This document shows positions 1-64,000 of a stretch of DNA of 64,000 bases, piece by piece. The notes under the pieces were generated by a model, which had not been told where the DNA came from, searched no databases, and saw only the letters and a program-made list of their open reading frames with translations. The position numbers were made by a program, and so were the translations under genes. Source of the stretch: Candidatus Latescibacterota bacterium. Its GTDB lineage: Bacteria > Latescibacterota > UBA2968. The stretch spans positions 4,544,001 through 4,608,000 of the forward strand of contig OZ240241.1 in the NCBI GenBank assembly GCA_965198115.1. Reading direction: 5' to 3'. How positions within the stretch are numbered: the first letter of the stretch is position 1; each line of letters begins with the position of its first letter.

Positions 1-2
1 CC

Positions 3-874
3 ATGGCGCGGGTTTCCGACGGGCTCTACGGTCGACTCTACGGACAGGCGAACCGCCTGATCCGATCAGACGCGTTTCCGCCCGAGCGACTGATTCATGT
101 CGAGCCCCCTCGGAATGGCATCCTGGTCGCCAATACGCGGACCCCGACTATTGCGTGCGTCTACGTAGAACACACACGCGCCGCGGACCAGTTCCTCAGA
201 CCCCTGATTCCGTTGGTCAGACGCGTGGTCCTGCAGCACGCCCACCATCTCAACGCGTGGCTCGCCACGGACCCCGCCCAGACGCTCCTCGACGCGCTCT
301 ACCTGACCGGCACACGCTACCATCTCACGCCCATCACACAGAACGAAACCCACAGGGGCACGGTCGAGCTGACCCTGAGTGACTATAGCCCAATCGTGCT
401 CGCCACCGAACTTCGACCGACACCGCCTCTTCCCGTGGGTGATGAAACAGCCCTGCTCGAACTCGTCGAACGGATGAAAATCGACCGAACCACGCATACG
501 GCCGAGTATATCCCCACAGTCGCCATAGAAACCACGCTTCCTGGTTCCGATGAATCTCTGACGTTAGACCTCCGTGAGAACACCGTCTATCTCGACCGTG
601 TCATCTGACGGCATCCGTCTCCCTGACCTGCTTTGCTCGCCTCGCCTTCGGCTACTACTCAGGACTCACCATTCGCATTAACGGTAAGCTTACCGAAGCG
701 ATCCCCACGGCCGATGGGTTCGTCGCAATCCGGCTCGATCGGGGTGAAAACATCATCGAGATCTCGGGTAGCCTGTCAACATTGCGGAAATCTCTTTGGA
801 CCGGTGTAGCCGTCTTTTTAGCCGCGCTTGCCACGTGGTTTTACCGTATGCGTCCGCCTGCAGCTTCACGTTGA
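3..874 (+). pseudogene. C-terminal part of a membrane protein (YfhO-like tail), frameshifted near 605
   Basis: ORF 3..608 continues in another frame as ...CFARLAFGYYSGLTIRINGK...GENIIEI...LWTGVAVFLAALATWFY...TGA(874), ending in a TM helix; the true start probably lies before the window. Confidence 0.45.
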
Positions 875-900
875 GTCAAGCCATCGAAAGGAGTCGTTCC

Positions 901-2349
901 TTGTCCACGCACCCCAACGTTCTGTTCATCCATAGCGACGAGCACTCTTTCCGATATCTCTCCGCCCGTTCCCGGGATCGGGGTGGCGAGCCCTGTCACA
1001 CACCCACGCTCGATGGCCTGATCGCTCGGGGAACGCATTTCGACGCGGCCTACTGTCAGATGCCCCTGTGCACACCCAGTCGAATCGCCATGTTGACTGG
1101 TCGTCATTCCCATCGGTGTGGCGCCTGGAGCAATGCATCGGTGTTGCCCCCGGAGCTTCCGACCTTCGGGTCTCATTTTCGGGAGAACGGGTTCGCCACG
1201 GCGACCGTCGGCAAAATGCATCTCGGGGGCTGCCTTCAAACAGCCGGGTTTGGCGATCGTCCCTACTGTGACTTCGGAGGACCGTGCGCTCACCAGCCCG
1301 ATCCCCTGTCGGCCGACGGCGGAATGCGCTCTCGAACGCTCGACGTTGGAGTCAGCGACGTTCCGGAGGCTCTGTTACAGGAGAACGTTGTCGCCCGAAC
1401 GGCAGTATCCTGGGCACGAGAGCAGAGACATCGCGATCCAGATCAGCCCTGGCTGCTCTACACGTCCTTCAGCCGGTCGCACTTTCCCCTCACGGCTCCT
1501 CGGCGTTTTTTTGACCGCTACTATCCCGAGGGCGTCACGCCACCCCGCGTCGGACGCACGGGTGACAGCGCGGATCATCCGATGACACTCGGTGCCGTCG
1601 CGGGATTCCAGACCGAAGCGATCGAGCCAGCGGAAGGACGAAGGGCACGCGCCGCTTACTTTGCCGCGGTCGATTGCCTGGACGAGATTCTGGGTGACTT
1701 CCTCGCAGTGATGGAGCGAGACGAGCTGCTCGAAAACACCATCGTCGTCTACACCTCAGACCACGGCGAACTCGCCGGCGAGCACGGGTTGTGGTGGAAA
1801 AACACGTGGCACGAAGGTGCCTCACGCGTTCCCCTCATCGTATCCCTGCCCGAGCACCGAAGGGGCGAACGCACCGCCCACGAGGTCACGGATCCGTCCA
1901 GTCTGGAGATCTCTTTCCAACCCTCTGCGGTCTTGCTTCGATCTCTCGGCCCGAAGGTCTCGACGGCATCGACCTTGTGCCGCGCTCGATGCACGTCCTG
2001 GCGTGATCACGGAGGCTCTGGCGCCCCGGTGGGGGGAAGGCACCGAATTCAGGATGCTGAGGACCCGGACCCACAAATACGTGGCGTTCAGAGGAAGCCA
2101 CGACCTCTGTTTCGACCTCGAGACGGATCCGGATGAGCAAAGAAGACGGGCGATGAAATGGCCGACTTACGGGACCACCTGCTGGGAGGATTCAGCTTCG
2201 ACGAGGCTGATCTGAGGAGGCAACAGGAGACAAAGGAGAGAAAGACCCGATACGCTGCCCGCTTCCAGGCTCGAACGCCCAATCAGATCGTGCTCGGAGA
2301 TGGCCGTCTCGTCGAGGCCGACTCGCCGCTCTCCACCCAGAAGTTCTGA
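901..2349 (+). pseudogene. Sulfatase (choline-sulfatase-like), three frameshifts at about 1903, 1978 and 2140
   Basis: TTG start after AGGAG; PNVLFIHSDEH, CTPSR formylglycine motif, GKMH, YTSDHGE; C-terminus split over ORFs 1791, 1817 and 2158. Confidence 0.85.
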
Positions 2350-2559
2350 GCGACGACCTGGACCGTGACCTGGATGACTGGCGCGGATCGGCGTCTTAAC
2401 AAACAGTTCCCTCGTGCAGTCCTGAGCGGAGTCGAAGGGACGAGGGCGAGCGGGCGCGTATTGTGTTTCGTAAAGAACAAGACGTTGCGCTCGTGCCTCG
2501 CACAGGCAGGTGACGCCAGCATCCGGATGCCCACGATTTTCCAGCTGGCCACCGCAGTA

Positions 2560-2940
2560 TCAAAAATCGGGCTGGGCAAATACCTTGTCAAGCTCTTCAG
2601 TCAGGCGGTCGACGCGGATGGGTTTGGCCAGCACCGACCAAACGTCCAGACCCTTCACCTGGTTCAAGACGTCCTGCTGGACATACCCGGATACGATGAT
2701 CACCGGTGTCAGAATGCCGCGGTCGCGGATGAACTTCAGGAACTGATGGCCGCGCGCCCCAGGCATGTGGATGTCGAGGAGGATGAGATCGACCTCATTT
2801 CCCTGGAGCGCCTCGATAGCCTCTCGGGCGTTGCCGGCCTGGAGACATTGATGGCCGAGGGATTCCACAATCTCGACGATCATCTCCCGGATGGGCAGGT
2901 CATTCTCTACGGATAGTATCGTATGGCCAGTGCTCGCCAT
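2560..2940 (-). CDS. Single-domain response regulator (CheY-like receiver)
   Basis: ILSVEND, LILLDIHMPG, VIIVSG, LAKP motifs. Confidence 0.9.
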   Translation of the reverse strand: MASTGHTILSVENDLPIREMIVEIVESLGHQCLQAGNAREAIEALQGNEVDLILLDIHMPGARGHQFLKFIRDRGILTPVIIVSGYVQQDVLNQVKGLDVWSVLAKPIRVDRLTEELDKVFAQPDF

Positions 2941-3130
2941 GGGTTCCTCGTGGTTCGGACGCTAGTGAAAATAGGACGAAGCGTCTCTATCGACAAGATG
3001 CCCCCTACGCCGGTCGCACGAACCCGGTTCATTTCGTGAGCGTTCTAGACCCGCGTAATCGTCGATTCCGACACGGTGCCTCCTTCTCGTGGGTTTTCGC
3101 CCGAAACCGCAAGAACGGCACGTTTCAGGA

Positions 3131-3166
3131 CAAAGAAAATACCCCCGAGAACCGACCTCGAAGGTA
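3131..3166 (-). terminator. Probable intrinsic terminator
   Basis: Minus strand TACCTTCGAG-loop-CTCGGGGGTA then TTTTCTTTG, just after the phosphatase stop. Confidence 0.5.
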
Positions 3167-3191
3167 AAATCATCCAGCGACTGACGTCGAC

Positions 3192-4106
3192 CTAAGCTTG
3201 CTTGATCACGACGAAACTGACATCATCCTCGGGTCGTGCGAAGGCCGTAAGATCCCTGCGAATCGCATCGAAAATCTCCTGCGCCGACCCGTCCTTAGTT
3301 GCCCGAAGTACGTCTTCGAGATGCGTCGGAAAGTAACCTTCTTCTCCACGGGCGTGCTCGTATAGGCCGTCGGTGTAGAGCAGCATCGTGTCACCCGACC
3401 CGATCAGATCGAGCTCGTTCACCCGATAGGGATCCTTGTAGCCGAGCACGCTGCTGTTCGTTCGTCTGTCGATGTCGTCGCCCGAGGGAAGCGTGCCGAT
3501 CGGCGGGAAGGTCCGCTGCTCAGGCACATCGACAATCCTGTCGAACCGTCTCGAAAAAATGACAGGCATGGGATGAGCGGCCGAGATGAAGCGGAAGGTC
3601 CCGTCGTCGTCGATCTCGCCATACAGCATCGTCAGGAACTTGCTCACACTGGAGGAATTGTAGAAGCGCGTGTTGAGGTTCTCGAACAGCTGCTCCGTAA
3701 CCGTCCCGTGATAATCCAGCTCGTATATCACCCCGAGCAAAAACGCCTGGTGAAGCATGGCGGCAAGGAGCGCATCCGTAATCTGGTGTCCGGACACGTC
3801 GGCGATGGCGATCCCCGCTTTGTGGCGACACCGTTCCAGCCGCCGAGCCACTTTGTCGCGACCCTCCTCCTTCGCTTGCCGGATTCTGGCATCGAGATCG
3901 TAGCGCCTGCTGAAGTCCACATACAGGATGTGATCTCCCCCTACGATCCCGTTCAGCGGTATCGTTTCGCCATAGATGTCGAGCCCAGGCAGCTTCGGGA
4001 GCTCTCCAGCCATAGGCTTGATATATTGGGCGATCTCCTGAAAATTCTCGAGCTCGCCCGTGAGTTGTCTGACGGAAGTTCGGATGTCGCCGAGGATGTC
4101 TTCCAT
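3192..4106 (-). CDS. PP2C-family Ser/Thr phosphatase (SpoIIE/RsbU-like)
   Basis: VGGD, IADVSGH, SAAHP, LLYTDGLYE, EDDVSFVVIK motifs. Confidence 0.9.
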   Translation of the reverse strand: MEDILGDIRTSVRQLTGELENFQEIAQYIKPMAGELPKLPGLDIYGETIPLNGIVGGDHILYVDFSRRYDLDARIRQAKEEGRDKVARRLERCRHKAGIAIADVSGHQITDALLAAMLHQAFLLGVIYELDYHGTVTEQLFENLNTRFYNSSSVSKFLTMLYGEIDDDGTFRFISAAHPMPVIFSRRFDRIVDVPEQRTFPPIGTLPSGDDIDRRTNSSVLGYKDPYRVNELDLIGSGDTMLLYTDGLYEHARGEEGYFPTHLEDVLRATKDGSAQEIFDAIRRDLTAFARPEDDVSFVVIKQA

Positions 4107-4216
4107 AACCCTAATTTGTTAGAAATCCTGATTGTGAACCAGAATGTATTTAAGATACGATAATATACATCGCTCCGGTAGATCGTGGATGTGAATCAGG
4201 TCACACCCCGAAAAAC

Positions 4217-5688
4217 CTACTCTCGATAAGTCGTTGCCCAATGCTCCATCCGCTGGTCTTCGTGAGCCATTCGCCATCTCAGCAACCGCTGACAGCACTC
4301 GGTCACGACCGCGTCGTGCCCCGGATCCTGAGCCAGGTTCACTATCTCATTCGGATCAGCCTGCAGATCGTAGAGGAGCGGCCGCATCGTCGAGTCCGCA
4401 AACTGGACATACTTGTGGTGTTCGTCTCGGATCACCCAGAGCAAGCACCGATCGGGATCGATCCCGTCGACCGGCCTGAAGTCTTTCTCGTAGTGAATCT
4501 CACGCCTTCCTTCCGTCGTCGCCCCCGTCAACTGCGGCCATAGACTGGCTCCCTGGACTCTATCCGGAATCTCCACGTCCAACGCATCGAGAACCGTCGG
4601 CGCGATATCGATCGACTCCACGAAAGAGGAAATCGTAACGCCACGCGTCACATCCGCCTCGGGCGCCGGGTCCCTCACGATCAGGGGCACGCGCATCGCG
4701 CCATCGTAAAAGTGCCCTTTCCCCGTCAGGTAGTGATCGCCCAGGTATTCGCCGTGGTCCGAGCTGAACACGATCGTCGTGTGCTCCCCTCCCACTGGCC
4801 GGTCTTCTTCAGCGCCTCGAACAACAGCCCGAGCGAGGTGTCCACCTCCGTAACCATCCCGTAGTAGTTCGCCTGGGTCTCACGAAGATCGCGATCCTCG
4901 ACGAGCTCAGGGCGTGCGTGAATACCTTTCAAGTACGGATGGTCGTCCGACAGTTCTCCCGAGTCTCGTGAGGGGGGCGGCATATCTCGGGGATCGTACA
5001 TATCGTGGAACGGAGCTGGACAGATTCTCGGCGGATGCGGTTTGATGTAGTTCACGTTGAGCATCCACGGCGCATCGATGTGGTCTTGGACGAAATCCAC
5101 CGCCTTGTTCGTCAAAAACCGACACTCCGAATCTTCGGCCGTATAGTGTGCCGGATACCGAAGAGGCAGGTGGTCGCCCGGACCTTCGTCGGGTACGTTC
5201 GGCGCGTGGATGGCACCGTGGCTGAGCAGCCGCTCCGCGTAGCCCCGCTCGCGCAGGAACTCGAAATACTCGGGGCTGTCGAACTCGTGGTAGACAATCG
5301 TGTCGAACCCCGGCAAGACATTGTCGTAGCTGAGGCTCCGTCTACGTGGATCGTCGTGCGGCAACGTCCGCGGATCGACGGCGTAGTCGTTGTAGCCAAG
5401 CAGGTGGGGTGCATAGCCCGCTTCACGCAGCCAGGTGGGTAGACTGTCCTCCGCATCGACCAGGGGTGTCTTGTTGTTCACGGCCCGATGCGAACACAGA
5501 TAACGCCCTGTGTAAATGCACATCCGGCTCGGGCCGCAAGGCGCCGTCTGAACGAAGCAGCGGTCGAATCGCGTACCTTCCGCTGCCAGTGCATCGAGGT
5601 TGGGGGTTCGCACGACCGGGTGGCCGGCGCAACCGAGTGCGTCCGCACGCCACTGATCCGCGATCAGAAACAGGAAATTCTTCCGCAC
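4217..5688 (-). pseudogene. Sulfatase / phosphonate monoester hydrolase-like, frameshifted by a 5-bp tandem duplication
   Basis: NFLFLIADQWR, CGPSR, IKPHPP, FSSDHGE; CTCCC duplicated at 4784-4793 breaks the frame. Confidence 0.85.
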
Positions 5689-5698
5689 GACCGTCTCC

Positions 5699-8600
5699 CT
5701 ACCGTTTGCCCCTCAAACGCTCACAGAGTTCGTGGATGATCTTGCGCAGCACTTCCGGATGGTCGGCCATCAGCTCGTAGAGGGCCTCTCGATCAAGTCC
5801 CAACAGGCGGAGGGATTCCGCCGTCACCGAGGCCGAGTGAGGGGCCGGATCCAGAGTCGTCAGCTCACCGAAGAAGTCGCGTTCGCCCAGTTCTATGAAT
5901 GTCCGGTCACCGTCGTGCACCTTGACGCTGCCCTCGACGATGATGAACATCGATCGGCCTGTCGCACCCTTCTCGTAGACGGGATCGTCGGCGTGGTACT
6001 CTTGCTCCTCCATCACCTCGGCCAACGCCGCCAGAACTTCCTCGGGCACGCCTGAAAAGAGATCGACCGACTTCAGGACGAGCACACGCTCGATGGCCAG
6101 CAACATAGGTCTACCCTCGCTCGTTTCTTCGAGATGGTCCGTTTTGTCGGCCACCCACAACGCCGTCGCCCGGACCAGCTGTTCGGGGTGGTTGAAAAAG
6201 GCCTGAGCAACCGCCGCACTGGCAGGACCACTCACGTCCTTCAAGGCGTGGAGCGCGCACGCACGCATCCACGGACTGATCCAGCGTTCTTCCTCGCTGA
6301 GGATTTCTGAAATCCGATCTTCGGCGGTGGCTTCTTCCTGTGGAAACGCGTCGCCCAGGGCTACACGGCGATCCTGCAGCCGGTCCCATTCGAGTAGGGG
6401 GAACACGAGACGACGCAAATCGCGAGAGACCGTCGTCTCGAGAACCTCGAGCGCGTAAGCCCGCTGTTGAGAAGAGCGACTCAGATTCTCCTCGGCCCTG
6501 AGGATCGTCCTGGGATCGTAGATGAACGACAAAAGAAGAAAAATCCGTCGCCGTGTCTCGTCGACTTCGTAGGCGATCGCACGAACGAGCAGCTGGCACG
6601 CCTCGAGTTCCTCGAGATCCGCGTGAACGGCAAGACGCCACGCGACATCCGCGACCTCTTGACGCAGCAGACGTCGAACGTCGACTAGGTCCGCTCCCGT
6701 CGCCTTGTAATCGCACTGATGGAGCGACGTGAGGATGGACATCCGTACGCTTCGGTCGGAGAACGCCAGGTGTTCGACCAACAGCGCCTGCGAGGCCTCC
6801 CCACCGATCCGACCGCAGATCGACGCGGATCGCATCTTGACTTGCCGACCGAACTCATCGGACGACAGCACCTCCCCGATGGGTTCGAGCGCTCGATCGC
6901 CCGCCCGAACGAGCGCCTTGGCGGCATACGGGTGGAACCGCGTCGTCTCAAGATGCTGGAGTACCTGGGGCCAGAGACGCGGACTTCGAACATCGCCCGC
7001 CGCGGCGAGCGCGGCCATACGAACATCCGAATCGCCGTCGCGCATCAGCCGAATCAGAGGGCGATAGAAAGACGTGATCCCCACATCCCCAAGCACCTGT
7101 GCCGTAAAAACACGATCGCCAGCGTCGGCCGAATTCTCCAGCTCGACCAGATGCTGACCGGCGAGGAGTACCCCGTCGATCCCCCCATACCGGAGCATGC
7201 CTGAAATCACGCCTCTGCGCACGATAGGGTCTGGATGCTCGATGTAAGGCAACACCTCGTCCAGCACATCCGACTCGCCGAGCGCACACAGTGCCCTCAA
7301 AGCAGATGCGATTACCTCATCATCGTCGTCATCTAGGATCACCTCGCGCACTTCTTCCATGAGATTGCTGAGTTGCTCGCGGCCGATCCGGTGAAGAACT
7401 TCCTTTCGCACTTCCGCGTCCGGATGCAGGAGCAGTTCGCCGTAATGATCCGCCGAACTCTCATCCTCGACCTTGTCCAGAAGATCCAGAGCGTAGATGA
7501 CTTCTCCAGGGTGCGGACTGTCAAGACGCTGCTTCAGAATCTCGATCATCGAGTCGTCGTAGATCGAAGACCCACCCTCCAGCACACGCCTGACGAGAGC
7601 CTCCGACAAAGACCCGCGATACTCGCTGTAGACCTTCTTTCCGGCGAAGATCCAGGCGACGATAACCACCACCATCAGACCGCTCAGGAAGCCCAACTCG
7701 ATGGCCTGGAAGTGAGCCAAGAGCAGCAGCACGCATCCGACCACTCCCCCGGCGATCGGCCCGACGCTCGTGTTGTTGATCAGCTGGACGGCGAGTTTCC
7801 GACGCGCGGGAAGTGGCTGATAGAGAACGAGGAATGACGGGCCGCTGAACGAGCGCAGAATCACGTGATCGAGGAACTTCGTCGCCGTCGCAGCCACGAA
7901 GTAAGTCGTCATCTCACTGTCGCGTGCCCACACGATCGTCAGAACGACCCCGCAAATAAACATCGTGATCGGTCGGACCCGCATACCGACCTTGATCCCG
8001 AAGCGGCTGATGAACCGTCCCGTCACGATGGTAATGACAAGGAAGGTCGCAGCCTGGGACACGCCTTGGTAGAGTCCGAAGAAATTCGCCAGTGCGTTCT
8101 GGTCCGCGTAACGTGATCGGGCCTGGTCGTAGAAAATGAAATCCACGAGATGATAGACCGTCATCATCAGCAACGAGAGGGCAAAGATGGAGGTCACGTA
8201 GCGGGATCGGAACAGGTCAAGAACGCGATCCGTGGTCGACTCACCCTCGTGCTCAGACGGTGTTTCCCCGCCGAACCGCTCGGCGTGGCGCCGAACGATC
8301 AGGAACGTGAGGGTCAGGTTGATCCCTAGGGCGGCGACCGACAGGAACAGGAGGTTGGGCGTGCCCAATGCGGCTACCAGAATCGGTGTAGAAACCCCGC
8401 CAAGAACGGTAGCCAGCTGCTCACCCGCCCCAATCAGGCCGAACAGACGCTTGCCCTGGCGCACATCGAACAGCCGTCCGGCCAGGTCCCAGAGCAGAAC
8501 AGCCAGCATCGCCTGGAGCAGCGGGTAGCAGGCACGCAACAGCAGGCTCGGCCAGATTCCCTGGGACGTGTCCAGGCTGATCCGGAGTCCCAAGATCATG

Positions 8601-8889
8601 ATCAGCATGGCGATGGAGGTACCGATCAAGGTGGCCGACGGTGTCCTCCGCTTGAGAAAGCGGGCGTAGGCGAGTCCGAACAGCGTCGAGACTACGGCCG
8701 CCGTGATATACATATGGGGAAGCTTGTCCGACCCGTAGGCGCTAAGAAAAGAGCGCTACTCGCCGCGTAGAACGAAACCAGGGCGATGCCCATCACGAAA
8801 GACTGGGCCCACAGCATCGCCAGACGCGGTCCCTCTACCTGTTCGATGTTCAGAGCAAGCGCCAGACGATTGGGTTCGGATTCAGGCAC
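5699..8889 (-). CDS. Npt1/Npt2-like nucleotide transporter fused to HEAT repeats and a cNMP-binding domain; frameshift near 8745
   Basis: Multi-TM N-terminus with LFDVRQGKRLFGLIG, helical repeats, C-terminal IERVLVLKSVDLF...FFGE cNMP domain; first helix is in ORF 8692..9126. Confidence 0.8.
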
Positions 8890-9143
8890 TGTATGACCTA
8901 TCACGCATCGGGAACGTGCGAATGGGGCTTTCTTCCTACCAGAACGTCGGGGCAGACTGAAATGGGTTGAAGATCCGTAACAACACGTAACATTTTGATT
9001 TTCAATCATAAGCGTGAATCTGAAGAGGGTCAACGCCACGCCCCGACGCGGAGATTTCCCTTGACTTGATGGCTGCGTAACGCAACTTTTGCTCCCTGCA
9101 TTCAACCACGAAGCCGGGGTTGCCAACCCTCAAGGAGGCCCCA

Positions 9144-9776
9144 ATGCCACTCAAGCTGGGCGACGAAATTCCGAACCTGACGGTCGAAACGACCCAGGGC
9201 ACCGTCACGCTCCACGACTACGTTGGAGACGGCTGGTGCATTCTCTTTTCCCATCCCGCCGACTACACGCCCGTCTGCACGACCGAACTCGGCACGGTCG
9301 CTAAGCTGAAATCCGAGTTCGAGAAGCGAAACGTCAAGGTCATCGGCGTGAGTGTCGATCCGCTCGAAGATCACGAAGGCTGGATTAGCGACATCAACGA
9401 AACGCAAAACACGACGATGAACTACCCCCTCATCGCCGACTCCGAGCGCAAGGTCGCCGAGGCATTCGACATGATTCATCCCAACGTCGACGACAAGGCC
9501 ACCGTCCGTTCGGTCTTCGTGATCGCGCCCGACAAGACGATCAAGCTGACCCTCACGTATCCAGCCTCCACCGGTCGCAACTTTGACGAAATCCTGCGTG
9601 TGATCGATTCACTGCAACTGACGGCAGAGCGAAAGCTCGCCACGCCTGCGAACTGGAACCCCGGTGACGATTGCATCATCGTGCCAGCCGTGTCCGACGA
9701 AGAAGCGGAAACGATGTTTCCGGGCTACAACACCGTAAGACCCTATCTTCGTTACACGCCTGATCCGACCAAGTAG
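9144..9776 (+). CDS. 1-Cys peroxiredoxin (Prx6 family)
   Basis: FSHPADYTPVCTTE, YPASTGRNFDEILRVIDSLQLT; AAGGAGG RBS. Confidence 0.95.
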   Translation: MPLKLGDEIPNLTVETTQGTVTLHDYVGDGWCILFSHPADYTPVCTTELGTVAKLKSEFEKRNVKVIGVSVDPLEDHEGWISDINETQNTTMNYPLIADSERKVAEAFDMIHPNVDDKATVRSVFVIAPDKTIKLTLTYPASTGRNFDEILRVIDSLQLTAERKLATPANWNPGDDCIIVPAVSDEEAETMFPGYNTVRPYLRYTPDPTK

Positions 9777-9794
9777 CTATACCGACCGAATATG

Positions 9795-9833
9795 AAACAG
9801 CCTGCGGGTCCTCGACTCGCAGGCTGTTTATTT
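9795..9833 (+). terminator. Intrinsic terminator
   Basis: AAACAGCCTGCG...CGCAGGCTGTTT followed by ATTT after the peroxiredoxin stop. Confidence 0.75.
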
Positions 9834-9857
9834 GTCACCTTCCGTATGGAGACACCC

Positions 9858-10856
9858 ATGGCAAAACTCGTGATCCTCTGGCCAAGTACAGAAATGACGA
9901 GTCAGAGAACGACTATGGATCCACGTGTTCCAGGGCTTCGAGAGAAAACCGTCGAACAGCTTCGCGCGTTGAGCGTCGAAGTTCGCATCGCAGAGGATGA
10001 TGACGAAGTCGTCGCCCACATCGCTGACGCGGACATCTACTACAGTCGCATCATCTCTCCCCAAGCGCTCGCGAAGGCTGGCAAGTTGAAGTGGTTCCAA
10101 TCCAGTGTGGCTGGCATGGACGGCTTCTGGTTCCCCGAGCTTCGCCAAAGTTCGATCACGATCACGAACGGGCGCGGCATCTACAGCGACGTCATTTCTG
10201 ACCACCTGTTCGGGTTCATTCTCTGCTTCGCCCGTGGCCTTCACCTGTTCGCCCGTCAGCGCAAGTGGGAGAAAAACGGGGCGCCGTTCATCCATCTCGG
10301 AGGAACCACCCTCGGGGTGGTCGGCCTCGGGGGCATCGGTCTTGCCGTGGCCGCCCGGGGTCATACATCCGACATGCGTATCGTCGGTCTCGATCCGGCG
10401 CCGAAGGGCAAACCCAACTACATCGAAAAGATCTATCCGCCCGAAGAGCTACACACCATGCTGGCCGAATGCGACTTCGTGGCGATGTGTGTTCCCCATA
10501 CGTCGGAAACAGAGCACCTGATCGATGCAGCGGCGTTTGACGCGATGAAAGACACCGCCATCATCCTCAACGTCGGACGGGGCAAGGTCATTTCGCTCGA
10601 CGCGCTCACGGCCGCTCTCGAGGCGGGTACGCTTGGCGGCGCTGGGCTCGACGTGTTCGAACAGGAACCCCTGCCCGAAGATCATCCCCTGTGGCAGATG
10701 GACAATGTCATCCTCACGCCCCACGTTGCCGGACGTTCGTCTTATCCCTACCAGGAAGCGCGACGACTCGAGCTGCTCGTCGAAAACACCAAACGGTATC
10801 TGGCCGGCGAGGATCTGGCGAACGTCGTGGACAAAGAGAAGGGCTACGTGGTGTAG
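9858..10856 (+). CDS. D-2-hydroxyacid dehydrogenase family protein
   Basis: GVVGLGGIG Rossmann motif, NVGRG, LDVFEQEP, TPHVAG. Confidence 0.92.
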   Translation: MAKLVILWPSTEMTSQRTTMDPRVPGLREKTVEQLRALSVEVRIAEDDDEVVAHIADADIYYSRIISPQALAKAGKLKWFQSSVAGMDGFWFPELRQSSITITNGRGIYSDVISDHLFGFILCFARGLHLFARQRKWEKNGAPFIHLGGTTLGVVGLGGIGLAVAARGHTSDMRIVGLDPAPKGKPNYIEKIYPPEELHTMLAECDFVAMCVPHTSETEHLIDAAAFDAMKDTAIILNVGRGKVISLDALTAALEAGTLGGAGLDVFEQEPLPEDHPLWQMDNVILTPHVAGRSSYPYQEARRLELLVENTKRYLAGEDLANVVDKEKGYVV

Positions 10857-10925
10857 TGGCCTGGCGGCCGAATGGCGGTGTTCAGTGTTCAGGGAAACCG
10901 GTGGCCAAACCTCCGGTTCACAGCC

Positions 10926-11744
10926 TCATCTGTGGTTGCTTCTGGCGTGCTCGGGTGGCAGCAAGGGAGGTTTTGGCTGGATGATCATGCGCCGTTCATC
11001 CGTAAGACGCTCGATCAGTTCGGTCGAATGCTCGTACCCGTAGCGATTGTTCGCCCAACCCGAGCCGTAGCGGTAGAGCATCATTCTACGTTCGCCGTCG
11101 TTCGTTCGGAAACCAGCGCCGTGAGCGACGCAATCGACGAACAACGCTGCATCGCCTGCCTTCAGGGGCACTTCGATTGCCCCCTCCACCGATTCCAGTG
11201 ACCCCGGTCTGTCCGCGAAGGCCGGATGGATGATGTTCGACTTGTGAGACCCCGGAATCAGCATCGTCGGTCCATCCCCCGGTCCGATATCCGTCAGTGC
11301 CAGCAGGACATTGATTTGACCACACCGGAATTCTTCGTCGTGATAGCGATATTGTGTCCGGATACGCCGCTTGTGTGCACCCGAGTGCAGCGCCAGCCCC
11401 GTCTTAGACTGTCGGACGTTGACAAACGCCTCGTCGATGAACAGCCCGTCCGTTCTCCCTACGAACCGCCGCATAAAGTCGATCCTGGATGGATGGTCGA
11501 TCATCTTTTCGAAGACGTTGCCAGCCTCGAAGATGTTTTCGATCACCAGGTTGTCGCCGGCGCTGGGTAGCGTATGCAGCGGGCCTTTCCACTCGTCTGG
11601 CCCCATCGGTAGAATGTCGTCGACAATCTCGTTCATCGCGATCAGATCGTCCTCGTCAACCGCCCCTGCGAGCACGATGTAACCCCGCAGATCGAACAGA
11701 TACTTTTCCATCTCCGATGGCACATTCGCTTCGATCGCTTTCAC
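10926..11744 (-). CDS. PhyH-family Fe(II)/2-oxoglutarate oxygenase (HSG variant)
   Basis: YLFDLRGY, LHSGAH, ALTDIGPGDGPTMLIPGSHK, distal His in DCVAHG. Confidence 0.88.
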   Translation of the reverse strand: MKAIEANVPSEMEKYLFDLRGYIVLAGAVDEDDLIAMNEIVDDILPMGPDEWKGPLHTLPSAGDNLVIENIFEAGNVFEKMIDHPSRIDFMRRFVGRTDGLFIDEAFVNVRQSKTGLALHSGAHKRRIRTQYRYHDEEFRCGQINVLLALTDIGPGDGPTMLIPGSHKSNIIHPAFADRPGSLESVEGAIEVPLKAGDAALFVDCVAHGAGFRTNDGERRMMLYRYGSGWANNRYGYEHSTELIERLTDERRMIIQPKPPLLPPEHARSNHR

Positions 11745-11755
11745 ACGTGCCTCGT

Positions 11756-12593
11756 TCAGCCCTGCTTGTCGTAGTCGAAAGCTTCGGCTTCTTCGTAGAT
11801 CGACGGCTGACCCGGCGGTGTCTTGGGCGGCAACGGCTGCACGATCTTTCGCCGCTCGGGTGTCAATCTCGCGATCAGCTCCGGTGATGGCTGATAACCG
11901 TATCGATCCCACCCCCAATGTGGTCCGTATCGGATAATGGCGATCCGTCGCTCGCCATCGTTGATTCGCTCCGCCGATCCGTGGGCACAGCAATCGACGA
12001 AACACAGCGCGTCACCCGCTTTGTAGTGCACTTCGACCGCGCCCGTCACATCTTCCAGCGACTTGTTGCCTTCGTCACTGTGAAAAGCGGGATGGATCAG
12101 GTTGGACTTGTGGCTGTTGGGTAAAATCATCGTCCCGCCATCGCCGGGACCCACATCCGTCAGCGCGAGCAGGATATTAATCTGCCCGCAACGAAACTGG
12201 TCGTTGTGAAAGCGATACTGGGTCCGGATCCTTCGCTTGTGCGCTCCCGAATGTAAACGCGTTGCGGCTCCCTTATCACGCACATCCACGAACGACTCGT
12301 CGATGAACAGTCCGTCGTCTCCACCCACGAACCGATTGATGTGGTCGATCCACGACGGGTTGTCGATGAGCCGCTCAAACGGCTCTCCCATCTCGAACAC
12401 CTGGTGAATGAATGTGTTTGGCGTTCGTAACCTTCGGCGACCGACGAACCCAACCCCGCCACTCGCCCGGGTCCATATCCGTATAGTCGTCGACGAGGGC
12501 GTTCAGCTCCACCAGATGATCCGCATCGACCGCCTCCTCGAGCATCAGATAGCCACGAAGGTCGAACAGGTATTCTTGCAATTCAGTCGGCAA
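11756..12593 (-). pseudogene. PhyH-family oxygenase (HSG variant), frameshifted by a 4-bp duplication
   Basis: TTG start after AGGAG; YLFDLRGY in ORF 12375, remainder in ORF 11756; GAAT duplicated at 12406-12413. Confidence 0.85.
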
Positions 12594-12619
12594 TGTTTCT
12601 CCTAATGAAAAACCCAGGG

Positions 12620-12914
12620 AACCACGGATGAACACGGATAGACACAGATGTCTAAGAACTAAGCTTTAGGCGGTGAAAGCAAGGGTGCGGTACCTGATCC
12701 CGAGCCTAAACAACACGTCTTTTGATCCCTAGCCTCGGTTCACCGAAATTGAGTATCAGTCCGACACCCACTCCAGAGGCTCGGAGGTAGTTGATGAGCT
12801 GTGCTTCGTGGATGTTGGTTATTTCCTTGGCGACCTTGAAGTGGCTGCTGCACGCGGAAGCCCCTTCGGACTCTTCGCCGAGAGATCCGTGTTCATCCGT
12901 GTTCATCTGTGGTT
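12620..12914. repeat. Cassette bounded by inverted triplets of a 10-bp repeat, enclosing a GxxExxY remnant
   Basis: AACCACGGATGAACACGGATAGACACAGAT (12620-12649) versus ATCCGTGTTCATCCGTGTTCATCTGTGGTT (12885-12914). Confidence 0.85.
12706..12840 (-). pseudogene. C-terminal remnant of a GxxExxY (PD-(D/E)XK-type) protein
   Basis: KVAKEITNIHEAQLINYLRASGVGVGLILNFGEPRLGIKRRV resembles the family C-terminus; the GxxExxY half is missing. Confidence 0.85.
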
Positions 12915-13594
12915 CCGCTCGTTATTGCAGAGAGATCTTGAAGAGACCCAATGATGAAGTCGGGATCGGGAATCCCTTCTTTACGCGCCACACCATCTCG
13001 ATTGAGCCAGGCTATGCGTAGTCCTGCGCGTTTGGAGCTGACGATATCATCCTCCTGCGAGTCGCCAACGTAGAGAATGCGTTCGGGTGCGAGACCGAGA
13101 GACACGAGGGCTGGATCGAAGATTCCGGGGTTGGGCTTGTAGCACCGGGCCGATTCGGAGCTGACGACAAGCTGGAAGGAGAGGTCGTTCCTGGCGAGCG
13201 CTGCGTAGAGGTGGTCGTTATCTGCGTTGGATACCACGCCGTGAGGGAGGGACAGACGATTCAACACCGGCTGCACGTCATCGTATACGGAGACCTTGCC
13301 GAGCAGATCGAAGATCCGATCGATGTATCCTTCCGTCCGACTATCGAGCCCCAACTGCTGAAAAACTCTGCCTAGGCTGACGTTGTTCACTGTTCTGAAA
13401 TTCTCAAACGCCCCTTCACGAAGCATCGGGAAGAAATAGCGGTCCCAAACCTTCAGAAGACCTTTCCCGTCCAGATCGAGGCCATGATCGTTCGCGATCT
13501 CGTCACAGACGTCGTAGAGGCAATCCATCCCACCCGCGAACAGCGTCCCGTACCCATCGAACAGCACCGCCTCGATTCTCAAATCGCTCCCCAC
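12893..13594 (-). CDS. HAD-family hydrolase (haloacid dehalogenase-like)
   Basis: VLFDGYGTL, VVSNAD, YKPNPGIF, YVGDSQEDD; the stop codon lies inside the 10-mer repeat. Confidence 0.9.
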   Translation of the reverse strand: MGSDLRIEAVLFDGYGTLFAGGMDCLYDVCDEIANDHGLDLDGKGLLKVWDRYFFPMLREGAFENFRTVNNVSLGRVFQQLGLDSRTEGYIDRIFDLLGKVSVYDDVQPVLNRLSLPHGVVSNADNDHLYAALARNDLSFQLVVSSESARCYKPNPGIFDPALVSLGLAPERILYVGDSQEDDIVSSKRAGLRIAWLNRDGVARKEGIPDPDFIIGSLQDLSAITSGTTDEHG

Positions 13595-13690
13595 GGCTTC
13601 CTTCGCGTCGCCCGGCCTTCGTGTTAGTTCTTCCTGAGCTCGTGAAAGCTTTGATCGCTCGTCACGGGCACGGGTCGCCCTTCCAAAAAT

Positions 13691-15110
13691 GGCTCTATCC
13701 GGGTTTCTCAACGGTGAAACTATAGAATGACAAGGTCATAGATCGTTCCCTACGCTTGGTTGTGTGTGTAGGACAATCAAAGCGAAGGGGGTGCGACCTA
13801 TGACCGGGAGCAGATTACTATCGAAACTGCTGAGATTCAAGGGGTTCCGTGTTGTCAGCTGGTGGTTTGAGGGGAGAAGCTGCTTCGTCATCGCCGTAAA
13901 GCCACATAAGAATGGTTGTTGTTGTCCGGAGTGCGGCCGTCGAGGTAAAATCGTCCGCACAATGCCCCATCCGCGTCGGTGGCGTGACATTCCGGTGTGC
14001 GGGTGGAGGGTCTGGCTTCTCTACCATCCTCGGGAGATTCGGTGTCCTACCCACGGTCGTGTGGTCGAGGAGATTCCGTGGGCGGAGCGGTTCTCTCGGG
14101 TGACGTATCGCTTCGAGTATGCCATGCTGCGCTACTGCCAGACCATGACGCAGAAGGCGGCGTCCGAGTTGCTGCGCATCTCTGCCTCGACGCTGTCGGA
14201 TCTCCTTCACCGATCCATCACGCGGCTTCGTGAAGGTCATCGTATCCGAGGGCTCAAAACCATCGGGATCGACGAGATCTCCTACGCCAAGCGTCACAGG
14301 TACGCCACGCTCGTTTACGATCTGGACCGCTCCTGCGTGGTGTGGGTTGGCCGCGGCAGGGCGCGTAAAACGATCGATCGGTTCTTCACAGAGGCTCTCA
14401 GTCCCTACCGGAGATCCAAGATCGAGTGGGCCTGCTGCGACATGAGCGAAGCTTACATCGGAGCCATCCAGGAACACTGTCCGAATGCCAAGCTGGTCCT
14501 CGATCGCTTTCACATCGTCAAGGCTCTCAATGCCGCCGTTGACGAGGTCCGTAAGGACCAGTGGCGTAAAGCTGCCCCGGATGAGCGCAAAGCCATGAAG
14601 GGCCTCCGATGGCTCCTCTACCGGCACTCAGCGACACGCTCCAGAGGGGATACTCGGACACTCAAAGCACTGGAGAAGGCGAACTACCGAATCTATAGAG
14701 CCTGGAGACTCAAGGACGAGTTCGAGCAGTTCTGGGAATACAAAGCGCCCTGGGCTGCCGAACGCTTCCTGAAATGCTGGACGACGTCCGCACTCAGAAG
14801 TCGACTTGAACCCCTGCGAAAGTTCGTCAGGACCCTGCGACAGCACTTCTTCGGCGTCCTCGCATTCGTGAACACGCGTCTTACCAACGCCATCGCCGAA
14901 GGCCTCAACCGAATCGTCCAAATCGTCAAGAACCGAGCCAGCGGATTCCGCACACTCGACGCATTCAACGATATGATCTTCCTTACCGTCGGAGACATAA
15001 ACATCCCTGAGCAGATTCCGAAGAGGTTCCGCACACGCTAACCGCGCCCCCATGCCAGGAACCACGGCACCTTCACCCACTTCAGCTCGTTGAGAGATCC
15101 GGATATAGCC
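13691..15110 (+). mobile_element. ISL3-family insertion sequence
   Basis: IRs GGCTCTATCCGGGTTTCTCAAC / GTTGAGAGATCCGGATATAGCC; flanks CCAAAAAT and ACAAAAAT (target duplication, 7 of 8 identical). Confidence 0.92.
13800..15041 (+). CDS. ISL3-family transposase
   Basis: CPECG zinc finger, IGIDEISY, CCDMSEAY, LDRFHIV, TNAIAEGLN. Confidence 0.95.
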   Translation: MTGSRLLSKLLRFKGFRVVSWWFEGRSCFVIAVKPHKNGCCCPECGRRGKIVRTMPHPRRWRDIPVCGWRVWLLYHPREIRCPTHGRVVEEIPWAERFSRVTYRFEYAMLRYCQTMTQKAASELLRISASTLSDLLHRSITRLREGHRIRGLKTIGIDEISYAKRHRYATLVYDLDRSCVVWVGRGRARKTIDRFFTEALSPYRRSKIEWACCDMSEAYIGAIQEHCPNAKLVLDRFHIVKALNAAVDEVRKDQWRKAAPDERKAMKGLRWLLYRHSATRSRGDTRTLKALEKANYRIYRAWRLKDEFEQFWEYKAPWAAERFLKCWTTSALRSRLEPLRKFVRTLRQHFFGVLAFVNTRLTNAIAEGLNRIVQIVKNRASGFRTLDAFNDMIFLTVGDINIPEQIPKRFRTR

Positions 15111-15871
15111 ACAAAAATGCCCACTTCCCCACGTCACACGTCGATGCTCTCACGAACCCATTGATGTAGGACCGGCGCAGCCGATCGGTCGTGTTGGGCT
15201 TCGATCCGTGCACCGAATACGAAGTGAACATCACTACGTCTCCGGGGGCACCTTCCATCGGGACAGCCTTCGCAACGTCGACGTGGTCTTCGATCTGTCC
15301 CTTCGCGTAGCGTTTGACCTTCAGATTCCCCAGCTTGTGGCTCTCTGGCACGATATGCAGGCAGCCGTTCGCCACTGTCGCCTCATCGACCACGATGATC
15401 GTCTGTACGTAGTTGTTTACCTGGTCTCGAAACGCCGGCTGTCGGACGGATGTCTTGGTGCCACGGGAATGAGATGTCGCCACCGGGCATTTTAAAGTTG
15501 ATCTGATTGATGTATTGCTTCAGCGATCGGCCGATCAGTGGCTCCAGCAGAACAGGAAATTTCGTGCTGTTCCGAATCTCTTCGAACGCAGGATGAAGGA
15601 GCGCTGGCCACTGCACTTTCCGCAGATATTTGACCGCCTCCGGCCCGAACATCGGTTCAGGAGTCTGAAGATGGACGTGCACTTCGGACCCCTTGCCGTG
15701 AAGCACGTTCTCCGGCAGGTCCGTTCGGGCGGCGAGTTCGAGAATGTAGGCATAGCCTTCTCGGAGGCGGTCGATCTCCCCTTCATCGAACACATTGCGT
15801 GCGATGAAATACCCGCGTTCTCGGAAGGATGCCACATCCGTTTCAGATAGCGTCACCAATCGACCATATCC

Positions 15872-15895
15872 TCTTCGTGTCTTCGCGTCTTCGTG
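15872..15895. repeat. Three copies of an 8-bp tandem repeat at a gene junction
   Basis: TCTTCGTG TCTTCGCG TCTTCGTG immediately past the aldo/keto reductase stop. Confidence 0.7.
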
Positions 15896-15897
15896 TC

Positions 15898-16797
15898 CTA
15901 ACCTCGGATCCCGAACTCAGCTTCGAACGCCGCCCACACTTCCTTCGACACAGGCATCGTCGCAGCCTCGATGACTTCCTCAACCTGCTCTACGGTGGCC
16001 GGACCCGCCATGACCATCCCACCGATGTCCGCGGCCAGGCAGAAGTGCAGCGCCAGCTGACGAATGTTGACGTCGTGGTCTCGCGCCCACGTCCACATCC
16101 GATGGGCTACCGGCTCCTTTCCAGGATAACGACTTCGTTCCGATTCATCGTCCGGTTCCGGCCCAGCCAACAGCCCCATGCCCTGTGCGCTTGCCAGAAT
16201 CAGTCCCACGTCGTGTGAGCGCGCCAGCGGAAGCGTCGTCTTGCCCGCAGTCTGACTCAGGAGCGTATAATCCAGAAACGTCAGCACGATATCGATGTGA
16301 CCTGTCTCGATCGCCCGTTTGTGGAAGTCGTGCTCTCTCACACCGATCCCGATGTGATCGAGGATGCCCTCCTCTTTCATCTTCAGCAACTCATCCAGAC
16401 ACGCCCCCTTCGCGAACGGCTCCTCGATATCACGTGGATCGTGGATCAACACTGAATCGAAGCGATCCGTTTTCAGCACCGACAGACTGTTCTCCACGCT
16501 CCATCGAGTTGCCTCGGCGGAATAATCGTGACGACGATCCGGGTGCGTGCCCGTCTTCGTCTGGAGGTAAACTCGATCCCGATATCCATCGGTCAGGGCG
16601 AGTCCCACGCGGCGCTCGCTCTCGCCATAAAGGGGTGACGTATCGACAAAGTTCAATCCCAGATCGATCGCCCGGCGAACACCGTCGTGCGCATCCTGAT
16701 CCGTCACGTTCTGCGATCCAAAGAACGCGCAGCCCAATCCGAGAGCTTTCACGCTCATTTTAGTACGGCCCAGCCGTCGCCAGCCCAGTTCCGCCAC
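15898..16797 (-). CDS. Aldo/keto reductase
   Basis: RRLGRT, LGLGCA, FVDTSPLYGESE, LQTKTG, LIHDP. Confidence 0.92.
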   Translation of the reverse strand: MAELGWRRLGRTKMSVKALGLGCAFFGSQNVTDQDAHDGVRRAIDLGLNFVDTSPLYGESERRVGLALTDGYRDRVYLQTKTGTHPDRRHDYSAEATRWSVENSLSVLKTDRFDSVLIHDPRDIEEPFAKGACLDELLKMKEEGILDHIGIGVREHDFHKRAIETGHIDIVLTFLDYTLLSQTAGKTTLPLARSHDVGLILASAQGMGLLAGPEPDDESERSRYPGKEPVAHRMWTWARDHDVNIRQLALHFCLAADIGGMVMAGPATVEQVEEVIEAATMPVSKEVWAAFEAEFGIRG

Positions 16798-17038
16798 GGT
16801 TCGATCCTTTCGCTTGAACCTGACCACCCCTATTTAGCCTCGAGAGGTGGTCGAAACCCGTTCCAGCTCGCTCAGCCATTAGATCTGACCACTGGAATGC
16901 TCCGTCACACGTTCACGTTGGCAGAGGATCACAGGGGAAGTCACGTGTGTGGAGAATCAGATCGGCAAGCGCCAGAAGCATACTGGATTGACATTGTCGA
17001 ATCAATCGCTTTGAGGTCTACGGAGTGATCTCCATATT

Positions 17039-19000
17039 GTGATCCCCCTTCCGCCCGTTGTGATGGTGTCGATAGAGAGACCGCGAGTCGCTCCCTCATC
17101 ACAGCCCTCCCTACTCGCAGTTTGCGTGAACGTATGGCCTGTTTACGCCAGTATGGTCGTACGGTCGTCTCGAGCAGACTTTGCTCATCTATCCGTCGCT
17201 TTTCTCGCTCCGTTCCTCCTGCTGCTCGGCCTCAACCCACTCGCTGGTAAACGACGATTCACACCCCGCGAGCTACTCGTCATCGCCTGCATCGGGATGG
17301 TCGCTGCGAACATTCAGGGGGAGTGGCTGTCGGGTTATTTTCTCGGCGTCATATCGGCTCCCACCTATTTCGCCACGCCCCAGAACAGATGGATGGAGCT
17401 CCTCCTACCCCATCTCCCGACGTGGAGCGTGGTTCACGATTCCTACGCCGCGCGCGTATTCTATGAAGGGCTCGCCCCGGGTGCGACCATTCCCTGGGAT
17501 GCGTGGATCCGACCCCTGATGGCGTGGGCGCCGTTCTTCCTGGCCGTCCTGCTGTTCAACTTTTCACTGAGTGTGATCATTCGGAAGCAGTGGGTCGATC
17601 ACGAGCGTCTGTCGTTCCCCGTTGCGATTGTGCTGGCCGACCTCGTTGGCGCATCGAAACAGGGGACCCTCCGGGAGTATGCGGGCAACGGTCTCTTCTG
17701 GCTTGCCTTCGTGGGGATCGTTCTTGTCTACTGCTGGAACTTCCTCACCTGGTTCAACACGGGCCTGCCGCCCCTCCACGTCATGGCTGCGTACAACGTC
17801 CCGATTGCGCGCGACTTTCCAACCCTCACGATCCTGAACCAGCCGATGACCATCGCCCTCGGCTACTTCACGAAGTCGGAAGTGTTGTTCAGCATCTGGT
17901 TCTTCCACATTCTCGCCCTCATCCAGGTCGGCATCTTCAACCGGCTTGGAATCACGGTGGACGGGACCGATCTCTGGTGCTCGATGAACCCGACCATTGG
18001 ATGGCAGAGCTTTGGAGGGATGATCGTCTTCGTGCTGTGGGGAATCTGGATTGCGAAGACCCACCTTGTCGCCGTCTTCAGGCAGGCGTGGACAGGCGAG
18101 AAAGTCCTCGACGAAACCGAGGAACTCACATCTTACCGAACGGCCGTCTTTCTGATGACCGGTTCGGGTCTTTTCGCCATCCTCTTCCTCGGCCGATTGG
18201 GCCTCGGAGCCTTGCCGCTTCTGTTCTTCTGGTTCGCCACGCTCATCTGCTACGTGGGTCTTGGACGCATTATGGCCGAAAGCGGACTCGTGTTCCTTCG
18301 GGGCCCCTTGACCGCCCAGGCTTTCACGTGGCACACGCTCGGTACGGTCGGTCTTGGCCACACGGGCGCCGCCGTCCTCGCCCTGACCTACGCCTTTTTC
18401 GCAGACGGTAAGACGCTGGCCATGACGACGATGGCCCACGTGCCCCATCTGAGCACATTGCTCGGAAACCGCGAGCGGCGAAAGCTCGGACCCGTCTTAT
18501 TCCTCGCACTGACGCTGGGTGCAGTGATCACGGTCGGCTACACAATCGTACTCGCGAATGAATCGATCGGCAGCTACAACTTCGGAATCAACAGCTTCGA
18601 CGGCACGCCGGACGGCCCACCCGGCATCTACGACGCTTCAGCCGGGCGCATCAATCGCAGCGTCTGGGGAACAGACTGGCAACGCGTGCAATATCTTGGC
18701 ATCGGGTCAGCGGTCACCGCGCTCATCATTCTTCTGCGATACCGATTTCCTGGCCTCAAGCTTCACCCGATCGGGTTCACGATCTCATCATCCGTTCCAA
18801 TGCGTAGCAGCTTCTTTTCGATTTTCATCATCTGGGCGATAAAGAGCATTCTCCTCAGGTTTGGAGGACTCGATCTCTACCGAAAGGCAACCCCCCTGTT
18901 CATCGGATTGCTCCTGGGACAGCTGACGGGCATCATGCTCGGTGTGGTGGTCGATACCATCTGGTTCAACGGCAATGGACATTTCCTGAACCGCTGGTAG
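17039..19000 (+). CDS. Polytopic membrane protein, DUF6785/DUF6784-like (putative transporter)
   Basis: Many TM helices; YFATPQNRW, IPWDAWIRPL, IRKQWVDHERLSFP, LHPIGF, YRKATPLFIGL; start uncertain. Confidence 0.75.
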   Translation: MIPLPPVVMVSIERPRVAPSSQPSLLAVCVNVWPVYASMVVRSSRADFAHLSVAFLAPFLLLLGLNPLAGKRRFTPRELLVIACIGMVAANIQGEWLSGYFLGVISAPTYFATPQNRWMELLLPHLPTWSVVHDSYAARVFYEGLAPGATIPWDAWIRPLMAWAPFFLAVLLFNFSLSVIIRKQWVDHERLSFPVAIVLADLVGASKQGTLREYAGNGLFWLAFVGIVLVYCWNFLTWFNTGLPPLHVMAAYNVPIARDFPTLTILNQPMTIALGYFTKSEVLFSIWFFHILALIQVGIFNRLGITVDGTDLWCSMNPTIGWQSFGGMIVFVLWGIWIAKTHLVAVFRQAWTGEKVLDETEELTSYRTAVFLMTGSGLFAILFLGRLGLGALPLLFFWFATLICYVGLGRIMAESGLVFLRGPLTAQAFTWHTLGTVGLGHTGAAVLALTYAFFADGKTLAMTTMAHVPHLSTLLGNRERRKLGPVLFLALTLGAVITVGYTIVLANESIGSYNFGINSFDGTPDGPPGIYDASAGRINRSVWGTDWQRVQYLGIGSAVTALIILLRYRFPGLKLHPIGFTISSSVPMRSSFFSIFIIWAIKSILLRFGGLDLYRKATPLFIGLLLGQLTGIMLGVVVDTIWFNGNGHFLNRW

Positions 19001-19211
19001 GAGCCTGGCACCGCCCAGTCGTGAGCTGTCGGGTGCCAGCAGACTTCGTTTCCCCGAACGGGATCGAGCGGCCCCGCCCTTGCGTATGGATCGTGATGAC
19101 GTATCAGGCTCCCAAGCCGGGCCGAATCCATCGCTTTGAGATGGAAACCGGTGTTCAGATATTGCACGACACGATCGCTGTAAGCACCCTCGAGAAAGGG
19201 ACCGAAGAATA

Positions 19212-19997
19212 GTGATGCCAACAGAAATGGAAGACTACCTGTTCGATTTAAACGGGTATCTGGTTCTCAGAAACGCAGTTACGCGGGAACACGTGGCCGA
19301 GATGAACGCAGCGGCCGAAGCGATGCTTCCCCTCGAAAACGACGAGTGGTGTGGCCACGTACACTGCCGTGGGAATCCGCCTGACCACGTGGGCCTTTCT
19401 CAGATTGTTGAAGCGGGTGAACCGTTCGAGCGGTTGATCGATCATCCCTCGTGGATCGATCACATCAACCGTTATGTCGGCGGTGACGACGGACTCTTCA
19501 TCGATCAGAACTGGTGGAACAAGCGTGGGCCGGGCCGCGGCCTGACCCTCCACTCAGGTGCTCACAAGCGAAGAATCCGCACCCAGTTCAGGTATCACGA
19601 CGGACAGTTCCGTTGCGGGCAGGTAGTCATCATCCTTGCGCTGAACGACATCGGACCGGACGACGGACCGACGATGGTCGTGCCGGGAAGCCACAAGTCC
19701 AACTTGCTTCACCCGGCATTCAACGGAGACGACCTTTCGATGGAGCCCGTCGAAGGAGTGATCAAAGTGCCGCTCGACTGCGGCGATGCGGTGGTGTTCG
19801 TCGATTGCCTGGCCCACGGTTCCGCCAAGCGCACGACTCCGGGACACCGCCTGTCGCTTCTTTACCGGTACGGCCCGCATTGGGGTCACGACCGTTTCGG
19901 GTTCGAGCCGTCGGAAGCCCTCCTCGAGCGCCTGACGCCGGAGCGTCGCAAGATCATCCAGCCGATCCCACCCAAGAGACCACCCGTATTCGCATAG
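19212..19997 (+). CDS. PhyH-family Fe(II)/2OG oxygenase (HSG variant)
   Basis: YLFDLNGY, LHSGAH, GPTMVVPGSHK, DCLAHG. Confidence 0.88.
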   Translation: MMPTEMEDYLFDLNGYLVLRNAVTREHVAEMNAAAEAMLPLENDEWCGHVHCRGNPPDHVGLSQIVEAGEPFERLIDHPSWIDHINRYVGGDDGLFIDQNWWNKRGPGRGLTLHSGAHKRRIRTQFRYHDGQFRCGQVVIILALNDIGPDDGPTMVVPGSHKSNLLHPAFNGDDLSMEPVEGVIKVPLDCGDAVVFVDCLAHGSAKRTTPGHRLSLLYRYGPHWGHDRFGFEPSEALLERLTPERRKIIQPIPPKRPPVFA

Positions 19998-20049
19998 CCG
20001 AGCGTGCCTGTCCGTGAGCCGGCAGCTTCCCTGAACACGACTCTGGACG

Positions 20050-21441
20050 ATGTCAACCAACCAACCGAACGTGATCTTCATCCTCACCGACGACCAGGGC
20101 CCGTGGGCGGCCGGGTGCTACGGTAACGGGGAGATCCGTACACCCAACATCGATCGACTCGCGACGACGGGGATGCGATTCGATCGGTTCTTCTGCGCGT
20201 CACCGGTCTGCTCGCCCAGCCGCGCTTCGTTTCTCACGGGCACCGTTCCATCACGCCACGGGGTCCACGACTGGATTCGTGGAGGAAACTACGGGGATGA
20301 TGCGGCTACCTATCTCGAAGGTCAGACGGGTTACACCTCGATCCTCGCAAAAAATGGTTGGACGTGCGGCATCAGTGGCAAGTGGCATCTGGGAAACAGC
20401 GTCCTGCCACAGCAGGGATTCAGCCACTGGTTCGTTCACGAGAAGGGCGGCGGACCCTACAACGACGCCCCGATGATCCGTGACGGCCAGTTATTCAACG
20501 AACCCGGCTACGTCACCAACGTCATCACCGACGACGCCCTCGATTTCATCGACGCACACGCCAACGACGAAACGCCATTTTACCTCAGTGTGCACTATAC
20601 CGCCCCTCACAGCCCGTGGACGGGTCATCCAAAACACATCGTCGACAGCTACGACGACTGCGCTTTTGATACCTGCCCGCAGGAGCCGATTCACCCCTGG
20701 GCGGGAGGCCTCACGCGTAGCTCACACGGCAATCGCGAGATGCTCAAGGGCTACTTCGCGGCGGTGACCGCGATGGATCTCGATGTCGGGAGAATCCTCG
20801 ACAAGCTGGAGACCAAGAACATTCGTGAAGACACGCTTGTCGTCTTCACGAGCGACAACGGCTTCAGCTGCGGCCACCACGGGTTTTGGGGGAAGGGAAA
20901 CGGCACCTACCCCATCAACATGTATGACAATTCCGTCCTGGTCCCCTTCGTCGCGAGCCATCCCGGCAGCATCCCTCAAGGGTCGACCACGGACGCAATG
21001 ATCAGCGCCATCGATTTCATGCCGACCCTGCTGGATTACGTCGGACTCGAAATCCCCGATGACCTGGACCTGCCCGGTCGATCTTTCGCGCCGAACCTTA
21101 CGGGCGAGAGGGAGGGACTACGCGACGCAGTCGTCATCTACGACGAATATGGTCCCACCCGAATGGCACGTACAAGAGAGTGGAAGTACGTCCATCGCTA
21201 CGGAGAAGGACCGAACGAGCTGTTCGATCTCGTCAACGACCCGGACGAACGGGAAAACCGGGTGAACGACGGCTCGCTTGCATCCCGCATTGATGAGCTC
21301 AGAGGCGTACTGGAAGACTGGTACTCGACCGTGTCGACGGCGGAGAAGAACGGAAGGGAGCTGCCTGTGACGGGCGGCGGTCAGCTACGACCGGTGGGTG
21401 GGGCGTGGGAGAATGGATCCGATTCGTTTACGGGGCACTAG
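20050..21441 (+). CDS. Sulfatase
   Basis: PNVIFILTDDQG, CSPSR, GKWHLG, FTSDNG, LFDLVNDPDE. Confidence 0.93.
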   Translation: MSTNQPNVIFILTDDQGPWAAGCYGNGEIRTPNIDRLATTGMRFDRFFCASPVCSPSRASFLTGTVPSRHGVHDWIRGGNYGDDAATYLEGQTGYTSILAKNGWTCGISGKWHLGNSVLPQQGFSHWFVHEKGGGPYNDAPMIRDGQLFNEPGYVTNVITDDALDFIDAHANDETPFYLSVHYTAPHSPWTGHPKHIVDSYDDCAFDTCPQEPIHPWAGGLTRSSHGNREMLKGYFAAVTAMDLDVGRILDKLETKNIREDTLVVFTSDNGFSCGHHGFWGKGNGTYPINMYDNSVLVPFVASHPGSIPQGSTTDAMISAIDFMPTLLDYVGLEIPDDLDLPGRSFAPNLTGEREGLRDAVVIYDEYGPTRMARTREWKYVHRYGEGPNELFDLVNDPDERENRVNDGSLASRIDELRGVLEDWYSTVSTAEKNGRELPVTGGGQLRPVGGAWENGSDSFTGH

Positions 21442-22607
21442 TGTGACGTCCCAGGAATAACTAGAAAAACATTCGATTCTGTCGTATGGTTCCTCAAGCA
21501 CTCATTCTTGGGAGGAACCGATGGCTAGAGGTCGTCCGTTACAGCCACTGAACATCAGTGATGAGGTCCACGATCAACTCGAGTCATTGTCTCGTTCGCG
21601 TAGCATGTCTCACGCTTTGGTGCGTCGCGCGAAGATCGTCTTGATGAGCGATTGCGGTCTGACCAATCAGGAGATCGCGGAACGAGTCGGGTTGTCCGGA
21701 GCGTCTGTCGGCAAGTGGCGTCGTCGCTTCTGCGAGCAAGGCTTGATGGGACTGTATGACGAATTGCGTCCTGGAGGGCCACGGTCGGTCAGCGACGAAG
21801 AGATCTCCTCCCTCATCTACAAGACGCTCAAGAAGCAACCGAAGGGTGCCACCCACTGGGACCTGTCGTTCGATGGCCGACGAGACGGGGCTCTCCAAGT
21901 CCTCGGTTCAACGTGTATGGAAAGCTTTTGGACTGCAACCGCATCGACAGAAGCACTTCAAACTGTCGAACGATCCCTTCTTCGTCGAGAAAGTCAGGGA
22001 TATCGTCGGTCTATACCTGAACCCACCGGACAACGCGATGGTGCTCTGTGTAGACGAGAAGAGCCAGATTCAAGCACTCGAACGGACACAACCGATTCTT
22101 CCTTTGGGTCTCGGATACGTCGAGGGCGTCACTCACAGCTATATCCGGAACGGCACGACCACCCTCTTTGCAGCGCTCAACATCGCATCCGGCAAAGTTC
22201 TGACTCAGTGCAAGCCCAGACACCGCAACAAAGAGTTCCTTCAGTTCCTCAAGCACATCGACAAGAACGTCCCAAAGGATCTCGACATCCATCTGGTCGT
22301 CGATAATTACGGCACGCACAAGCACCCGAACGTCAAGCGTTGGCTCGCCTCACGGAAACGATATCACGTGCACTACACACCAACATATGCCTCCTGGCTG
22401 AACCAGGTAGAGATCTGGTTCGGTATCATCACCCAAAGAGCCATTCGACGAGGCACCTTCAGAAGCGTCAAGGACCTGATCGCCTGCATCAAGAAATTCA
22501 CTGATCACTACAACGAGAATTCTACACCCTTCGTCTGGACCGCCACGGCAGATTCAATCCTCGAGAAAGTCCATAAACTTTTGAAGCTTATACGCGGGAC
22601 GTGACAC
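21441..22607 (+). mobile_element. IS630-family insertion sequence
   Basis: IRs GTGTGACGTCCC / GGGACGTGACAC, each flanked by TA within CTAG. Confidence 0.92.
21521..22604 (+). pseudogene. IS630 transposase, split by an extra G near 21860
   Basis: HTH N-terminus in ORF 21521; VLCVDEKSQIQAL, VVDNYGTHK, WLNQVEIWF in ORF 21756. Confidence 0.9.
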
Positions 22608-23793
22608 TAGCTCCAGCGTCCGAATCGAAGGATTCGGCTCTCAGTCCTGTGGCGACCATCGCTCCCACAAGGTAGAGACTCGCTCCCATGAACAGGATGA
22701 CGTCGGATGACACCACGGCCTGCTGCGACGACCACCCCAGAATCGGCCCGACTGCCGAGCCGAAGTCCGAAGCCGTGGAATAGGAAGCAACGCTCCTCGG
22801 TCCTCGCGATCCCGCTTCGGCCGTGAGAGCAACGGTCGCACCGACACCGCAAACGAACAGGACGAGGACGGCCCCGATCAGCGCACCAGGGTGGCCTACC
22901 CATCCCCCGGTCGCCAGCCCACATCCCCCGATCGAGAAAAACAGAATCGCACTCGCACGGCGCCCTACCCGATCACTCAGATGACCCATCGCCGGAGCAC
23001 CCAACAATTCCGCGACCCATCGTCCCGCGAGCAGAAACCCAGTGAGGGAAGCCACGCCCACCCCCACCCCGAAGAGGTGGACCTCGCGACCGAGTTCGGA
23101 CGCGAGCAGCAGCCCCAGCGTCGACATCATCAACCCGGGCCCGGCGCACCCGACGACAAATCCGCACCCCAGGAGACCCCAGGATGATCGGTCGAGGACA
23201 ACTCTCCTGGGTTTGTCTGTCTCGCGATGTCGCAACGATCGCCTCGACGCCACACCGAGGGGGACGGCCAGGAGGGATGCGACGCCGAAGATCAGTAGTG
23301 CGGTCGCAAACCCCAGCAGGTCGTGTCCGACTGCACCGGCCAAGTTTCCTACCACCGAACCAGTCCTGGACAGGCCGCTGTAAACGCCCATCATCCTCCC
23401 CAGGCGCCCCTCTTCTGCGCTGTCGACGACCGTCATCACCCCGACCTGCCGAATGAAGGACCAGGACAGCCCCCAAAGCATTCTGGCTGCGAGAAGCAGG
23501 CTGAAGACGCGAACATAGGCATAGGCGAACGTCAGCGACGCGCCGAGAGTGAACGCCAGCGTGATCAGCAGCATCAGCGAGAGTCGCCGACACAGAACCT
23601 CGGCCAGCCGATTGGTCACCAATCGTATCCATCGGTTGGCCGACAGGATGATCCCCACCTGAATCGGCTCCAGCCCGAGCTCCGTATAGTAGGTCGGAAG
23701 CACCGAATAGAGCAGCTGATCGCCCAGGAGCGAAAATGCCGTCGCGGCCCCGATCAGGTAAACAGGTTTGGGCGATTTGCGGAGTTCTGACAC
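22588..23793 (-). CDS. MFS transporter
   Basis: About 12 TM helices; GDQLLYSVLP, GHLSDRVGRR motif A; last codons now come from the IS630 end. Confidence 0.9.
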   Translation of the reverse strand: MSELRKSPKPVYLIGAATAFSLLGDQLLYSVLPTYYTELGLEPIQVGIILSANRWIRLVTNRLAEVLCRRLSLMLLITLAFTLGASLTFAYAYVRVFSLLLAARMLWGLSWSFIRQVGVMTVVDSAEEGRLGRMMGVYSGLSRTGSVVGNLAGAVGHDLLGFATALLIFGVASLLAVPLGVASRRSLRHRETDKPRRVVLDRSSWGLLGCGFVVGCAGPGLMMSTLGLLLASELGREVHLFGVGVGVASLTGFLLAGRWVAELLGAPAMGHLSDRVGRRASAILFFSIGGCGLATGGWVGHPGALIGAVLVLFVCGVGATVALTAEAGSRGPRSVASYSTASDFGSAVGPILGWSSQQAVVSSDVILFMGASLYLVGAMVATGLRAESFDSDAGASVTSRV

Positions 23794-23803
23794 ACATCCT
23801 CAC

Positions 23804-23831
23804 AAAAGGAAAGGCGACCCGAAGGTCGCCT
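23804..23831 (-). terminator. Intrinsic terminator
   Basis: Minus strand AGGCGACC-TTCG-GGTCGCCT followed by TCCTTTT. Confidence 0.7.
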
Positions 23832-23892
23832 CCTCCACGAATCGAGTAGCAACCGCGAACGGGCTGACCACTCGAACTTCATTGCCGACGCT

Positions 23893-24621
23893 CTACGGGA
23901 AGTGGCTCAAGCCCTCATCCTGTCGATTCCCGTCGATCATCCCCTTTGTGTAGGCAGCCACTTGCGAGATCGCCTCGTCGACGAACGCTTTCCCCGCTTC
24001 GGCCGTCGCCTCGAGGGGCGCTTTGTCATCCTGGTCCTGCATCGCGTCGTGGCGGACGCTGTCGGGGAACAGGTGCAAAGCGGTTGCCGTCTCGAATTCC
24101 TGCGCGTGTCCGGGATATCGTTTCGTCTTCAGATGGGGTTCAGCGAAATCCTTCGAAATCAGGTCCCAGTAGGAAACGAAGTGAAGGTTCGTCCCCGGAT
24201 CCCGCATCTTGAAGTAGAGCTGCCACTGGCCAATGTTGTTCTTCACCGGCGCGACGTTGCCCCCGTGACCGTTCAGAATCAGGACGTTCTCCACGCCGTG
24301 CCGGATCACACTCTCCACCGCATCGAAGAGGACGGCCAACCAACTGCCCGGCTTTGCCGTCATCGAGCCCTTGTGGCTCATATGGTGTTCCGAAATCCCG
24401 ATGTTCATGGGCACCGTCACGACTACGTTCGGATGCAGCGTCTTCGCCGCTTCCCGTGAGATATGGACGGAGTGGCGGATGTCGTGACCCGTCGTCAAAT
24501 GCTCGAGGTGTTGTTCGTTGCTGCCTGTGGGGATGATCGCTGTCTTGTATTGTCCCGACTCGATGCTCTCCCGGAACTCCCGGCGCGTCATCCGCGCCAG
24601 CATGACTTCCTGGTCTGCCAT
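23893..24621 (-). CDS. Creatininase/creatinine amidohydrolase family protein
   Basis: IPTGSNEQH, GISEHHM, LNGHGGN, GHAQEFET. Confidence 0.9.
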   Translation of the reverse strand: MADQEVMLARMTRREFRESIESGQYKTAIIPTGSNEQHLEHLTTGHDIRHSVHISREAAKTLHPNVVVTVPMNIGISEHHMSHKGSMTAKPGSWLAVLFDAVESVIRHGVENVLILNGHGGNVAPVKNNIGQWQLYFKMRDPGTNLHFVSYWDLISKDFAEPHLKTKRYPGHAQEFETATALHLFPDSVRHDAMQDQDDKAPLEATAEAGKAFVDEAISQVAAYTKGMIDGNRQDEGLSHFP

Positions 24622-24773
24622 ATCGCCCTCCTCGTGACCTGGTCTCTTGACGCGCCAATATGGGGTTTCGGCGGAGCGAACGGCAAGCGCGATCACATTG
24701 CGGTCGGGTTAACGAGAGGAAATGCGGTGGACGCTTCCTGTAGGCAGTGGTTGTGAGGTGAACGTTGCGGGTT

Positions 24774-24801
24774 TTCAATGTTCTATCTTCAATCTTCAAT
24801 G
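24774..24801. repeat. Four copies of a 7-bp tandem repeat
   Basis: TTCAATG TTCTATC TTCAATC TTCAATG directly after the inferred PcfJ stop. Confidence 0.7.
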
Positions 24802-24802
24802 A

Positions 24803-26523
24803 CTAAGCTCGTCTCGCCAGGGTCAGACCTTCCTGTTCCTGCCACAGTCTGAGAATGCGTCGCGATTGCTTGAGGTAGTATCGATACGTTCCTGCGAGCG
24901 CCTTTTTGGGCCGTTGGGCGTCTTGCCGCTCGGGAGCGCATTGTGCTTTCCACGGGCCTGGTTAATCCGGCGCGACCCGTTCTGCACGGACACGGTCATC
25001 ACTCGATAGGGTCTCGCATCGCCGGTCGTGACCTGCATCGACCAGACGGAGATCTTACCCTTTCGACAGTTGTTCGAGTAGGATCCGACACAGTGGCTCA
25101 TAGCCTTTCCTTCGGCCATCAGCTCTTTGGTGCTCAATAGCTCACGAATCGCCCATCTGTGAGACTCGCCCCCCGGGGTCTCTCTATCCTCGAGCTCGAA
25201 CGTCCCCAGGCCCGAGGGGCCCCAGGCGCGATCGGGGATACGTGTCTCTCGCGCCAGCTGCCGGTGCCAGATCTCCACCTCCCGCAACAGCTTGTCGATG
25301 CTCCTTCCCTTGACGGAGAAGTTGGGTTGTGGTGCTGGCCCGGTCGTTCGCTCCCCGCCGGGTTCTATGATCTCTTCGGGTTCGAATTTGCGGTGTTGGA
25401 TGTAGTCGACGAGCGGGCCGACCTGGTCGGGATCGAGCATCGGGTTGTTGACGAAGAAGTGAATCACCTTGGACCAGAAGGTCTCGTGTTCGAACGACCC
25501 TCCCAGCTGAGTCGCGTTAATGGCTTCGACCAGCGAGGCGTCGCCACCCAGACCCAGAACCTGTCCCCAGCGAAGCGCCTCCTCGATCGTGTAGCCATCC
25601 GGCGCCTGGAGGAAGAGGTGGGCCATCCGCTTCGTCAGATCGACCGGCGTGCCGGCCTTTCGAATGTTCCCGCCGTTCCCGACGTGGAGAAACCAGTCCT
25701 GGTGATCGCGAACCGCGCTCCCCTGAAGCCAAACCGCGTCCATAAAAGCCGGAACATCATACCGGCAGACCAGATGCCGAACCAGAGATCCGAACTGCCG
25801 ACGAGAGTTGCGAACGTCGGGACGCCAGGAACCGGGTTCCTCCAGCCAGCGGTCCTGACGGCGCGAAAGCTCGCACAACCCCTCGACGAACGTATTGCCC
25901 GGGACGGTACCCAGATTGGAAAGCGCCGGCTTCAGACCGAGCAGATCGCCCACAGATTCCGCCTGCAGCAGCGACCGTCTGAACGCATCACGCGCGCCGG
26001 CATCCGGAAGCGAAGACGCCTCGTCCTGAACAAGACGATAAAGAGGGCGCTCGAGTGCGCGATCGTCGACCGTGCCGTCGAAGATGGCCTGGATGACGTC
26101 AGCCGGTCGCCGCGAATGTCGCTTGGCCGACTTGAGTGCTGAATCTCCTCGAAACCGTTCAGCAAGCGCGATTTCCTTCTTCCGTTGCGCGTCGCTCTTG
26201 TGGAGTGCATCACCCAGCCCGTGTGTGACGCACCAGCTTCTGTAGGCGTCCCGGTCGGGCAAGCCGAGCTTTTCAACGTGGCGATCCAGGGCGGCCTCAT
26301 CCCGCGATCCATCCAGCTGTTGCTGTGCGAGGGAGCGCTCGTGACGCCGCTCCTGCCAGGTCTTGTTCAACGCACCGCTCAAACCGCGATCGTGGCACCA
26401 CGATTTGTAGGCCGACACGCCGTCCAGCCCGAGGGAGGCCAGATGCGCAGTCAGATCCGCATTCGCCCTCGCCGAAGCACCTCGATGTCGGCCTTTCCGC
26501 CGTCTGTTCGTTGACTTCGCCAC
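24803..26523 (-). CDS. PcfJ-domain protein with N-terminal tandem repeat; probable frameshift near 24905
   Basis: YDVPAFMDAVW, LTKRMAHLF, IRELLSTKELMAEGKAMSHCVGSY, QARGKHN; alternative frame gives ...RRILRLWQEQEGL...TAG. Confidence 0.8.
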
Positions 26524-26649
26524 ACGTTCTCCATTCGATTCCAATCGGCCACTCGGTCATCATTATCATGCAGCCTTCCGACCGAGGAGGCAATGCAGGG
26601 AGAGGCACCCGTTTGACACGGTGCCGGATGGAGCCCTCCGATCACACAC

Positions 26650-26682
26650 AAGAAACAGCCGGAGCATCTTTCGACGCCCCGG
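26650..26682 (-). terminator. Probable terminator after the ECF sigma operon
   Basis: Minus strand CCGGGGCGTC-GAAA-GATGCTCCGG then CTGTTTCTT. Confidence 0.6.
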
Positions 26683-26806
26683 ATGTTATGTTCGTGGTTT
26701 CACCGGCTCCCCGGGTGAGGCGCCCCTCCTCCCCCTAGATACGGTGGCTCGGCAAGACGATGTCGGCCCGACCAGGCCGGCCCACCACAGCTTCCAAGGA
26801 AGTGGG

Positions 26807-27388
26807 TCACATCGCCGCCACACCTCGTTCGCCCAATCGATCCTTCAGCTGCTGTCTAGCCCGGAAGAGCCACGTTTTGACCGTGCCGACCGGGACATTC
26901 AGTTCCTCGACGATCTCCAGATACGTGCGATCCTTGAGATACCGCAACTCCGTCACGTTTCGGTAAGGGTCCGGCAGGCCGCGTATCTCATCCTCCACCG
27001 TCGTCCGGCGCTCCTCCTGCAGGGTGAAGGCCTCGGGGTCGGGGACCCCCGATGGCTCCCACAGCTCTCGAAGGAAGGCGTCCTCCTTACCCACGACGTC
27101 AGCCCGCGCCCGTCTGGACTGCTCCGCCCGATGATAGGTGGTACATACATTCATCGCGATCTGCATCAACCAGGTCGAGAAAGCCGATTCACCTCGGAAT
27201 CCCGCCAGGCCGAGATAGGCACGCATGAATGTGGTCTGCAACAGGTCCTCCGCGTCCTCGCGACTGCGTGTACGATACAGGAGAGCCGAATAGATCCTCG
27301 ATTGATGCGCACGGTAGAGTTTGGTGAAAGCGTTCAGGTCACCCTCGAGTGTGCGCTGCACTAGTTCCGTTTCTCCAAGCGTCTCCAT
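26807..27388 (-). CDS. ECF-family RNA polymerase sigma-70 factor
   Basis: GDLNAFTKLY, EDAEDLLQTTF, FRGESAFSTWL, PVGTVKTWLFRAR. Confidence 0.93.
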   Translation of the reverse strand: METLGETELVQRTLEGDLNAFTKLYRAHQSRIYSALLYRTRSREDAEDLLQTTFMRAYLGLAGFRGESAFSTWLMQIAMNVCTTYHRAEQSRRARADVVGKEDAFLRELWEPSGVPDPEAFTLQEERRTTVEDEIRGLPDPYRNVTELRYLKDRTYLEIVEELNVPVGTVKTWLFRARQQLKDRLGERGVAAM

Positions 27389-27460
27389 GACGATCTCTTC
27401 TTTCTTTGACGGTTCATTGCGTGATAGGCGCCCTGGGGGCGCGATCTGAACTCTATGCCC

Positions 27461-27658
27461 CTACTCAGGGGTTTCCGTCGTCGACTCGATCATAGCCAGC
27501 CCGTCCCTCAGGTCGGGGCCATCGGTGAACATCCATTTCACCGCGTGGAACCCGAAAAAGGTCGAGACGAGGACAACGACGACCGTCAAACTGAAGAGAA
27601 AGTTTTTGAGGTTTTCCCTCTCATCTTTCCGGCTCAAGACTTCCTTGAACGTTCGCAT
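27461..27658 (-). CDS. Small single-TM membrane protein (65 aa)
   Basis: GGAGGAG RBS then ATG; hydrophobic FLFSLTVVVVLVSTFFGF. Confidence 0.65.
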   Translation of the reverse strand: MRTFKEVLSRKDERENLKNFLFSLTVVVVLVSTFFGFHAVKWMFTDGPDLRDGLAMIESTTETPE

Positions 27659-27682
27659 ACACTCCTCCAAACAGGTTGGTAC

Positions 27683-27850
27683 CTAAGTTCCAATTCCAGG
27701 GTCGATCTCTGCTCTGTCGAAGCCGTCGAATGTCTCGATGGCGATCTGTTCGCCAATACCTCGGGTTGTTTCGTCCGCGACGTTGGTAGACATTCGCAGG
27801 GCAACGTCGTAGCCCGCTGCGACGGTGTTCAGAGCACTGTGATAAGACAT
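27683..27850 (-). CDS. Small acidic protein (55 aa), not in the ORF track
   Basis: GGAGG RBS then ATG; MSYHSALNTVAAGYDVALRMSTNVADETTRGIGEQIAIETFDGFDRAEIDPGIGT. Confidence 0.55.
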   Translation of the reverse strand: MSYHSALNTVAAGYDVALRMSTNVADETTRGIGEQIAIETFDGFDRAEIDPGIGT

Positions 27851-27866
27851 GATTCCTCCAACCCGG

Positions 27867-28031
27867 TCACGGCTGACCGGGATTGCTGTTGCGATGATGT
27901 GATAGATGACCTAAATTGTTGAGAACGCGCCGGTTGTACCGAACGGCGTCGTTAGCTGACTGGGCCCTCGCGTCGTCCCGCCAAAGACTCGCGTGAGGGC
28001 CTGCTTTTATTTCGGTTCTACGTGGTGTCAC
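27867..28031 (-). CDS. Possible small basic protein (54 aa)
   Basis: GGGAGG RBS then GTG, open frame to TGA; overlaps hairpins, so it may instead be a structured leader. Confidence 0.3.
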   Translation of the reverse strand: MTPRRTEIKAGPHASLWRDDARAQSANDAVRYNRRVLNNLGHLSHHRNSNPGQP

Positions 28032-28199
28032 GTGAGACCTCCCTTCGTTCGGGTTGATTCCGCTCCACCTGGTGCCGATCCGCGGGCGATAGACCTCCGA
28101 TCCTCCTTTCTTTGACCGTCCTACTGTATAGACCCGGAAAAGTGCGGATCATTATAAAAAAAGGCCACAGCGTCGATTTTTTCTCGCGCGGCGGCCATT

Positions 28200-28225
28200 A
28201 AAAAAGCCGTCCTGAAGGGGACGGC
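28200..28225 (-). terminator. Intrinsic terminator
   Basis: Minus strand GCCGTCC-CCTTCA-GGACGGC-TTTTTT. Confidence 0.75.
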
Positions 28226-28517
28226 GGCAAAGGGGTGGGTTGGATACCCGATTTTGCCTGCAAATCCCCGCACGAGAGGAACCGAAGAAGCTTCGGCTTC
28301 GCCCCGGAGAGGACTCGCAGAGTCCAGAAACGCTCTAAAATGAGGGCGTTACTGAACGATGACTCTCCAGGACTCTACCTGGCTTCCGTGTTCAGCGGCT
28401 TACGAGTGCCGCACACGGACATGATTGCATTTACTCGATGCATCGTGCTCGTTCGATTGAAGGGTGAATGATATGGGTCTCGAATTTGTCATTATAATGG
28501 GCTTTCTCCACTGATAG
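28200..28517 (-). ncRNA. Candidate structured non-coding RNA, class unrecognised
   Basis: Upstream promoter, downstream terminator, at least seven hairpins and complementary loops CGAGU/ACUCG; no convincing ORF. Confidence 0.6.
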
Positions 28518-28523
28518 CACCAT

Positions 28524-28552
28524 AAGTTAACCCTGTAGGATTTGTCTGTCAA
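28524..28552 (-). promoter_or_regulatory. Sigma-70-type promoter
   Basis: Minus strand TTGACA-N17-TAACTT in an AT-rich context; a second TATAAT at 28491-28496. Confidence 0.6.
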
Positions 28553-28614
28553 CACGATAATTCAATATTCTGAACTTTTTTTCTGTAAGCGAACGTTGGG
28601 ATCAGCCCACACCC

Positions 28615-29832
28615 CTATTCAGATACGGATGCACCCGGTGCACCGATGGACATTCGGCCCCCCAGCAGCCTTTCGATCGAGGGATCCGCGCCCCAAAAGT
28701 TTCGAAGTGACGTGTAGTGTGCTACGGCCTCGTTCCGCCCACGCTCACCGGTGTTTACTGCCCGAATCAGTAGATTCTTCGATGTCACGTCGTGGGTCGC
28801 AAACTCGACCACGTCGGTCCTGTAGCCGGCCACTTCCAAAGCCGCCGCCCTGAGAGCATCGGTCAGCACATCTGCCGTTCTCTGCTTCAGGATTCCGTGC
28901 TTCAGCAGTGAATGATGTCCGTCTGCCCGGATCTGACCGCTCAACTCCTGCTGGCAGCAGGGGGCGGCGAGCAGCAGTTGCGCATCCCAAAGCACCCCGA
29001 GGGCGAGGGCTTCGTTCGTCGCCGTATCGCACGCGTGCAGACTCAGCACGACATCCGGGTTCACGTCCGGCTCGTAGTCGGCAATCGTGGACTGGACAAA
29101 GTGAACTGCTTTCAGACCGAGTTCGTCGGCGAGCGCGGTCCCTTTCTCGACCCGCTCCGAGTCTCTGTCCACACCCGTGACAACGACTGCCTGCTCTCTG
29201 ACATTCGTGAGATACACAATGACGGCAAAAGTCAGATACGCGCTCCCGCACCCACAGTCTACGATCTGAAGCGCCGCCCCGTCTTTCGCTGCCGGGATCC
29301 TTCGATCGATCAGCCGGAGGAAAGCATTGATCTGGCGATACTTCGCCTGCATCGTCGGCTTCACGCGCCCCGTCTCGTCTGCGATCCCGATGGCCTTGAG
29401 GTAGGGAGCGGCGTCATCAGCTGGAAGCATCGACGATTTGACCCGGTTATGCGCGAGGCGATCCCGCTCCACGCCAACCGATGGACGGCCTCGGGAGACG
29501 AGGGGTCGCCCCCGCTTGCTGATCTTCACGTGAATGTCGCCCGAGACCGACTGCAGGTGAAAGTGCGCGAACCCGGCATCCAGAACCTCCTGCGCCGTCG
29601 CTCGCCACGCTTCATCCTCCGCGTAGTTCTTCCGAATGTCCTGACGCCCGTCGAAGTAGACGAACTGGAGGTGCCGCGTATGCCTGATCTCGACCGGACG
29701 AACGGTGACCTTCTGCCAGGGCACATCTCTCCCACGTCGCTGGCCCGACGCCACAAATTGGATGAAAGTCTCGTCCTGCATCGCATCCAGTAGGGTTGTC
29801 TGATAGGTATGCCCCGTATCGGCGTCTTTCAC
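28615..29832 (-). CDS. Class I SAM-dependent methyltransferase
   Basis: KYRQINAFL, IVDCGCGSAYLTF, SLHACDTAT, APCCQ, TSKNLLIRA. Confidence 0.9.
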   Translation of the reverse strand: MKDADTGHTYQTTLLDAMQDETFIQFVASGQRRGRDVPWQKVTVRPVEIRHTRHLQFVYFDGRQDIRKNYAEDEAWRATAQEVLDAGFAHFHLQSVSGDIHVKISKRGRPLVSRGRPSVGVERDRLAHNRVKSSMLPADDAAPYLKAIGIADETGRVKPTMQAKYRQINAFLRLIDRRIPAAKDGAALQIVDCGCGSAYLTFAVIVYLTNVREQAVVVTGVDRDSERVEKGTALADELGLKAVHFVQSTIADYEPDVNPDVVLSLHACDTATNEALALGVLWDAQLLLAAPCCQQELSGQIRADGHHSLLKHGILKQRTADVLTDALRAAALEVAGYRTDVVEFATHDVTSKNLLIRAVNTGERGRNEAVAHYTSLRNFWGADPSIERLLGGRMSIGAPGASVSE

Positions 29833-29952
29833 GAATCAGGTCTCCTTAGGGGCAGGGCACCACACGCACATTCCGAAAAGGGGTTTTCTCTGACTCTCAA
29901 AAATGCCACATTGTGTAACGTACCTACACCCATAGAGATACGGAGCAGACGA

Positions 29953-30621
29953 GTGCAGGAATCGAAAACCACCCGATCGAGCAGCCTGGTCGAATTCATC
30001 AAGAGCGCGGTCCTCGTCATCGCCGTCTCGTTCTTCGTCCGTTCGACCGTGGTCCAGGCTTACCACGTCACATCCGGATCGATGGAAAACACGATCCTCA
30101 CGGGCGATTTCGTCATCGCCGACAAGCTCACCTACGGAACGCAGGTCCCCGATCGGCTTCCTTTCCTCGAAACGAAAGTGCCCTCGTTCCGTCTTCCCGG
30201 TTTCTCCAGTCCGACTTCGGGCGACCTGGTCATCATCGAATCACCCGAAGACAGCTCCAAGGACCTGTTCAAACGCTGTGTGGCAACCGCCGGACAGACC
30301 GTAGAAATCCGCGACAAACAACTCCTCGTCGACGGGAAGCCCTACCCGAACGCACCAGGCGTCAAATACACAGACTTGAGGACCTTCCCCTCGCGCTACA
30401 TCCCGCGTGACAACTTCGGTCCCGAACGTGTACCTGACGGACACATCTTCGTGATCGGCGACAACCGGGACAACAGCTATGATTCACGCTACTTCGGCCC
30501 CATCCCCATCCACAACATCAAGGCTCGTCCACTCGTCATCGCTTTCTCCCGCAATACCGAGCATCCTCTCTGGAGCCTCGCGAAGGCGATTCGCTGGGAC
30601 CGAATCGGCTCGATCGAGTAA
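29953..30621 (+). CDS. lepB: Signal peptidase I
   Basis: SGSMENT (catalytic Ser), LFKRC (catalytic Lys), GDNRDNSYDSRYFG. Confidence 0.95.
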   Translation: MQESKTTRSSSLVEFIKSAVLVIAVSFFVRSTVVQAYHVTSGSMENTILTGDFVIADKLTYGTQVPDRLPFLETKVPSFRLPGFSSPTSGDLVIIESPEDSSKDLFKRCVATAGQTVEIRDKQLLVDGKPYPNAPGVKYTDLRTFPSRYIPRDNFGPERVPDGHIFVIGDNRDNSYDSRYFGPIPIHNIKARPLVIAFSRNTEHPLWSLAKAIRWDRIGSIE

Positions 30622-30671
30622 CGCACCCCGATGGGGCCTCTGTCCGCTAGCCCGCCGGGCGAGTTGAAAAG

Positions 30672-30727
30672 ACAAAGACGTCCGCCGATCCCCTTCGGTG
30701 AAAGGGATGGGCGGACGTCTGTTTTTG
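30672..30727. terminator. Bidirectional terminator between convergent genes
   Basis: AGACGTCCGCC...GGCGGACGTCT long stem with A-rich left and T-rich right flanks. Confidence 0.75.
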
Positions 30728-30779
30728 CTCCCACTATGATCGGATCACTCCGCGCCGACGTCGGCCGGCCGATCTCAGA

Positions 30780-31316
30780 TCACTGAATGCGGCGCCACGT
30801 GTCCTTGAAGGTGTCGGTGTAGGTCGCCGTCATCACTCCATCGCCAAAGACTTCGGTGTAGCCGTCGTCGCCAGGAAGCGTACCCCCCGCGGCATCCTTC
30901 TTGGCGTGGTGATACGTGATTTTACCGTCTTCGATCGACGCTTTGCCTTTTTCCGTCTTGGCTCGGACGTAGTGGCTCAGCCCTTCGCGATCTCGATAAC
31001 CACGCTGAACGAGTGCGTGGCGTTTGCGCGTGATCGCCGACGTCGAAATCTCATACGTGCTCGCCGCGTAGTCGAAAATCTGCTTGTCCTCGCGGTTCTG
31101 GATCACCGTCACCGAAACGTGGGCCTTGCGGGCGTCGATCGGGTTCCAATGCATCAAGCCCTCGATGGCGGGTGGGCGAATCGTGCGCCCGTCTGCGAGC
31201 TCCCGCGAGTCGAGCGCCCACGTCCCCTTGCAGGCATCCTGCATCTGGCTCAACCGATCGCTGCAACCCGTTGCCATCAGCAAGGCGATAATAAACGTCA
31301 GCGTGGCTCTTCGCAT
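30780..31316 (-). CDS. Hypothetical lipoprotein (lipocalin-like)
   Basis: GGAGGAG RBS; signal peptide with lipobox-like MATGC; GTWAL near the N-terminus. Confidence 0.7.
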   Translation of the reverse strand: MRRATLTFIIALLMATGCSDRLSQMQDACKGTWALDSRELADGRTIRPPAIEGLMHWNPIDARKAHVSVTVIQNREDKQIFDYAASTYEISTSAITRKRHALVQRGYRDREGLSHYVRAKTEKGKASIEDGKITYHHAKKDAAGGTLPGDDGYTEVFGDGVMTATYTDTFKDTWRRIQ

Positions 31317-31493
31317 AGCTCCTCCAGGTCGAACCGTCCTGTCACTCTTCGATATCCACTCACCGAGCGGCGTCAAGATAGCCACACACGCGGACGAGGT
31401 CAACGATCTCGACCCGAATCACCACGCGTGCCTTTCCAACGGGCCAGATCCGCTTGAGGGGCGAACCGCAACCCGTCAGTCGAGTGACCGCGG

Positions 31494-34142
31494 TCAGCCC
31501 TTCGTGATGACGAACGTGTTGTCGCGCTCGTAACTGACGGACTCGAGCACGTCGGTTACGGTAACGCGAAGACGGTAGGTCCCCGGTTCGGTTCCGCTGA
31601 CATCGATCTGTACCGTTTCGTACTCGACCGACGCAGCACCGGTCCGTTCGTAGGAGATCTCGATGACCTTGCGCCCCCCGTCTGTGACGGCACGGGCGAT
31701 TTCACCGACGATCTTCGCGGCCAGGTTTCCGCCGTCCACAGGCTCCACCGTGTAGTCTACGCGGTATCGATTCTGATCGAATTCATCCCTCGAAAGACCG
31801 TAGATCTCGTAGTAGAGCGTGACCACTTCACCCGGCCCGTACGTGCGCCCGGGGCGTGGCACCACGCGCATACCGTCCTTGGTCGCCGCCCCTGCTTCAA
31901 GATCGACGCGAGAGGCGAATTCCAGGTCGCTCAGCCTCAGCGAGTCCGGTTCGTAAACGCTGACTGGAAGGGGTGTCTCAGTTCGTGGGAATGTCGAGCA
32001 CCTGAGCTTGACGGCGGTCGAAGCGCGGGTCTTCACGTTCGTCGCTTGAAGCGCCAGGATGAAATCGCCTCCGGGAGGGAGTCTGATGTGCATCTCTGCG
32101 ACGCCCACGGTATCGTTTGCCGAAGCATGAACGGGCGCAACCATCTCCCCGAGGGTTGTCCAGCGAGCGTCGAACACCGTGGCACTCGCCTCGAGGGTAG
32201 GCGGATCGCCCTGATCTTTCAACAGCACACCAAAGTAGATCTCCAGACGCGTCGTATCATCGCTCGCGCGGAACGATGCAGTGTCGTAGACGAAAGGCAG
32301 CGGCTTTCGGTTCAGCCGAAGGATCGACGGCTGATGCTTGATGGCTCTGGCCACGGTATCGTCCGATCGGCGCAGCTGCCAACCCCTCGCATTGTGTTGT
32401 GAGATCGATCTGCCCATTCCCGGCGGTGTAGCGAACTCAAAGGGCGCGCCTTTGAAGAGCGTCATAAAGACGATCTCCACGCCATCCATCACATCGGGAT
32501 AGATCCAGTATTCCCACGACCTCCCACTCTCGATCGGAAAAAGAGGAACACCTCGGATCTCCGGGATTCCCATTCGATCCGTCGGAGTTTCAAAATTGTC
32601 GCGGTCGAAGCGATCGCCGGGTTGACGTTGAATGCCTCGGCCGATGTAACCGCCGACCTGCTCCGTCTCGAACTCGGCTGACTCGAAATCGGACGCACGA
32701 ACCTGATTGTTTCGATATTCGACATCCCGCGTCGATGTGCGAATCCGTCGATGGAGATTATAGATCTCACGCTTTTCGTCATCATTCAGCGTCGCGAACA
32801 ATCGATCCTTCACGCGAACGACCTGCGGGTCGGTTTCGAATCGCATATTCCCCGACCGGCTCTTGTGGGCGGGCTCGCCATAGCGCACGTAAACTTCACC
32901 CCGCTGGTCCCACGGATCGGCGAACTCCGAATAATGGGTGAGCGCGTACCCGACGCGGCGAAGATGTTCGACACGCTTGGCGTTGCCCGACGACCCGGGC
33001 GTCGGATCGTGGCGCTCCCAGAATGCCTTGATGAAGTCTCCCCGTTCTCCCATTGGGAGAGCGTCATAGATCCCGTTCTCCTTTTGGGAAGCGACCCTAG
33101 TCACGTCCCTGAACAGAGGCTGCACGTCCGGGTCAAGCCGATCTACGAAGAGCGACCCCACCGAATCAGCCAAGGCGATCTCACCGAGTGCCTGGTAGCC
33201 GGCCAGCAGCGTCGCCAACGCCTGGACGCGATACGCCGGCGCCTGGTCCAGGATGAGTCGACTCAGGGATATCGCACGAACCTCATTCCCCAGCCCAAGC
33301 TCGACACCCGCCAGCCGCACGCGTGCCGCGTTGTGACCAGGGGCCGCAGAAAGCTGGGCCGTGTAGGCATCCTTCGCCTGACGTAGATACTGACCATCCA
33401 ATTCACCCCGGCGCTCGTACCAGACACCCCGTTTGAAGTAGGCGTCCCCGTGGTCTGGGAATCGCTTCGTCACCTTTCCGAGCTGATAGTCGATGTCGTT
33501 ACTACTCATTGCCAGGTGGCACTGCGCGAGATTGTAGGTCGCTTCTTCGTATTCCCGATCCAGGGCAATCGCATCTCGAAAGTGATCCCGAGCCTCCCTC
33601 CGCTTGCCCTGGAACTTCATCTTGGCGAGACCGAGGCCGTGATGAACAGCCGGTTGCTTCCGATCGATCCGCATCGCCTCCATCAGCGCGTTTTCCGCCT
33701 CGACGTACTCCCCTTGTTCGAGTTGAATGTAGCCGAGCGCCGTCCAGGCGGTCGCGTCTAGCGCGTCGTCGTCCAGTACGAGCCTCAACACATCGGCTGA
33801 ATCGATCAGGTCCAGGGAGTCGGGTGCCGCGGCGATGAGCCAGTAGTCCTTGGGCATCGCGCGTTCGTCGTTGAAGAAAAACTGGGAGACGTTCAGGTGG
33901 GCACGGCCTGCGAGACAGCCGTAGTAGAGTTGACCCAGGGGTAGGAGGCGATCGGACCAATATCGTTCAAGTAACAGGGATGCCTTGAGGCCCTTCAGCT
34001 TCTTGAGCCGCTTCGCCATTGGAGGATCGATCTGACGCAGACGATGCAGCGCGAATTGTCGTTGGCTCTGGGTCAGCGACCAGCCTTCCGAGGGCAAGAG
34101 CAGGGAGGCCGTCGCCACAAGAGGCAGGATGAGCCGGGTCAT
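31494..34142 (-). CDS. Secreted TPR-repeat plus GWxTD-domain protein
   Basis: Signal peptide, TPR helices, FWERHDPTPG, PWDQRGEVYVRYGEP, WEYWIY, Ig-like C-terminus. Confidence 0.85.
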   Translation of the reverse strand: MTRLILPLVATASLLLPSEGWSLTQSQRQFALHRLRQIDPPMAKRLKKLKGLKASLLLERYWSDRLLPLGQLYYGCLAGRAHLNVSQFFFNDERAMPKDYWLIAAAPDSLDLIDSADVLRLVLDDDALDATAWTALGYIQLEQGEYVEAENALMEAMRIDRKQPAVHHGLGLAKMKFQGKRREARDHFRDAIALDREYEEATYNLAQCHLAMSSNDIDYQLGKVTKRFPDHGDAYFKRGVWYERRGELDGQYLRQAKDAYTAQLSAAPGHNAARVRLAGVELGLGNEVRAISLSRLILDQAPAYRVQALATLLAGYQALGEIALADSVGSLFVDRLDPDVQPLFRDVTRVASQKENGIYDALPMGERGDFIKAFWERHDPTPGSSGNAKRVEHLRRVGYALTHYSEFADPWDQRGEVYVRYGEPAHKSRSGNMRFETDPQVVRVKDRLFATLNDDEKREIYNLHRRIRTSTRDVEYRNNQVRASDFESAEFETEQVGGYIGRGIQRQPGDRFDRDNFETPTDRMGIPEIRGVPLFPIESGRSWEYWIYPDVMDGVEIVFMTLFKGAPFEFATPPGMGRSISQHNARGWQLRRSDDTVARAIKHQPSILRLNRKPLPFVYDTASFRASDDTTRLEIYFGVLLKDQGDPPTLEASATVFDARWTTLGEMVAPVHASANDTVGVAEMHIRLPPGGDFILALQATNVKTRASTAVKLRCSTFPRTETPLPVSVYEPDSLRLSDLEFASRVDLEAGAATKDGMRVVPRPGRTYGPGEVVTLYYEIYGLSRDEFDQNRYRVDYTVEPVDGGNLAAKIVGEIARAVTDGGRKVIEISYERTGAASVEYETVQIDVSGTEPGTYRLRVTVTDVLESVSYERDNTFVITKG

Positions 34143-34328
34143 AGCGGTCCTTTTCCAGACGAATGGGGTTGCTCACAATGTCCGTGAAATCAACACGGGT
34201 CGCAAACGGATCGACAGAAACGGTGGCGAGGCGCCGTCTCTTCAGGAATCTGGACGGAGGTTCCGGCGAGGGTTATATTTCGTTGAAGGTAAGTGACATA
34301 GATAAACAGTGTTAAGCAAGGGGCTCGC

Positions 34329-35273
34329 ATGTCCTATCAGCCAAAGACGGTTACCGTCGGCGATGTTCAACTCCACCTCTCCCCAGCTGTCGAGAAGCAC
34401 GAAGCGTGGATCGGCCAGCGCGACGTGTTCAGGCAGCTGTTGGCGTGCTGGCTCACCGTCCACGACCAGGACCTCGCGCTCGCGCCTCGTTTGATCGGTC
34501 CTCCGGGCATCGGCAAGACAACCCTGGGTATGGCCGCAGCGCACGAACGATCACAGCCTCTCTACATCTACCAGTGCACGAGCGACACGCGACCCGAGGA
34601 CTTGCTCGTCACACCCGTGCTCGTGGAATCGGGCAAGATCGCCTACCACGCGTCGCCCCTCGTCACCGCGATGATCACCGGCGGCGTCTGCATTCTCGAC
34701 GAAGGCAACCGGATGAACGAAAAGAGCTGGGCCTCCCTCGCCCCGCTCCTCGACCATCGCCGCTATGTGGAAAGCGTCGTCGCTGGCATCACCATCCCGG
34801 CCAGCGAGGACTTCCGCTGCACGGTGACGATGAACGACGACGAATCGACCTACGAAACTCCCGACTACATTCTTTCCAGGCTTCAACCAACCCTCGCCGT
34901 CGGCTATCCCAACCGGCAGGACGAACTCGCGATTTTGAAATACCATCTCCCTTTCGCGGAAGCGGAGATGCTGAACCTCACTGTGGAATTCCTGCAGCGG
35001 GCGCACGATCTCAACCTCGAGTACTCGCCCCGCGACGGAATCCACATCATCCAATACGCGCTCAAGCGATTGGCGCAGGATTCCGATCATCCCCTCTCTC
35101 GGGACGCGGCTTGGAGCGAAGCCCTCGAACGAGTCCTCGGCGAGGAAGCCCTCGACCTCGACAAGCTGGCGGAGCAACGCAGCCGTGCACTCGGCAACGA
35201 GGTGCCGGGTGTCGACCTGAGCGACTTCTTTTTCGGCCCCGACGACTCGACACGCCCGGACTCGGATAACTGA
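34329..35273 (+). CDS. AAA+ ATPase (MoxR/CbbQ-like)
   Basis: Walker A GPPGIGKT, Walker [15 protein letters not shown]. Confidence 0.88.
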
Positions 35274-35278
35274 ACTGC

Positions 35279-35360
35279 GCCACTGAGGTCACTGAGAAAA
35301 ACCCCGAAGTTCTGGATCAGGCGAGTCCCGATCCTCAGTGTTTTCCGTGTCCTCAGTGGC
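35279..35360. repeat. Empty inverted 9-mer tandem-repeat cassette
   Basis: GCCACTGAGGTCACTGAG ... CTCAGTGTT TTCCGTGTC CTCAGTGGC. Confidence 0.8.
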
Positions 35361-35377
35361 CGTCTTTTGGTTTTTTT

Positions 35378-37216
35378 ATGAATGACGTTCTAGACCTCAA
35401 CGATCGAATCACGCTTCTGCCTGTCCTACACGGCAGTGGCGATTTCGCTTTGGAGGTCCGGGCTCGTATCCACGCGGGCGACTTCGATTGTGTGGCCGTG
35501 CCGCTCCCGGCTGTCTTCGAAGATCCGGTGATGGAAGCGGTCGACCTCCTACCGCGCATTCACATCGTGGCACAACGTGAAGGGGGCGTTTCCGAAGATC
35601 CGTCCGCCTACACGTTCGTCCCCATCGACCCTTGCCAACCCGTCATCGCCGCCCTCCGTGAAGCACGCAGCCTCGGAATACCCACGGCCTTCTTCGATAT
35701 CGAAGTCCAGGACTTCACCACCGAGGCACTCGTCCACCCTGATCCTTTCGCGCTCAAAGAAGTCGCCCTCGAGCGATTTGCCACCGCGCTGGTCCCTGCC
35801 CTGCCAGCGCCCGAAGGTGGCAGCCAACGCGACGCCCGCATTCGGTGGATGGCGCATCAGCTCCACTTACTCGAACTCGACCACGAACGGATCCTCGCAA
35901 TCTGCCCCGTCCAGGACTGGCCGTGGATCCGCGACGCCTACCAGCGGCGAGTGCCACCTCCTGAATCCAACGGCCCCGTCTGGCCGCCCGAGATCTACGC
36001 GGTCGCGACCCGTTCGCTCTACTTCGCGTTGGGCGAGCTCCCCTGCATCACACATCTCTACGAACATCGTCGGGCCGAAATGCTGCCCGACGAAACGCTC
36101 GCAGTGGACGGCGTCAAGTCGCTCATCCTCGAGGCGAGGACGGCCTGGATTCGCAAACACGACCTGACGACGCACTGGCTGACACCGCAGACGATGTCCC
36201 TGATGCTGCGCTACATCAGAAATCTCACGCTTCTCGACAGTCGAATGTCTCCCGACCTCTACACCATTGCGCTGGCGGCCAAGCAGGTGGGGGGCGACGA
36301 TTTTGCAGCCACCCTCATCGAAACGGCGCGCATCTACCCCGCCCAGCTCGAATCGCCCCATCCCGAAGTCACCCTCGGCGTGGACCTCGGTGTCTTTCCC
36401 CTCGGCGATGCAGATACGAAGAACCGTCTCATCGGATCCGAGCGGGTCTGGCGAGAGCTGCCGCTCAAACCCTCGCCCCCTCCCGAAAAGCAACGCGATT
36501 GGCAGACGCAGTGGGACCCCTTCCGGCAGTGCTCCTATCCGCCCGAGGACGATCGCATCGAAAGCTTCAACGCGCACGTCCGCGAACAGGCCCGACTCCT
36601 GATCGGCGAGGACCTCGCCAAAACCGAAAAATTCACGAGCTCGCTCAAAGACGGTCTGGACATTCGCGAAACATTACGCAACTGGCACACCGGCGACATC
36701 TACGTCAAAGAGCTCCCGCCGTCACGCGGCACGATCGAAGTCGTCGTCTTCCTGTTCGACACACCCGCCGATCCCAATCGCTACGCCTGGCGAACGACCT
36801 GGTATGCCGAACATCAGGCCGAGTCGACTCTCTGTTTCTTCGCGACCGAATTCACCGACAACGTCATCGGTCCCGGGGTCGCCCAAGCCCTTTACGGTGG
36901 GTGCTTTCTGATGTTCCCTCCCCGCCCGATCCCGGACGTCTGGGCGGACGATCGTCTCGCTGAGGCCGATACGCTTGAAGAGCGGTTGATCCTCGGTGCC
37001 GCTTTCCATTCCAGGGAACGTCGGATTGCACTCGTTTCCCCCACACCTCCCAAGAGCCGGTGGCGCCGTCTTGCCCGTCGCTGCAAGAAGCAGCTCGTCT
37101 ACATCCCGCTGAATCGCTTCAGCCTTCAGACCATCGGTCGACTGCGCCAGTTTCACGTCCTGAACGGGCGCGAAGTCCGCTCCTATGCCTCCAAGTTCAT
37201 CCGCGATCTGAGGTAA
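35378..37216 (+). CDS. Hypothetical 612-aa protein, probable partner of the AAA ATPase
   Basis: Long, protein-like ORF co-oriented with the ATPase; LPVLHGS, PIDPCQP, GLDIRETLRNW. Confidence 0.75.
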   Translation: MNDVLDLNDRITLLPVLHGSGDFALEVRARIHAGDFDCVAVPLPAVFEDPVMEAVDLLPRIHIVAQREGGVSEDPSAYTFVPIDPCQPVIAALREARSLGIPTAFFDIEVQDFTTEALVHPDPFALKEVALERFATALVPALPAPEGGSQRDARIRWMAHQLHLLELDHERILAICPVQDWPWIRDAYQRRVPPPESNGPVWPPEIYAVATRSLYFALGELPCITHLYEHRRAEMLPDETLAVDGVKSLILEARTAWIRKHDLTTHWLTPQTMSLMLRYIRNLTLLDSRMSPDLYTIALAAKQVGGDDFAATLIETARIYPAQLESPHPEVTLGVDLGVFPLGDADTKNRLIGSERVWRELPLKPSPPPEKQRDWQTQWDPFRQCSYPPEDDRIESFNAHVREQARLLIGEDLAKTEKFTSSLKDGLDIRETLRNWHTGDIYVKELPPSRGTIEVVVFLFDTPADPNRYAWRTTWYAEHQAESTLCFFATEFTDNVIGPGVAQALYGGCFLMFPPRPIPDVWADDRLAEADTLEERLILGAAFHSRERRIALVSPTPPKSRWRRLARRCKKQLVYIPLNRFSLQTIGRLRQFHVLNGREVRSYASKFIRDLR

Positions 37217-37257
37217 GACCGGTCCTCCAACGTCGGAACCACAGGAAAGGTTAGACT

Positions 37258-39043
37258 ATGACGTCTCATCCGTCTCCGGATCACATCATGCAAATCGGAT
37301 TGGGGTTTTGGGGGTCGAAGACCCTCCTCAGCGCCGTTGAAATGGAACTGTTCACAGTGCTCGGAGAAGGGGCCGAAGATCTCGAGAGCGTTCAGAATCG
37401 CCTCGGCTTGCATCCGCGAGCCTCGCGTGATTTCCTCGACGCCCTCGTCTCCTTGGGCTTTCTCCAGCGCGTGGATGGCAAGTACGGGAACACCCTGGAG
37501 ACGGATATTTTCTTGAATAAACGGAAGCCTTCCTACATCGGTGGAATGCTCGAGATGGCTAACCATCGACTATACCGATTCTGGGGCGGCCTCTCCGATG
37601 CGCTGCGGACGGGAGAGTTGCAAAACGAGGCAAAGGGTGGGGGCGAGTCGTTCTTCGCAACGCTGTATGCAGACCCTGCGCGACTCAAGGAATTCCTCGC
37701 TGCAATGACGGGAATCAGCCACGGTGCCAACCTGGTGTGACGCCTTGCGATAATTCTCCGCCCGGCTTAAGCTATTCGCAGAATAGGCAGAATCGTTTCA
37801 ATACGGTTAACAGTGGAGACCGTTCCCTAATGAGTTGAGGGTCACCTAAGATCTGGCGGCCATACGACATAGTGCCATAGGAGTACTTACAAGGCGCAAC
37901 GGCCAAAAGCGGTTGTCGGACCTACGCCTGATGTCCCTTTCTTTACGCGAACGCGTTTGGCACATTCCGGGGGATCGGGACGCGAAACGCTCTCGACCTC
38001 CGACGGGTCCGCCATCGGCAGCACCGCCAGGGAGACGGCCGATTTTCTACCCCGCTTCGCCATTTTCGGGAAGCACCTTCAAAGCCGCCTTGTCGACAGA
38101 CGCAAGCTCTTGTTTTTGAACTGGTTTAAGTGTTTCCGACACCTGAAAAACCCCCCTTTCGTCGACAACGGCCGCGATGCGCCAGTCCGGGACTGAAATT
38201 AGGACGGATTAGCAAAAGAAACGGGACATGACCGGTCTCCGGTCGGACGGCCACAGGTTTTCCGCACCCCCCTATGCCCGCTGGGACCTGGCCTGGCCAC
38301 GTCTTGAGCCTAATCGGTCGAAACGCGCTATTTTCGCGGTTCGAGAGCCTATTTCTCGGGCGTGTGGGAAAATGAAAAGGGCGCGGTCTACATCGGAACG
38401 CCCAGAGAGTTCATCCCCCTTATCTCCGGGTCGTCAGTTCTTGGTGCGTGAGAATGCGAATAGCGGTAATCTGGGCGGGAATCTATCGTAAGCCGTAACA
38501 AACCTGGCGATCGCAGAGAAGCTCTCCTGGGACGAATACAAGACCTTTGTCGATGTGGGAACAGCACAGGGCGATCTCGCGACACAGGTCGCCCTCGCCC
38601 ATCCCCATCTGACTGGCCAGGGCTTCGACTTGCCCGAAGTCGCCCCTGTTTTCGAAGCGTATGTCGAAGAAAACGGCCTCACGGGCAGACTGACGTTTTC
38701 AGGAGGGAGCTTCTTCGACGTCCCGCTGCCAGAAGCCGATGTCGTGATGATGGGCCACATCCTCCACGACTGGAACCTCGATCAGAAGAGAATGCTCATC
38801 CAGAAAGCCTACAACGCCCTACCAGAAGGGGGCGCGTTCATCGTCTACGAATCCATCATCGACGACGACCGATCCCAAAACACGTTCGGTCTGCTGATGA
38901 GTCTGAATATGCTGATCGAAACCGAGGGAGGGTTCGACTACACGGGTGCGGATTGTCAGGGCTGGATGGAAGAAGCGGGCTTCAAACAGTCACGCGTGGA
39001 ACACCTCGTCGGCCCGGACTCGATGGTGGTCGGCATCAAGTAG
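37258..39043 (+). pseudogene. O-methyltransferase (acetylserotonin/caffeate OMT-like) interrupted by an insertion
   Basis: Dimerisation domain [13 protein letters not shown], then DVGTAQG, GHILHDW; removing the insertion and one target copy gives [13 protein letters not shown]. Confidence 0.92.
37736..38500. mobile_element. 765-bp non-autonomous element with TGT...ACA ends (IS21-like MITE)
   Basis: About 45-bp imperfect terminal IRs; 7-bp target duplication AACCTGG at 37729-37735 and 38501-38507; no transposase. Confidence 0.88.
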
Positions 39044-39228
39044 GACGACACTGGCAAAGAGCGTCGGAGAGGACCCGTGGATGATCTCACGGGATGACGC
39101 ATCCAAAAGTGGCCCCGGGACCACTTTTCAGACCAGCCAGGCGAGCGGGTCTTGGATTCCGGTCCCGATCGGTTATTATGGGACCTCCATCGGGGTCCTG
39201 TTTTTCGTGTCTGGAAAGGAATGTCGTC

Positions 39229-40404
39229 GTGAAAATCGCCCAAAACGCCCTCGGAACGCGGTTTGGAATGGAGGAAATCGAGGCCGTCATCCGAGCGATG
39301 AAAAGCGGCCACGCAAGCGGTCTCACGTCGGACGGAGAAGGCGCACGCTTCGCACAGGAATTCGCCGATTACTGCGGCGTCGAGTTTGCGCTTCCACTCA
39401 ACGGAGCCTGCAACGCCCTGTCGATCGCGGCCCGGCTCGTCGACCTGCAACCAGGCGACGAAATCATCAGCAACCCGATCACCTACATCGCCACGGCTAT
39501 CTACGCCCTCCGGCACGACGCAACCGTTCGTTTCACGGAAACAGATCCCGAAACGCTCAACGTCGACGAAGACAGCATCGAATCGCTCATCTCGCCCAAG
39601 ACGAAAGCGCTTTTCATCGCCTCCTACGAGGGCCACGTGCCCGATATGGCTCGTCTGAGGGAAATCAGCGACCGTCACGACCTCTTTTTCGTGTTCGATG
39701 CCGCCCGATGCTGTGGGGGACGCTTCTGTGACCGAAGCGTCGCCCAATTCGCCGACGCGACGGCCTTCAGCTTCCAGGAACAGAAGAATATGGCTACTGG
39801 CGACGGCGGAATGCTCGTGCTCGGCCCCAAGGCTCCGGAAGCGTGGCAAAGGAGAGCGACACAGCTGCGCAACGTCCGTGGCACGGGTGACGTCATCGGC
39901 GAGAACTTTCGGATGGACGAGATCCGAGCCGCCATCGGCCGGGCGCAGTTGCCCAAGCTCGATCGGATGAACGAAGAACGTCGCAACCTCGCCTTTCGTC
40001 TCACCGAGGGGCTATCAGGTTACCCTGCGATTCGTCCGGTCAGGACTTTTCCCGATCGCCATCACGTCTTCCACTGGTATATGGCCACCGTCGACCCTGA
40101 CGGCCTGAACACCGACCGCGAGATCTTTTCGCGACCCATCGATGGCGTCGACGGTTCGCCCTCTCCGCGTGACGTCTTCTCGAACGAAATGAAAAAGGAA
40201 GGCATCGATATGCCCTCCCAGAACGCACCTGTCTACCTCACCGAGACCTACACCTCTCGCGACTACGTACCCGGACTCTGCCCCCTCAGCGAATCCCTTT
40301 GGCGCGACCAGATCGTCCGCTTCCCGCTGAATCTGGATATGACTGACGACGAGATCAGCCAGATTGTCGTTGCGGTCGGTCGCGTCCTGGCCCGACTGAC
40401 CTGA
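39229..40404 (+). CDS. DegT/DnrJ/EryC1/StrS-family PLP aminotransferase
   Basis: LQPGDEII, FDAAR, FSFQEQKNMATGDGG, GENFRMDE. Confidence 0.9.
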   Translation: MKIAQNALGTRFGMEEIEAVIRAMKSGHASGLTSDGEGARFAQEFADYCGVEFALPLNGACNALSIAARLVDLQPGDEIISNPITYIATAIYALRHDATVRFTETDPETLNVDEDSIESLISPKTKALFIASYEGHVPDMARLREISDRHDLFFVFDAARCCGGRFCDRSVAQFADATAFSFQEQKNMATGDGGMLVLGPKAPEAWQRRATQLRNVRGTGDVIGENFRMDEIRAAIGRAQLPKLDRMNEERRNLAFRLTEGLSGYPAIRPVRTFPDRHHVFHWYMATVDPDGLNTDREIFSRPIDGVDGSPSPRDVFSNEMKKEGIDMPSQNAPVYLTETYTSRDYVPGLCPLSESLWRDQIVRFPLNLDMTDDEISQIVVAVGRVLARLT

Positions 40405-40409
40405 CTCTT

Positions 40410-41627
40410 GTGGACCTACCAGATAGACTGGCCTCGCTCGCAGCCTCGCCTCTCGTAACCGGATGGGGCGAGACGTCGTCGGACGATCGCTTCGACCTGC
40501 TCGACGCCGAGGCCATCGCATCGGCCGCCGGGTGGTCAGGACTGGAGCCTGCGTGGATTCCCGATGTGGTCGACGCGGCACGCCGCATCCACGATGACGA
40601 TTCGTTCGCGCGTCTCTTCCATCACGTCCGTGATGGACTCCTCATTCGGCAGGGCCTGTTCGACCATCGCTCGACGTTTCCGAACGTCATCGAACCGCTC
40701 GCCGAGTTGTCCGGCCCCTTCTACCTCTTGATCGCGATGTCCGGTGTCGACCCGATGCGGGCATCCCACCGCGCTCACGGCATTCCCGATACCGTTTCGC
40801 GCCTTACGGCGCGCGATATTCGCGTCTGGATCGACGAACACCTCTCGCGCGGTGTCCCGTGTGACACCGGATTCAGACGACCGTTCGACCCAATGCCCGT
40901 CGGAATCCACGCACGAGGACTCGCCTGGATCTCGCGCAGCCTCATCGGCCAGATCATCCGCGTCGAGCGTCTCCAGTTCATCCACGCGCCGTTCCGACCG
41001 CCCTTCACGATCCGTCGCCATCGCGAAACCGGTGACATTGCCGTCTTCGCCGAAGGCGGACTGGCTTTCGACGAGGCGGGCTGGCGCTGCGATCAGGACG
41101 AGAAAGGAGTCACCCAATCACCCGATCCGTCGTCCGGGCAGGCCACCCGGATCGCCGACAACGGACACGCCATCGCCAACCCGACCGAAATCGTCGAATC
41201 GGACTGGGAGATCCTCGTCGCACCCGGCGATCCCATCCTCGAAATCCACATCCCCGAGGACGGCCCAATGGACTTCGCCGAGTGCGGCGCGTCCTTCCGT
41301 CAGGCCATCGAACATTACACGACCTGGTATCCCGACAGACCCTTCAAAGCCTTTTCGTGTGGATCGTGGCTGCTAGATCCTCAGTTTCAGGACTACCTCG
41401 CCGAGTCATCCAATCTTGTCCGCTTTCAACGCGCATCTCGGCTCTTCCCGCACACCAAAGGGCCAGGACGCTCCGGTCTCCTCCGAATCTTCGAATCGGA
41501 CGACCTCCCCAACCTTCCGCGGGACACGAGTATGCGCCGTGCGTATCTTGACCATCTCGAATCGGGAGGAGGCTGGTACGGAGGCGGCTGTGTCGTCCTC
41601 CCCTCCGAACTCGACCGCTGGCCATAG
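40410..41627 (+). CDS. Acyltransferase-domain protein (GNAT-like C-terminus)
   Basis: HRAHGIP, RVERLQF, LEIHIPEDGP, CGSWLLDPQ, SNLVRFQR, DTSMRRA. Confidence 0.75.
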   Translation: MDLPDRLASLAASPLVTGWGETSSDDRFDLLDAEAIASAAGWSGLEPAWIPDVVDAARRIHDDDSFARLFHHVRDGLLIRQGLFDHRSTFPNVIEPLAELSGPFYLLIAMSGVDPMRASHRAHGIPDTVSRLTARDIRVWIDEHLSRGVPCDTGFRRPFDPMPVGIHARGLAWISRSLIGQIIRVERLQFIHAPFRPPFTIRRHRETGDIAVFAEGGLAFDEAGWRCDQDEKGVTQSPDPSSGQATRIADNGHAIANPTEIVESDWEILVAPGDPILEIHIPEDGPMDFAECGASFRQAIEHYTTWYPDRPFKAFSCGSWLLDPQFQDYLAESSNLVRFQRASRLFPHTKGPGRSGLLRIFESDDLPNLPRDTSMRRAYLDHLESGGGWYGGGCVVLPSELDRWP

Positions 41628-41636
41628 ATAGAAGGA

Positions 41637-41737
41637 GTTCAGTGTTCGGTGTTCAGGAAGGCCGCTACGGTCACTGGTCATTTGTCACCTGTCACAGGTC
41701 AATCTGATCCCTCCCTGTTCTCAGTGTTCTCAGTGGC
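41637..41737. repeat. Cluster of three short tandem-repeat types in one spacer
   Basis: GTTCAGT-like x3 (41637-41657), GGTCACT-like x5 (41669-41703), CTCAGTGTT-like x3 (41711-41737). Confidence 0.8.
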
Positions 41738-41758
41738 GCCTTTTAAAGCGAGGAAGCA

Positions 41759-42838
41759 ATGAAAATCACCAAAATCGAAGGCCACCAAATCGAAACTCGC
41801 CGGGCTTATGGCCACGTGTCGGGTCACGTCATCCTCAAAGTCCACGTCGACGACGGTCCCGTCGGACTGGGTGAAGCCTCCGACAGTCGCTGCGGGGATC
41901 TTCCCGCGCTCATCGGACAATACAACGACCTGCTCGTCGGGTCCGATGCGACAGCCATTACCGAAACCAACGAGCGTCTGGGCACCCACAGCTTCAACAG
42001 CACCGTCAGCGACAACCACTGCGTGTCTGCGATCGATCTGGCACTCTACGACCTGAACGGCAAAGCACTGGGCGTTTCCGCGAATCGCCTAATGGGCGGG
42101 AAGATTCGGGACAAGATCTACTGTTGCTATCCGACGTGGGGATGGCAGCTCAAAGAGGATTTCGACAAGACCGTCGGCTACGTACAGCGGCTCGTCGACC
42201 ACGGACATCACCTGATCCGCTTCTACATCTCCGGCGACGACGCGGAGCTCGATAACCGTTTCCTCACGACCGTCTTCGACCGCTTTGGCGACAAGGTCAA
42301 ACTCAAACAGATCGACTTCTCGGGTCGCTTCAACGATTGGCGTGCGGCCCTCGAGTATGCCCAGGCCCTCCGTCATCACAATCCCTACCATTTCGAGCAA
42401 CCGTCGAGAAACCTTCGGGTTTGCGCCGAATTCACCAAGCGAATGGACCTGCCCGTCAGTCTTCACACGAGCAACATACAGACTGCCCTCGATTCGATCG
42501 AGCTTCGCGCCTGCACGGCTTTCAACCTCTGTAATGTCAGCCGCGGCCCGACTTACATCCGTCGCATCTACGCGGTCGCAGAATCGGCCGGCATCAAATG
42601 CCTGATCGGAACCGATCAGGAATCGACGCTCGGCATCGCCGGCCAGCTTCACGTCGGCGCAACCGTACCCAACCTCGATCTGCCGTGCGATCCAATGGGA
42701 CCGATGCTCTACCTCGACTCGCCCGCCAAGGAACGCATCCACGCCGAGGGCAGTTACCTCACCGTTCCTGACGGCCCAGGTCTCGGAGTCGAGCTGGATG
42801 ATGAAAAACTCAAGGCGTTGACGATCGCTTCGGCCTGA
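41759..42838 (+). CDS. Mandelate racemase/muconate lactonizing enzyme family (enolase superfamily)
   Basis: MKITKIE, GLGEA, SAIDLALYDLNGKALG, FEQP, PDGPGLGVELD. Confidence 0.9.
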   Translation: MKITKIEGHQIETRRAYGHVSGHVILKVHVDDGPVGLGEASDSRCGDLPALIGQYNDLLVGSDATAITETNERLGTHSFNSTVSDNHCVSAIDLALYDLNGKALGVSANRLMGGKIRDKIYCCYPTWGWQLKEDFDKTVGYVQRLVDHGHHLIRFYISGDDAELDNRFLTTVFDRFGDKVKLKQIDFSGRFNDWRAALEYAQALRHHNPYHFEQPSRNLRVCAEFTKRMDLPVSLHTSNIQTALDSIELRACTAFNLCNVSRGPTYIRRIYAVAESAGIKCLIGTDQESTLGIAGQLHVGATVPNLDLPCDPMGPMLYLDSPAKERIHAEGSYLTVPDGPGLGVELDDEKLKALTIASA

Positions 42839-42840
42839 GT

Positions 42841-43827
42841 ATGCCGGTCATCGAAGTCACCCAGCTGAGCAAAACTTACGTCGTCCCCGAGCGGGAAGCC
42901 GGACTCGCTGAGGCGCTGAAGAGTCTGATTCACCGCAAGACCAGGGACGTCAAAGCGGTCGATCGCATCAACTTCGGCGTCGAAGAAGGCGAGATCGTCG
43001 GCTTCCTCGGACCGAATGGGGCCGGCAAAACGACGACCCTGAAAATGCTTTCGGGCCTCCTCTACCCGACGTCGGGCGAGGCCACCGTTCTCGACCACAC
43101 TCCGTCGAAACGCCATCGCGACTTCCTGAGCAACATCACCCTGGTTATGGGTCAGCGGAACCAGCTCATCTGGGACATTCCCGTCGTCGATTCCTTCGAG
43201 CGGAATCGTGCGGTCTATCGCCTCACGCGAGAACATTACAGGACGACCGTCGACGAGCTGACCGACCTCCTCGACCTGGGCGAGCTTCTGAGCAAGCCCG
43301 TCCGGAATCTCTCACTCGGTGAACGGATGAAGTGCGAAGTCGCCGCCGCGCTCCTGCACCGGCCGAAGGTCCTGTTTCTGGATGAACCCACCATCGGGCT
43401 CGACGTGACAATGCAGCGGCGAATCCGTGAGTTCATCAACGCCTATAACAAGGAACACGGAGCTGCCGTCTTGCTCACGAGCCACTATATGGCCGACGTT
43501 GAAGCGCTTTGTAAGCGCATCATCGTCATCCATCACGGACGTGTGTTGTTCGACGGCCCTCTGAATGACCTCGTCACCCGCTTTTCACCTCATAAGACCA
43601 TCCAGGTCGAACTCGACACCGAAACGGCGGATCTGACCGGCTATGGGGAGGTCATCGAAAACGACGGCGCACGATACAAGCTCAACGTCGACAAGGCCGA
43701 GACACCCCACGTCACGAGCCGTCTGCTCGCCGATCTGCCCGTCCTGGACCTGACTGTCGAGGATCCCCCCATAGAAGACGTCATCGAGCAGGTCTTCTCC
43801 ACCGAATCTGCGCAATCCGACAAGTAG
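42841..43827 (+). CDS. ABC transporter ATP-binding protein
   Basis: GPNGAGKTT, LSLGERM, LFLDEPT. Confidence 0.95.
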   Translation: MPVIEVTQLSKTYVVPEREAGLAEALKSLIHRKTRDVKAVDRINFGVEEGEIVGFLGPNGAGKTTTLKMLSGLLYPTSGEATVLDHTPSKRHRDFLSNITLVMGQRNQLIWDIPVVDSFERNRAVYRLTREHYRTTVDELTDLLDLGELLSKPVRNLSLGERMKCEVAAALLHRPKVLFLDEPTIGLDVTMQRRIREFINAYNKEHGAAVLLTSHYMADVEALCKRIIVIHHGRVLFDGPLNDLVTRFSPHKTIQVELDTETADLTGYGEVIENDGARYKLNVDKAETPHVTSRLLADLPVLDLTVEDPPIEDVIEQVFSTESAQSDK

Positions 43828-43853
43828 TCTATGGTGTCGTCGATTCCCATCAG

Positions 43854-43885
43854 TTTCCTAATTCCATAATTTCCTGATTCCCCCA
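43854..43885. repeat. Four degenerate copies of an 8-bp repeat abutting a start codon
   Basis: TTTCCTAA TTCCATAA TTTCCTGA TTCCCCCA. Confidence 0.5.
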
Positions 43886-44680
43886 ATGGTTTCTATCTAT
43901 CTCGCTTACCTGAAGACGTCGATCGCTATGATGTTTCAGTATCGTGCGGCGATGGCCATCTGGATGATCGGGCGCATCCTCGAACCCGTCATCTACCTCG
44001 TCGTCTGGACGACAGTCGCCGAGTCACGAGGCGGGCAGGTGGGCGGCTACACGCCAGAGACTTTCGCTGCCTACTACATCGTGCTTATGGTCGTCCAACA
44101 GATCACGTTTTCCTGGATTATGCACGAGTACGAGTGGCGTATCCGGAGCGGCACGCTCTCTGCGGTCCTCCTCAAACCCATTCACCCCATCCACAGCGAC
44201 ATCGCAGACAACATAGGCTACAAAGTGCTCACGTCGGTTATCCTCATCCCGTCCGTCGTGGTTATGGGCCTCGTCTTCAAGCCGACATTCACGTTCGACC
44301 TGACCCTTTTCCTGCTATTCCTCCTCACGATGGGGTTTGCCTATCTGTTGCGATTCTACATCGAGTGGTCGCTCGCTCTCGTCGCATTCTGGACAACTCG
44401 AAACGAGGCATTCAATCAGGTCTTCTTTCTGGTCGGGTTGTTCCTGACAGGACGCATCGCCCCACTCGGGTTGCTGCCTCATTGGCTTAGACAGATCGGC
44501 GATGCTTTACCGTTCCAGTGGATGGTCGCCTTCCCGGTGGAGCTCCTACTGGGACGTCTCTCAGAACAGCAGATCACCCACGGGCTGATGATGCAGGTCG
44601 CCTGGATCGCTTTCGGATTCGTTCTGCATCGTGTTGTCTGGTGGCGCGGTATCCGAAAATACTCAGCAGTGGGAGCCTGA
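43886..44680 (+). CDS. ABC-2 family permease
   Basis: Six TM helices; IRSGTLSAVLLKP. Confidence 0.9.
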   Translation: MVSIYLAYLKTSIAMMFQYRAAMAIWMIGRILEPVIYLVVWTTVAESRGGQVGGYTPETFAAYYIVLMVVQQITFSWIMHEYEWRIRSGTLSAVLLKPIHPIHSDIADNIGYKVLTSVILIPSVVVMGLVFKPTFTFDLTLFLLFLLTMGFAYLLRFYIEWSLALVAFWTTRNEAFNQVFFLVGLFLTGRIAPLGLLPHWLRQIGDALPFQWMVAFPVELLLGRLSEQQITHGLMMQVAWIAFGFVLHRVVWWRGIRKYSAVGA

Positions 44681-44682
44681 CC

Positions 44683-45507
44683 GTGTACAAGCTCCATCTC
44701 TTCTGGACGTTCATGCGAATTGGCATCCTGAACGAGCTGGCCTACCGGATGAACTTCGTCGTCCAGCTGCTCCAGTCGGGGATGAGCCTGATTACGGCCC
44801 TCGCCGGATTCGCAATCGTCTTCTCACACACCGACACCCTCGGCGATTGGCGTCCGAACGATATTCTGGCACTCCTAGGCGTCTACCTCATCACCGGAGG
44901 TCTAGTTGCGCTCCTGATCCGGCCGAGTATGTCTCGGCTGATGGAAGACGTACGCGAAGGCACGCTGGACTACACTTTGACCAAACCCGAAGACGCGCAG
45001 TTCCTGGTCAGCATCAGCCAGGTCCGCATTTGGAAACTCACCGACTTTGTTCTCGGGTTGCTGGTCCTCGGCTATGCTCTCTTTCGTCGTGCACTCGACG
45101 AAAGCTACGTCGACGCGATCCTCTACGGCGGCCTGGAAGTCGGCTACATCAACACGATCACTTTCGCCGTCGGCCTGCTATGCGGTGGCATTATCGTTTA
45201 CAGTTTTTTCCTCGTCCTTGCGACCCTTTCTTTCTGGTTTATCAAGATTGAAAACATCCTCGTCATCTTCGATACGATGTATCAGGCCGGACGCTGGCCC
45301 ATCGGTCTTTACCCCTATTGGATGAAGTTCGTGCTCACCTTCATCGTTCCGATCGCCTTCGCTATCACCGTTCCCGCAGAGGCCCTGGTCGGGCGGCTGG
45401 ACGCGTCGACGTTCGCGCTCGATGTCGGTGTCGCCGTTTGTATGCTCGCAGGGTCTTGTCTCTTCTGGCAATACGGATTGAAAAACTACTCCGGCGCCTC
45501 CGCCTGA
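44683..45507 (+). CDS. ABC-2 family permease
   Basis: VREGTLDYTLTKP, GRWPIGLYP, YSGASA C-terminus. Confidence 0.9.
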   Translation: MYKLHLFWTFMRIGILNELAYRMNFVVQLLQSGMSLITALAGFAIVFSHTDTLGDWRPNDILALLGVYLITGGLVALLIRPSMSRLMEDVREGTLDYTLTKPEDAQFLVSISQVRIWKLTDFVLGLLVLGYALFRRALDESYVDAILYGGLEVGYINTITFAVGLLCGGIIVYSFFLVLATLSFWFIKIENILVIFDTMYQAGRWPIGLYPYWMKFVLTFIVPIAFAITVPAEALVGRLDASTFALDVGVAVCMLAGSCLFWQYGLKNYSGASA

Positions 45508-45595
45508 CTTGCATCCCCAGAGAGTGCGCATTACGTTTGCCGACGACGCTGGATTGTCTCTGTCTTTCCTGAACACTGAACACTAGCTTTCCCAA

Positions 45596-46426
45596 ATGTC
45601 TGTCACCGAACGCGACATCTACCTCTTCGATCTCCGCGGCTATGTCAAACTCGAAGGCGCATTGACAGCTGACGAAGTCGACGAACTCAACGCCACGATC
45701 GACGCCATCCCACCTCTTAAACCGGGAGAGTGGTACGGCTACATCCACGGCCACGGCTATGGAACGGCGGACGGCCTGAACTACCAGCAGATCTACGAAG
45801 CCGGCGAACCCTTTGAGAAGCTGATCGATCACCCCTCCTGGATCGATCATCTCAAGACGTTCGTCGGTGGTGAAGGCACCTTCGATTACCATCACGGCCC
45901 GCTCTTCATCGACGAAAATTTCATCACTTTCCGTGAGCCCGGCGAGGCCATCGGCCTTCACTCTGGAAATCACTTCGGCATCAAGCGGAACCAGTTCCGT
46001 GTCTACAACGGAAAGTTCCTGTGCGGTCAGGTCAATGTCCTGATCGCACTCACCGACGTCGGCCCAGGTGATGGCGGAACGATGCTCATTCCTGGGAGCC
46101 ACAAGCAGAACTTTGCACCTCCAGATTACGACCTGCACCGGATGCAGAAGGGCGGGTCGGTGGATGGTCTGGATTACGCGGTAGAGGTCCATATGGAGGC
46201 AGGTGATGCGATCGTCTTCGTTGACGCCCTGTCTCACGGATCGGCCAAGCGGATCAACGAAGGCACTCGTCGAACCTGCGTCTATCGTTATGGGCCCTCG
46301 TGGGGCAATTTCCGTCACGGCTATGAACCCTCGCCTGAACTCCTCGAACGGCTGACACCTCAGCGTCGGCAGATCGTTCAACCCCAGAATCGACTTCCGC
46401 GAAAACCCCAAATTCGCCAAAGATAG
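45596..46426 (+). CDS. PhyH-family Fe(II)/2OG oxygenase (HSG variant)
   Basis: YLFDLRGY, LHSGNH, GGTMLIPGSHK, DALSHG. Confidence 0.88.
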   Translation: MSVTERDIYLFDLRGYVKLEGALTADEVDELNATIDAIPPLKPGEWYGYIHGHGYGTADGLNYQQIYEAGEPFEKLIDHPSWIDHLKTFVGGEGTFDYHHGPLFIDENFITFREPGEAIGLHSGNHFGIKRNQFRVYNGKFLCGQVNVLIALTDVGPGDGGTMLIPGSHKQNFAPPDYDLHRMQKGGSVDGLDYAVEVHMEAGDAIVFVDALSHGSAKRINEGTRRTCVYRYGPSWGNFRHGYEPSPELLERLTPQRRQIVQPQNRLPRKPQIRQR

Positions 46427-46509
46427 ATTGATTTTAGCCAATAATTGACAATTCTTGCTATATTCTGACATTAGTTTGTGTCTCGGTCTTTAGTGGGAGG
46501 TCAGAGAGC

Positions 46510-46815
46510 ATGAACGTCAATCTCACGCCAGAACTCGATCGGATAGTCAGGGAAAAGGTAAAGTCTGGGATGTATGGATCGGCCAGCGAGGTCGTGCGGG
46601 AAGCGTTGCGGCGGATGCTGAAAGATGAGATGGGAGGGGTCACCGAAGTGGCTGAAGGTCCCAAGCGAGACTATGGCTCCAGCACGCATCGGGACAGGCT
46701 CAAGGAAACGATGGAACGCATTTGGGCAGATCAGCGGGAAAGGGGACACGTTCCTCCTACTAAGGAGGAAGTCGACCAACACATCCGCGAGTTGCGCGAA
46801 GGCTGGGACAGGTAG
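46510..46815 (+). CDS. Ribbon-helix-helix antitoxin (ParD/CC2985-like N-terminus)
   Basis: MNVNLTPEL...KVKSGMYGSASEVVREALR. Confidence 0.85.
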   Translation: MNVNLTPELDRIVREKVKSGMYGSASEVVREALRRMLKDEMGGVTEVAEGPKRDYGSSTHRDRLKETMERIWADQRERGHVPPTKEEVDQHIRELREGWDR

Positions 46816-46818
46816 CAG

Positions 46819-47214
46819 GTGCGAACATATCTCGATTCCGCACCTGTGATCTATCACGTCCAACGTATCGAGGAATACTGGAGACTGGTCGAACAACGAC
46901 TGGATCAAAGCGAACTGCGACCCGTCGTCAGCGACCTCACGAGGATGGAGTGCCGTGTGAAGCCAATCCGTGAGTCGAACGATCAGTTGTTACGCAATTT
47001 CGATGCCTTCTTCAGTAACACGGAGTCTGTTCCGTTGACGTCAGAGGTCTTCGATCTCGCCACGACGATACAGGCTCGCTACAGATACACCACACCCGAT
47101 GCCCTTCACCTAGCCGCAGCTATCGCTTCTGAATGTGACATCTTCCTGACGAACGACCGTCGCCTGTCATCCTTCCCCGAGATAAGGGTGGAACTAATCG
47201 ATTCGTATGTCTGA
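46819..47214 (+). CDS. vapC: PIN-domain toxin (VapC-like)
   Basis: YLDSAPVIY, TRMEC, PDALHLAAA, FLTNDRRL. Confidence 0.88.
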   Translation: MRTYLDSAPVIYHVQRIEEYWRLVEQRLDQSELRPVVSDLTRMECRVKPIRESNDQLLRNFDAFFSNTESVPLTSEVFDLATTIQARYRYTTPDALHLAAAIASECDIFLTNDRRLSSFPEIRVELIDSYV

Positions 47215-47252
47215 TCAAACAATGTTCCGCTTTCATTGACCAGAGGAACCGT

Positions 47253-48216
47253 ATGAAAATCGGTCTCGTCATCAGACCCTTCACCGACGACAACCTCAAG
47301 ACAGCGCTCCAGATGGACGTCAAAGATGTCATCACGACGCTTCCAGGGGATTGCCGCGGCGGGCGTATCTGGGATTTCGAAGACATCTTGCGTCACAAAA
47401 AGCGCATCGAGGACATAGGGCTTCGTTGGTCCGTCGTCGAATCGGTGCCCATCTCCGACGCCGTCAAACTGGGTCTGGACGGGCGCGACGAGGAAATCGA
47501 CGACTACTGTCAGACGATTCGCAATCTCGGTGCGGCCGGCATTCCGACGATGTGCTACAACTGGATGGCGGTATTCGGTTGGATGCGGACGTCGCTCACG
47601 ACGCGCACGCGTGGTGACGCGCTCGCGATTACGTACGATCATCGCGAAATGGAAAATGCACCGGAGATAACGGAGTACGGTGAGATCAGCGAGGAAAGGT
47701 TGTGGGAGAATCTCGAATACTTCCTCAAACGGGTCATCCCCGTCGCCGAGGAAGCAGGCGTCAAGCAGGGCATGCATCCGGATGATCCGCCGATGGGACC
47801 GATTTCGGGGCGTCGCTCGCATTATCACCAGTCCCCAAGCGTTCGACCGGCTACTCGACCTGGTCCCCAGCGGGTTCAGCGGACTCACCTTCTGCCAGGG
47901 CAACTTCAAGGCAATGGGCGTCGACATCGTCCAGAACATCCGCCACTTCGGTAACAAGGGCAAAATCTTCTTCGCGCACTTTCGTGACTTGCAGGGCCAG
48001 GTCCCGGCGTTCAGCGAGTCGTTTCACGACGACGGCGAAACCGATATGGCCGCCTGCGTGAAGGCTTACGACGAGATCGATTTCGACGGCGTCATCCGTC
48101 CCGACCACACGCCGACCTTCGCCATCGACAAAGAAGAAACCGGCGGCTACAATTTCCTCGGCCGCCTCTTCGCCGTCGGCTACATGCGCGGTCTGATGCA
48201 CGGCGTAGAAACCTAG
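47253..48216 (+). pseudogene. uxuA: Mannonate dehydratase, frameshift near 47805
   Basis: WSVVES, CYNWM, LEYFLKRVIPVAEE, HPDDPP, HFRD, RPDHTP, GRLFAVGYMRG; extra T in ATTTCGG. Confidence 0.9.
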
Positions 48217-48340
48217 ACCACGGAATACACGGAAGAAACCAAACTACAGATGTGTAGTCGCAGCTCGAACTTACTCCCCGAATAGGGCCCGGGGCCCCTC
48301 TTTACCCACAACTCTCCGTGTTCTCCCTGTTCTCAGTGGC
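48217..48340. repeat. Empty inverted 9-mer tandem-repeat cassette
   Basis: ACCACGGAATACACGGAA ... CTCCGTGTT CTCCCTGTT CTCAGTGGC. Confidence 0.75.
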
Positions 48341-48365
48341 GTTCTTGATCTTCGCGAGGTAGAGC

Positions 48366-49334
48366 GTGAGAGACATTAAAATCGGCGCAGCGCAGTTCGA
48401 AGCCAGAGACGCCGACAAGGCCTACAATCTGTCTCGTATCGACGCCCTGACGGCGCTTGCCGTCATAGGTGGCGCCGAGATTGTCTCCTTCCACGAGTGC
48501 TGCATCTCCGGTTACACGTTCCTGCAGGAACTCTCTCGCGAGCGTCTCCTCGATCTTGCCGAAGTCGTTCCGGACGGGCCATCGACTCGATCTCTCATCG
48601 AGCTGTCGGGCAAGCACGGTGTGCCGCTGATGGCCGGACTGGTCGAGGTCGATGGCGATCGGCTCTACAACACGTATGTCGCCGTCACGCCAGACGGCTT
48701 TCTGGCCAAACACCGCAAGCTTCACGCCTTCATCAGTTCCTTCATCGATTCGGGCGACGACTTTACCGTCTTCGACCTTCTCGACTGTCGATGCGGCATC
48801 CTCATCTGCTACGACAACAACCTGCCCGAAAACGTCCGCCTCACGGCAATGATGGGGGCCGAGATCATCTTCATGCCGCACGTCACGTGCGGTCTGCCGT
48901 CCGATATGCCAGGTCGGGGCCTCATCGACAAGGCCTTGTGGGACAACCGGGAAACCGACCCGGTCAGGCTTCGCCAGAAATTCAACGGGCCGAAAGGGCG
49001 CGGATGGCTGATGCGTTGGCTGCCCACCCGGGCGTATGAAAACGGGGTCTATGCCGTCTACACCAACCCCATCGGCGTCGATCACGACACCGTCAAAAAC
49101 GGCAATGCGATGATCATCGACCCCTTCGGCGAGATCCTCGTCGAATCGATGGCACTCGAGGACGACGACGTCGTCGGTCTCTGCACGCCGGCAAAGATTG
49201 AGGTGTCATCCGGCTATCGCTACCTCCGCGCCCGGCGACCCGATCTCTACGGCAAGATGGTCGAGCCCCTTCCCGAGAACTGGGAAACCGGCACCAAGCC
49301 GGGTTGGGATCTCGCCGATCCCGATTCAGAATAA
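48366..49334 (+). CDS. Nitrilase/carbon-nitrogen hydrolase family protein
   Basis: Glu-Lys-Cys triad: SFHECC, HRKLH, LICYD. Confidence 0.92.
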   Translation: MRDIKIGAAQFEARDADKAYNLSRIDALTALAVIGGAEIVSFHECCISGYTFLQELSRERLLDLAEVVPDGPSTRSLIELSGKHGVPLMAGLVEVDGDRLYNTYVAVTPDGFLAKHRKLHAFISSFIDSGDDFTVFDLLDCRCGILICYDNNLPENVRLTAMMGAEIIFMPHVTCGLPSDMPGRGLIDKALWDNRETDPVRLRQKFNGPKGRGWLMRWLPTRAYENGVYAVYTNPIGVDHDTVKNGNAMIIDPFGEILVESMALEDDDVVGLCTPAKIEVSSGYRYLRARRPDLYGKMVEPLPENWETGTKPGWDLADPDSE

Positions 49335-49467
49335 CCTCTTCCGAAACAGGCAACAGAAAGGGCCGTCTCCATAGCGAGACGACCCTCGTGCTTGCCGTAT
49401 TCTACCGAATGTTTCGGTTTGCCGTGAACCTCTTCCCCGGTAGGGCCTGCGATGCTAGCACTACGCC

Positions 49468-49494
49468 CTCCGTGCTCTCAGTGTTCTCAGTGGC
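49468..49494. repeat. Solo arm of the 9-mer repeat family
   Basis: CTCCGTGCT CTCAGTGTT CTCAGTGGC. Confidence 0.75.
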
Positions 49495-49590
49495 TGTTTT
49501 GGGTTTTTATAGAGCCGGCCAGGGCACCGTGTCCTCAAAGCCTGCCGGGTAGTTTGAACGCATGTCGGTTTAACCCCGACCGGCTCCAGA

Positions 49591-50094
49591 TTAGCTCCGA
49601 TCGCAGTCGTGGCCTCGCTCGGTTCCGAATTCACCCCTCATTCCGTGCCGCATGCCTCGACGATGCATTTCTCGTCTGCGCATCCCGTGCTCGGGCGGCC
49701 CCATTTCTCCCATCTTCTCACGCTGCTCGATCGTCAGCACGCTCTTCATCTTCACAAAACTGTTCACTCGGGTCGACGTCATGCTCGACTGAGCGCGATT
49801 CAGCTTGTCCACGGCCTTGTTGATGTCCGCCTGCTCGATCGTCGTCTGACGTATCGCCTCACCCAATTCGATTCGAGCGACTTTGACATCAGCCTCCAGC
49901 TGGGCCATCGCCTTGTGGCCGTCTGCGCGTAGAGACTTGAGCTTGGCCTTTTGATCCGACGTCAGATCGAGGGCTTCGAAACGGTGTGCCATCATTCGAT
50001 GGCCTCGATGATGACGCCCACGCTGGGCAAGCACTTCCCCGCTCATCAAGACGATTCCAGAAAGCACTGCCGCAACAACGAAGTTCCGCTTCAT
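49591..50094 (-). CDS. Spy/CpxP-family periplasmic protein
   Basis: Signal peptide, LDLTSDQK and VLTIEQR (LTxxQ) motifs, His/Met-rich tails. Confidence 0.85.
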   Translation of the reverse strand: MKRNFVVAAVLSGIVLMSGEVLAQRGRHHRGHRMMAHRFEALDLTSDQKAKLKSLRADGHKAMAQLEADVKVARIELGEAIRQTTIEQADINKAVDKLNRAQSSMTSTRVNSFVKMKSVLTIEQREKMGEMGPPEHGMRRREMHRRGMRHGMRGEFGTERGHDCDRS

Positions 50095-50122
50095 CGCAAA
50101 CCTCCTTCTCTTGAGTAGATGC

Positions 50123-50569
50123 TCAAAAGACGAGATGTCCACTTTCCGTATCAGGATGCGGCGCGCGTCGCATCGAGGCGCGTTCGCTCGTAATCAGATT
50201 GGGTTGGAGCAACACGATCTGCTCCAGCTGTTCAGGGGTCAGGATACGACGGATCCGTTCACCAAGTCGCGCTTCCGGAACGAGACGCTCGGCCTCCATC
50301 CGGATCAACGTCGCCATCTGCTGGTCGACATCAGGCTCACCCGTAACTGCGGCGCGCCGGAAGGCTTGAATCATCGCGCCGTGGCGCCGGTCCATTCGGC
50401 GTGTGGTCGAGCCATACTCCTCGAGCAACAGATCCAGCGCCTCCTTCTGCTCGGCGTTCAGCTCATCGGTCGGTAGCAGTCCGAGAAACGGTAGCGGATT
50501 CAGCGCATCTCCCTGGACCGTCAGGGTCAAGACCAGGGCCGCAATAGCCCACGGAAGAAAACGTCTCAT
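50123..50569 (-). CDS. Spy/CpxP-like periplasmic protein
   Basis: Signal peptide, LNAEQK and ILTPEQ motifs. Confidence 0.7.
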   Translation of the reverse strand: MRRFLPWAIAALVLTLTVQGDALNPLPFLGLLPTDELNAEQKEALDLLLEEYGSTTRRMDRRHGAMIQAFRRAAVTGEPDVDQQMATLIRMEAERLVPEARLGERIRRILTPEQLEQIVLLQPNLITSERASMRRAPHPDTESGHLVF

Positions 50570-50582
50570 CGTCTGGCTCCTG

Positions 50583-51635
50583 TCAAAAGTCCAGGTCGAA
50601 ACCGAGTGAGAATACGTGGCGGCTGTCGTAATCATACGTCGCATCGTTCGATCGTGACCGCTCGAAGTCGTAACTCACACCGAGATCGATTCGAGCCGTC
50701 AGCGGCAATTCGAAAGAACCGCCCACTCCCGTGATCCGGTCGAGCCGCTCTTCGAACGTCGACACAGGTATCAGGTTCTCATCCAGGGCAAGCTGCCCGT
50801 CGTAACGTTGTGATTCATAGCCCGCACTCACGATGAGACGAGCTGCGAGCGGCAACTGTTGGGTCAATCTGAGCGTCACGGCATTTCCACTGTAGTCGTA
50901 TCGATCGACCAGAATGTCGTCCTCCTCAGAAAGGGGACTGCCGGCACTTCCTGGCTCGGTGTTGATTCGTCTCTGATACCTGAGGCTCAACCCTGTTCCA
51001 GAACCCAGTCCCTGCGCGGCCTGAAGACCAAAGACAACCTGCGATTCAGATCCGTCGTGATCCTTTCGACTGTAACTCAGGTCGCTGCGCAGCGTCGTTC
51101 GGGTCCGCAGGTATCGCGTCGTCTGGAAAAACACGTATTGGTCCGAATACCCCGACGCCCCAAGGTTCCAATAGTTCCTCGTTTCGAGCGTGTATCCCAT
51201 CCTGAGCATCGTTTTCGGGTTCGCGTACATCTTCAGGTTGGCAAACATCCTGAATCCCGCATAGTCGTAAACCGTGAAAATGTCACGATCTAGCCGGGCC
51301 CTGAACGTCGACCCGGCGTAGAGCCTGTTTCGACCGCTGCCCAGTTTTCTGGAGTAGGTCACACCCAGGTCGTGCACCGAGAAAGACCGATCCGTCGACT
51401 GTGTAAACAGATAGGCTGTGCCGGCATAAAAGAGCTGGAAGTCGGACTCGTCGGTCGTTTCCCGGTGCGCGAGAAAACTGGATGCCTGCGTCAGGTAATC
51501 CTCGCTTTTGGATGATGTTCCGAAAACATTGGAGTCGTAGGTCGACTCGACGGACAGATCGGCAACGGTCTCTGCGCGCGTCTGGTCGACATCGATTCCG
51601 AGCAGGGCGATTAGAAGGACGATCGAAAAGATCAC
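50583..51635 (-). CDS. Putative outer-membrane beta-barrel protein
   Basis: Signal peptide, YDSNVF, amphipathic strands, RSND...YDY, terminal Phe. Confidence 0.7.
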   Translation of the reverse strand: MIFSIVLLIALLGIDVDQTRAETVADLSVESTYDSNVFGTSSKSEDYLTQASSFLAHRETTDESDFQLFYAGTAYLFTQSTDRSFSVHDLGVTYSRKLGSGRNRLYAGSTFRARLDRDIFTVYDYAGFRMFANLKMYANPKTMLRMGYTLETRNYWNLGASGYSDQYVFFQTTRYLRTRTTLRSDLSYSRKDHDGSESQVVFGLQAAQGLGSGTGLSLRYQRRINTEPGSAGSPLSEEDDILVDRYDYSGNAVTLRLTQQLPLAARLIVSAGYESQRYDGQLALDENLIPVSTFEERLDRITGVGGSFELPLTARIDLGVSYDFERSRSNDATYDYDSRHVFSLGFDLDF

Positions 51636-51699
51636 GACGACTCCCTCCCGGCGGGGCCCGAGGGGAAGCCATAGGACCTCCCCCCAGACCTACCGAAAT

Positions 51700-52269
51700 C
51701 TAGTTGGCGTCCTCGGTAGCATCGGCCGGTGGCGCGCCGTGTCGCCCACCAAAACGACCCCGGCGTCCGAACCCTCGGTCACCCCGCCCCGGACGAGCCG
51801 GTCGCTCGACCCCGAATTCGGCGAATTTGGCATCGACGGCAGCGCGAGCCTCATCTCGAGAGGCGCCGGCCTCACGAAGGGCGGCGATCGTGTCCTTCAG
51901 GTCCGTAATCTGTTCGGCCGAAAGAACGTCGCCCAGACGGGACACCATGTGCTCTCCCGGATCTGGAAGTTCGACGCCGAATCCCTCGAGCGTGGCCTTC
52001 ACCGCCTCACGAATCTCCTCCTTCGACGCATCGCCCGCCCGAAGGGCCTCGATCTGACCCTTGAGCTGTTCCTTCTGCTCGTCCGTCAGCTGGGAAACGA
52101 CACCGAACATCCGGCGGCCGAACCGGTGCCGCATCTCCTCGGCATCGTCGATTCCGTTCTCGTCCACGAATGCCACATCGTCCGTGGCATCGTCCTGTGC
52201 GTTGACCGCCGGCTGATCCGCGGCCACGAACGCAAATGCGAGTGCACCCACTGCCATCCACCTTTTCAT
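51700..52269 (-). CDS. Secreted helical protein with internal repeat (LTxxQ-like)
   Basis: AGGAGG RBS, signal peptide, repeated LTDEQ...ALRAGDASKEE / LSAEQ...ALREAGASRDE. Confidence 0.7.
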   Translation of the reverse strand: MKRWMAVGALAFAFVAADQPAVNAQDDATDDVAFVDENGIDDAEEMRHRFGRRMFGVVSQLTDEQKEQLKGQIEALRAGDASKEEIREAVKATLEGFGVELPDPGEHMVSRLGDVLSAEQITDLKDTIAALREAGASRDEARAAVDAKFAEFGVERPARPGRGDRGFGRRGRFGGRHGAPPADATEDAN

Positions 52270-52364
52270 CGCTTCCTCCTACTGTTGACTGGCAGGCTTT
52301 CTCGTGCCCGGCTGTCTCTTTGACGCCTGGCGCATTCCTGGGTTGTTGGGATCGTGTAGATGAT

Positions 52365-52542
52365 TGTAACAGACTGTAAACGGCGACTGCCGTCTCTCTC
52401 CTGCCATTCAACGATACACCACGGCTGGCCTGAAGTCTGTGGCAGCTTGGTAGGCGCTTTGTAACGGCGTGTAACGCGGGTCCACAGCCCCTAAAAGCAA
52501 ACGCGGAAGAGGCTTGGTAGCAGATTTGTAACGGCGTGTGTA
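52365..52542 (-). promoter_or_regulatory. Tandem TGTAAC direct repeats; putative OmpR-family (RstA-like) boxes
   Basis: TGTAAC-N4-TGTAAA (52365), TGTAAC-N4-TGTAAC (52460), degenerate third pair (52527). Confidence 0.65.
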
Positions 52543-52543
52543 C

Positions 52544-52579
52544 AGAAAGAGGCCCCGGCGTTCTGCGGCCGGGGCTTCT
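52544..52579 (-). terminator. Probable intrinsic terminator
   Basis: Minus strand GCCCCGGC-loop-GCCGGGGC then CTCTTTCT. Confidence 0.55.
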
Positions 52580-52604
52580 ATACGTCCGAGCTCAGTGGAA
52601 CGAT

Positions 52605-53405
52605 CTACGACGGTGCCGTAACCACTGTGTAGCGTTCGGTCAGATCGTCGTATCGAAAGTAGATCTCATCGACTCGATAGAGCGGTTCACCCTTGTGGTG
52701 GAGGATCTCGAACCCCGAAGGCAGGACACGCGTTGTCCAGCCAGGTTCAGGCGCAACTTCGACGTAACGTCCGATGCGGCCGTCGAACTCGTAAAACCGT
52801 CCCTCGACACCGTAAACTGGATTATGGCCACCCACGACGATCTCGAAACCCGGTGTCAGGCCGGCCAAGGTTCGATCGTCCGGTGCCTCGACGACTCGGT
52901 AACCCGGACTGGACGCATCCGCAAAGTAGCCATCGGAACGCACGTAGTGATGGGGAATCGTCGCGAAAACCCGAGTGCGATATCCCGCGGGTAGAACCGG
53001 CACAAGGGCTCCGATCGGTGCCGGAAGCCTGCAACCCTGGCTGCCCGTCGGGCCACGGTACCCGCTGGCCGGCCGGTCTCTCAGGTGAATCGAGATCGAC
53101 GCGGAAGGAAAACCCGAATGCCGCGAGCGGATCAGGAGCCTTCGGGACCGAGCCTCAAAGCGACCGGCGTAGGAGTAGAGATCGCCCCCACGGTGCCGCA
53201 CGCGTATTCGATCGCGCGGCCTTAGGCTCGTCACGACGCGCACATCACGCGGCATCCTGTGATCCTGCCCTCCCTTAGGGCCCTTTCGCACACGCCCGCC
53301 GGTCAGCTTCCCCTTCCCACCCTTGCTCGGGCGCGCTTCTACCTCCACAACGATCAACGCAGAGACGCAGACGGCGACACCGTAGATCAGATGTTTCAAG
53401 ACCAT
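52605..53405 (-). CDS. Secreted DUF6515-like protein
   Basis: Signal peptide; repeated APIGALVPVLPAGY...YRVVEAP units. Confidence 0.6.
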   Translation of the reverse strand: MVLKHLIYGVAVCVSALIVVEVEARPSKGGKGKLTGGRVRKGPKGGQDHRMPRDVRVVTSLRPRDRIRVRHRGGDLYSYAGRFEARSRRLLIRSRHSGFPSASISIHLRDRPASGYRGPTGSQGCRLPAPIGALVPVLPAGYRTRVFATIPHHYVRSDGYFADASSPGYRVVEAPDDRTLAGLTPGFEIVVGGHNPVYGVEGRFYEFDGRIGRYVEVAPEPGWTTRVLPSGFEILHHKGEPLYRVDEIYFRYDDLTERYTVVTAPS

Positions 53406-53649
53406 CTCCTTCCCTCCCCGTAGAGCTGTGGAGCAACGACCGGATCGAACACACGTCTGAAACCGAGGCACCGAAAAACGCTGGCTTTCCAAAGTTCGCA
53501 AACCCCGTGCCCTATGGGAAGAGGCAACCGTTGAGAAGCCGGTCCCAACGCGTCTTCTCCAGGCCAGATACAAGTGCCCCGCCGCATCTCGGGGACATCG
53601 AGCGCTGGCGGGGCATCATTCTGAAGCGACTGGGTCAGGCTCTCAAAGT

Positions 53650-54066
53650 TCAACGCAACGGGTCACCTCGGCCTCCCCGCCCTCCGCGGCCCTGTCGCTG
53701 CATGCGCTGCTTGAGAATCTCGACCTGACCTTCCGAAAGCACGCTCGATACGGCCTCCAGAACTTCTTCGCGAAGCGTCATCATCTCTTCCCGAACATCC
53801 TGGTAATCCCGCTCGCCGCTACGAACACTCGCCATCAGCTCGCGCTGCTTGACCAGGATAGGCTTCAGCGCGTCCCGCAGCTTCAGCAGCTGCTCGTTCG
53901 TCACCGCCGCACGCTCGTCGAACGCCATAATCCCCAAAATCTGCTCTGGGCCCACGCCTCCACCCCTCCCACCACCCCCTCCTCTGCCGGCACCGGGTTG
54001 AGCCTCCACAGCAGTTGCGGCCAGCGCAATTACCAGAAGGGACAGGACCAACCTCGATCGACGCAT
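53650..54066 (-). CDS. Periplasmic Spy-like helical protein
   Basis: Signal peptide, Gly-rich linker, VTNEQ and VLSEGQ. Confidence 0.7.
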   Translation of the reverse strand: MRRSRLVLSLLVIALAATAVEAQPGAGRGGGGGRGGGVGPEQILGIMAFDERAAVTNEQLLKLRDALKPILVKQRELMASVRSGERDYQDVREEMMTLREEVLEAVSSVLSEGQVEILKQRMQRQGRGGRGGRGDPLR

Positions 54067-54149
54067 AGGATCTCCTCTCTATAGTTCCACCGCTGACGGC
54101 CGTTTTGCCGATGTCGAAACATCTATCGAAGGGTCCAGGACCAAGAGCG

Positions 54150-55583
54150 CTATGCCGGAAACTCCAGTCGAAATTGGGCACCGCCCAGTATGCTGTCGTC
54201 GACAGTCACACGCCCGCCGTGGAGATCCATAATCCGTGACACGATGGCAAGCCCGAGCCCTACGCCGCCGATGCTGGGACTGCGACTGCTGTCGACCCTC
54301 GCAAAGGGTTCGAAGATATGCTCTCTCAGTCCCGCCGGTACGCCCGGGCCGTCATCCTCGACCGTCACGACTGCCATCCCTTCCCTTTCCACGCAGGTAA
54401 CCGCGACCTTCCCAACGGCGTGGCGTGCGGCGTTCGTGGCGAGGTTGAGCACCGCGCGTTTCAGGTAGCGGGAGATCGCTCTGATCGCCTCGCACTCGGA
54501 GGTCACGCTGAATTCTATGTCGGGTCGGAGATCCCGCACGGTCTCCACCACTTCAGCGAGCATATTGGACATCTGGACCCGATCCATCATACTTTCGACC
54601 TGGTCGGAATCCAGTCTCACGAAGGTGAGCAACTCCTCGACCAGATCGTTCATCTCGGTCAGTGTTCCCTGGATCTTTGCGAGCTGCTGATCCTTCTCCT
54701 CAGCAGACTCGGCCGACTCGGCATCATCGAGGATGAAGAACAGCCTGGCCAGCGGGGTCCGCAGTTCGTGCGAAACACCCCGAAGCAGTTCGCGTTGACC
54801 TTCGACCAGACGTTTGATCTGATCGGCCATCGTGTTGAAGGTGGTCGTCAACTCGCCGAGTGCGTCGTCTTTGACTGGATCCGCCCGTGTATCGAGGTGA
54901 CCTGCCCCAAAGCGCTCAGCCACACCGGAGAGGTCCTGAATCCGCTTCTCCATCGGCCGTATCAGGAAATAGATGGCCGGGCCGACAAGCAGAATCGAAA
55001 TGCCCAAAATCCCCAGGAAGAGGACCCGTGGACCCGTGTCGCGATCGAGAAAACCACCGACCACCGCCCAGGGCGGTCGACCCTCGGGGGGTCTGAAGCC
55101 CGGACCGCCCAGGGGCTGGTTCGGGCGTTCCACTCTTCCCTCATCGGGCGGGTGGGGGTCCGGACGAAATCGGTCGCGACCCCGCCGTGCCCCTCCACGC
55201 CGGCCCCAGCCAAGTTCGGCGACGACGACGACCGAATCCATCCGAGTGACGTAAACCCGCGGGCGATGATCATCGCTCCACTCCACGAAGACCGTGTCGC
55301 GATCCAGTCGAGCAACCGTTTCCGGCTTCAGATCCACCAGGGGGACCCGAGAGACCCGCATTCGCGTTGCCCGACCGAATTCCCCGAACGCGGGCCGAAC
55401 GGAATCAGGATCGGCTGTTTCGATCCGCTCTCTCAGGGTCGACGCCAACTCGATCAGCCGGTCTTCGAAACCCTGACGCCTTACGGCCTCGAACCCGATA
55501 CTGAGCAGATAGACAGTCGCCGACGTTCCGACCAGCAGCACGACGGCGATGCCCAGATACACTCTGACAAAAAGACGTCTCAC
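54150..55583 (-). CDS. Sensor histidine kinase (RstB/CpxA-like; HAMP, HisKA, HATPase)
   Basis: Two TM helices, VSHELRTPLARL, NLATNAARH, EDDGPG, GVGLGLAIV. Confidence 0.95.
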   Translation of the reverse strand: MRRLFVRVYLGIAVVLLVGTSATVYLLSIGFEAVRRQGFEDRLIELASTLRERIETADPDSVRPAFGEFGRATRMRVSRVPLVDLKPETVARLDRDTVFVEWSDDHRPRVYVTRMDSVVVVAELGWGRRGGARRGRDRFRPDPHPPDEGRVERPNQPLGGPGFRPPEGRPPWAVVGGFLDRDTGPRVLFLGILGISILLVGPAIYFLIRPMEKRIQDLSGVAERFGAGHLDTRADPVKDDALGELTTTFNTMADQIKRLVEGQRELLRGVSHELRTPLARLFFILDDAESAESAEEKDQQLAKIQGTLTEMNDLVEELLTFVRLDSDQVESMMDRVQMSNMLAEVVETVRDLRPDIEFSVTSECEAIRAISRYLKRAVLNLATNAARHAVGKVAVTCVEREGMAVVTVEDDGPGVPAGLREHIFEPFARVDSSRSPSIGGVGLGLAIVSRIMDLHGGRVTVDDSILGGAQFRLEFPA

Positions 55584-55782
55584 GATCGGTCACCCACCAT
55601 TCTGCAAAGCTTCACGATAGCGAATGAGAGATCGCAACCTTCGAGATTTTACGTTCACTCGATGCACCGTCCTTCGTGAACACACGAACCCCACCTGCGC
55701 CACAGGCTTCGATGGGCGGGTTGTCAATCTTCGGGAGCCCGAAGGTGAGGTGGAACAACGCGTGATAGGTCGACGGCCGGGG

Positions 55783-56505
55783 TCACGTCTTCTCCCCCGC
55801 CATCAAGTAACCCACGCCACGCACGGTCTTGATGTAGTGTGGGAACGTCGGCTGGTCACCAAGGCGGTGCCTGAGTCTCGAAATGTAGACGTCCACACTT
55901 CGGTCGAGCCCATCATAGTCGTACTGGAAGAGGGCCTGGTAAATGTCCTGACGGCTCACGACCTCGCCGGCGTGCGTAGCCAGATACCACAGCAGGTCGA
56001 ATTCGGTCGTCGTCAGTTCCACTTCTGCATCGTCGACGTGGGTCTCCCTCCGGCTCGCGTCGACAACCAGACTGCCGATCGATACTTTTTCCTGGACGCG
56101 GGCGGAAGGCTCCAGGCGAGCTCGTCGGAGCAGGGCCCGGATACGGGCGAGGAGCAGACGTGGCTTCACGGGCTTCGTGACAAAATCGTCCGCACCCAGT
56201 TCGAGGCCAAGGATTTCATCCAGATCTTCATCACGAGCCGTCAGGATGAGAATGGGACCCGCGTAATCCGGACGGACCTGTTTACAGACCTCGAATCCAT
56301 CGATCCCGGGCAGCATGATGTCCAGTACCACGAGATCGGGCTGCGAACCAACGATGGCATCCCGACCCGCCTCTCCGTTCTCTTCGTGACGAACGGAAAA
56401 GCCCTCACGCTCGAGGCGCTCTTTCGTCAGTTCCGCCAATTCCAGATCGTCTTCGACGAGCACGATCGTCTGCACGGCTTTCCTTTCGTCCATCGTGGAG
56501 TTCAT
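55783..56505 (-). CDS. OmpR-family response regulator (RstA-like)
   Basis: LVEDD, LDIMLPG, GADDFVTKP, LTTTEFDLL, DRSVDVYISRLR, KTVRGVGY. Confidence 0.95.
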   Translation of the reverse strand: MNSTMDERKAVQTIVLVEDDLELAELTKERLEREGFSVRHEENGEAGRDAIVGSQPDLVVLDIMLPGIDGFEVCKQVRPDYAGPILILTARDEDLDEILGLELGADDFVTKPVKPRLLLARIRALLRRARLEPSARVQEKVSIGSLVVDASRRETHVDDAEVELTTTEFDLLWYLATHAGEVVSRQDIYQALFQYDYDGLDRSVDVYISRLRHRLGDQPTFPHYIKTVRGVGYLMAGEKT

Positions 56506-56573
56506 CGTGGCTACGGCCCTTAAGGTAGGACCATCGGACGAATCTGAGCAACCGATCGGCGCCGTCGAGGCGT

Positions 56574-56735
56574 TCATGCGGCGATCCCTCGTGATTCCAG
56601 AGCGATGTCTTCAGCCCCGTCGGTATCCTTGGCATAGCGTAGCGCCAGACGCACGACACGCGGCCGGTAGTCTGCAACTAACGCATCGAAATCGTTGAAT
56701 CCGGCCACGAGGGGCGCGTGGATGGGTCGTGCCAC
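56574..56735 (-). pseudogene. Truncated ECF sigma factor (region 2 remnant)
   Basis: GGAGG RBS then GTG; FDALVADYRPRVVRLALRYAKDTDGAEDIA followed by an early stop. Confidence 0.6.
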
Positions 56736-56819
56736 GGACTTCCTCCAATGTGTCAATCAGTTGCCCTCATGAGATTAACCCATTCGAACCCCCCTGTATG
56801 TAGGCGGAATGTGGGCAAT

Positions 56820-56835
56820 TGTAACAATCTGTAAC
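56820..56835 (-). promoter_or_regulatory. Putative autoregulatory RstA-like box
   Basis: TGTAAC-AATC-TGTAAC (minus strand TACAGATTGTTACA) upstream of the regulator operon. Confidence 0.65.
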
Positions 56836-56858
56836 ACGAATCTGTTGCCCGCTCCCTT

Positions 56859-56879
56859 TGGTCACTGGTCAATGGTCAC
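56859..56879. repeat. Three copies of a 7-bp repeat
   Basis: TGGTCAC TGGTCAA TGGTCAC; same family as 41669-41703. Confidence 0.7.
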
Positions 56880-56895
56880 TTCAGGGGCCGTACGC

Positions 56896-56927
56896 AAAAC
56901 GGCCCTCGATCCGAAGATCGAGGGCCG
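56896..56927 (-). terminator. Intrinsic terminator
   Basis: 12-bp perfect stem with TTCG loop, followed by TTTT on the minus strand. Confidence 0.8.
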
Positions 56928-56951
56928 AGTAGGAATGCCAATCCCAGCTTG

Positions 56952-58295
56952 CTAGCCCGATAGGCCGAAGAACTGTGCAAACGTCAGGAAGTCGGTAAAG
57001 TCGACCCGATCATCCCCGCTCAAATCGAAGACCGGATCCCATTCAGGGCTTGCCGACGTATTTCCGAACGCCCCGGCGAATCCCAGAAAGTCTCCGAAAT
57101 CCACCGACCCATTCCCGTCGAAGTCTCCTTTCAGGGAATGGGCAACCGTCCACGACTGCGTCACCGAACTACCGTCGTCGCTCGACACCGTGACGACCAC
57201 CACATCATCCGACATTCCCAGAACGTCCAGATCGAAGCTGTTGGTCATACTCTCAACAGAAATGCCGTTCAGCGTCCACTCGAACGATAACGTCTCGTTC
57301 TCGGGGTCGACGGCATCGACCGAAAAAGACAGACTCATCCCCTCCGAAGAAACGATCAGGTTATCCGAAGGTGTGAAGGCATCGATACGTGCCGGCTGGT
57401 TGACGTCCTCGATAGCGATATCGACCGAGCGTGTCGCATCGAGATCGCCGTCTGTCGCCACGAAAGTGACCGTCACCGTCTGCCCGCCCTGATCGAAGCC
57501 TGGTGTCCACGTAAAGGTGTCACCCGACAGAGTCGCACCTGCCGGCAGATCGCTCGACGTGATCGTCAGGGCATCGCCATCTTCATCCGTTGCAGCGACC
57601 ACGAAAGACACGACCTCGCCTTCCAACACGGTCTGCGGATCGAGGGCCGCAATGGCTGGAGCGCGGTTCACATTCTCGACGGAGATGCTCACGCTCCTGC
57701 TCCCATTAAGCTGGCCGTCCGTGGCCACGAAGGACACCGTCACCGTCTCCCCGCCGTCCTCGAGACCCGGTGTCCACGTGAACGTGTTGCCGGAGAAAGT
57801 CGCGCCCGTCGGCAATCCGGATGCCGTGATGGTCACGCCATCACCATCCTGGTCGGACGCGGTCACACTAAACGTCAATGTTTCGCCTTCCAGCACGTTC
57901 TTCGCGCCGATCGAAACGAGTACGGGTGCGCGATTCGGCACACTCGTCGGGTCCCCCGGGTTGGTCACGGTCGCCCCTGCGTCGGGAGTCCCGTCTCCAT
58001 TCGGATCACCCAGCTCGAGACCGTTCGACACACCGTCGCCATCCGAGTCGAGAACCGCCAGCGACGGACCCCAATCGACCGTCGCCCCACCTCCTGATCC
58101 GTTCAGAAAGCCACTCTCAATCGCCTGACCGAACGCGTTGCGAGAGCCGCCCCCGGAAGGGTTGACGTGACAGTTCCCGCAGCTGAACTGGTTGCCGTTC
58201 GGGATCTGATTGACCCGTGCGCTCCTTGCGTGACTATGAGTGGGGGTAGAAACAATGACGTAAAGCAGAAGTGGAACGATGTAGCGTAGTTGCAT
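56952..58295 (-). CDS. Secreted protein: temptin-like domain with CxxCH, cadherin/Ig-like repeats, EF-hand/dockerin-like tail
   Basis: Signal peptide; QIPNG...CGNCH...RNAFG...DSDGDGVSNGLELGDP; two NRAP...ASDQDGD...LPTGA repeats; GDFDGNGSVDFGDF. Confidence 0.8.
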   Translation of the reverse strand: MQLRYIVPLLLYVIVSTPTHSHARSARVNQIPNGNQFSCGNCHVNPSGGGSRNAFGQAIESGFLNGSGGGATVDWGPSLAVLDSDGDGVSNGLELGDPNGDGTPDAGATVTNPGDPTSVPNRAPVLVSIGAKNVLEGETLTFSVTASDQDGDGVTITASGLPTGATFSGNTFTWTPGLEDGGETVTVSFVATDGQLNGSRSVSISVENVNRAPAIAALDPQTVLEGEVVSFVVAATDEDGDALTITSSDLPAGATLSGDTFTWTPGFDQGGQTVTVTFVATDGDLDATRSVDIAIEDVNQPARIDAFTPSDNLIVSSEGMSLSFSVDAVDPENETLSFEWTLNGISVESMTNSFDLDVLGMSDDVVVVTVSSDDGSSVTQSWTVAHSLKGDFDGNGSVDFGDFLGFAGAFGNTSASPEWDPVFDLSGDDRVDFTDFLTFAQFFGLSG

Positions 58296-58350
58296 ATGCG
58301 AGGCCTCCCTCCCCGGTGAATGAACACGAAAACAGAACGCATCCATTCAT

Positions 58351-58376
58351 TAACTGCCGACCCGGGACAGGGTTCC
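58351..58376 (-). promoter_or_regulatory. Possible ECF sigma promoter
   Basis: Minus strand GGAACC-N16-GTTA about 55 bp upstream of the start codon. Confidence 0.35.
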
Positions 58377-58470
58377 TGAAAAACGTAGTCGAGGTCGATC
58401 GTTCCCGATTCTGAAAACGGAACTCGCCATTCGGGTTGCGGCCCCCGCAGTCGTGCTGTGTTGCGCTTGG

Positions 58471-59445
58471 TTACTGCGTGGTCACATACCGTTCATCGAG
58501 ATACCGCGTGATGATTTCAATCTCTTGCTCTCCGATCTCCAGACCGTTCTCAACCATCCTCGCAATCAGGGGTTGGATGTCCGACGCTGATTGTGGCGGA
58601 GCGCCCTCGATTTCATCCAGATCGTGACATTGAGTGCAGAGTTCCTCGAACAGTGCTTTCGCCGATTCTGCGTCGTAGCGCCGTTGGGTCGGGGGCCTCG
58701 CTACGTTGGCTGCCACGGCGAGCGCTTCCTGGGTCTGCTGCCGCTCCAGATCTCGACGCCGTCTGATCTTCGCCGAGCTCTGGATGTCCGGTGTGATAGC
58801 GATCAGATAGGCGGAAACGGTCCACTGGTCATCGTAGGTGATGGGCTCGCCCAGAACCGGCTTCGCCATCATCCGTTCGACGGTCTGAACCCAAGCTGAC
58901 GGCGTGCGCGGCTTGGCGAGGATCGTCCGTAGATCGTGGCAGAGCACACATTTCGTGAGCAGCACGTTACGACCTGTGTGAAGGCCCCGCCTCGACAAGG
59001 CGTAGGCCGTTTGGGGATCCTCGGGGAATTCTGCGGTGGTCGCCAGCTTCTTGACACGCTCGATGTTCTTGTCACTGAAGACACTGTCTCCCCGTCCCAC
59101 CGCGGCTCTGAGCACGTACTCCCGCAGAGTGAACGGAACAGAGAGACCGATGAGCAAGGACGTCAGCAGGAACAGGATCATTCCGAAATAGGGTAGGCTG
59201 ACGCTGAAGTGTCTGAAAAACCGTAGAATCGAAATCTTGATGAAAAGGATGACCCCGATCGAAATGCCGACCATGAGATGGGCGACCGTCCGTGCCGGTA
59301 GTTCGATCTGATAGTTCCACATCCGGGGAACCATTTGCACCATCATCACCACGTAGATAATCACATAGACGTATCCAAGAGAACGGTGCAACGTGACCAT
59401 CGCCCGAGGCGCTGTACTCGTGTGGGTTTCCTCGTCGTAGGGGTA
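58471..59445 (-). pseudogene. Membrane-anchored diheme c-type cytochrome, N-terminus replaced by an IS256 fragment
   Basis: Three TM helices with His residues, CVLCH and CTQCH; in frame with the transposase N-terminus. Confidence 0.75.
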
Positions 59446-60375
59446 TGCACGCTTGGCGACCTTGTCGAGCACGTTGAGGATCTTGTGGTTCCAGCACCGT
59501 TGTTGCCGGCTCTCTGGCCAGACCTGATCAACGGCCGCCCAGATGCCCATATTCCCGTCCGCGGCGATCAGGACAGGATGTTCGAGCCCGCGATCCCGGA
59601 GATCCCGTAGCACCGTGAGCCAGGATTCTGTAGACTCTCGATAACCGGGTTCTATCGCCAGGATCTCCTTGCTGCCGTCGCTCATCGCGCCGATCACGAC
59701 CAGCAGACACGCCTTCTCGCGCTCGAGCCCGGCTTTGACGTAGATGCCATCAGCCCAGGCGTAGACCAGTTCGCGATTATCCAGACGCCTTTCTTTCCAG
59801 TCCTGGAAGTCGACCTCCCACTTCCCTCGAAGACGAGCGATCGAGGTCGGCGAAAGCGGCGCGCCATCACCGAGCAGCGCACGCAAAGACAACTCGAAGT
59901 CGCCCTGGGAGAGACCGTGGAGATAAAGGTCGGGAAGCAGATCTCCAATGGCCCTGGTTCTCCGGGCGAACAGGGGGAGGATGCGGCTTTCAAACCGCTC
60001 TTCCAGACCACGAACCCGGGGACGCCGGACCTTGATCGTTCCGCAGCTCGTCGAGAGACGCCGGGGCTTGCCGTAGCCGTTCCTGTAGCCCCTGGAGCTA
60101 TCGACCTCGGCTCGGCGCTCATACCACGACCGGCCCAAGAACGCGGTCGCCTCCTCCTCCAGAATGGACTGGAACCGGCCCTGGATCTCTTCACGGATCC
60201 AATCGTCAACCGTCTCCCACGTCGGCATGGACTTCAATGGGGCTCTATGCGTATGTTCCTTCATGGCGATCCTCCTTCCCAACCGGGCCTCTCACCCGGT
60301 TTTGTGTGAATCAACTATCTCACGGGAAGGGTAGGGTCGCCCTTTCTCTTTTTCCACACCTTTTGATTATAGCTC
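59446..60375 (-). mobile_element. Truncated IS256-family element (left end plus about two thirds of the transposase)
   Basis: Inverted, near-identical copy of 62641-63570; identity stops after AAGCGTGCA. Confidence 0.93.
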
Positions 60376-60803
60376 TTTGGATCGTTGTCGACTGTCATAG
60401 AAGGACCAAAGGTCATTGAGATCGTCGGTTGAGGTGCGAGAACGGCCTAAATTAGGAGGTGTTCCGTCGTTCTACAATGGAGAATGTCTCTGTATCCACC
60501 TATCCACGCCTCGCGGATCAACCAGAGCAACCGACAACGACGTGTCGGCTACCGTGACCCGAAAACCTGCAGACAGCCGGACAATCCATCGGCCGTCCAC
60601 GGTCGATGGTCGGAAGTAGAGATTTCTCAAAACCCTACCCGAACGAAGATCCAAAACCATCTGACTGGTTTCCCCCCTTGACATCGAGACCGAAAAAGCA
60701 TTGATTAATATCGATGCAAAGGCTCGGGCTGCGTGCATAAACAATAGTAAATTAGCCAGTTATCCTATTTCCGCCCGGGCGAAACAGAAAGGACCCTCAG
60801 CAG

Positions 60804-61022
60804 ATGGCCGAACAAAAACCGGCTGAGAAACCGGTCACGAAACCGATGACGCTGGCCGAACGCAAGGCCAAAGAACGCGCAGACCGAACCAAGCTGATCC
60901 AAAAAGCGAGCAAGGGTGATCAGAAGGCGCTCGATATCCTGGCTGGACCGCCCTACCACATGAAGGTTTACTCGGCCGAGGAGCGGGCAGCCTACGAAAA
61001 GGAGCAGGAAGCCAAAAGCTGA
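60804..61022 (+). CDS. Small charged hypothetical protein (72 aa)
   Basis: AAAGGA RBS; Lys/Glu-rich protein-like composition; TTGACA upstream at 60678. Confidence 0.7.
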   Translation: MAEQKPAEKPVTKPMTLAERKAKERADRTKLIQKASKGDQKALDILAGPPYHMKVYSAEERAAYEKEQEAKS

Positions 61023-61107
61023 ACGGCATACACAGTGAAATCCGGAGGGCGATGCGAGTCGGTTCGTGTCGCCCTTTTCAATTGGAGGCACACGAGGCGG
61101 GGTCCCG

Positions 61108-61812
61108 ATGCGTTTAAAACAGGCCACACGACAGCACGTGTGGGATCTCCTCGAAAACGAGGGTATCGCCGCATTCCCCTTCCCCCCACACGGCCGGATT
61201 CCAAACTTCACCGGCGCTTCCATAGCGGCGGACAGGCTGCTCGGAATCGCCGAGTTTGCTTCGGTTGGGCAAATCAAAGTCAACCCGGACGCACCCCAGC
61301 GACCCGTCCGCGCAAAGGCGCTTCGGCGCGGAATCACCGTCTACGTCCCCACGCCCCGACTGAGAGGCGGCTTCAAGCGACTCGATCCCGAGGCCATTCC
61401 CTCTGAGTCGTTTCGGAAGGCCGCCAGCCTGTCCGGCATGGATGAGTGGGCTGACGAGGTCCCCGTCAGAGACCTTCCGGCAATGGACGCCATCGTGTGC
61501 GGCTCCGTAGCCGTCGACCGTCGAGGCCACCGTTGTGGAAAAGGCGAGGGCTACAGCGACATCGAGTATGCCATCCTTCGTGAGCTCGGACATCCGCCCG
61601 CGCCCGTCTTCACAACCGTCCACGACGCCCAGATCGTCGATGCGATCCCCCGCGATGACAACGACCTCCCCCTCACCACGATCGTCACCCCAACACAGAC
61701 GCTCTCTATCGCGTCACCGCCTCCGCCACCCGATCGCATCGACTGGTCGCAGCTCACCGAAGAAGATCTGGAAGAAATGCCGATTCTGAAGGAACTTCTG
61801 CCTGCCGAATGA
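61108..61812 (+). CDS. 5-formyltetrahydrofolate cyclo-ligase family (MTHFSD-like)
   Basis: HGRIPNF, VNPDAPQRPVR, PTPRLRGGF, GKGEGYSDIEY, TTVHDAQ. Confidence 0.88.
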   Translation: MRLKQATRQHVWDLLENEGIAAFPFPPHGRIPNFTGASIAADRLLGIAEFASVGQIKVNPDAPQRPVRAKALRRGITVYVPTPRLRGGFKRLDPEAIPSESFRKAASLSGMDEWADEVPVRDLPAMDAIVCGSVAVDRRGHRCGKGEGYSDIEYAILRELGHPPAPVFTTVHDAQIVDAIPRDDNDLPLTTIVTPTQTLSIASPPPPPDRIDWSQLTEEDLEEMPILKELLPAE

Positions 61813-61884
61813 GCCCTATTGGATCGCACCATCAGGGATTCGCCTCTCCCACGTTCAGACCTTAAATTTCAACAGCGCACCGGT

Positions 61885-61919
61885 TTCCCGGTTCCCAGTT
61901 CTCGATTCTCGATATTCGA
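61885..61919. repeat. Five degenerate copies of a 7-bp repeat just before a start codon
   Basis: TTCCCGG TTCCCAG TTCTCGA TTCTCGA TATTCGA. Confidence 0.7.
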
Positions 61920-61925
61920 TCCTCA

Positions 61926-62640
61926 ATGTCCGACTTCTCACCACGCCAAAAAATCGCTGTCCTCATGATCGCTCTTGGCGAAGAGGCCACTGCCGAGATC
62001 ATGAAGCACTTGAGCGACAACGACGTCGAGACGATCGCCCAGGCGTTGTCGGAACTCGATACGGTTTCGACCGATCAAATGGATGCCGTCCTCGAGGAAT
62101 TCGAGGAGCTGCTGAGGTCGGGTGTTGGGGCCGACGAAGGAGGTCCAGCTTTTGCACGTAGCGTCCTCGAGAAAGCCGTCGGCGAGGAGAAGGCCAATCA
62201 GATGCTCCGCGACGTCGACGAGCGTCAATCCCGCTCCTTCACAGCCCTCGAGAACATCGCTCCCTACGAGCTCGCCACCATCGTCGCCAAAGAGCATCCC
62301 CAGACGATCGCCGTCATCCTATCGCAACTCGAGCCAGGGATAGCTGCCGAAGTCTTCAACCATCTGTCGGTTGAGCAGCAAACCGACGTCGCCAACCGAA
62401 TGGCGCGTGTCGAGCAAATCTCGCCACAAGTACTCGACGAGCTCGAACGGACGCTTTCCGATGAGCTGAAAACCTTCGTATCCGAGCGGGTCACGCACGT
62501 CCCCGGCGTTGACGTCCTGTCCGAAATGCTCGACAACGCCGGCCGCACGACAGAGTCCCGTATCCTCAGTGACATCGACAGCCAGGATCCCGAACTGGCC
62601 GAGCGAATTCGAAATCGGATGTACACGTTCGACAGTCTTG
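61926..62640 (+). pseudogene. fliG: Flagellar motor switch protein FliG, interrupted by IS256
   Basis: QKIAVLMIALGEE, EHPQTIAVILSQL, DPELAERIRNRMYTFD; the IS begins at 62641. Confidence 0.9.
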
Positions 62641-64000
62641 GAGCTATAATCAAAAGGTGTGGAAAAAGAGAAAGGGCGACCCTACCCTTCCCGTGAGATA
62701 GTTGATTCACACAAAACCGGGTGAGAGGCCCGGTTGGGAAGGAGGATCGCCATGAAGGAACATACGCATAGAGCCCCATTGAAGTCCATGCCGACGTGGG
62801 AGACGGTTGACGATTGGATCCGTGAAGAGATCCAGGGCCGGTTCCAGTCCATTCTGGAGGAGGAGGCGACCGCGTTCTTGGGCCGGTCGTGGTATGAGCG
62901 CCGAGCCGAGGTCGATAGCTCCAGGGGCTACAGGAACGGCTACGGCAAGCCCCGGCGTCTCTCGACGAGCTGCGGAACGATCAAGGTCCGGCGTCCCCGG
63001 GTTCGTGGTCTGGAAGAGCGGTTTGAAAGCCGCATCCTCCCCCTGTTCGCCCGGAGAACCAGGGCCATTGGAGATCTGCTTCCCGACCTTTATCTCCACG
63101 GTCTCTCCCAGGGCGACTTCGAGTTGTCTTTGCGTGCGCTGCTCGGTGATGGCGCGCCGCTTTCGCCGACCTCGATCGCTCGTCTTCGAGGGAAGTGGGA
63201 GGTCGACTTCCAGGACTGGAAAGAAAGGCGTCTGGATAATCGCGAACTGGTCTACGCCTGGGCTGATGGCATCTACGTCAAAGCCGGGCTCGAGCGCGAG
63301 AAGGCGTGTCTGCTGGTCGTGATCGGCGCGATGAGCGACGGCAGCAAGGAGATCCTGGCGATAGAACCCGGTTATCGAGAGTCTACAGAATCCTGGCTCA
63401 CGGTGCTCCGGGATCTCCGGGATCGCGGGCTCGAACATCCTGTCCTGATCGCCGCGGACGGGAATATGGGCATCTGGGCGGCCGTTGATCAGGTCTGGCC
63501 AGAGAGCCGGCAACAACGGTGCTGGAACCACAAGATCCTCAACGTGCTCGACAAGGTCGCCAAGCGTGCACAGGCTGAAGCCCGCGCACTGCTCGTCCAG
63601 ATCCCCTATGCCGGCACGAAAAAGGAGGCCGAGAAGCTCCGGAAACGCTTTGCCGCACGGTATCGCTCACAGTTCCCTGCCGCCGTGGAGACGCTCGAAA
63701 GAGACTGGGATCGGATGGTCACGTTCTACGACTTCCCGAAGGAACACTGGAAACACCTGAGAACCACGAACGTCGTCGAGAGCCCCTTTGCTTCCGTTCG
63801 GCTTCGCACAAACGCCGCCAGGCGATTCAAGAAAGTCAGGAACGCCACGACTCTCATCTGGCGTACGCTCAAGGTCGCAGAGAGCCGATTCAGGAAACTC
63901 ACCGCGCCACACTTGCTACAACAAGTCTACGATCAGAAACACTCAACCGAACCGCAGGTCGAAGCCGGGAAGATGGCCGCCTGATTTCTTTTACACACCT
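62641..64000 (+). mobile_element. IS256-family insertion sequence (right end runs off the window)
   Basis: Left end GAGCTATAATCAAAAGGTGTG; window ends in TTTACACACCT, the start of the matching right IR. Confidence 0.93.
62752..63984 (+). CDS. IS256-family (Mutator-type) transposase
   Basis: YRNGY, YAWADGIY, AADGNMG, QRCWNHK, LRTTNVVESPF. Confidence 0.95.
   Translation: MKEHTHRAPLKSMPTWETVDDWIREEIQGRFQSILEEEATAFLGRSWYERRAEVDSSRGYRNGYGKPRRLSTSCGTIKVRRPRVRGLEERFESRILPLFARRTRAIGDLLPDLYLHGLSQGDFELSLRALLGDGAPLSPTSIARLRGKWEVDFQDWKERRLDNRELVYAWADGIYVKAGLEREKACLLVVIGAMSDGSKEILAIEPGYRESTESWLTVLRDLRDRGLEHPVLIAADGNMGIWAAVDQVWPESRQQRCWNHKILNVLDKVAKRAQAEARALLVQIPYAGTKKEAEKLRKRFAARYRSQFPAAVETLERDWDRMVTFYDFPKEHWKHLRTTNVVESPFASVRLRTNAARRFKKVRNATTLIWRTLKVAESRFRKLTAPHLLQQVYDQKHSTEPQVEAGKMAA

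Follow-up and report, generated by a model that had tools for sequence, protein, structure and literature searches.

A short cassette between the genes for a HAD-family hydrolase and a PhyH-family dioxygenase was found in the window, that is, the whole stretch of 64,000 nucleotides that was analysed. We consider it just probable that it represents the relic, shortened by internal deletion, of a GxxExxY cassette, an element that is likely selfish and whose predicted nuclease would recognise its own arrays. Such a cassette is a single gene for a protein of about 120 aa with a predicted PD-(D/E)XK fold, placed between inverted heptamer arrays that repeat every 8-10 bp, and it sits between a stop codon and the next RBS. 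The layout, its class-wide enrichment, the arms matched to protein clades, the empty and differently filled alleles, one copying to a new junction and a series of decay stages were all observed directly. The protein family (TIGR04256/PF13366) is already known, and the novelty is the cassette system.

Structure of the cassette in the window

The features of the locus (window 11756..13711) are listed below from the upstream to the downstream host gene.

12893..13627, minus strand: HAD-family hydrolase, upstream host gene; last codons and stop from the left arm; start codon uncertain, ORF to 13711
12885..12916, minus strand: left arm, a GG-AAC head followed by three 10-bp units (core CACRGAT)
12841..12884, minus strand: eroded interior, degenerate GxxExxY-motif remains flanked by two deletions relative to the congener
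12706..12906, minus strand: remnant ORF of 66 aa, matching TIGR04256/PF13366
12650..12705, no strand: spacer of 56 nt between nuclease stop and right arm, mostly different from the congener's 64-nt spacer
12618..12649, plus strand: right arm, inverted copy made up of a head and three units of 10 bp; its end lies immediately outside the PhyH RBS
11756..12593, minus strand: PhyH-family dioxygenase, downstream host gene; TTG start at 12593, AGGAGA RBS at 12598-12603

The preliminary description, made from the DNA letters alone, had reported three 10-bp copies facing three inverted copies. The arms are complementary at 28 of 32 positions in register, a value that none of 60 shuffles of 12300-13200 reached (maximum 24), and over 36 nt (12618-12653 and 12881-12916) the inverted arms are 86% complementary; the three units of each arm are degenerate around the CACRGAT core and not identical. 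The left arm includes the HAD stop codon (12893-12895), which the cassette indeed supplies as had been stated, and also the ATG of the remnant ORF (12904-12906). The opposite end, placed about 27 bp before the next start in that description, was measured as 24 nt before the TTG at 12593 if the arm is counted from 12618, and as 26 nt if it is counted from 12620. It was also correct that only the 3' part of a GxxExxY gene lies between the arms and that no target duplication is visible at the locus.

The remnant ORF covers TIGR04256 profile positions 74-115 of 116, with 43.4 bits against a cut-off of 35, and matches PF13366 with 39.1 bits against a cut-off of 22. Its residues 23-64 represent the C-terminal third of a TIGR04256/PF13366 GxxExxY protein, in which the K, QxxxY and NFG are retained. 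In the eroded interior the catalytic Asp region is absent and the Glu of the E-x-K motif is substituted; the GxxExxY motif is not intact, and a degenerate 27-nt piece of it is probably left. A full-length gene with intact GxxExxY and D..E-x-K motifs is present in relatives and not in the window copy. No sigma-70-like promoter was found in 12400-13800. Short-read contigs (two runs of one sample, which is probably the window's own source and hence not independent) show no difference from the window over 11700-13700, which speaks against an artefact of assembly.

The PhyH gene behind the cassette is frameshifted by a 4-nt duplication (12406-12413) and is in frame in the congener G001 and other relatives. 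Upstream of the HAD gene, an ISL3 transposase lies beside another PhyH gene split over two frames (window 13764-15041 and 15082-15859).

The HAD-PhyH junction in related genomes

The HAD gene was located in 26 of 30 family genomes. In 16 genomes of genus g4 it is joined straight to PhyH, and in G007 a 13-nt spacer separates the two genes, giving 17 clean empty junctions; in G018 the junction is empty and PhyH is truncated. The same cassette with a nearly full-length gene occupies the junction in the congener G001. Behind the HAD gene, G012 carries a solo arm of the window's type, which again provides the stop codon, G009 an unrelated 7-bp inverted array, and G010 a short palindrome. The remaining 4 of the 26 genomes are not syntenic at the junction. 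Three other repeat occupants were seen there in other genera (L041, L042 and L045), so that the junction acts as a hot spot of unrelated repeat families; four kinds of repeat were observed at it in all.

Compared with G001, the window copy has two deletions of about 96 and 111 nt, with end-points that depend on the alignment, and the congener's copy is about 207 nt longer, so that the earlier view of a decayed copy holds. In G001 the gene lacks an in-frame ATG, and the Phe normally found in the GxxExxY motif is replaced by Ser, so that this copy may be decaying as well. Between the window genome and G001, four-fold sites are identical at 36/79 positions in HAD, 33/89 in PhyH and 4/18 in the remnant, while each arm is identical at 29/32 positions and the remnant at 36/44 aa. 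Because arms and amino acids are conserved while synonymous sites are nearly saturated, gene and arms would have been constrained for most of the divergence between window and G001, and the deletion in the window copy would be comparatively recent. Hypermutation beside the arms was considered and is not claimed; synonymous sites are nearly saturated anyway.

Survey of GxxExxY loci

GxxExxY loci with a profile match were collected (171), and 159 were used after 12 had been dropped for short flanks or partial matches. Inverted arms were called where an inverted match between the 250-nt flanks scored at least 12. They were found at 118 of the 159 loci, a sample that over-represents one clade and relatives, with 41 loci under the threshold; the control rates were 18/300 for long ORFs of the source genome G000, 3/105 for distal windows taken at these loci and 10% among 6000 cross-locus pairs that were sampled. 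The preliminary description had proposed to test GxxExxY genes for such arms and to look for empty orthologous sites in relatives; both the enrichment at intact genes and the empty sites were found. Among loci from other phyla, taken as the best 80 of 595 matches to one clade, 62 of 71 had inverted arms. Direct repeats between the flanks, which represent local duplications, occurred at 62 of 159 loci.

The arm unit reads C-R-C-N-R-A-[T/G/A] with a period of 8-10 nt; it was typed in 135 of 159 loci, 7 of which carry a different unit. In 55 long-flank cassettes, with crude ORF calls, the distance from a co-oriented stop to the start of the left arm behind it has a median of 10 nt (34/46 within 45 nt), and that from the end of the right arm to the co-oriented start after it a median of 22 nt (30/34 within 60 nt). 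The gene is present in 1-6 copies per genome, rare on plasmids (7/72,556), and was found in none of 50,697 phages and on no viral contig. Near-identical GxxExxY proteins occupy unrelated junctions, and the occupied junctions have no obvious common sequence beyond a stop codon and an RBS. Among the sampled loci no within-genome burst of near-identical nuclease copies was seen, apart from one local pair.

The predicted protein and its match to the arms

The predicted structure has a PD-(D/E)XK core (pLDDT 95.8), and its nearest structural neighbours are Cas4 SSO0001, BpuSI and Hjc, which at 17-20% identity and with Z in the range of the common arrangement indicate the fold and not the substrate. 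With the Cas4, RecB-like and Hjc nucleases (Foldseek E 5e-4; VIA Z 8.6, rmsd 3.6, 98 aligned) it has the fold and the D, E-x-K and QxxxY motifs in common. Since D60, E70, K72, Q84 and Y88 are conserved in 158-159 of the 159 loci, intact members are likely active nucleases. A sequence search of the PDB gave nothing significant, PADLOC gave weak matches only (Cas4 and PDC-M36A, with RTasPDDEXK in 1/15), and T7 endonuclease I, at E 0.39, was not taken as evidence of a relative.

The seventh base of the arm unit needs 8 changes on a quick tree of 109 proteins, compared with 31 after shuffling; the unit type follows the protein clade and not the host. Asn13 was present in 66 of 76 T-type loci and in none of 33 other loci. 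An independent-pairs test of Asn13 against the seventh base gave 1.4-1.5 pairs in the same direction and 0 in the opposite direction; with 2-4 independent pairs, a quick tree and the exclusion of 50 of the 159 loci, whose type was missing or ambiguous, it was underpowered and not significant (p 0.5-1). For the second base of the unit, no protein residue that tracked it was found across the 159 loci.

Gene-less arms in the source genome

Five GxxExxY loci are present in G000 and three of them are broken. Two are intact, with 9-bp A-type and 8-bp G-type arms respectively; the others are a remnant with an 8-bp arm, a scrambled gene with a 9-bp G-type arm, and the window's locus with 10-bp T-type arms. 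The genome also contains more than 150 gene-less arms of four types, and one GxxExxY locus matches each type. A strict pattern gave 68 A9, 59 G9 and 26 T10 arms, and separate patterns gave 67 G8 and 42 T10 arms, with none in the reversed genome. The window copy is probably the dead master of about 26-42 T-type (10-bp) arms, since it is the only GxxExxY locus found in G000 with arms of this type.

A strict array scan of G000 returned 244 arrays (23 in the reversed genome), of which 173 are intergenic and 152 of these are solo, meaning that there is no facing partner within 800 nt. For 98 of the 152 solo arms the head is no more than 45 nt from the gene boundary behind it, and for 8 it is that close to the boundary in front. 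GxxExxY genes are the only genes identified inside facing arm pairs of G000, and genome-wide arm counts range from 4 to 189 among genomes. The window itself has further gene-less arms (35279-35361, 48216-48330 and 49495): one inverted pair is of the 9-bp G type, another pair is mixed and one arm is solo.

Of 143 solo arms in G000, 118 follow the G-rich strand, compared with 576/1156 for unbiased crude ORFs and 39/45 for Y1 transposase genes; a strand bias of like kind has been reported for IS200 (accessible text of PMC3971601). It was not reproduced in relatives (42/93 in G022 and 29/49 in G004), in a weak test that used the first 100 listed of 153 (G022) and 128 (G004) matches, with tandem hits collapsed, and a coarse skew map from twenty 20-kb samples. 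The bias, seen in G000 only, suggests a possible link to replication forks. The GC skew of G000 is a mosaic with several sign changes, and the genome has 75 PF01797 matches, many of them near-identical IS200-type copies. A link of the arms to IS200, four-helix-bundle or DUF559 genes in G000 was rejected, as no such arms adjoin them.

Movement and decay in genus g4

Two sites in genus g4 were compared among close relatives. Of 17 genomes at site A, 2 are filled, 2 are empty and 12 differ in the upstream gene; in the remaining one only the 7-nt arm head is left, fused to the RBS. At site B, before an N6-methyltransferase gene (13 genomes), 3 genomes hold a cassette of the G9 clade and 4 one of the A9 clade, 2 have gene-less inverted pairs and 2 head-only scars joined via short microhomology; of the last two genomes, one is empty and the other shows a partial arm together with another array. 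Occupancy is thus patchy, and one clade replaces another among genomes whose flanks are 90-98% identical; the clade swap at this DNA methyltransferase locus may be a block exchange.

G016 and G020 carry a second copy of the cassette immediately after the stop codon of the neighbouring gene (in G016 with 93% aa identity, in G020 as a fragment), which is absent from the other 15 genomes. An A-rich stretch is common to the donor flank and some empty targets of this neighbouring-junction copy, and the microhomology reading is based on three or four junctions. By eye, no target duplication was seen between filled and empty alleles in close relatives. The alleles form a decay series from full cassette through gene-less pair and solo arm to head-only scar.

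Proposed explanation and alternatives

In the explanation that we propose, the cassette would be transcribed from the host operon and its protein would bind the phased heptamers in double-stranded DNA. The bound nuclease would nick or cut near the arrays, and host repair via short A-rich microhomologies could then place further copies, of the whole cassette or of its arms, at other stop-codon junctions or, alternatively, delete the cassette imprecisely, with no target duplication either way. A bolder version, which we put forward as possible rather than probable, is that GxxExxY proteins drive an as yet undescribed class of mobile DNA. These would be the smallest self-recognising nuclease cassettes, reading a phased heptamer via a tunable residue at the end of helix 1, cutting near replication forks, being copied to stop-codon junctions by host repair and leaving genome-wide families of oriented repeats, with the window holding the dead master of one.

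The main rival, which we regard as unlikely, is a domesticated or autoregulatory unit whose protein uses the arrays as operators or binds them in the service of the host, for instance in DNA repair or chromosome organisation, the arms being binding sites moved passively by host recombination. The identity of arms and remnant to G001 where four-fold sites are 22-46% identical, the low copy number, the near absence from plasmids and phages and a resemblance to the RAYT pattern (accessible text of 10.1101/119735) all agree with it, and the conservation of arms and protein amid near-saturated synonymous sites would fit a long residence or a host-useful role equally well, which counts against the selfish reading. 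The scarcity of the gene on plasmids, the negative result for phages and the lack of a within-genome burst among the sampled loci count against it too. However, a domesticated unit does not readily account for the patchy occupancy and clade replacement amid near-identical flanks, the copying to a new junction, the wide range of arm counts among genomes and a gene that is so often broken (3/5 loci in G000).

The arms could instead pair in the operon mRNA as a long stem cut by an RNase such as RNase III, with the nuclease as a passenger. The cassette is predicted to fold with its arms paired (z -4.4), as the preliminary description had suggested in noting that the arms can form a hairpin, and it lies between cistrons with which it is mostly co-oriented (30/55, crude ORF calls). 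But the mismatches favour the G:U pairs of neither strand, 152 of the 173 arms in G000 have no facing partner, the unit type tracks the protein clade and an Rfam scan of the cassette gave no match, which makes this RNA-level reading improbable. Because A/G exchange between the arms is symmetric (71 against 75 wobble-compatible mismatches) and solo arms are in excess, a double-stranded protein site is favoured over an RNA stem, and binding of a protein to the units is more likely the conserved feature than hairpin pairing. We give little credence to a free-standing homing endonuclease, which would cut a specific target in empty alleles and be copied in by gene conversion with the arms as by-products. 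Such an enzyme would suit the repeated filling of the same junctions, with two clades at one site and four repeat kinds at the HAD-PhyH junction, as well as the lack of target duplication; it would leave hundreds of gene-less arms unexplained, and it is hard to reconcile with near-identical proteins at unrelated sites and with junctions that share so little sequence. Very improbable, in our judgement, is that a host transposase (IS200/IS605, IS630 or other) mobilises the cassette as a non-autonomous MITE, with the GxxExxY gene as captured cargo. The terminal-inverted-repeat layout and the IS200-type strand bias of solo arms in G000 (118/143 beside 39/45) point that way, whereas there is no target duplication, no such arm was found within -600/+1000 nt of the 51 Y1 (PF01797) transposase genes in G000, no genes other than GxxExxY were identified inside facing arm pairs, and the arm type tracks the nuclease clade.

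Relation to known systems

The GxxExxY cassette works most like a REPtron, yet on the features tested it belongs neither to the REP-RAYT systems nor to IS/MITE or homing elements. As described in the accessible text of PMC3733652, PMC3116915 and 10.1101/119735, REPtron/TIRtron and REPIN-RAYT systems also have a low-copy chromosomal enzyme gene flanked by inverted cognate repeats, more than one group of repeats in a genome, each group close to the enzyme that belongs to it, and gene-less doublets and singlets in extragenic space. A REPtron feature, a cognate repeat that flanks the enzyme gene and is dispersed extragenically, was found for GxxExxY cassettes. RAYT is a HUH/Y1 transposase whereas GxxExxY is a PF13366 protein with a predicted PD-(D/E)XK fold, a REP is a self-complementary palindrome whereas the arm is a tandem heptamer array, and doublets dominate most REP classes whereas singlets dominate here (152/173). 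The ShiLan HNH element, a homing insertion, is likewise a small nuclease in a non-splicing insert tolerated by the host gene (accessible text of PMC11855218), but the GxxExxY cassette differs from it in fold, in having no one conserved target and in arms that spread on their own.

Inverted ends round one ORF, internally deleted derivatives and both empty and filled alleles are also known from classical IS and MITEs. The cassette nevertheless has no DDE, HUH or recombinase domain, no multi-copy expansion of its gene, no target duplication, and imprecise scars in place of a precise empty site, which bears out the earlier statement that it is not a classical IS. ORF-bearing intervening sequences of 23S rRNA carry a small ORF, for four-helix-bundle proteins, between inverted arms that can pair in RNA, with a stem cut by RNase III. 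GxxExxY cassettes, which can fold as well, differ from these in sitting in mRNA junctions and in showing no G:U asymmetry as a sign of selection for RNA pairing, and both four-helix-bundle genes of G000 are without such arms.

PF13366 (PDDEXK_3) has been described as a family of unknown function with multiple transfers (accessible text of PMC3424549), a GxxExxY gene has been noted near a CRISPR-linked RT (accessible text of 10.1101/2021.01.26.428298), and GxxExxY is mentioned in the accessible part of PMC12085832. MacGregor 2015 (PMC4679880) deals with a different repeat, with no occurrence of GxxExxY in the accessible text. In the searched literature, which excluded supplements and most subscription papers, no link between the GxxExxY/TIGR04256 family and flanking repeats was found, nor any mention of TIGR04256 by name.

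Through these cassettes, a widespread orphan family (TIGR04256/PF13366) gains a specific candidate substrate, and an origin is offered for intergenic repeats scattered through genomes in numbers that can exceed 150. The same design recurs round this nuclease family in many phyla, which makes it likely to be a form of selfish DNA spreading its own repeats through genomes. Should the nuclease recognise its own heptamer array, with a single residue tuning a single base, it would represent a sequence-specific enzyme of about 120 aa and a transposase-free route of mobility. The window locus is a relic, and its value is that the whole life cycle is visible in close relatives.

Additional observations

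A 14-nt conserved motif (GCCCTATTCGGGRA) follows 40 of the 173 G000 arms, mostly 22-23 nt on and after a non-conserved spacer (e.g. window 48216-48330). The exact motif occurs 36 times in G000, once in G001 and in none of 29 other family genomes, and it could be a second protein site. In the scrambled GxxExxY gene of G000 (G000:C1:1497257-1497610; L004-L007) the segments are out of order, one arm remains and a transposase-like ORF lies at the 5' side. Many cassettes (L009, L013, L018, L021, L033, L183, L187 and L191) contain local direct duplications bounded by arms, and in one of them a 9-bp unit is repeated about 17 times.

Follow-up and report, generated by a model that had tools for sequence, protein, structure and literature searches.

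A probable ribosome-dependent transcription attenuator ahead of a small-protein/ECF sigma factor operon in Candidatus Latescibacterota

Attenuators of the trpL type respond to the position of the ribosome on a leader reading frame: a ribosome at the leader stop favours termination, while stalling upstream favours read-through. A comparable principle operates in the whiB7/wblC leader of Actinomycetota, where efficient translation of a short upstream open reading frame (uORF) yields a terminator and inefficient translation an antiterminator (10.1101/2023.06.02.543512). For vmlR of Bacillus subtilis, the corresponding paper describes a uORF, an anti-antiterminator, an antiterminator and an intrinsic terminator ahead of an ABC-F ATPase gene, with a uORF peptide whose sequence tolerates change (PMC9226507). 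Here we analyse a minus-strand leader at 28200..28552 of the window, meaning the whole stretch of 64,000 nucleotides that was studied. Judging from sequence and computed folds, it is probably a ribosome-dependent transcription attenuator of the small-protein/ECF sigma factor operon downstream.

The ribosome-position logic that we propose is that of the trpL type, yet the leader contains no run of codons for one amino acid and no biosynthetic genes follow it. The same logic is shared with whiB7/wblC, as is a transcription regulator as controlled gene. However, the regulator here is an ECF sigma factor, and the leader adds a further helix layer (helix 1:2 versus helix 2:3, described below) as well as a second terminator-like hairpin. 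The cassette is, moreover, also found directly before ABC-F, RsgA and efflux genes; homology is not assumed. The leader anatomy and the variable uORF peptide are also reminiscent of vmlR. In that system, however, the stalled ribosome itself breaks the anti-antiterminator, whereas a ribosome at the stop codon of the window leader is predicted to protect it by hiding one strand, strand 1. Likewise, the hairpin after the vmlR terminator hides a Shine-Dalgarno (SD) sequence, while the second hairpin here, T2, ends in a U-tract and leaves the SD outside, further downstream.

Upstream, a sigma-70-type promoter-like site with an A-tract ahead of it is located at 28524..28552 on the minus strand. The promoter assignment made in the preliminary description stands as regards the perfect -35 and the 17-nt spacer, but the -10 matches at only 3/6 positions and is under the threshold of the promoter scanner, which called 0 promoters in 26000-31000. 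A similar sigma-70-like site occupies the equivalent position in 12/12 loci examined. Conservation across genera extends to an 8-nt motif that lies 60-90 nt ahead of the promoter and has a TA-containing stretch 8 nt beyond it (window 28624-28634, minus strand; also L004, L005, L037, L052, L193 and L194); its pattern has 7 matches in the window's own genome, and it is possibly a factor-binding site. In genera g4 and g6, the main promoter is itself preceded by an ECF-type promoter-like pair (17-nt spacer; L005 ~1080-1115, L037 ~845-880, L067) that possibly forms an autoregulatory loop; the pattern has 16 matches in the window's own genome, none at the window locus.

The element had been presented as a structured RNA with a four-way junction and kissing loops, without match to known RNA classes. 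All listed stems were found in place on the minus strand, as were the complementarity of the two loops (28437-28433 with 28407-28403) and the U6 terminator at 28225-28200. The letters of the closing stem are likewise present, but the stem is absent from the minimum free energy fold, which does hold the three hairpins. The 321-nt stretch folds at -116.6 kcal/mol, below 100/100 dinucleotide shuffles, with a z of -3.99 that is in part due to the GC-rich terminator. The sole close homologue among 60 relatives, G001, spans the full length at 78% identity; between these two sequences, 1/52 stem columns is substituted versus 7/49 other columns (Fisher p 0.028), and because substitutions avoid the stems, the hairpins may be real within the window's genus. 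A covariation check of the kind proposed, run on the pair with G001, found 25/26 stem pairs retained, but with 0 compensatory changes and with 3/5 loop-loop pairs lost, and nothing like a four-way junction aligns in other genera. On these alignments, the kissing interaction is not supported and the element is not a new kissing-loop or large structured ncRNA. A metagenome scan returned 3 loci, two identical to G001 over the element and one an unrelated terminator, thus no third sequence of the window's genus was found; three contig sets from sequencing runs contributed only presence of the DNA and pieces of relatives. The uORFs, the long-range helix 1:2 and the second terminator-like hairpin (28196-28156) had been missed.

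Congruent with the original impression of a lack of known relatives, Rfam 15 gave 0 matches at the gathering threshold across the whole window, and searching 27800-28650 at E<=10 added five sub-threshold matches at chance level (E 1.6-5.4). No tRNA or tmRNA was found. Two complementary-loop hairpins within a closing stem, as in the structure first drawn, are also a feature of the Alu domain of large bacterial SRP RNA (RF01854); however, the locus has no SRP match, the single match of the genome lying elsewhere (186.7 bits), and the loop pair is not conserved. For 6S RNA (RF00013), a search of the complete genome (G000) at E<=0.001 gave 0 matches, with a model that failed in 9/14 control genomes too; the 6S of G000 may be too divergent for the model.

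Two short reading frames occupy the 5' part of the leader. Frame X (28400..28492, minus strand) has 30 codons with an Arg-Val-Arg stretch at its end, and its start, length and stop are kept in G001. Frame Y (28375..28443, minus strand), also kept in G001, has 22 codons, or 15 from the second ATG at 28422, and stops just 5' of strand 1, 25 nt beyond the stop of frame X. Hairpins 1 (28441-28427) and 2 (28418-28386) of the preliminary description, together 28386..28441 on the minus strand, lie inside these frames. Relative to G001, frame X shows 2 synonymous and 11 non-synonymous codon changes, and frame Y 0 and 4. In 12/12 loci examined, a short ORF stops 0-4 nt before the conserved strand 1. 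It has 10 codons in g4 and 12 in g6, compared with 11 at one f2 locus and 38-40 at the others; the overall range is 5-42 codons, length and sequence varying while the stop position is kept. In the window, the matching ORF and positional orthologue of the uORFs of other genera is frame Y. By eye, the g4 and g6 frames survive synonymous changes, a 6-nt in-frame indel and a stop-codon swap, and those of f2 in-frame 3-nt indels; the g30 uORFs have their last residues in common with L185, and share an identical last codon, stop and next two bases with frame Y. With a loose pattern, an SD-like match precedes the uORF in 11/15 loci, frame Y lacking one both in the window and in G001; the anti-SD of the genome is canonical. 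Separately, strand 3 of g4 and g6 (L005 ~1465-1490, L037, L052, L067) contains a strong SD followed by a 3-codon ORF, absent in the window, and in L063, an f2 copy, the uORF start region and its SD are tandemly duplicated (~1900-2060, minus-strand count).

The lack of an SD match for frame Y can be set beside the purine-rich SD-like run upstream of frame X, and a variant of the same attenuator family is conceivable in which frame X is the working ORF, acting via hairpin 2 and hairpin 0:1 (see below), or in which the switch is partly decayed in this genus. The synonymous changes of frame X agree with this, as do the stems of the region, which avoid mutation, and the G001 fold, which shows no switch; furthermore, the Arg-x-Arg end resembles macrolide arrest motifs. 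An RYR motif is mentioned for vmlR (PMC9226507). However, the stop sits at strand 1 in every other genus, matching frame Y, the spacing between SD-like run and start is not constant, changing by 8 nt from the window to G001, and 11/13 changed codons are non-synonymous. We thus regard this variant as improbable, if the least so of three rival explanations considered here.

For a ribosome terminating on frame Y, the downstream sequence offers competing helices. Strand 1 (28363..28373, minus strand) can form the 11-bp helix 1:2 with 28311-28301, enclosing an inner stem-loop (28325..28354, minus strand) that by eye is similar to a stem in the g4, g6 and f2 leaders. Strand 2 (28301..28320, minus strand) is complementary to strand 1 and also to strand 3, the latter yielding helix 2:3 (28320-28310 with 28268-28258, minus strand), a predicted anti-antiterminator based on strand complementarity. 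Strand 3 (28252..28269, minus strand) can instead pair with the 5' arm of the terminator T1 and the bases before it (helix 3:4, the predicted antiterminator). Folding places hairpin 0:1, the third hairpin of the original structure, at 28367..28382 on the minus strand, as a competitor of helix 1:2. In the OFF state, a ribosome reaching the uORF stop would cover strand 1, permitting helix 2:3 to form and T1 to fold, and transcription would end. In the ON state, a ribosome stalled earlier would leave strand 1 free to engage strand 2, upon which strand 3 would capture the T1 arm and allow read-through. Because only the stop position is constant among uORFs that otherwise differ in length and sequence, general translation stress, such as antibiotics or starvation, is the probable signal.

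Folding computations on the nascent window RNA, lacking the 3' arm of T1 and with the pairing of the T1 5' arm as readout, agree with this scheme: the antiterminator pairing was 0.82 for the naked RNA and 0.84 when all sequence ahead of the stop was made unavailable, and it dropped to 0.01 once the block extended over strand 1. In the computed untranslated state, the nascent window RNA favours helix 1:2, while G001 favours 0:1, and with strand 1 free helix 1:2 does not form in the G001 fold. When a 30-nt footprint was moved along the leaders and the cost of freeing the T1 arm was tracked, this cost fell once strand 1 was covered in 7/12 loci and the scan was flat in 5/12 (G001, L052, L059, L037 and L060); the window profile is noisy, with low values at three upstream positions too. 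Duplexes were also compared with shuffles in 15 loci, with strand windows and stop codons picked by eye. Here, values of <=0.05 were reached by the cognate 1:2 duplex in 9/15 loci (6/8 outside the training set of the model), by 2:3 in 12/15 and by 3:4 in only 2/15; the values of the window itself are 0.107, 0.047 and 0.150, respectively. In L184, all three strands have changed together. Helix 3:4 thus appears individually weak in the models, with a clear computed mutual exclusion of antiterminator and terminator in the window.

A terminator/antiterminator platform of this type could also serve a ligand- or protein-sensing attenuator (a riboswitch or a target of an RNA-binding antiterminator) with incidental uORFs, and T1, T2 and the strand cores show an unusual degree of sequence conservation, of the kind that binding of a protein might impose. 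The suggestion of a riboswitch-like attenuator nevertheless holds for the attenuator part only: the variable 5' part is a short ORF of which the stop position rather than the sequence is conserved, so that sensing by a translating ribosome is more likely than by a ligand-binding aptamer. In addition, there is no conserved aptamer-like 5' domain, indels and synonymous changes leave the uORF frames intact, and the Rfam searches returned nothing beyond chance. We consider such sensing quite unlikely, slightly more so than the frame X variant.

The predicted ribosome-dependent switch would act on T1 (28200..28225, minus strand), an intrinsic terminator as called computationally and with a covarying stem. 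It is followed by T2 (28156..28196, minus strand), a second terminator-like hairpin with a U7 tract, the 5' arm of which could engage the 3' arm of T1 once the latter is free, at -10.9 kcal/mol in the window. This predicted relay pairing is possible in 18/19 loci at -3.3 to -12.4 kcal/mol (energies without shuffle control), and its covariation is not significant (p 0.10). More speculatively, the freed T1 3' arm would in this manner disarm T2, which would then stop only those polymerases that leaked past a folded T1. After T2, a 24-nt stretch (window 28128-28151, minus strand) is identical in G001, unique in the genome and forms a small hairpin.

Polymerase does not easily pass two strong terminator-like hairpins, and about 110 nt separate T2 from the first RBS in the window. 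G001 has lost element B (a downstream motif, see below) together with the small genes and the ECF gene, yet it retains the leader, followed by a broken PcfJ-like remnant. Along with the stable fold, these observations could be taken to favour a stand-alone ~320-nt structured RNA with a double terminator, the ECF operon being expressed from its own promoter. However, the 5' two-thirds of the leader are unalignable between genera and the loop pair is broken. The scanner detected no sigma-70-like site between T2 and the operon, ECF promoters being outside its scope. Moreover, in seven loci of relatives (L181, L185, L186, L187, L204, L205 and L216) the first gene starts 15-35 nt after T2, a gap too small for a separate promoter, so that these genes would depend on read-through. 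The stand-alone ncRNA, one of two readings offered initially, is therefore the least credible of the explanations weighed here, and very unlikely. The other reading, in which an attenuator governs entry of polymerase into the micro-ORF/ECF operon, finds support, leaving the initial account partly supported overall.

Positional orthologues in two families, reached via short matches to the g4 terminator region and a search with the downstream motif, share this architecture: a sigma-70-like promoter, a leader of 220-440 nt, T1 and then the U-tract hairpin T2. A model of the 3' half only (R1, strand 2 to T2, including neither uORF nor strand 1) matched in 60/132 genomes of the class. Of 18 new stretches, 16 were inspected, two further g27 copies being left out. 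In 11/16 of these new loci (L181-L185, L187, L189, L190, L192, L195 and L197), a short ORF has its stop at or inside a strand with complementarity to strand 2, as seen by eye and with no automatic null; in L186 the short ORF is present and helix 1:2 unsupported. Only the terminators are shared in L188, L193, L194, L196, L203, L212, L213 and L215; three of these, L188, L193 and L194, have a different leader type before GNAT or aldo-keto reductase genes. A second model, R2, in which 13/22 consensus pairs show two-sided change, matched in 60/150 genomes of the phylum, 59 of them in the window's class. Among a second batch of 17 mostly weaker matches, again by eye and with no automatic null, six display the arrangement (L201, L205-L208 and L210), and the remaining 11/17 comprise one cut by a contig end, four unclear cases and six with terminators only. 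Genus g30 keeps T2, not T1. BLAST, R1, R2 and a double-terminator pattern detected no second copy in the window's own genome, where the leader is single-copy, and no such leader was seen by eye upstream of the three best ABC-F matches of this genome. Most likely, these leaders represent a conserved, class-wide attenuator family of the uncultured Latescibacterota that has not been described before. A search of the literature on noncoding RNA of Latescibacterota retrieved none, with the supplements of motif surveys, which could list the leader, outside its scope.

Behind the leader, the window encodes, all on the minus strand, a 55-aa ORF with SD (27683..27850) that is not seen in the relatives' loci, a conserved 65-aa protein with one hydrophobic stretch and no family (27461..27658; in 30/168 genomes) and an ECF sigma factor of 193 aa (26807..27388; PF04542 and PF08281, with TIGR02937 over cut-off). 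The 65-aa and 193-aa pair is found behind the leader in the window, g4, g6 and f2. A protein atlas search with the 65-aa protein gave no match at 0.9 or above, and for the 55-aa ORF a weak match to entericidin B (E 0.022), far below the cut-off, was disregarded. In other relatives, the leader precedes ABC-F ATPase genes (L185 and L187 over the NF000355 cut-off and L181 just under it; L204 and L206 with PF12848), RsgA (L216, PF03193; L186 is a 5' fragment 46% identical by BLAST to L216, the label being unconfirmed by Pfam, NCBIfam and PDB), GNATs (L184), RND efflux genes (L182, L183 and L201) or an MFS transporter gene (L202). The ABC-F gene is preceded by a small HTH-like gene in L185, L204 and L206. 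In family f3, a conserved HTH-like protein of 78-93 aa comes first behind the leader (L185:646-918, L189:3597-3851, L204:164-445, L205:2748-2984), often then followed by an ABC-F gene. The ECF gene is followed, beyond a terminator-like site at 26682-26659, by a 573-aa PcfJ-like gene (window 24823-26544, minus strand); in L033 element B follows a PcfJ-like gene, and L068 is a further locus of this kind. At 21521-22604 on the plus strand, the window holds two overlapping transposase-like ORFs, which we take to be IS630-like with a probable frameshift.

Between leader and operon, element B (27923..28012) consists of two conserved hairpins and represents a separate candidate, not part of the element initially described. 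The motif is present in 27/168 genomes, its near-invariant hairpin pair occurring in 1-3 copies per genome; 44/44 loci with the exact pattern are labelled Ca. Latescibacterota, and viral contigs gave 0. An antisense promoter-like site (27889..27917, plus strand) with -35, -10 and a 17-nt spacer points into it, and by eye is recognisable in most of 15 non-paralogous rows and in 0/5 rows of a type C. These type-C copies (L036, L055 and L064-L066, with a partial extra loop copy in L036 and L064) lie at a second g4/g6 locus with a different promoter, a ~150-nt terminator-ended leader and no obvious gene after it. The plus strand folds over ~90 nt (z -3.03) with a U-rich tail at its end, and is a candidate cis-antisense RNA. 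The loop recalls U-turn antisense targets of the CopA/CopT type, with which element B also shares the size of ~90 nt, two hairpins, an opposite-strand promoter-like site, the U-rich end and the near-invariant loop. However, element B is chromosomal and upstream of a sigma factor operon, its wobble pairs point to both strands (two-sided change in 1/18 pairs), and the type-C copies lack the opposite-strand promoter-like site.

Anti-sigma proteins usually keep ECF sigma factors in check, and control by a ribosome-sensing attenuator would, if true, constitute an unusual input; our literature search, with subscription journals mostly outside its scope, found no case of an ECF sigma factor under leader-peptide attenuation. 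At its most extensive, and as a tentative proposal that we judge rather doubtful as a whole, one Latescibacterota class may use a portable cassette with relay-coupled terminators to wire a translation-stress regulon, in which an ECF sigma factor without recognisable anti-sigma would be turned on directly by ribosome stalling, like WhiB7 in actinomycetes, with a cis-antisense RNA to tune it. Coupling two terminators in the proposed way would offer a simple means of limiting leaky read-through, and in this uncultured phylum the cassette singles out genes that are candidates for roles in translation stress and intrinsic resistance.
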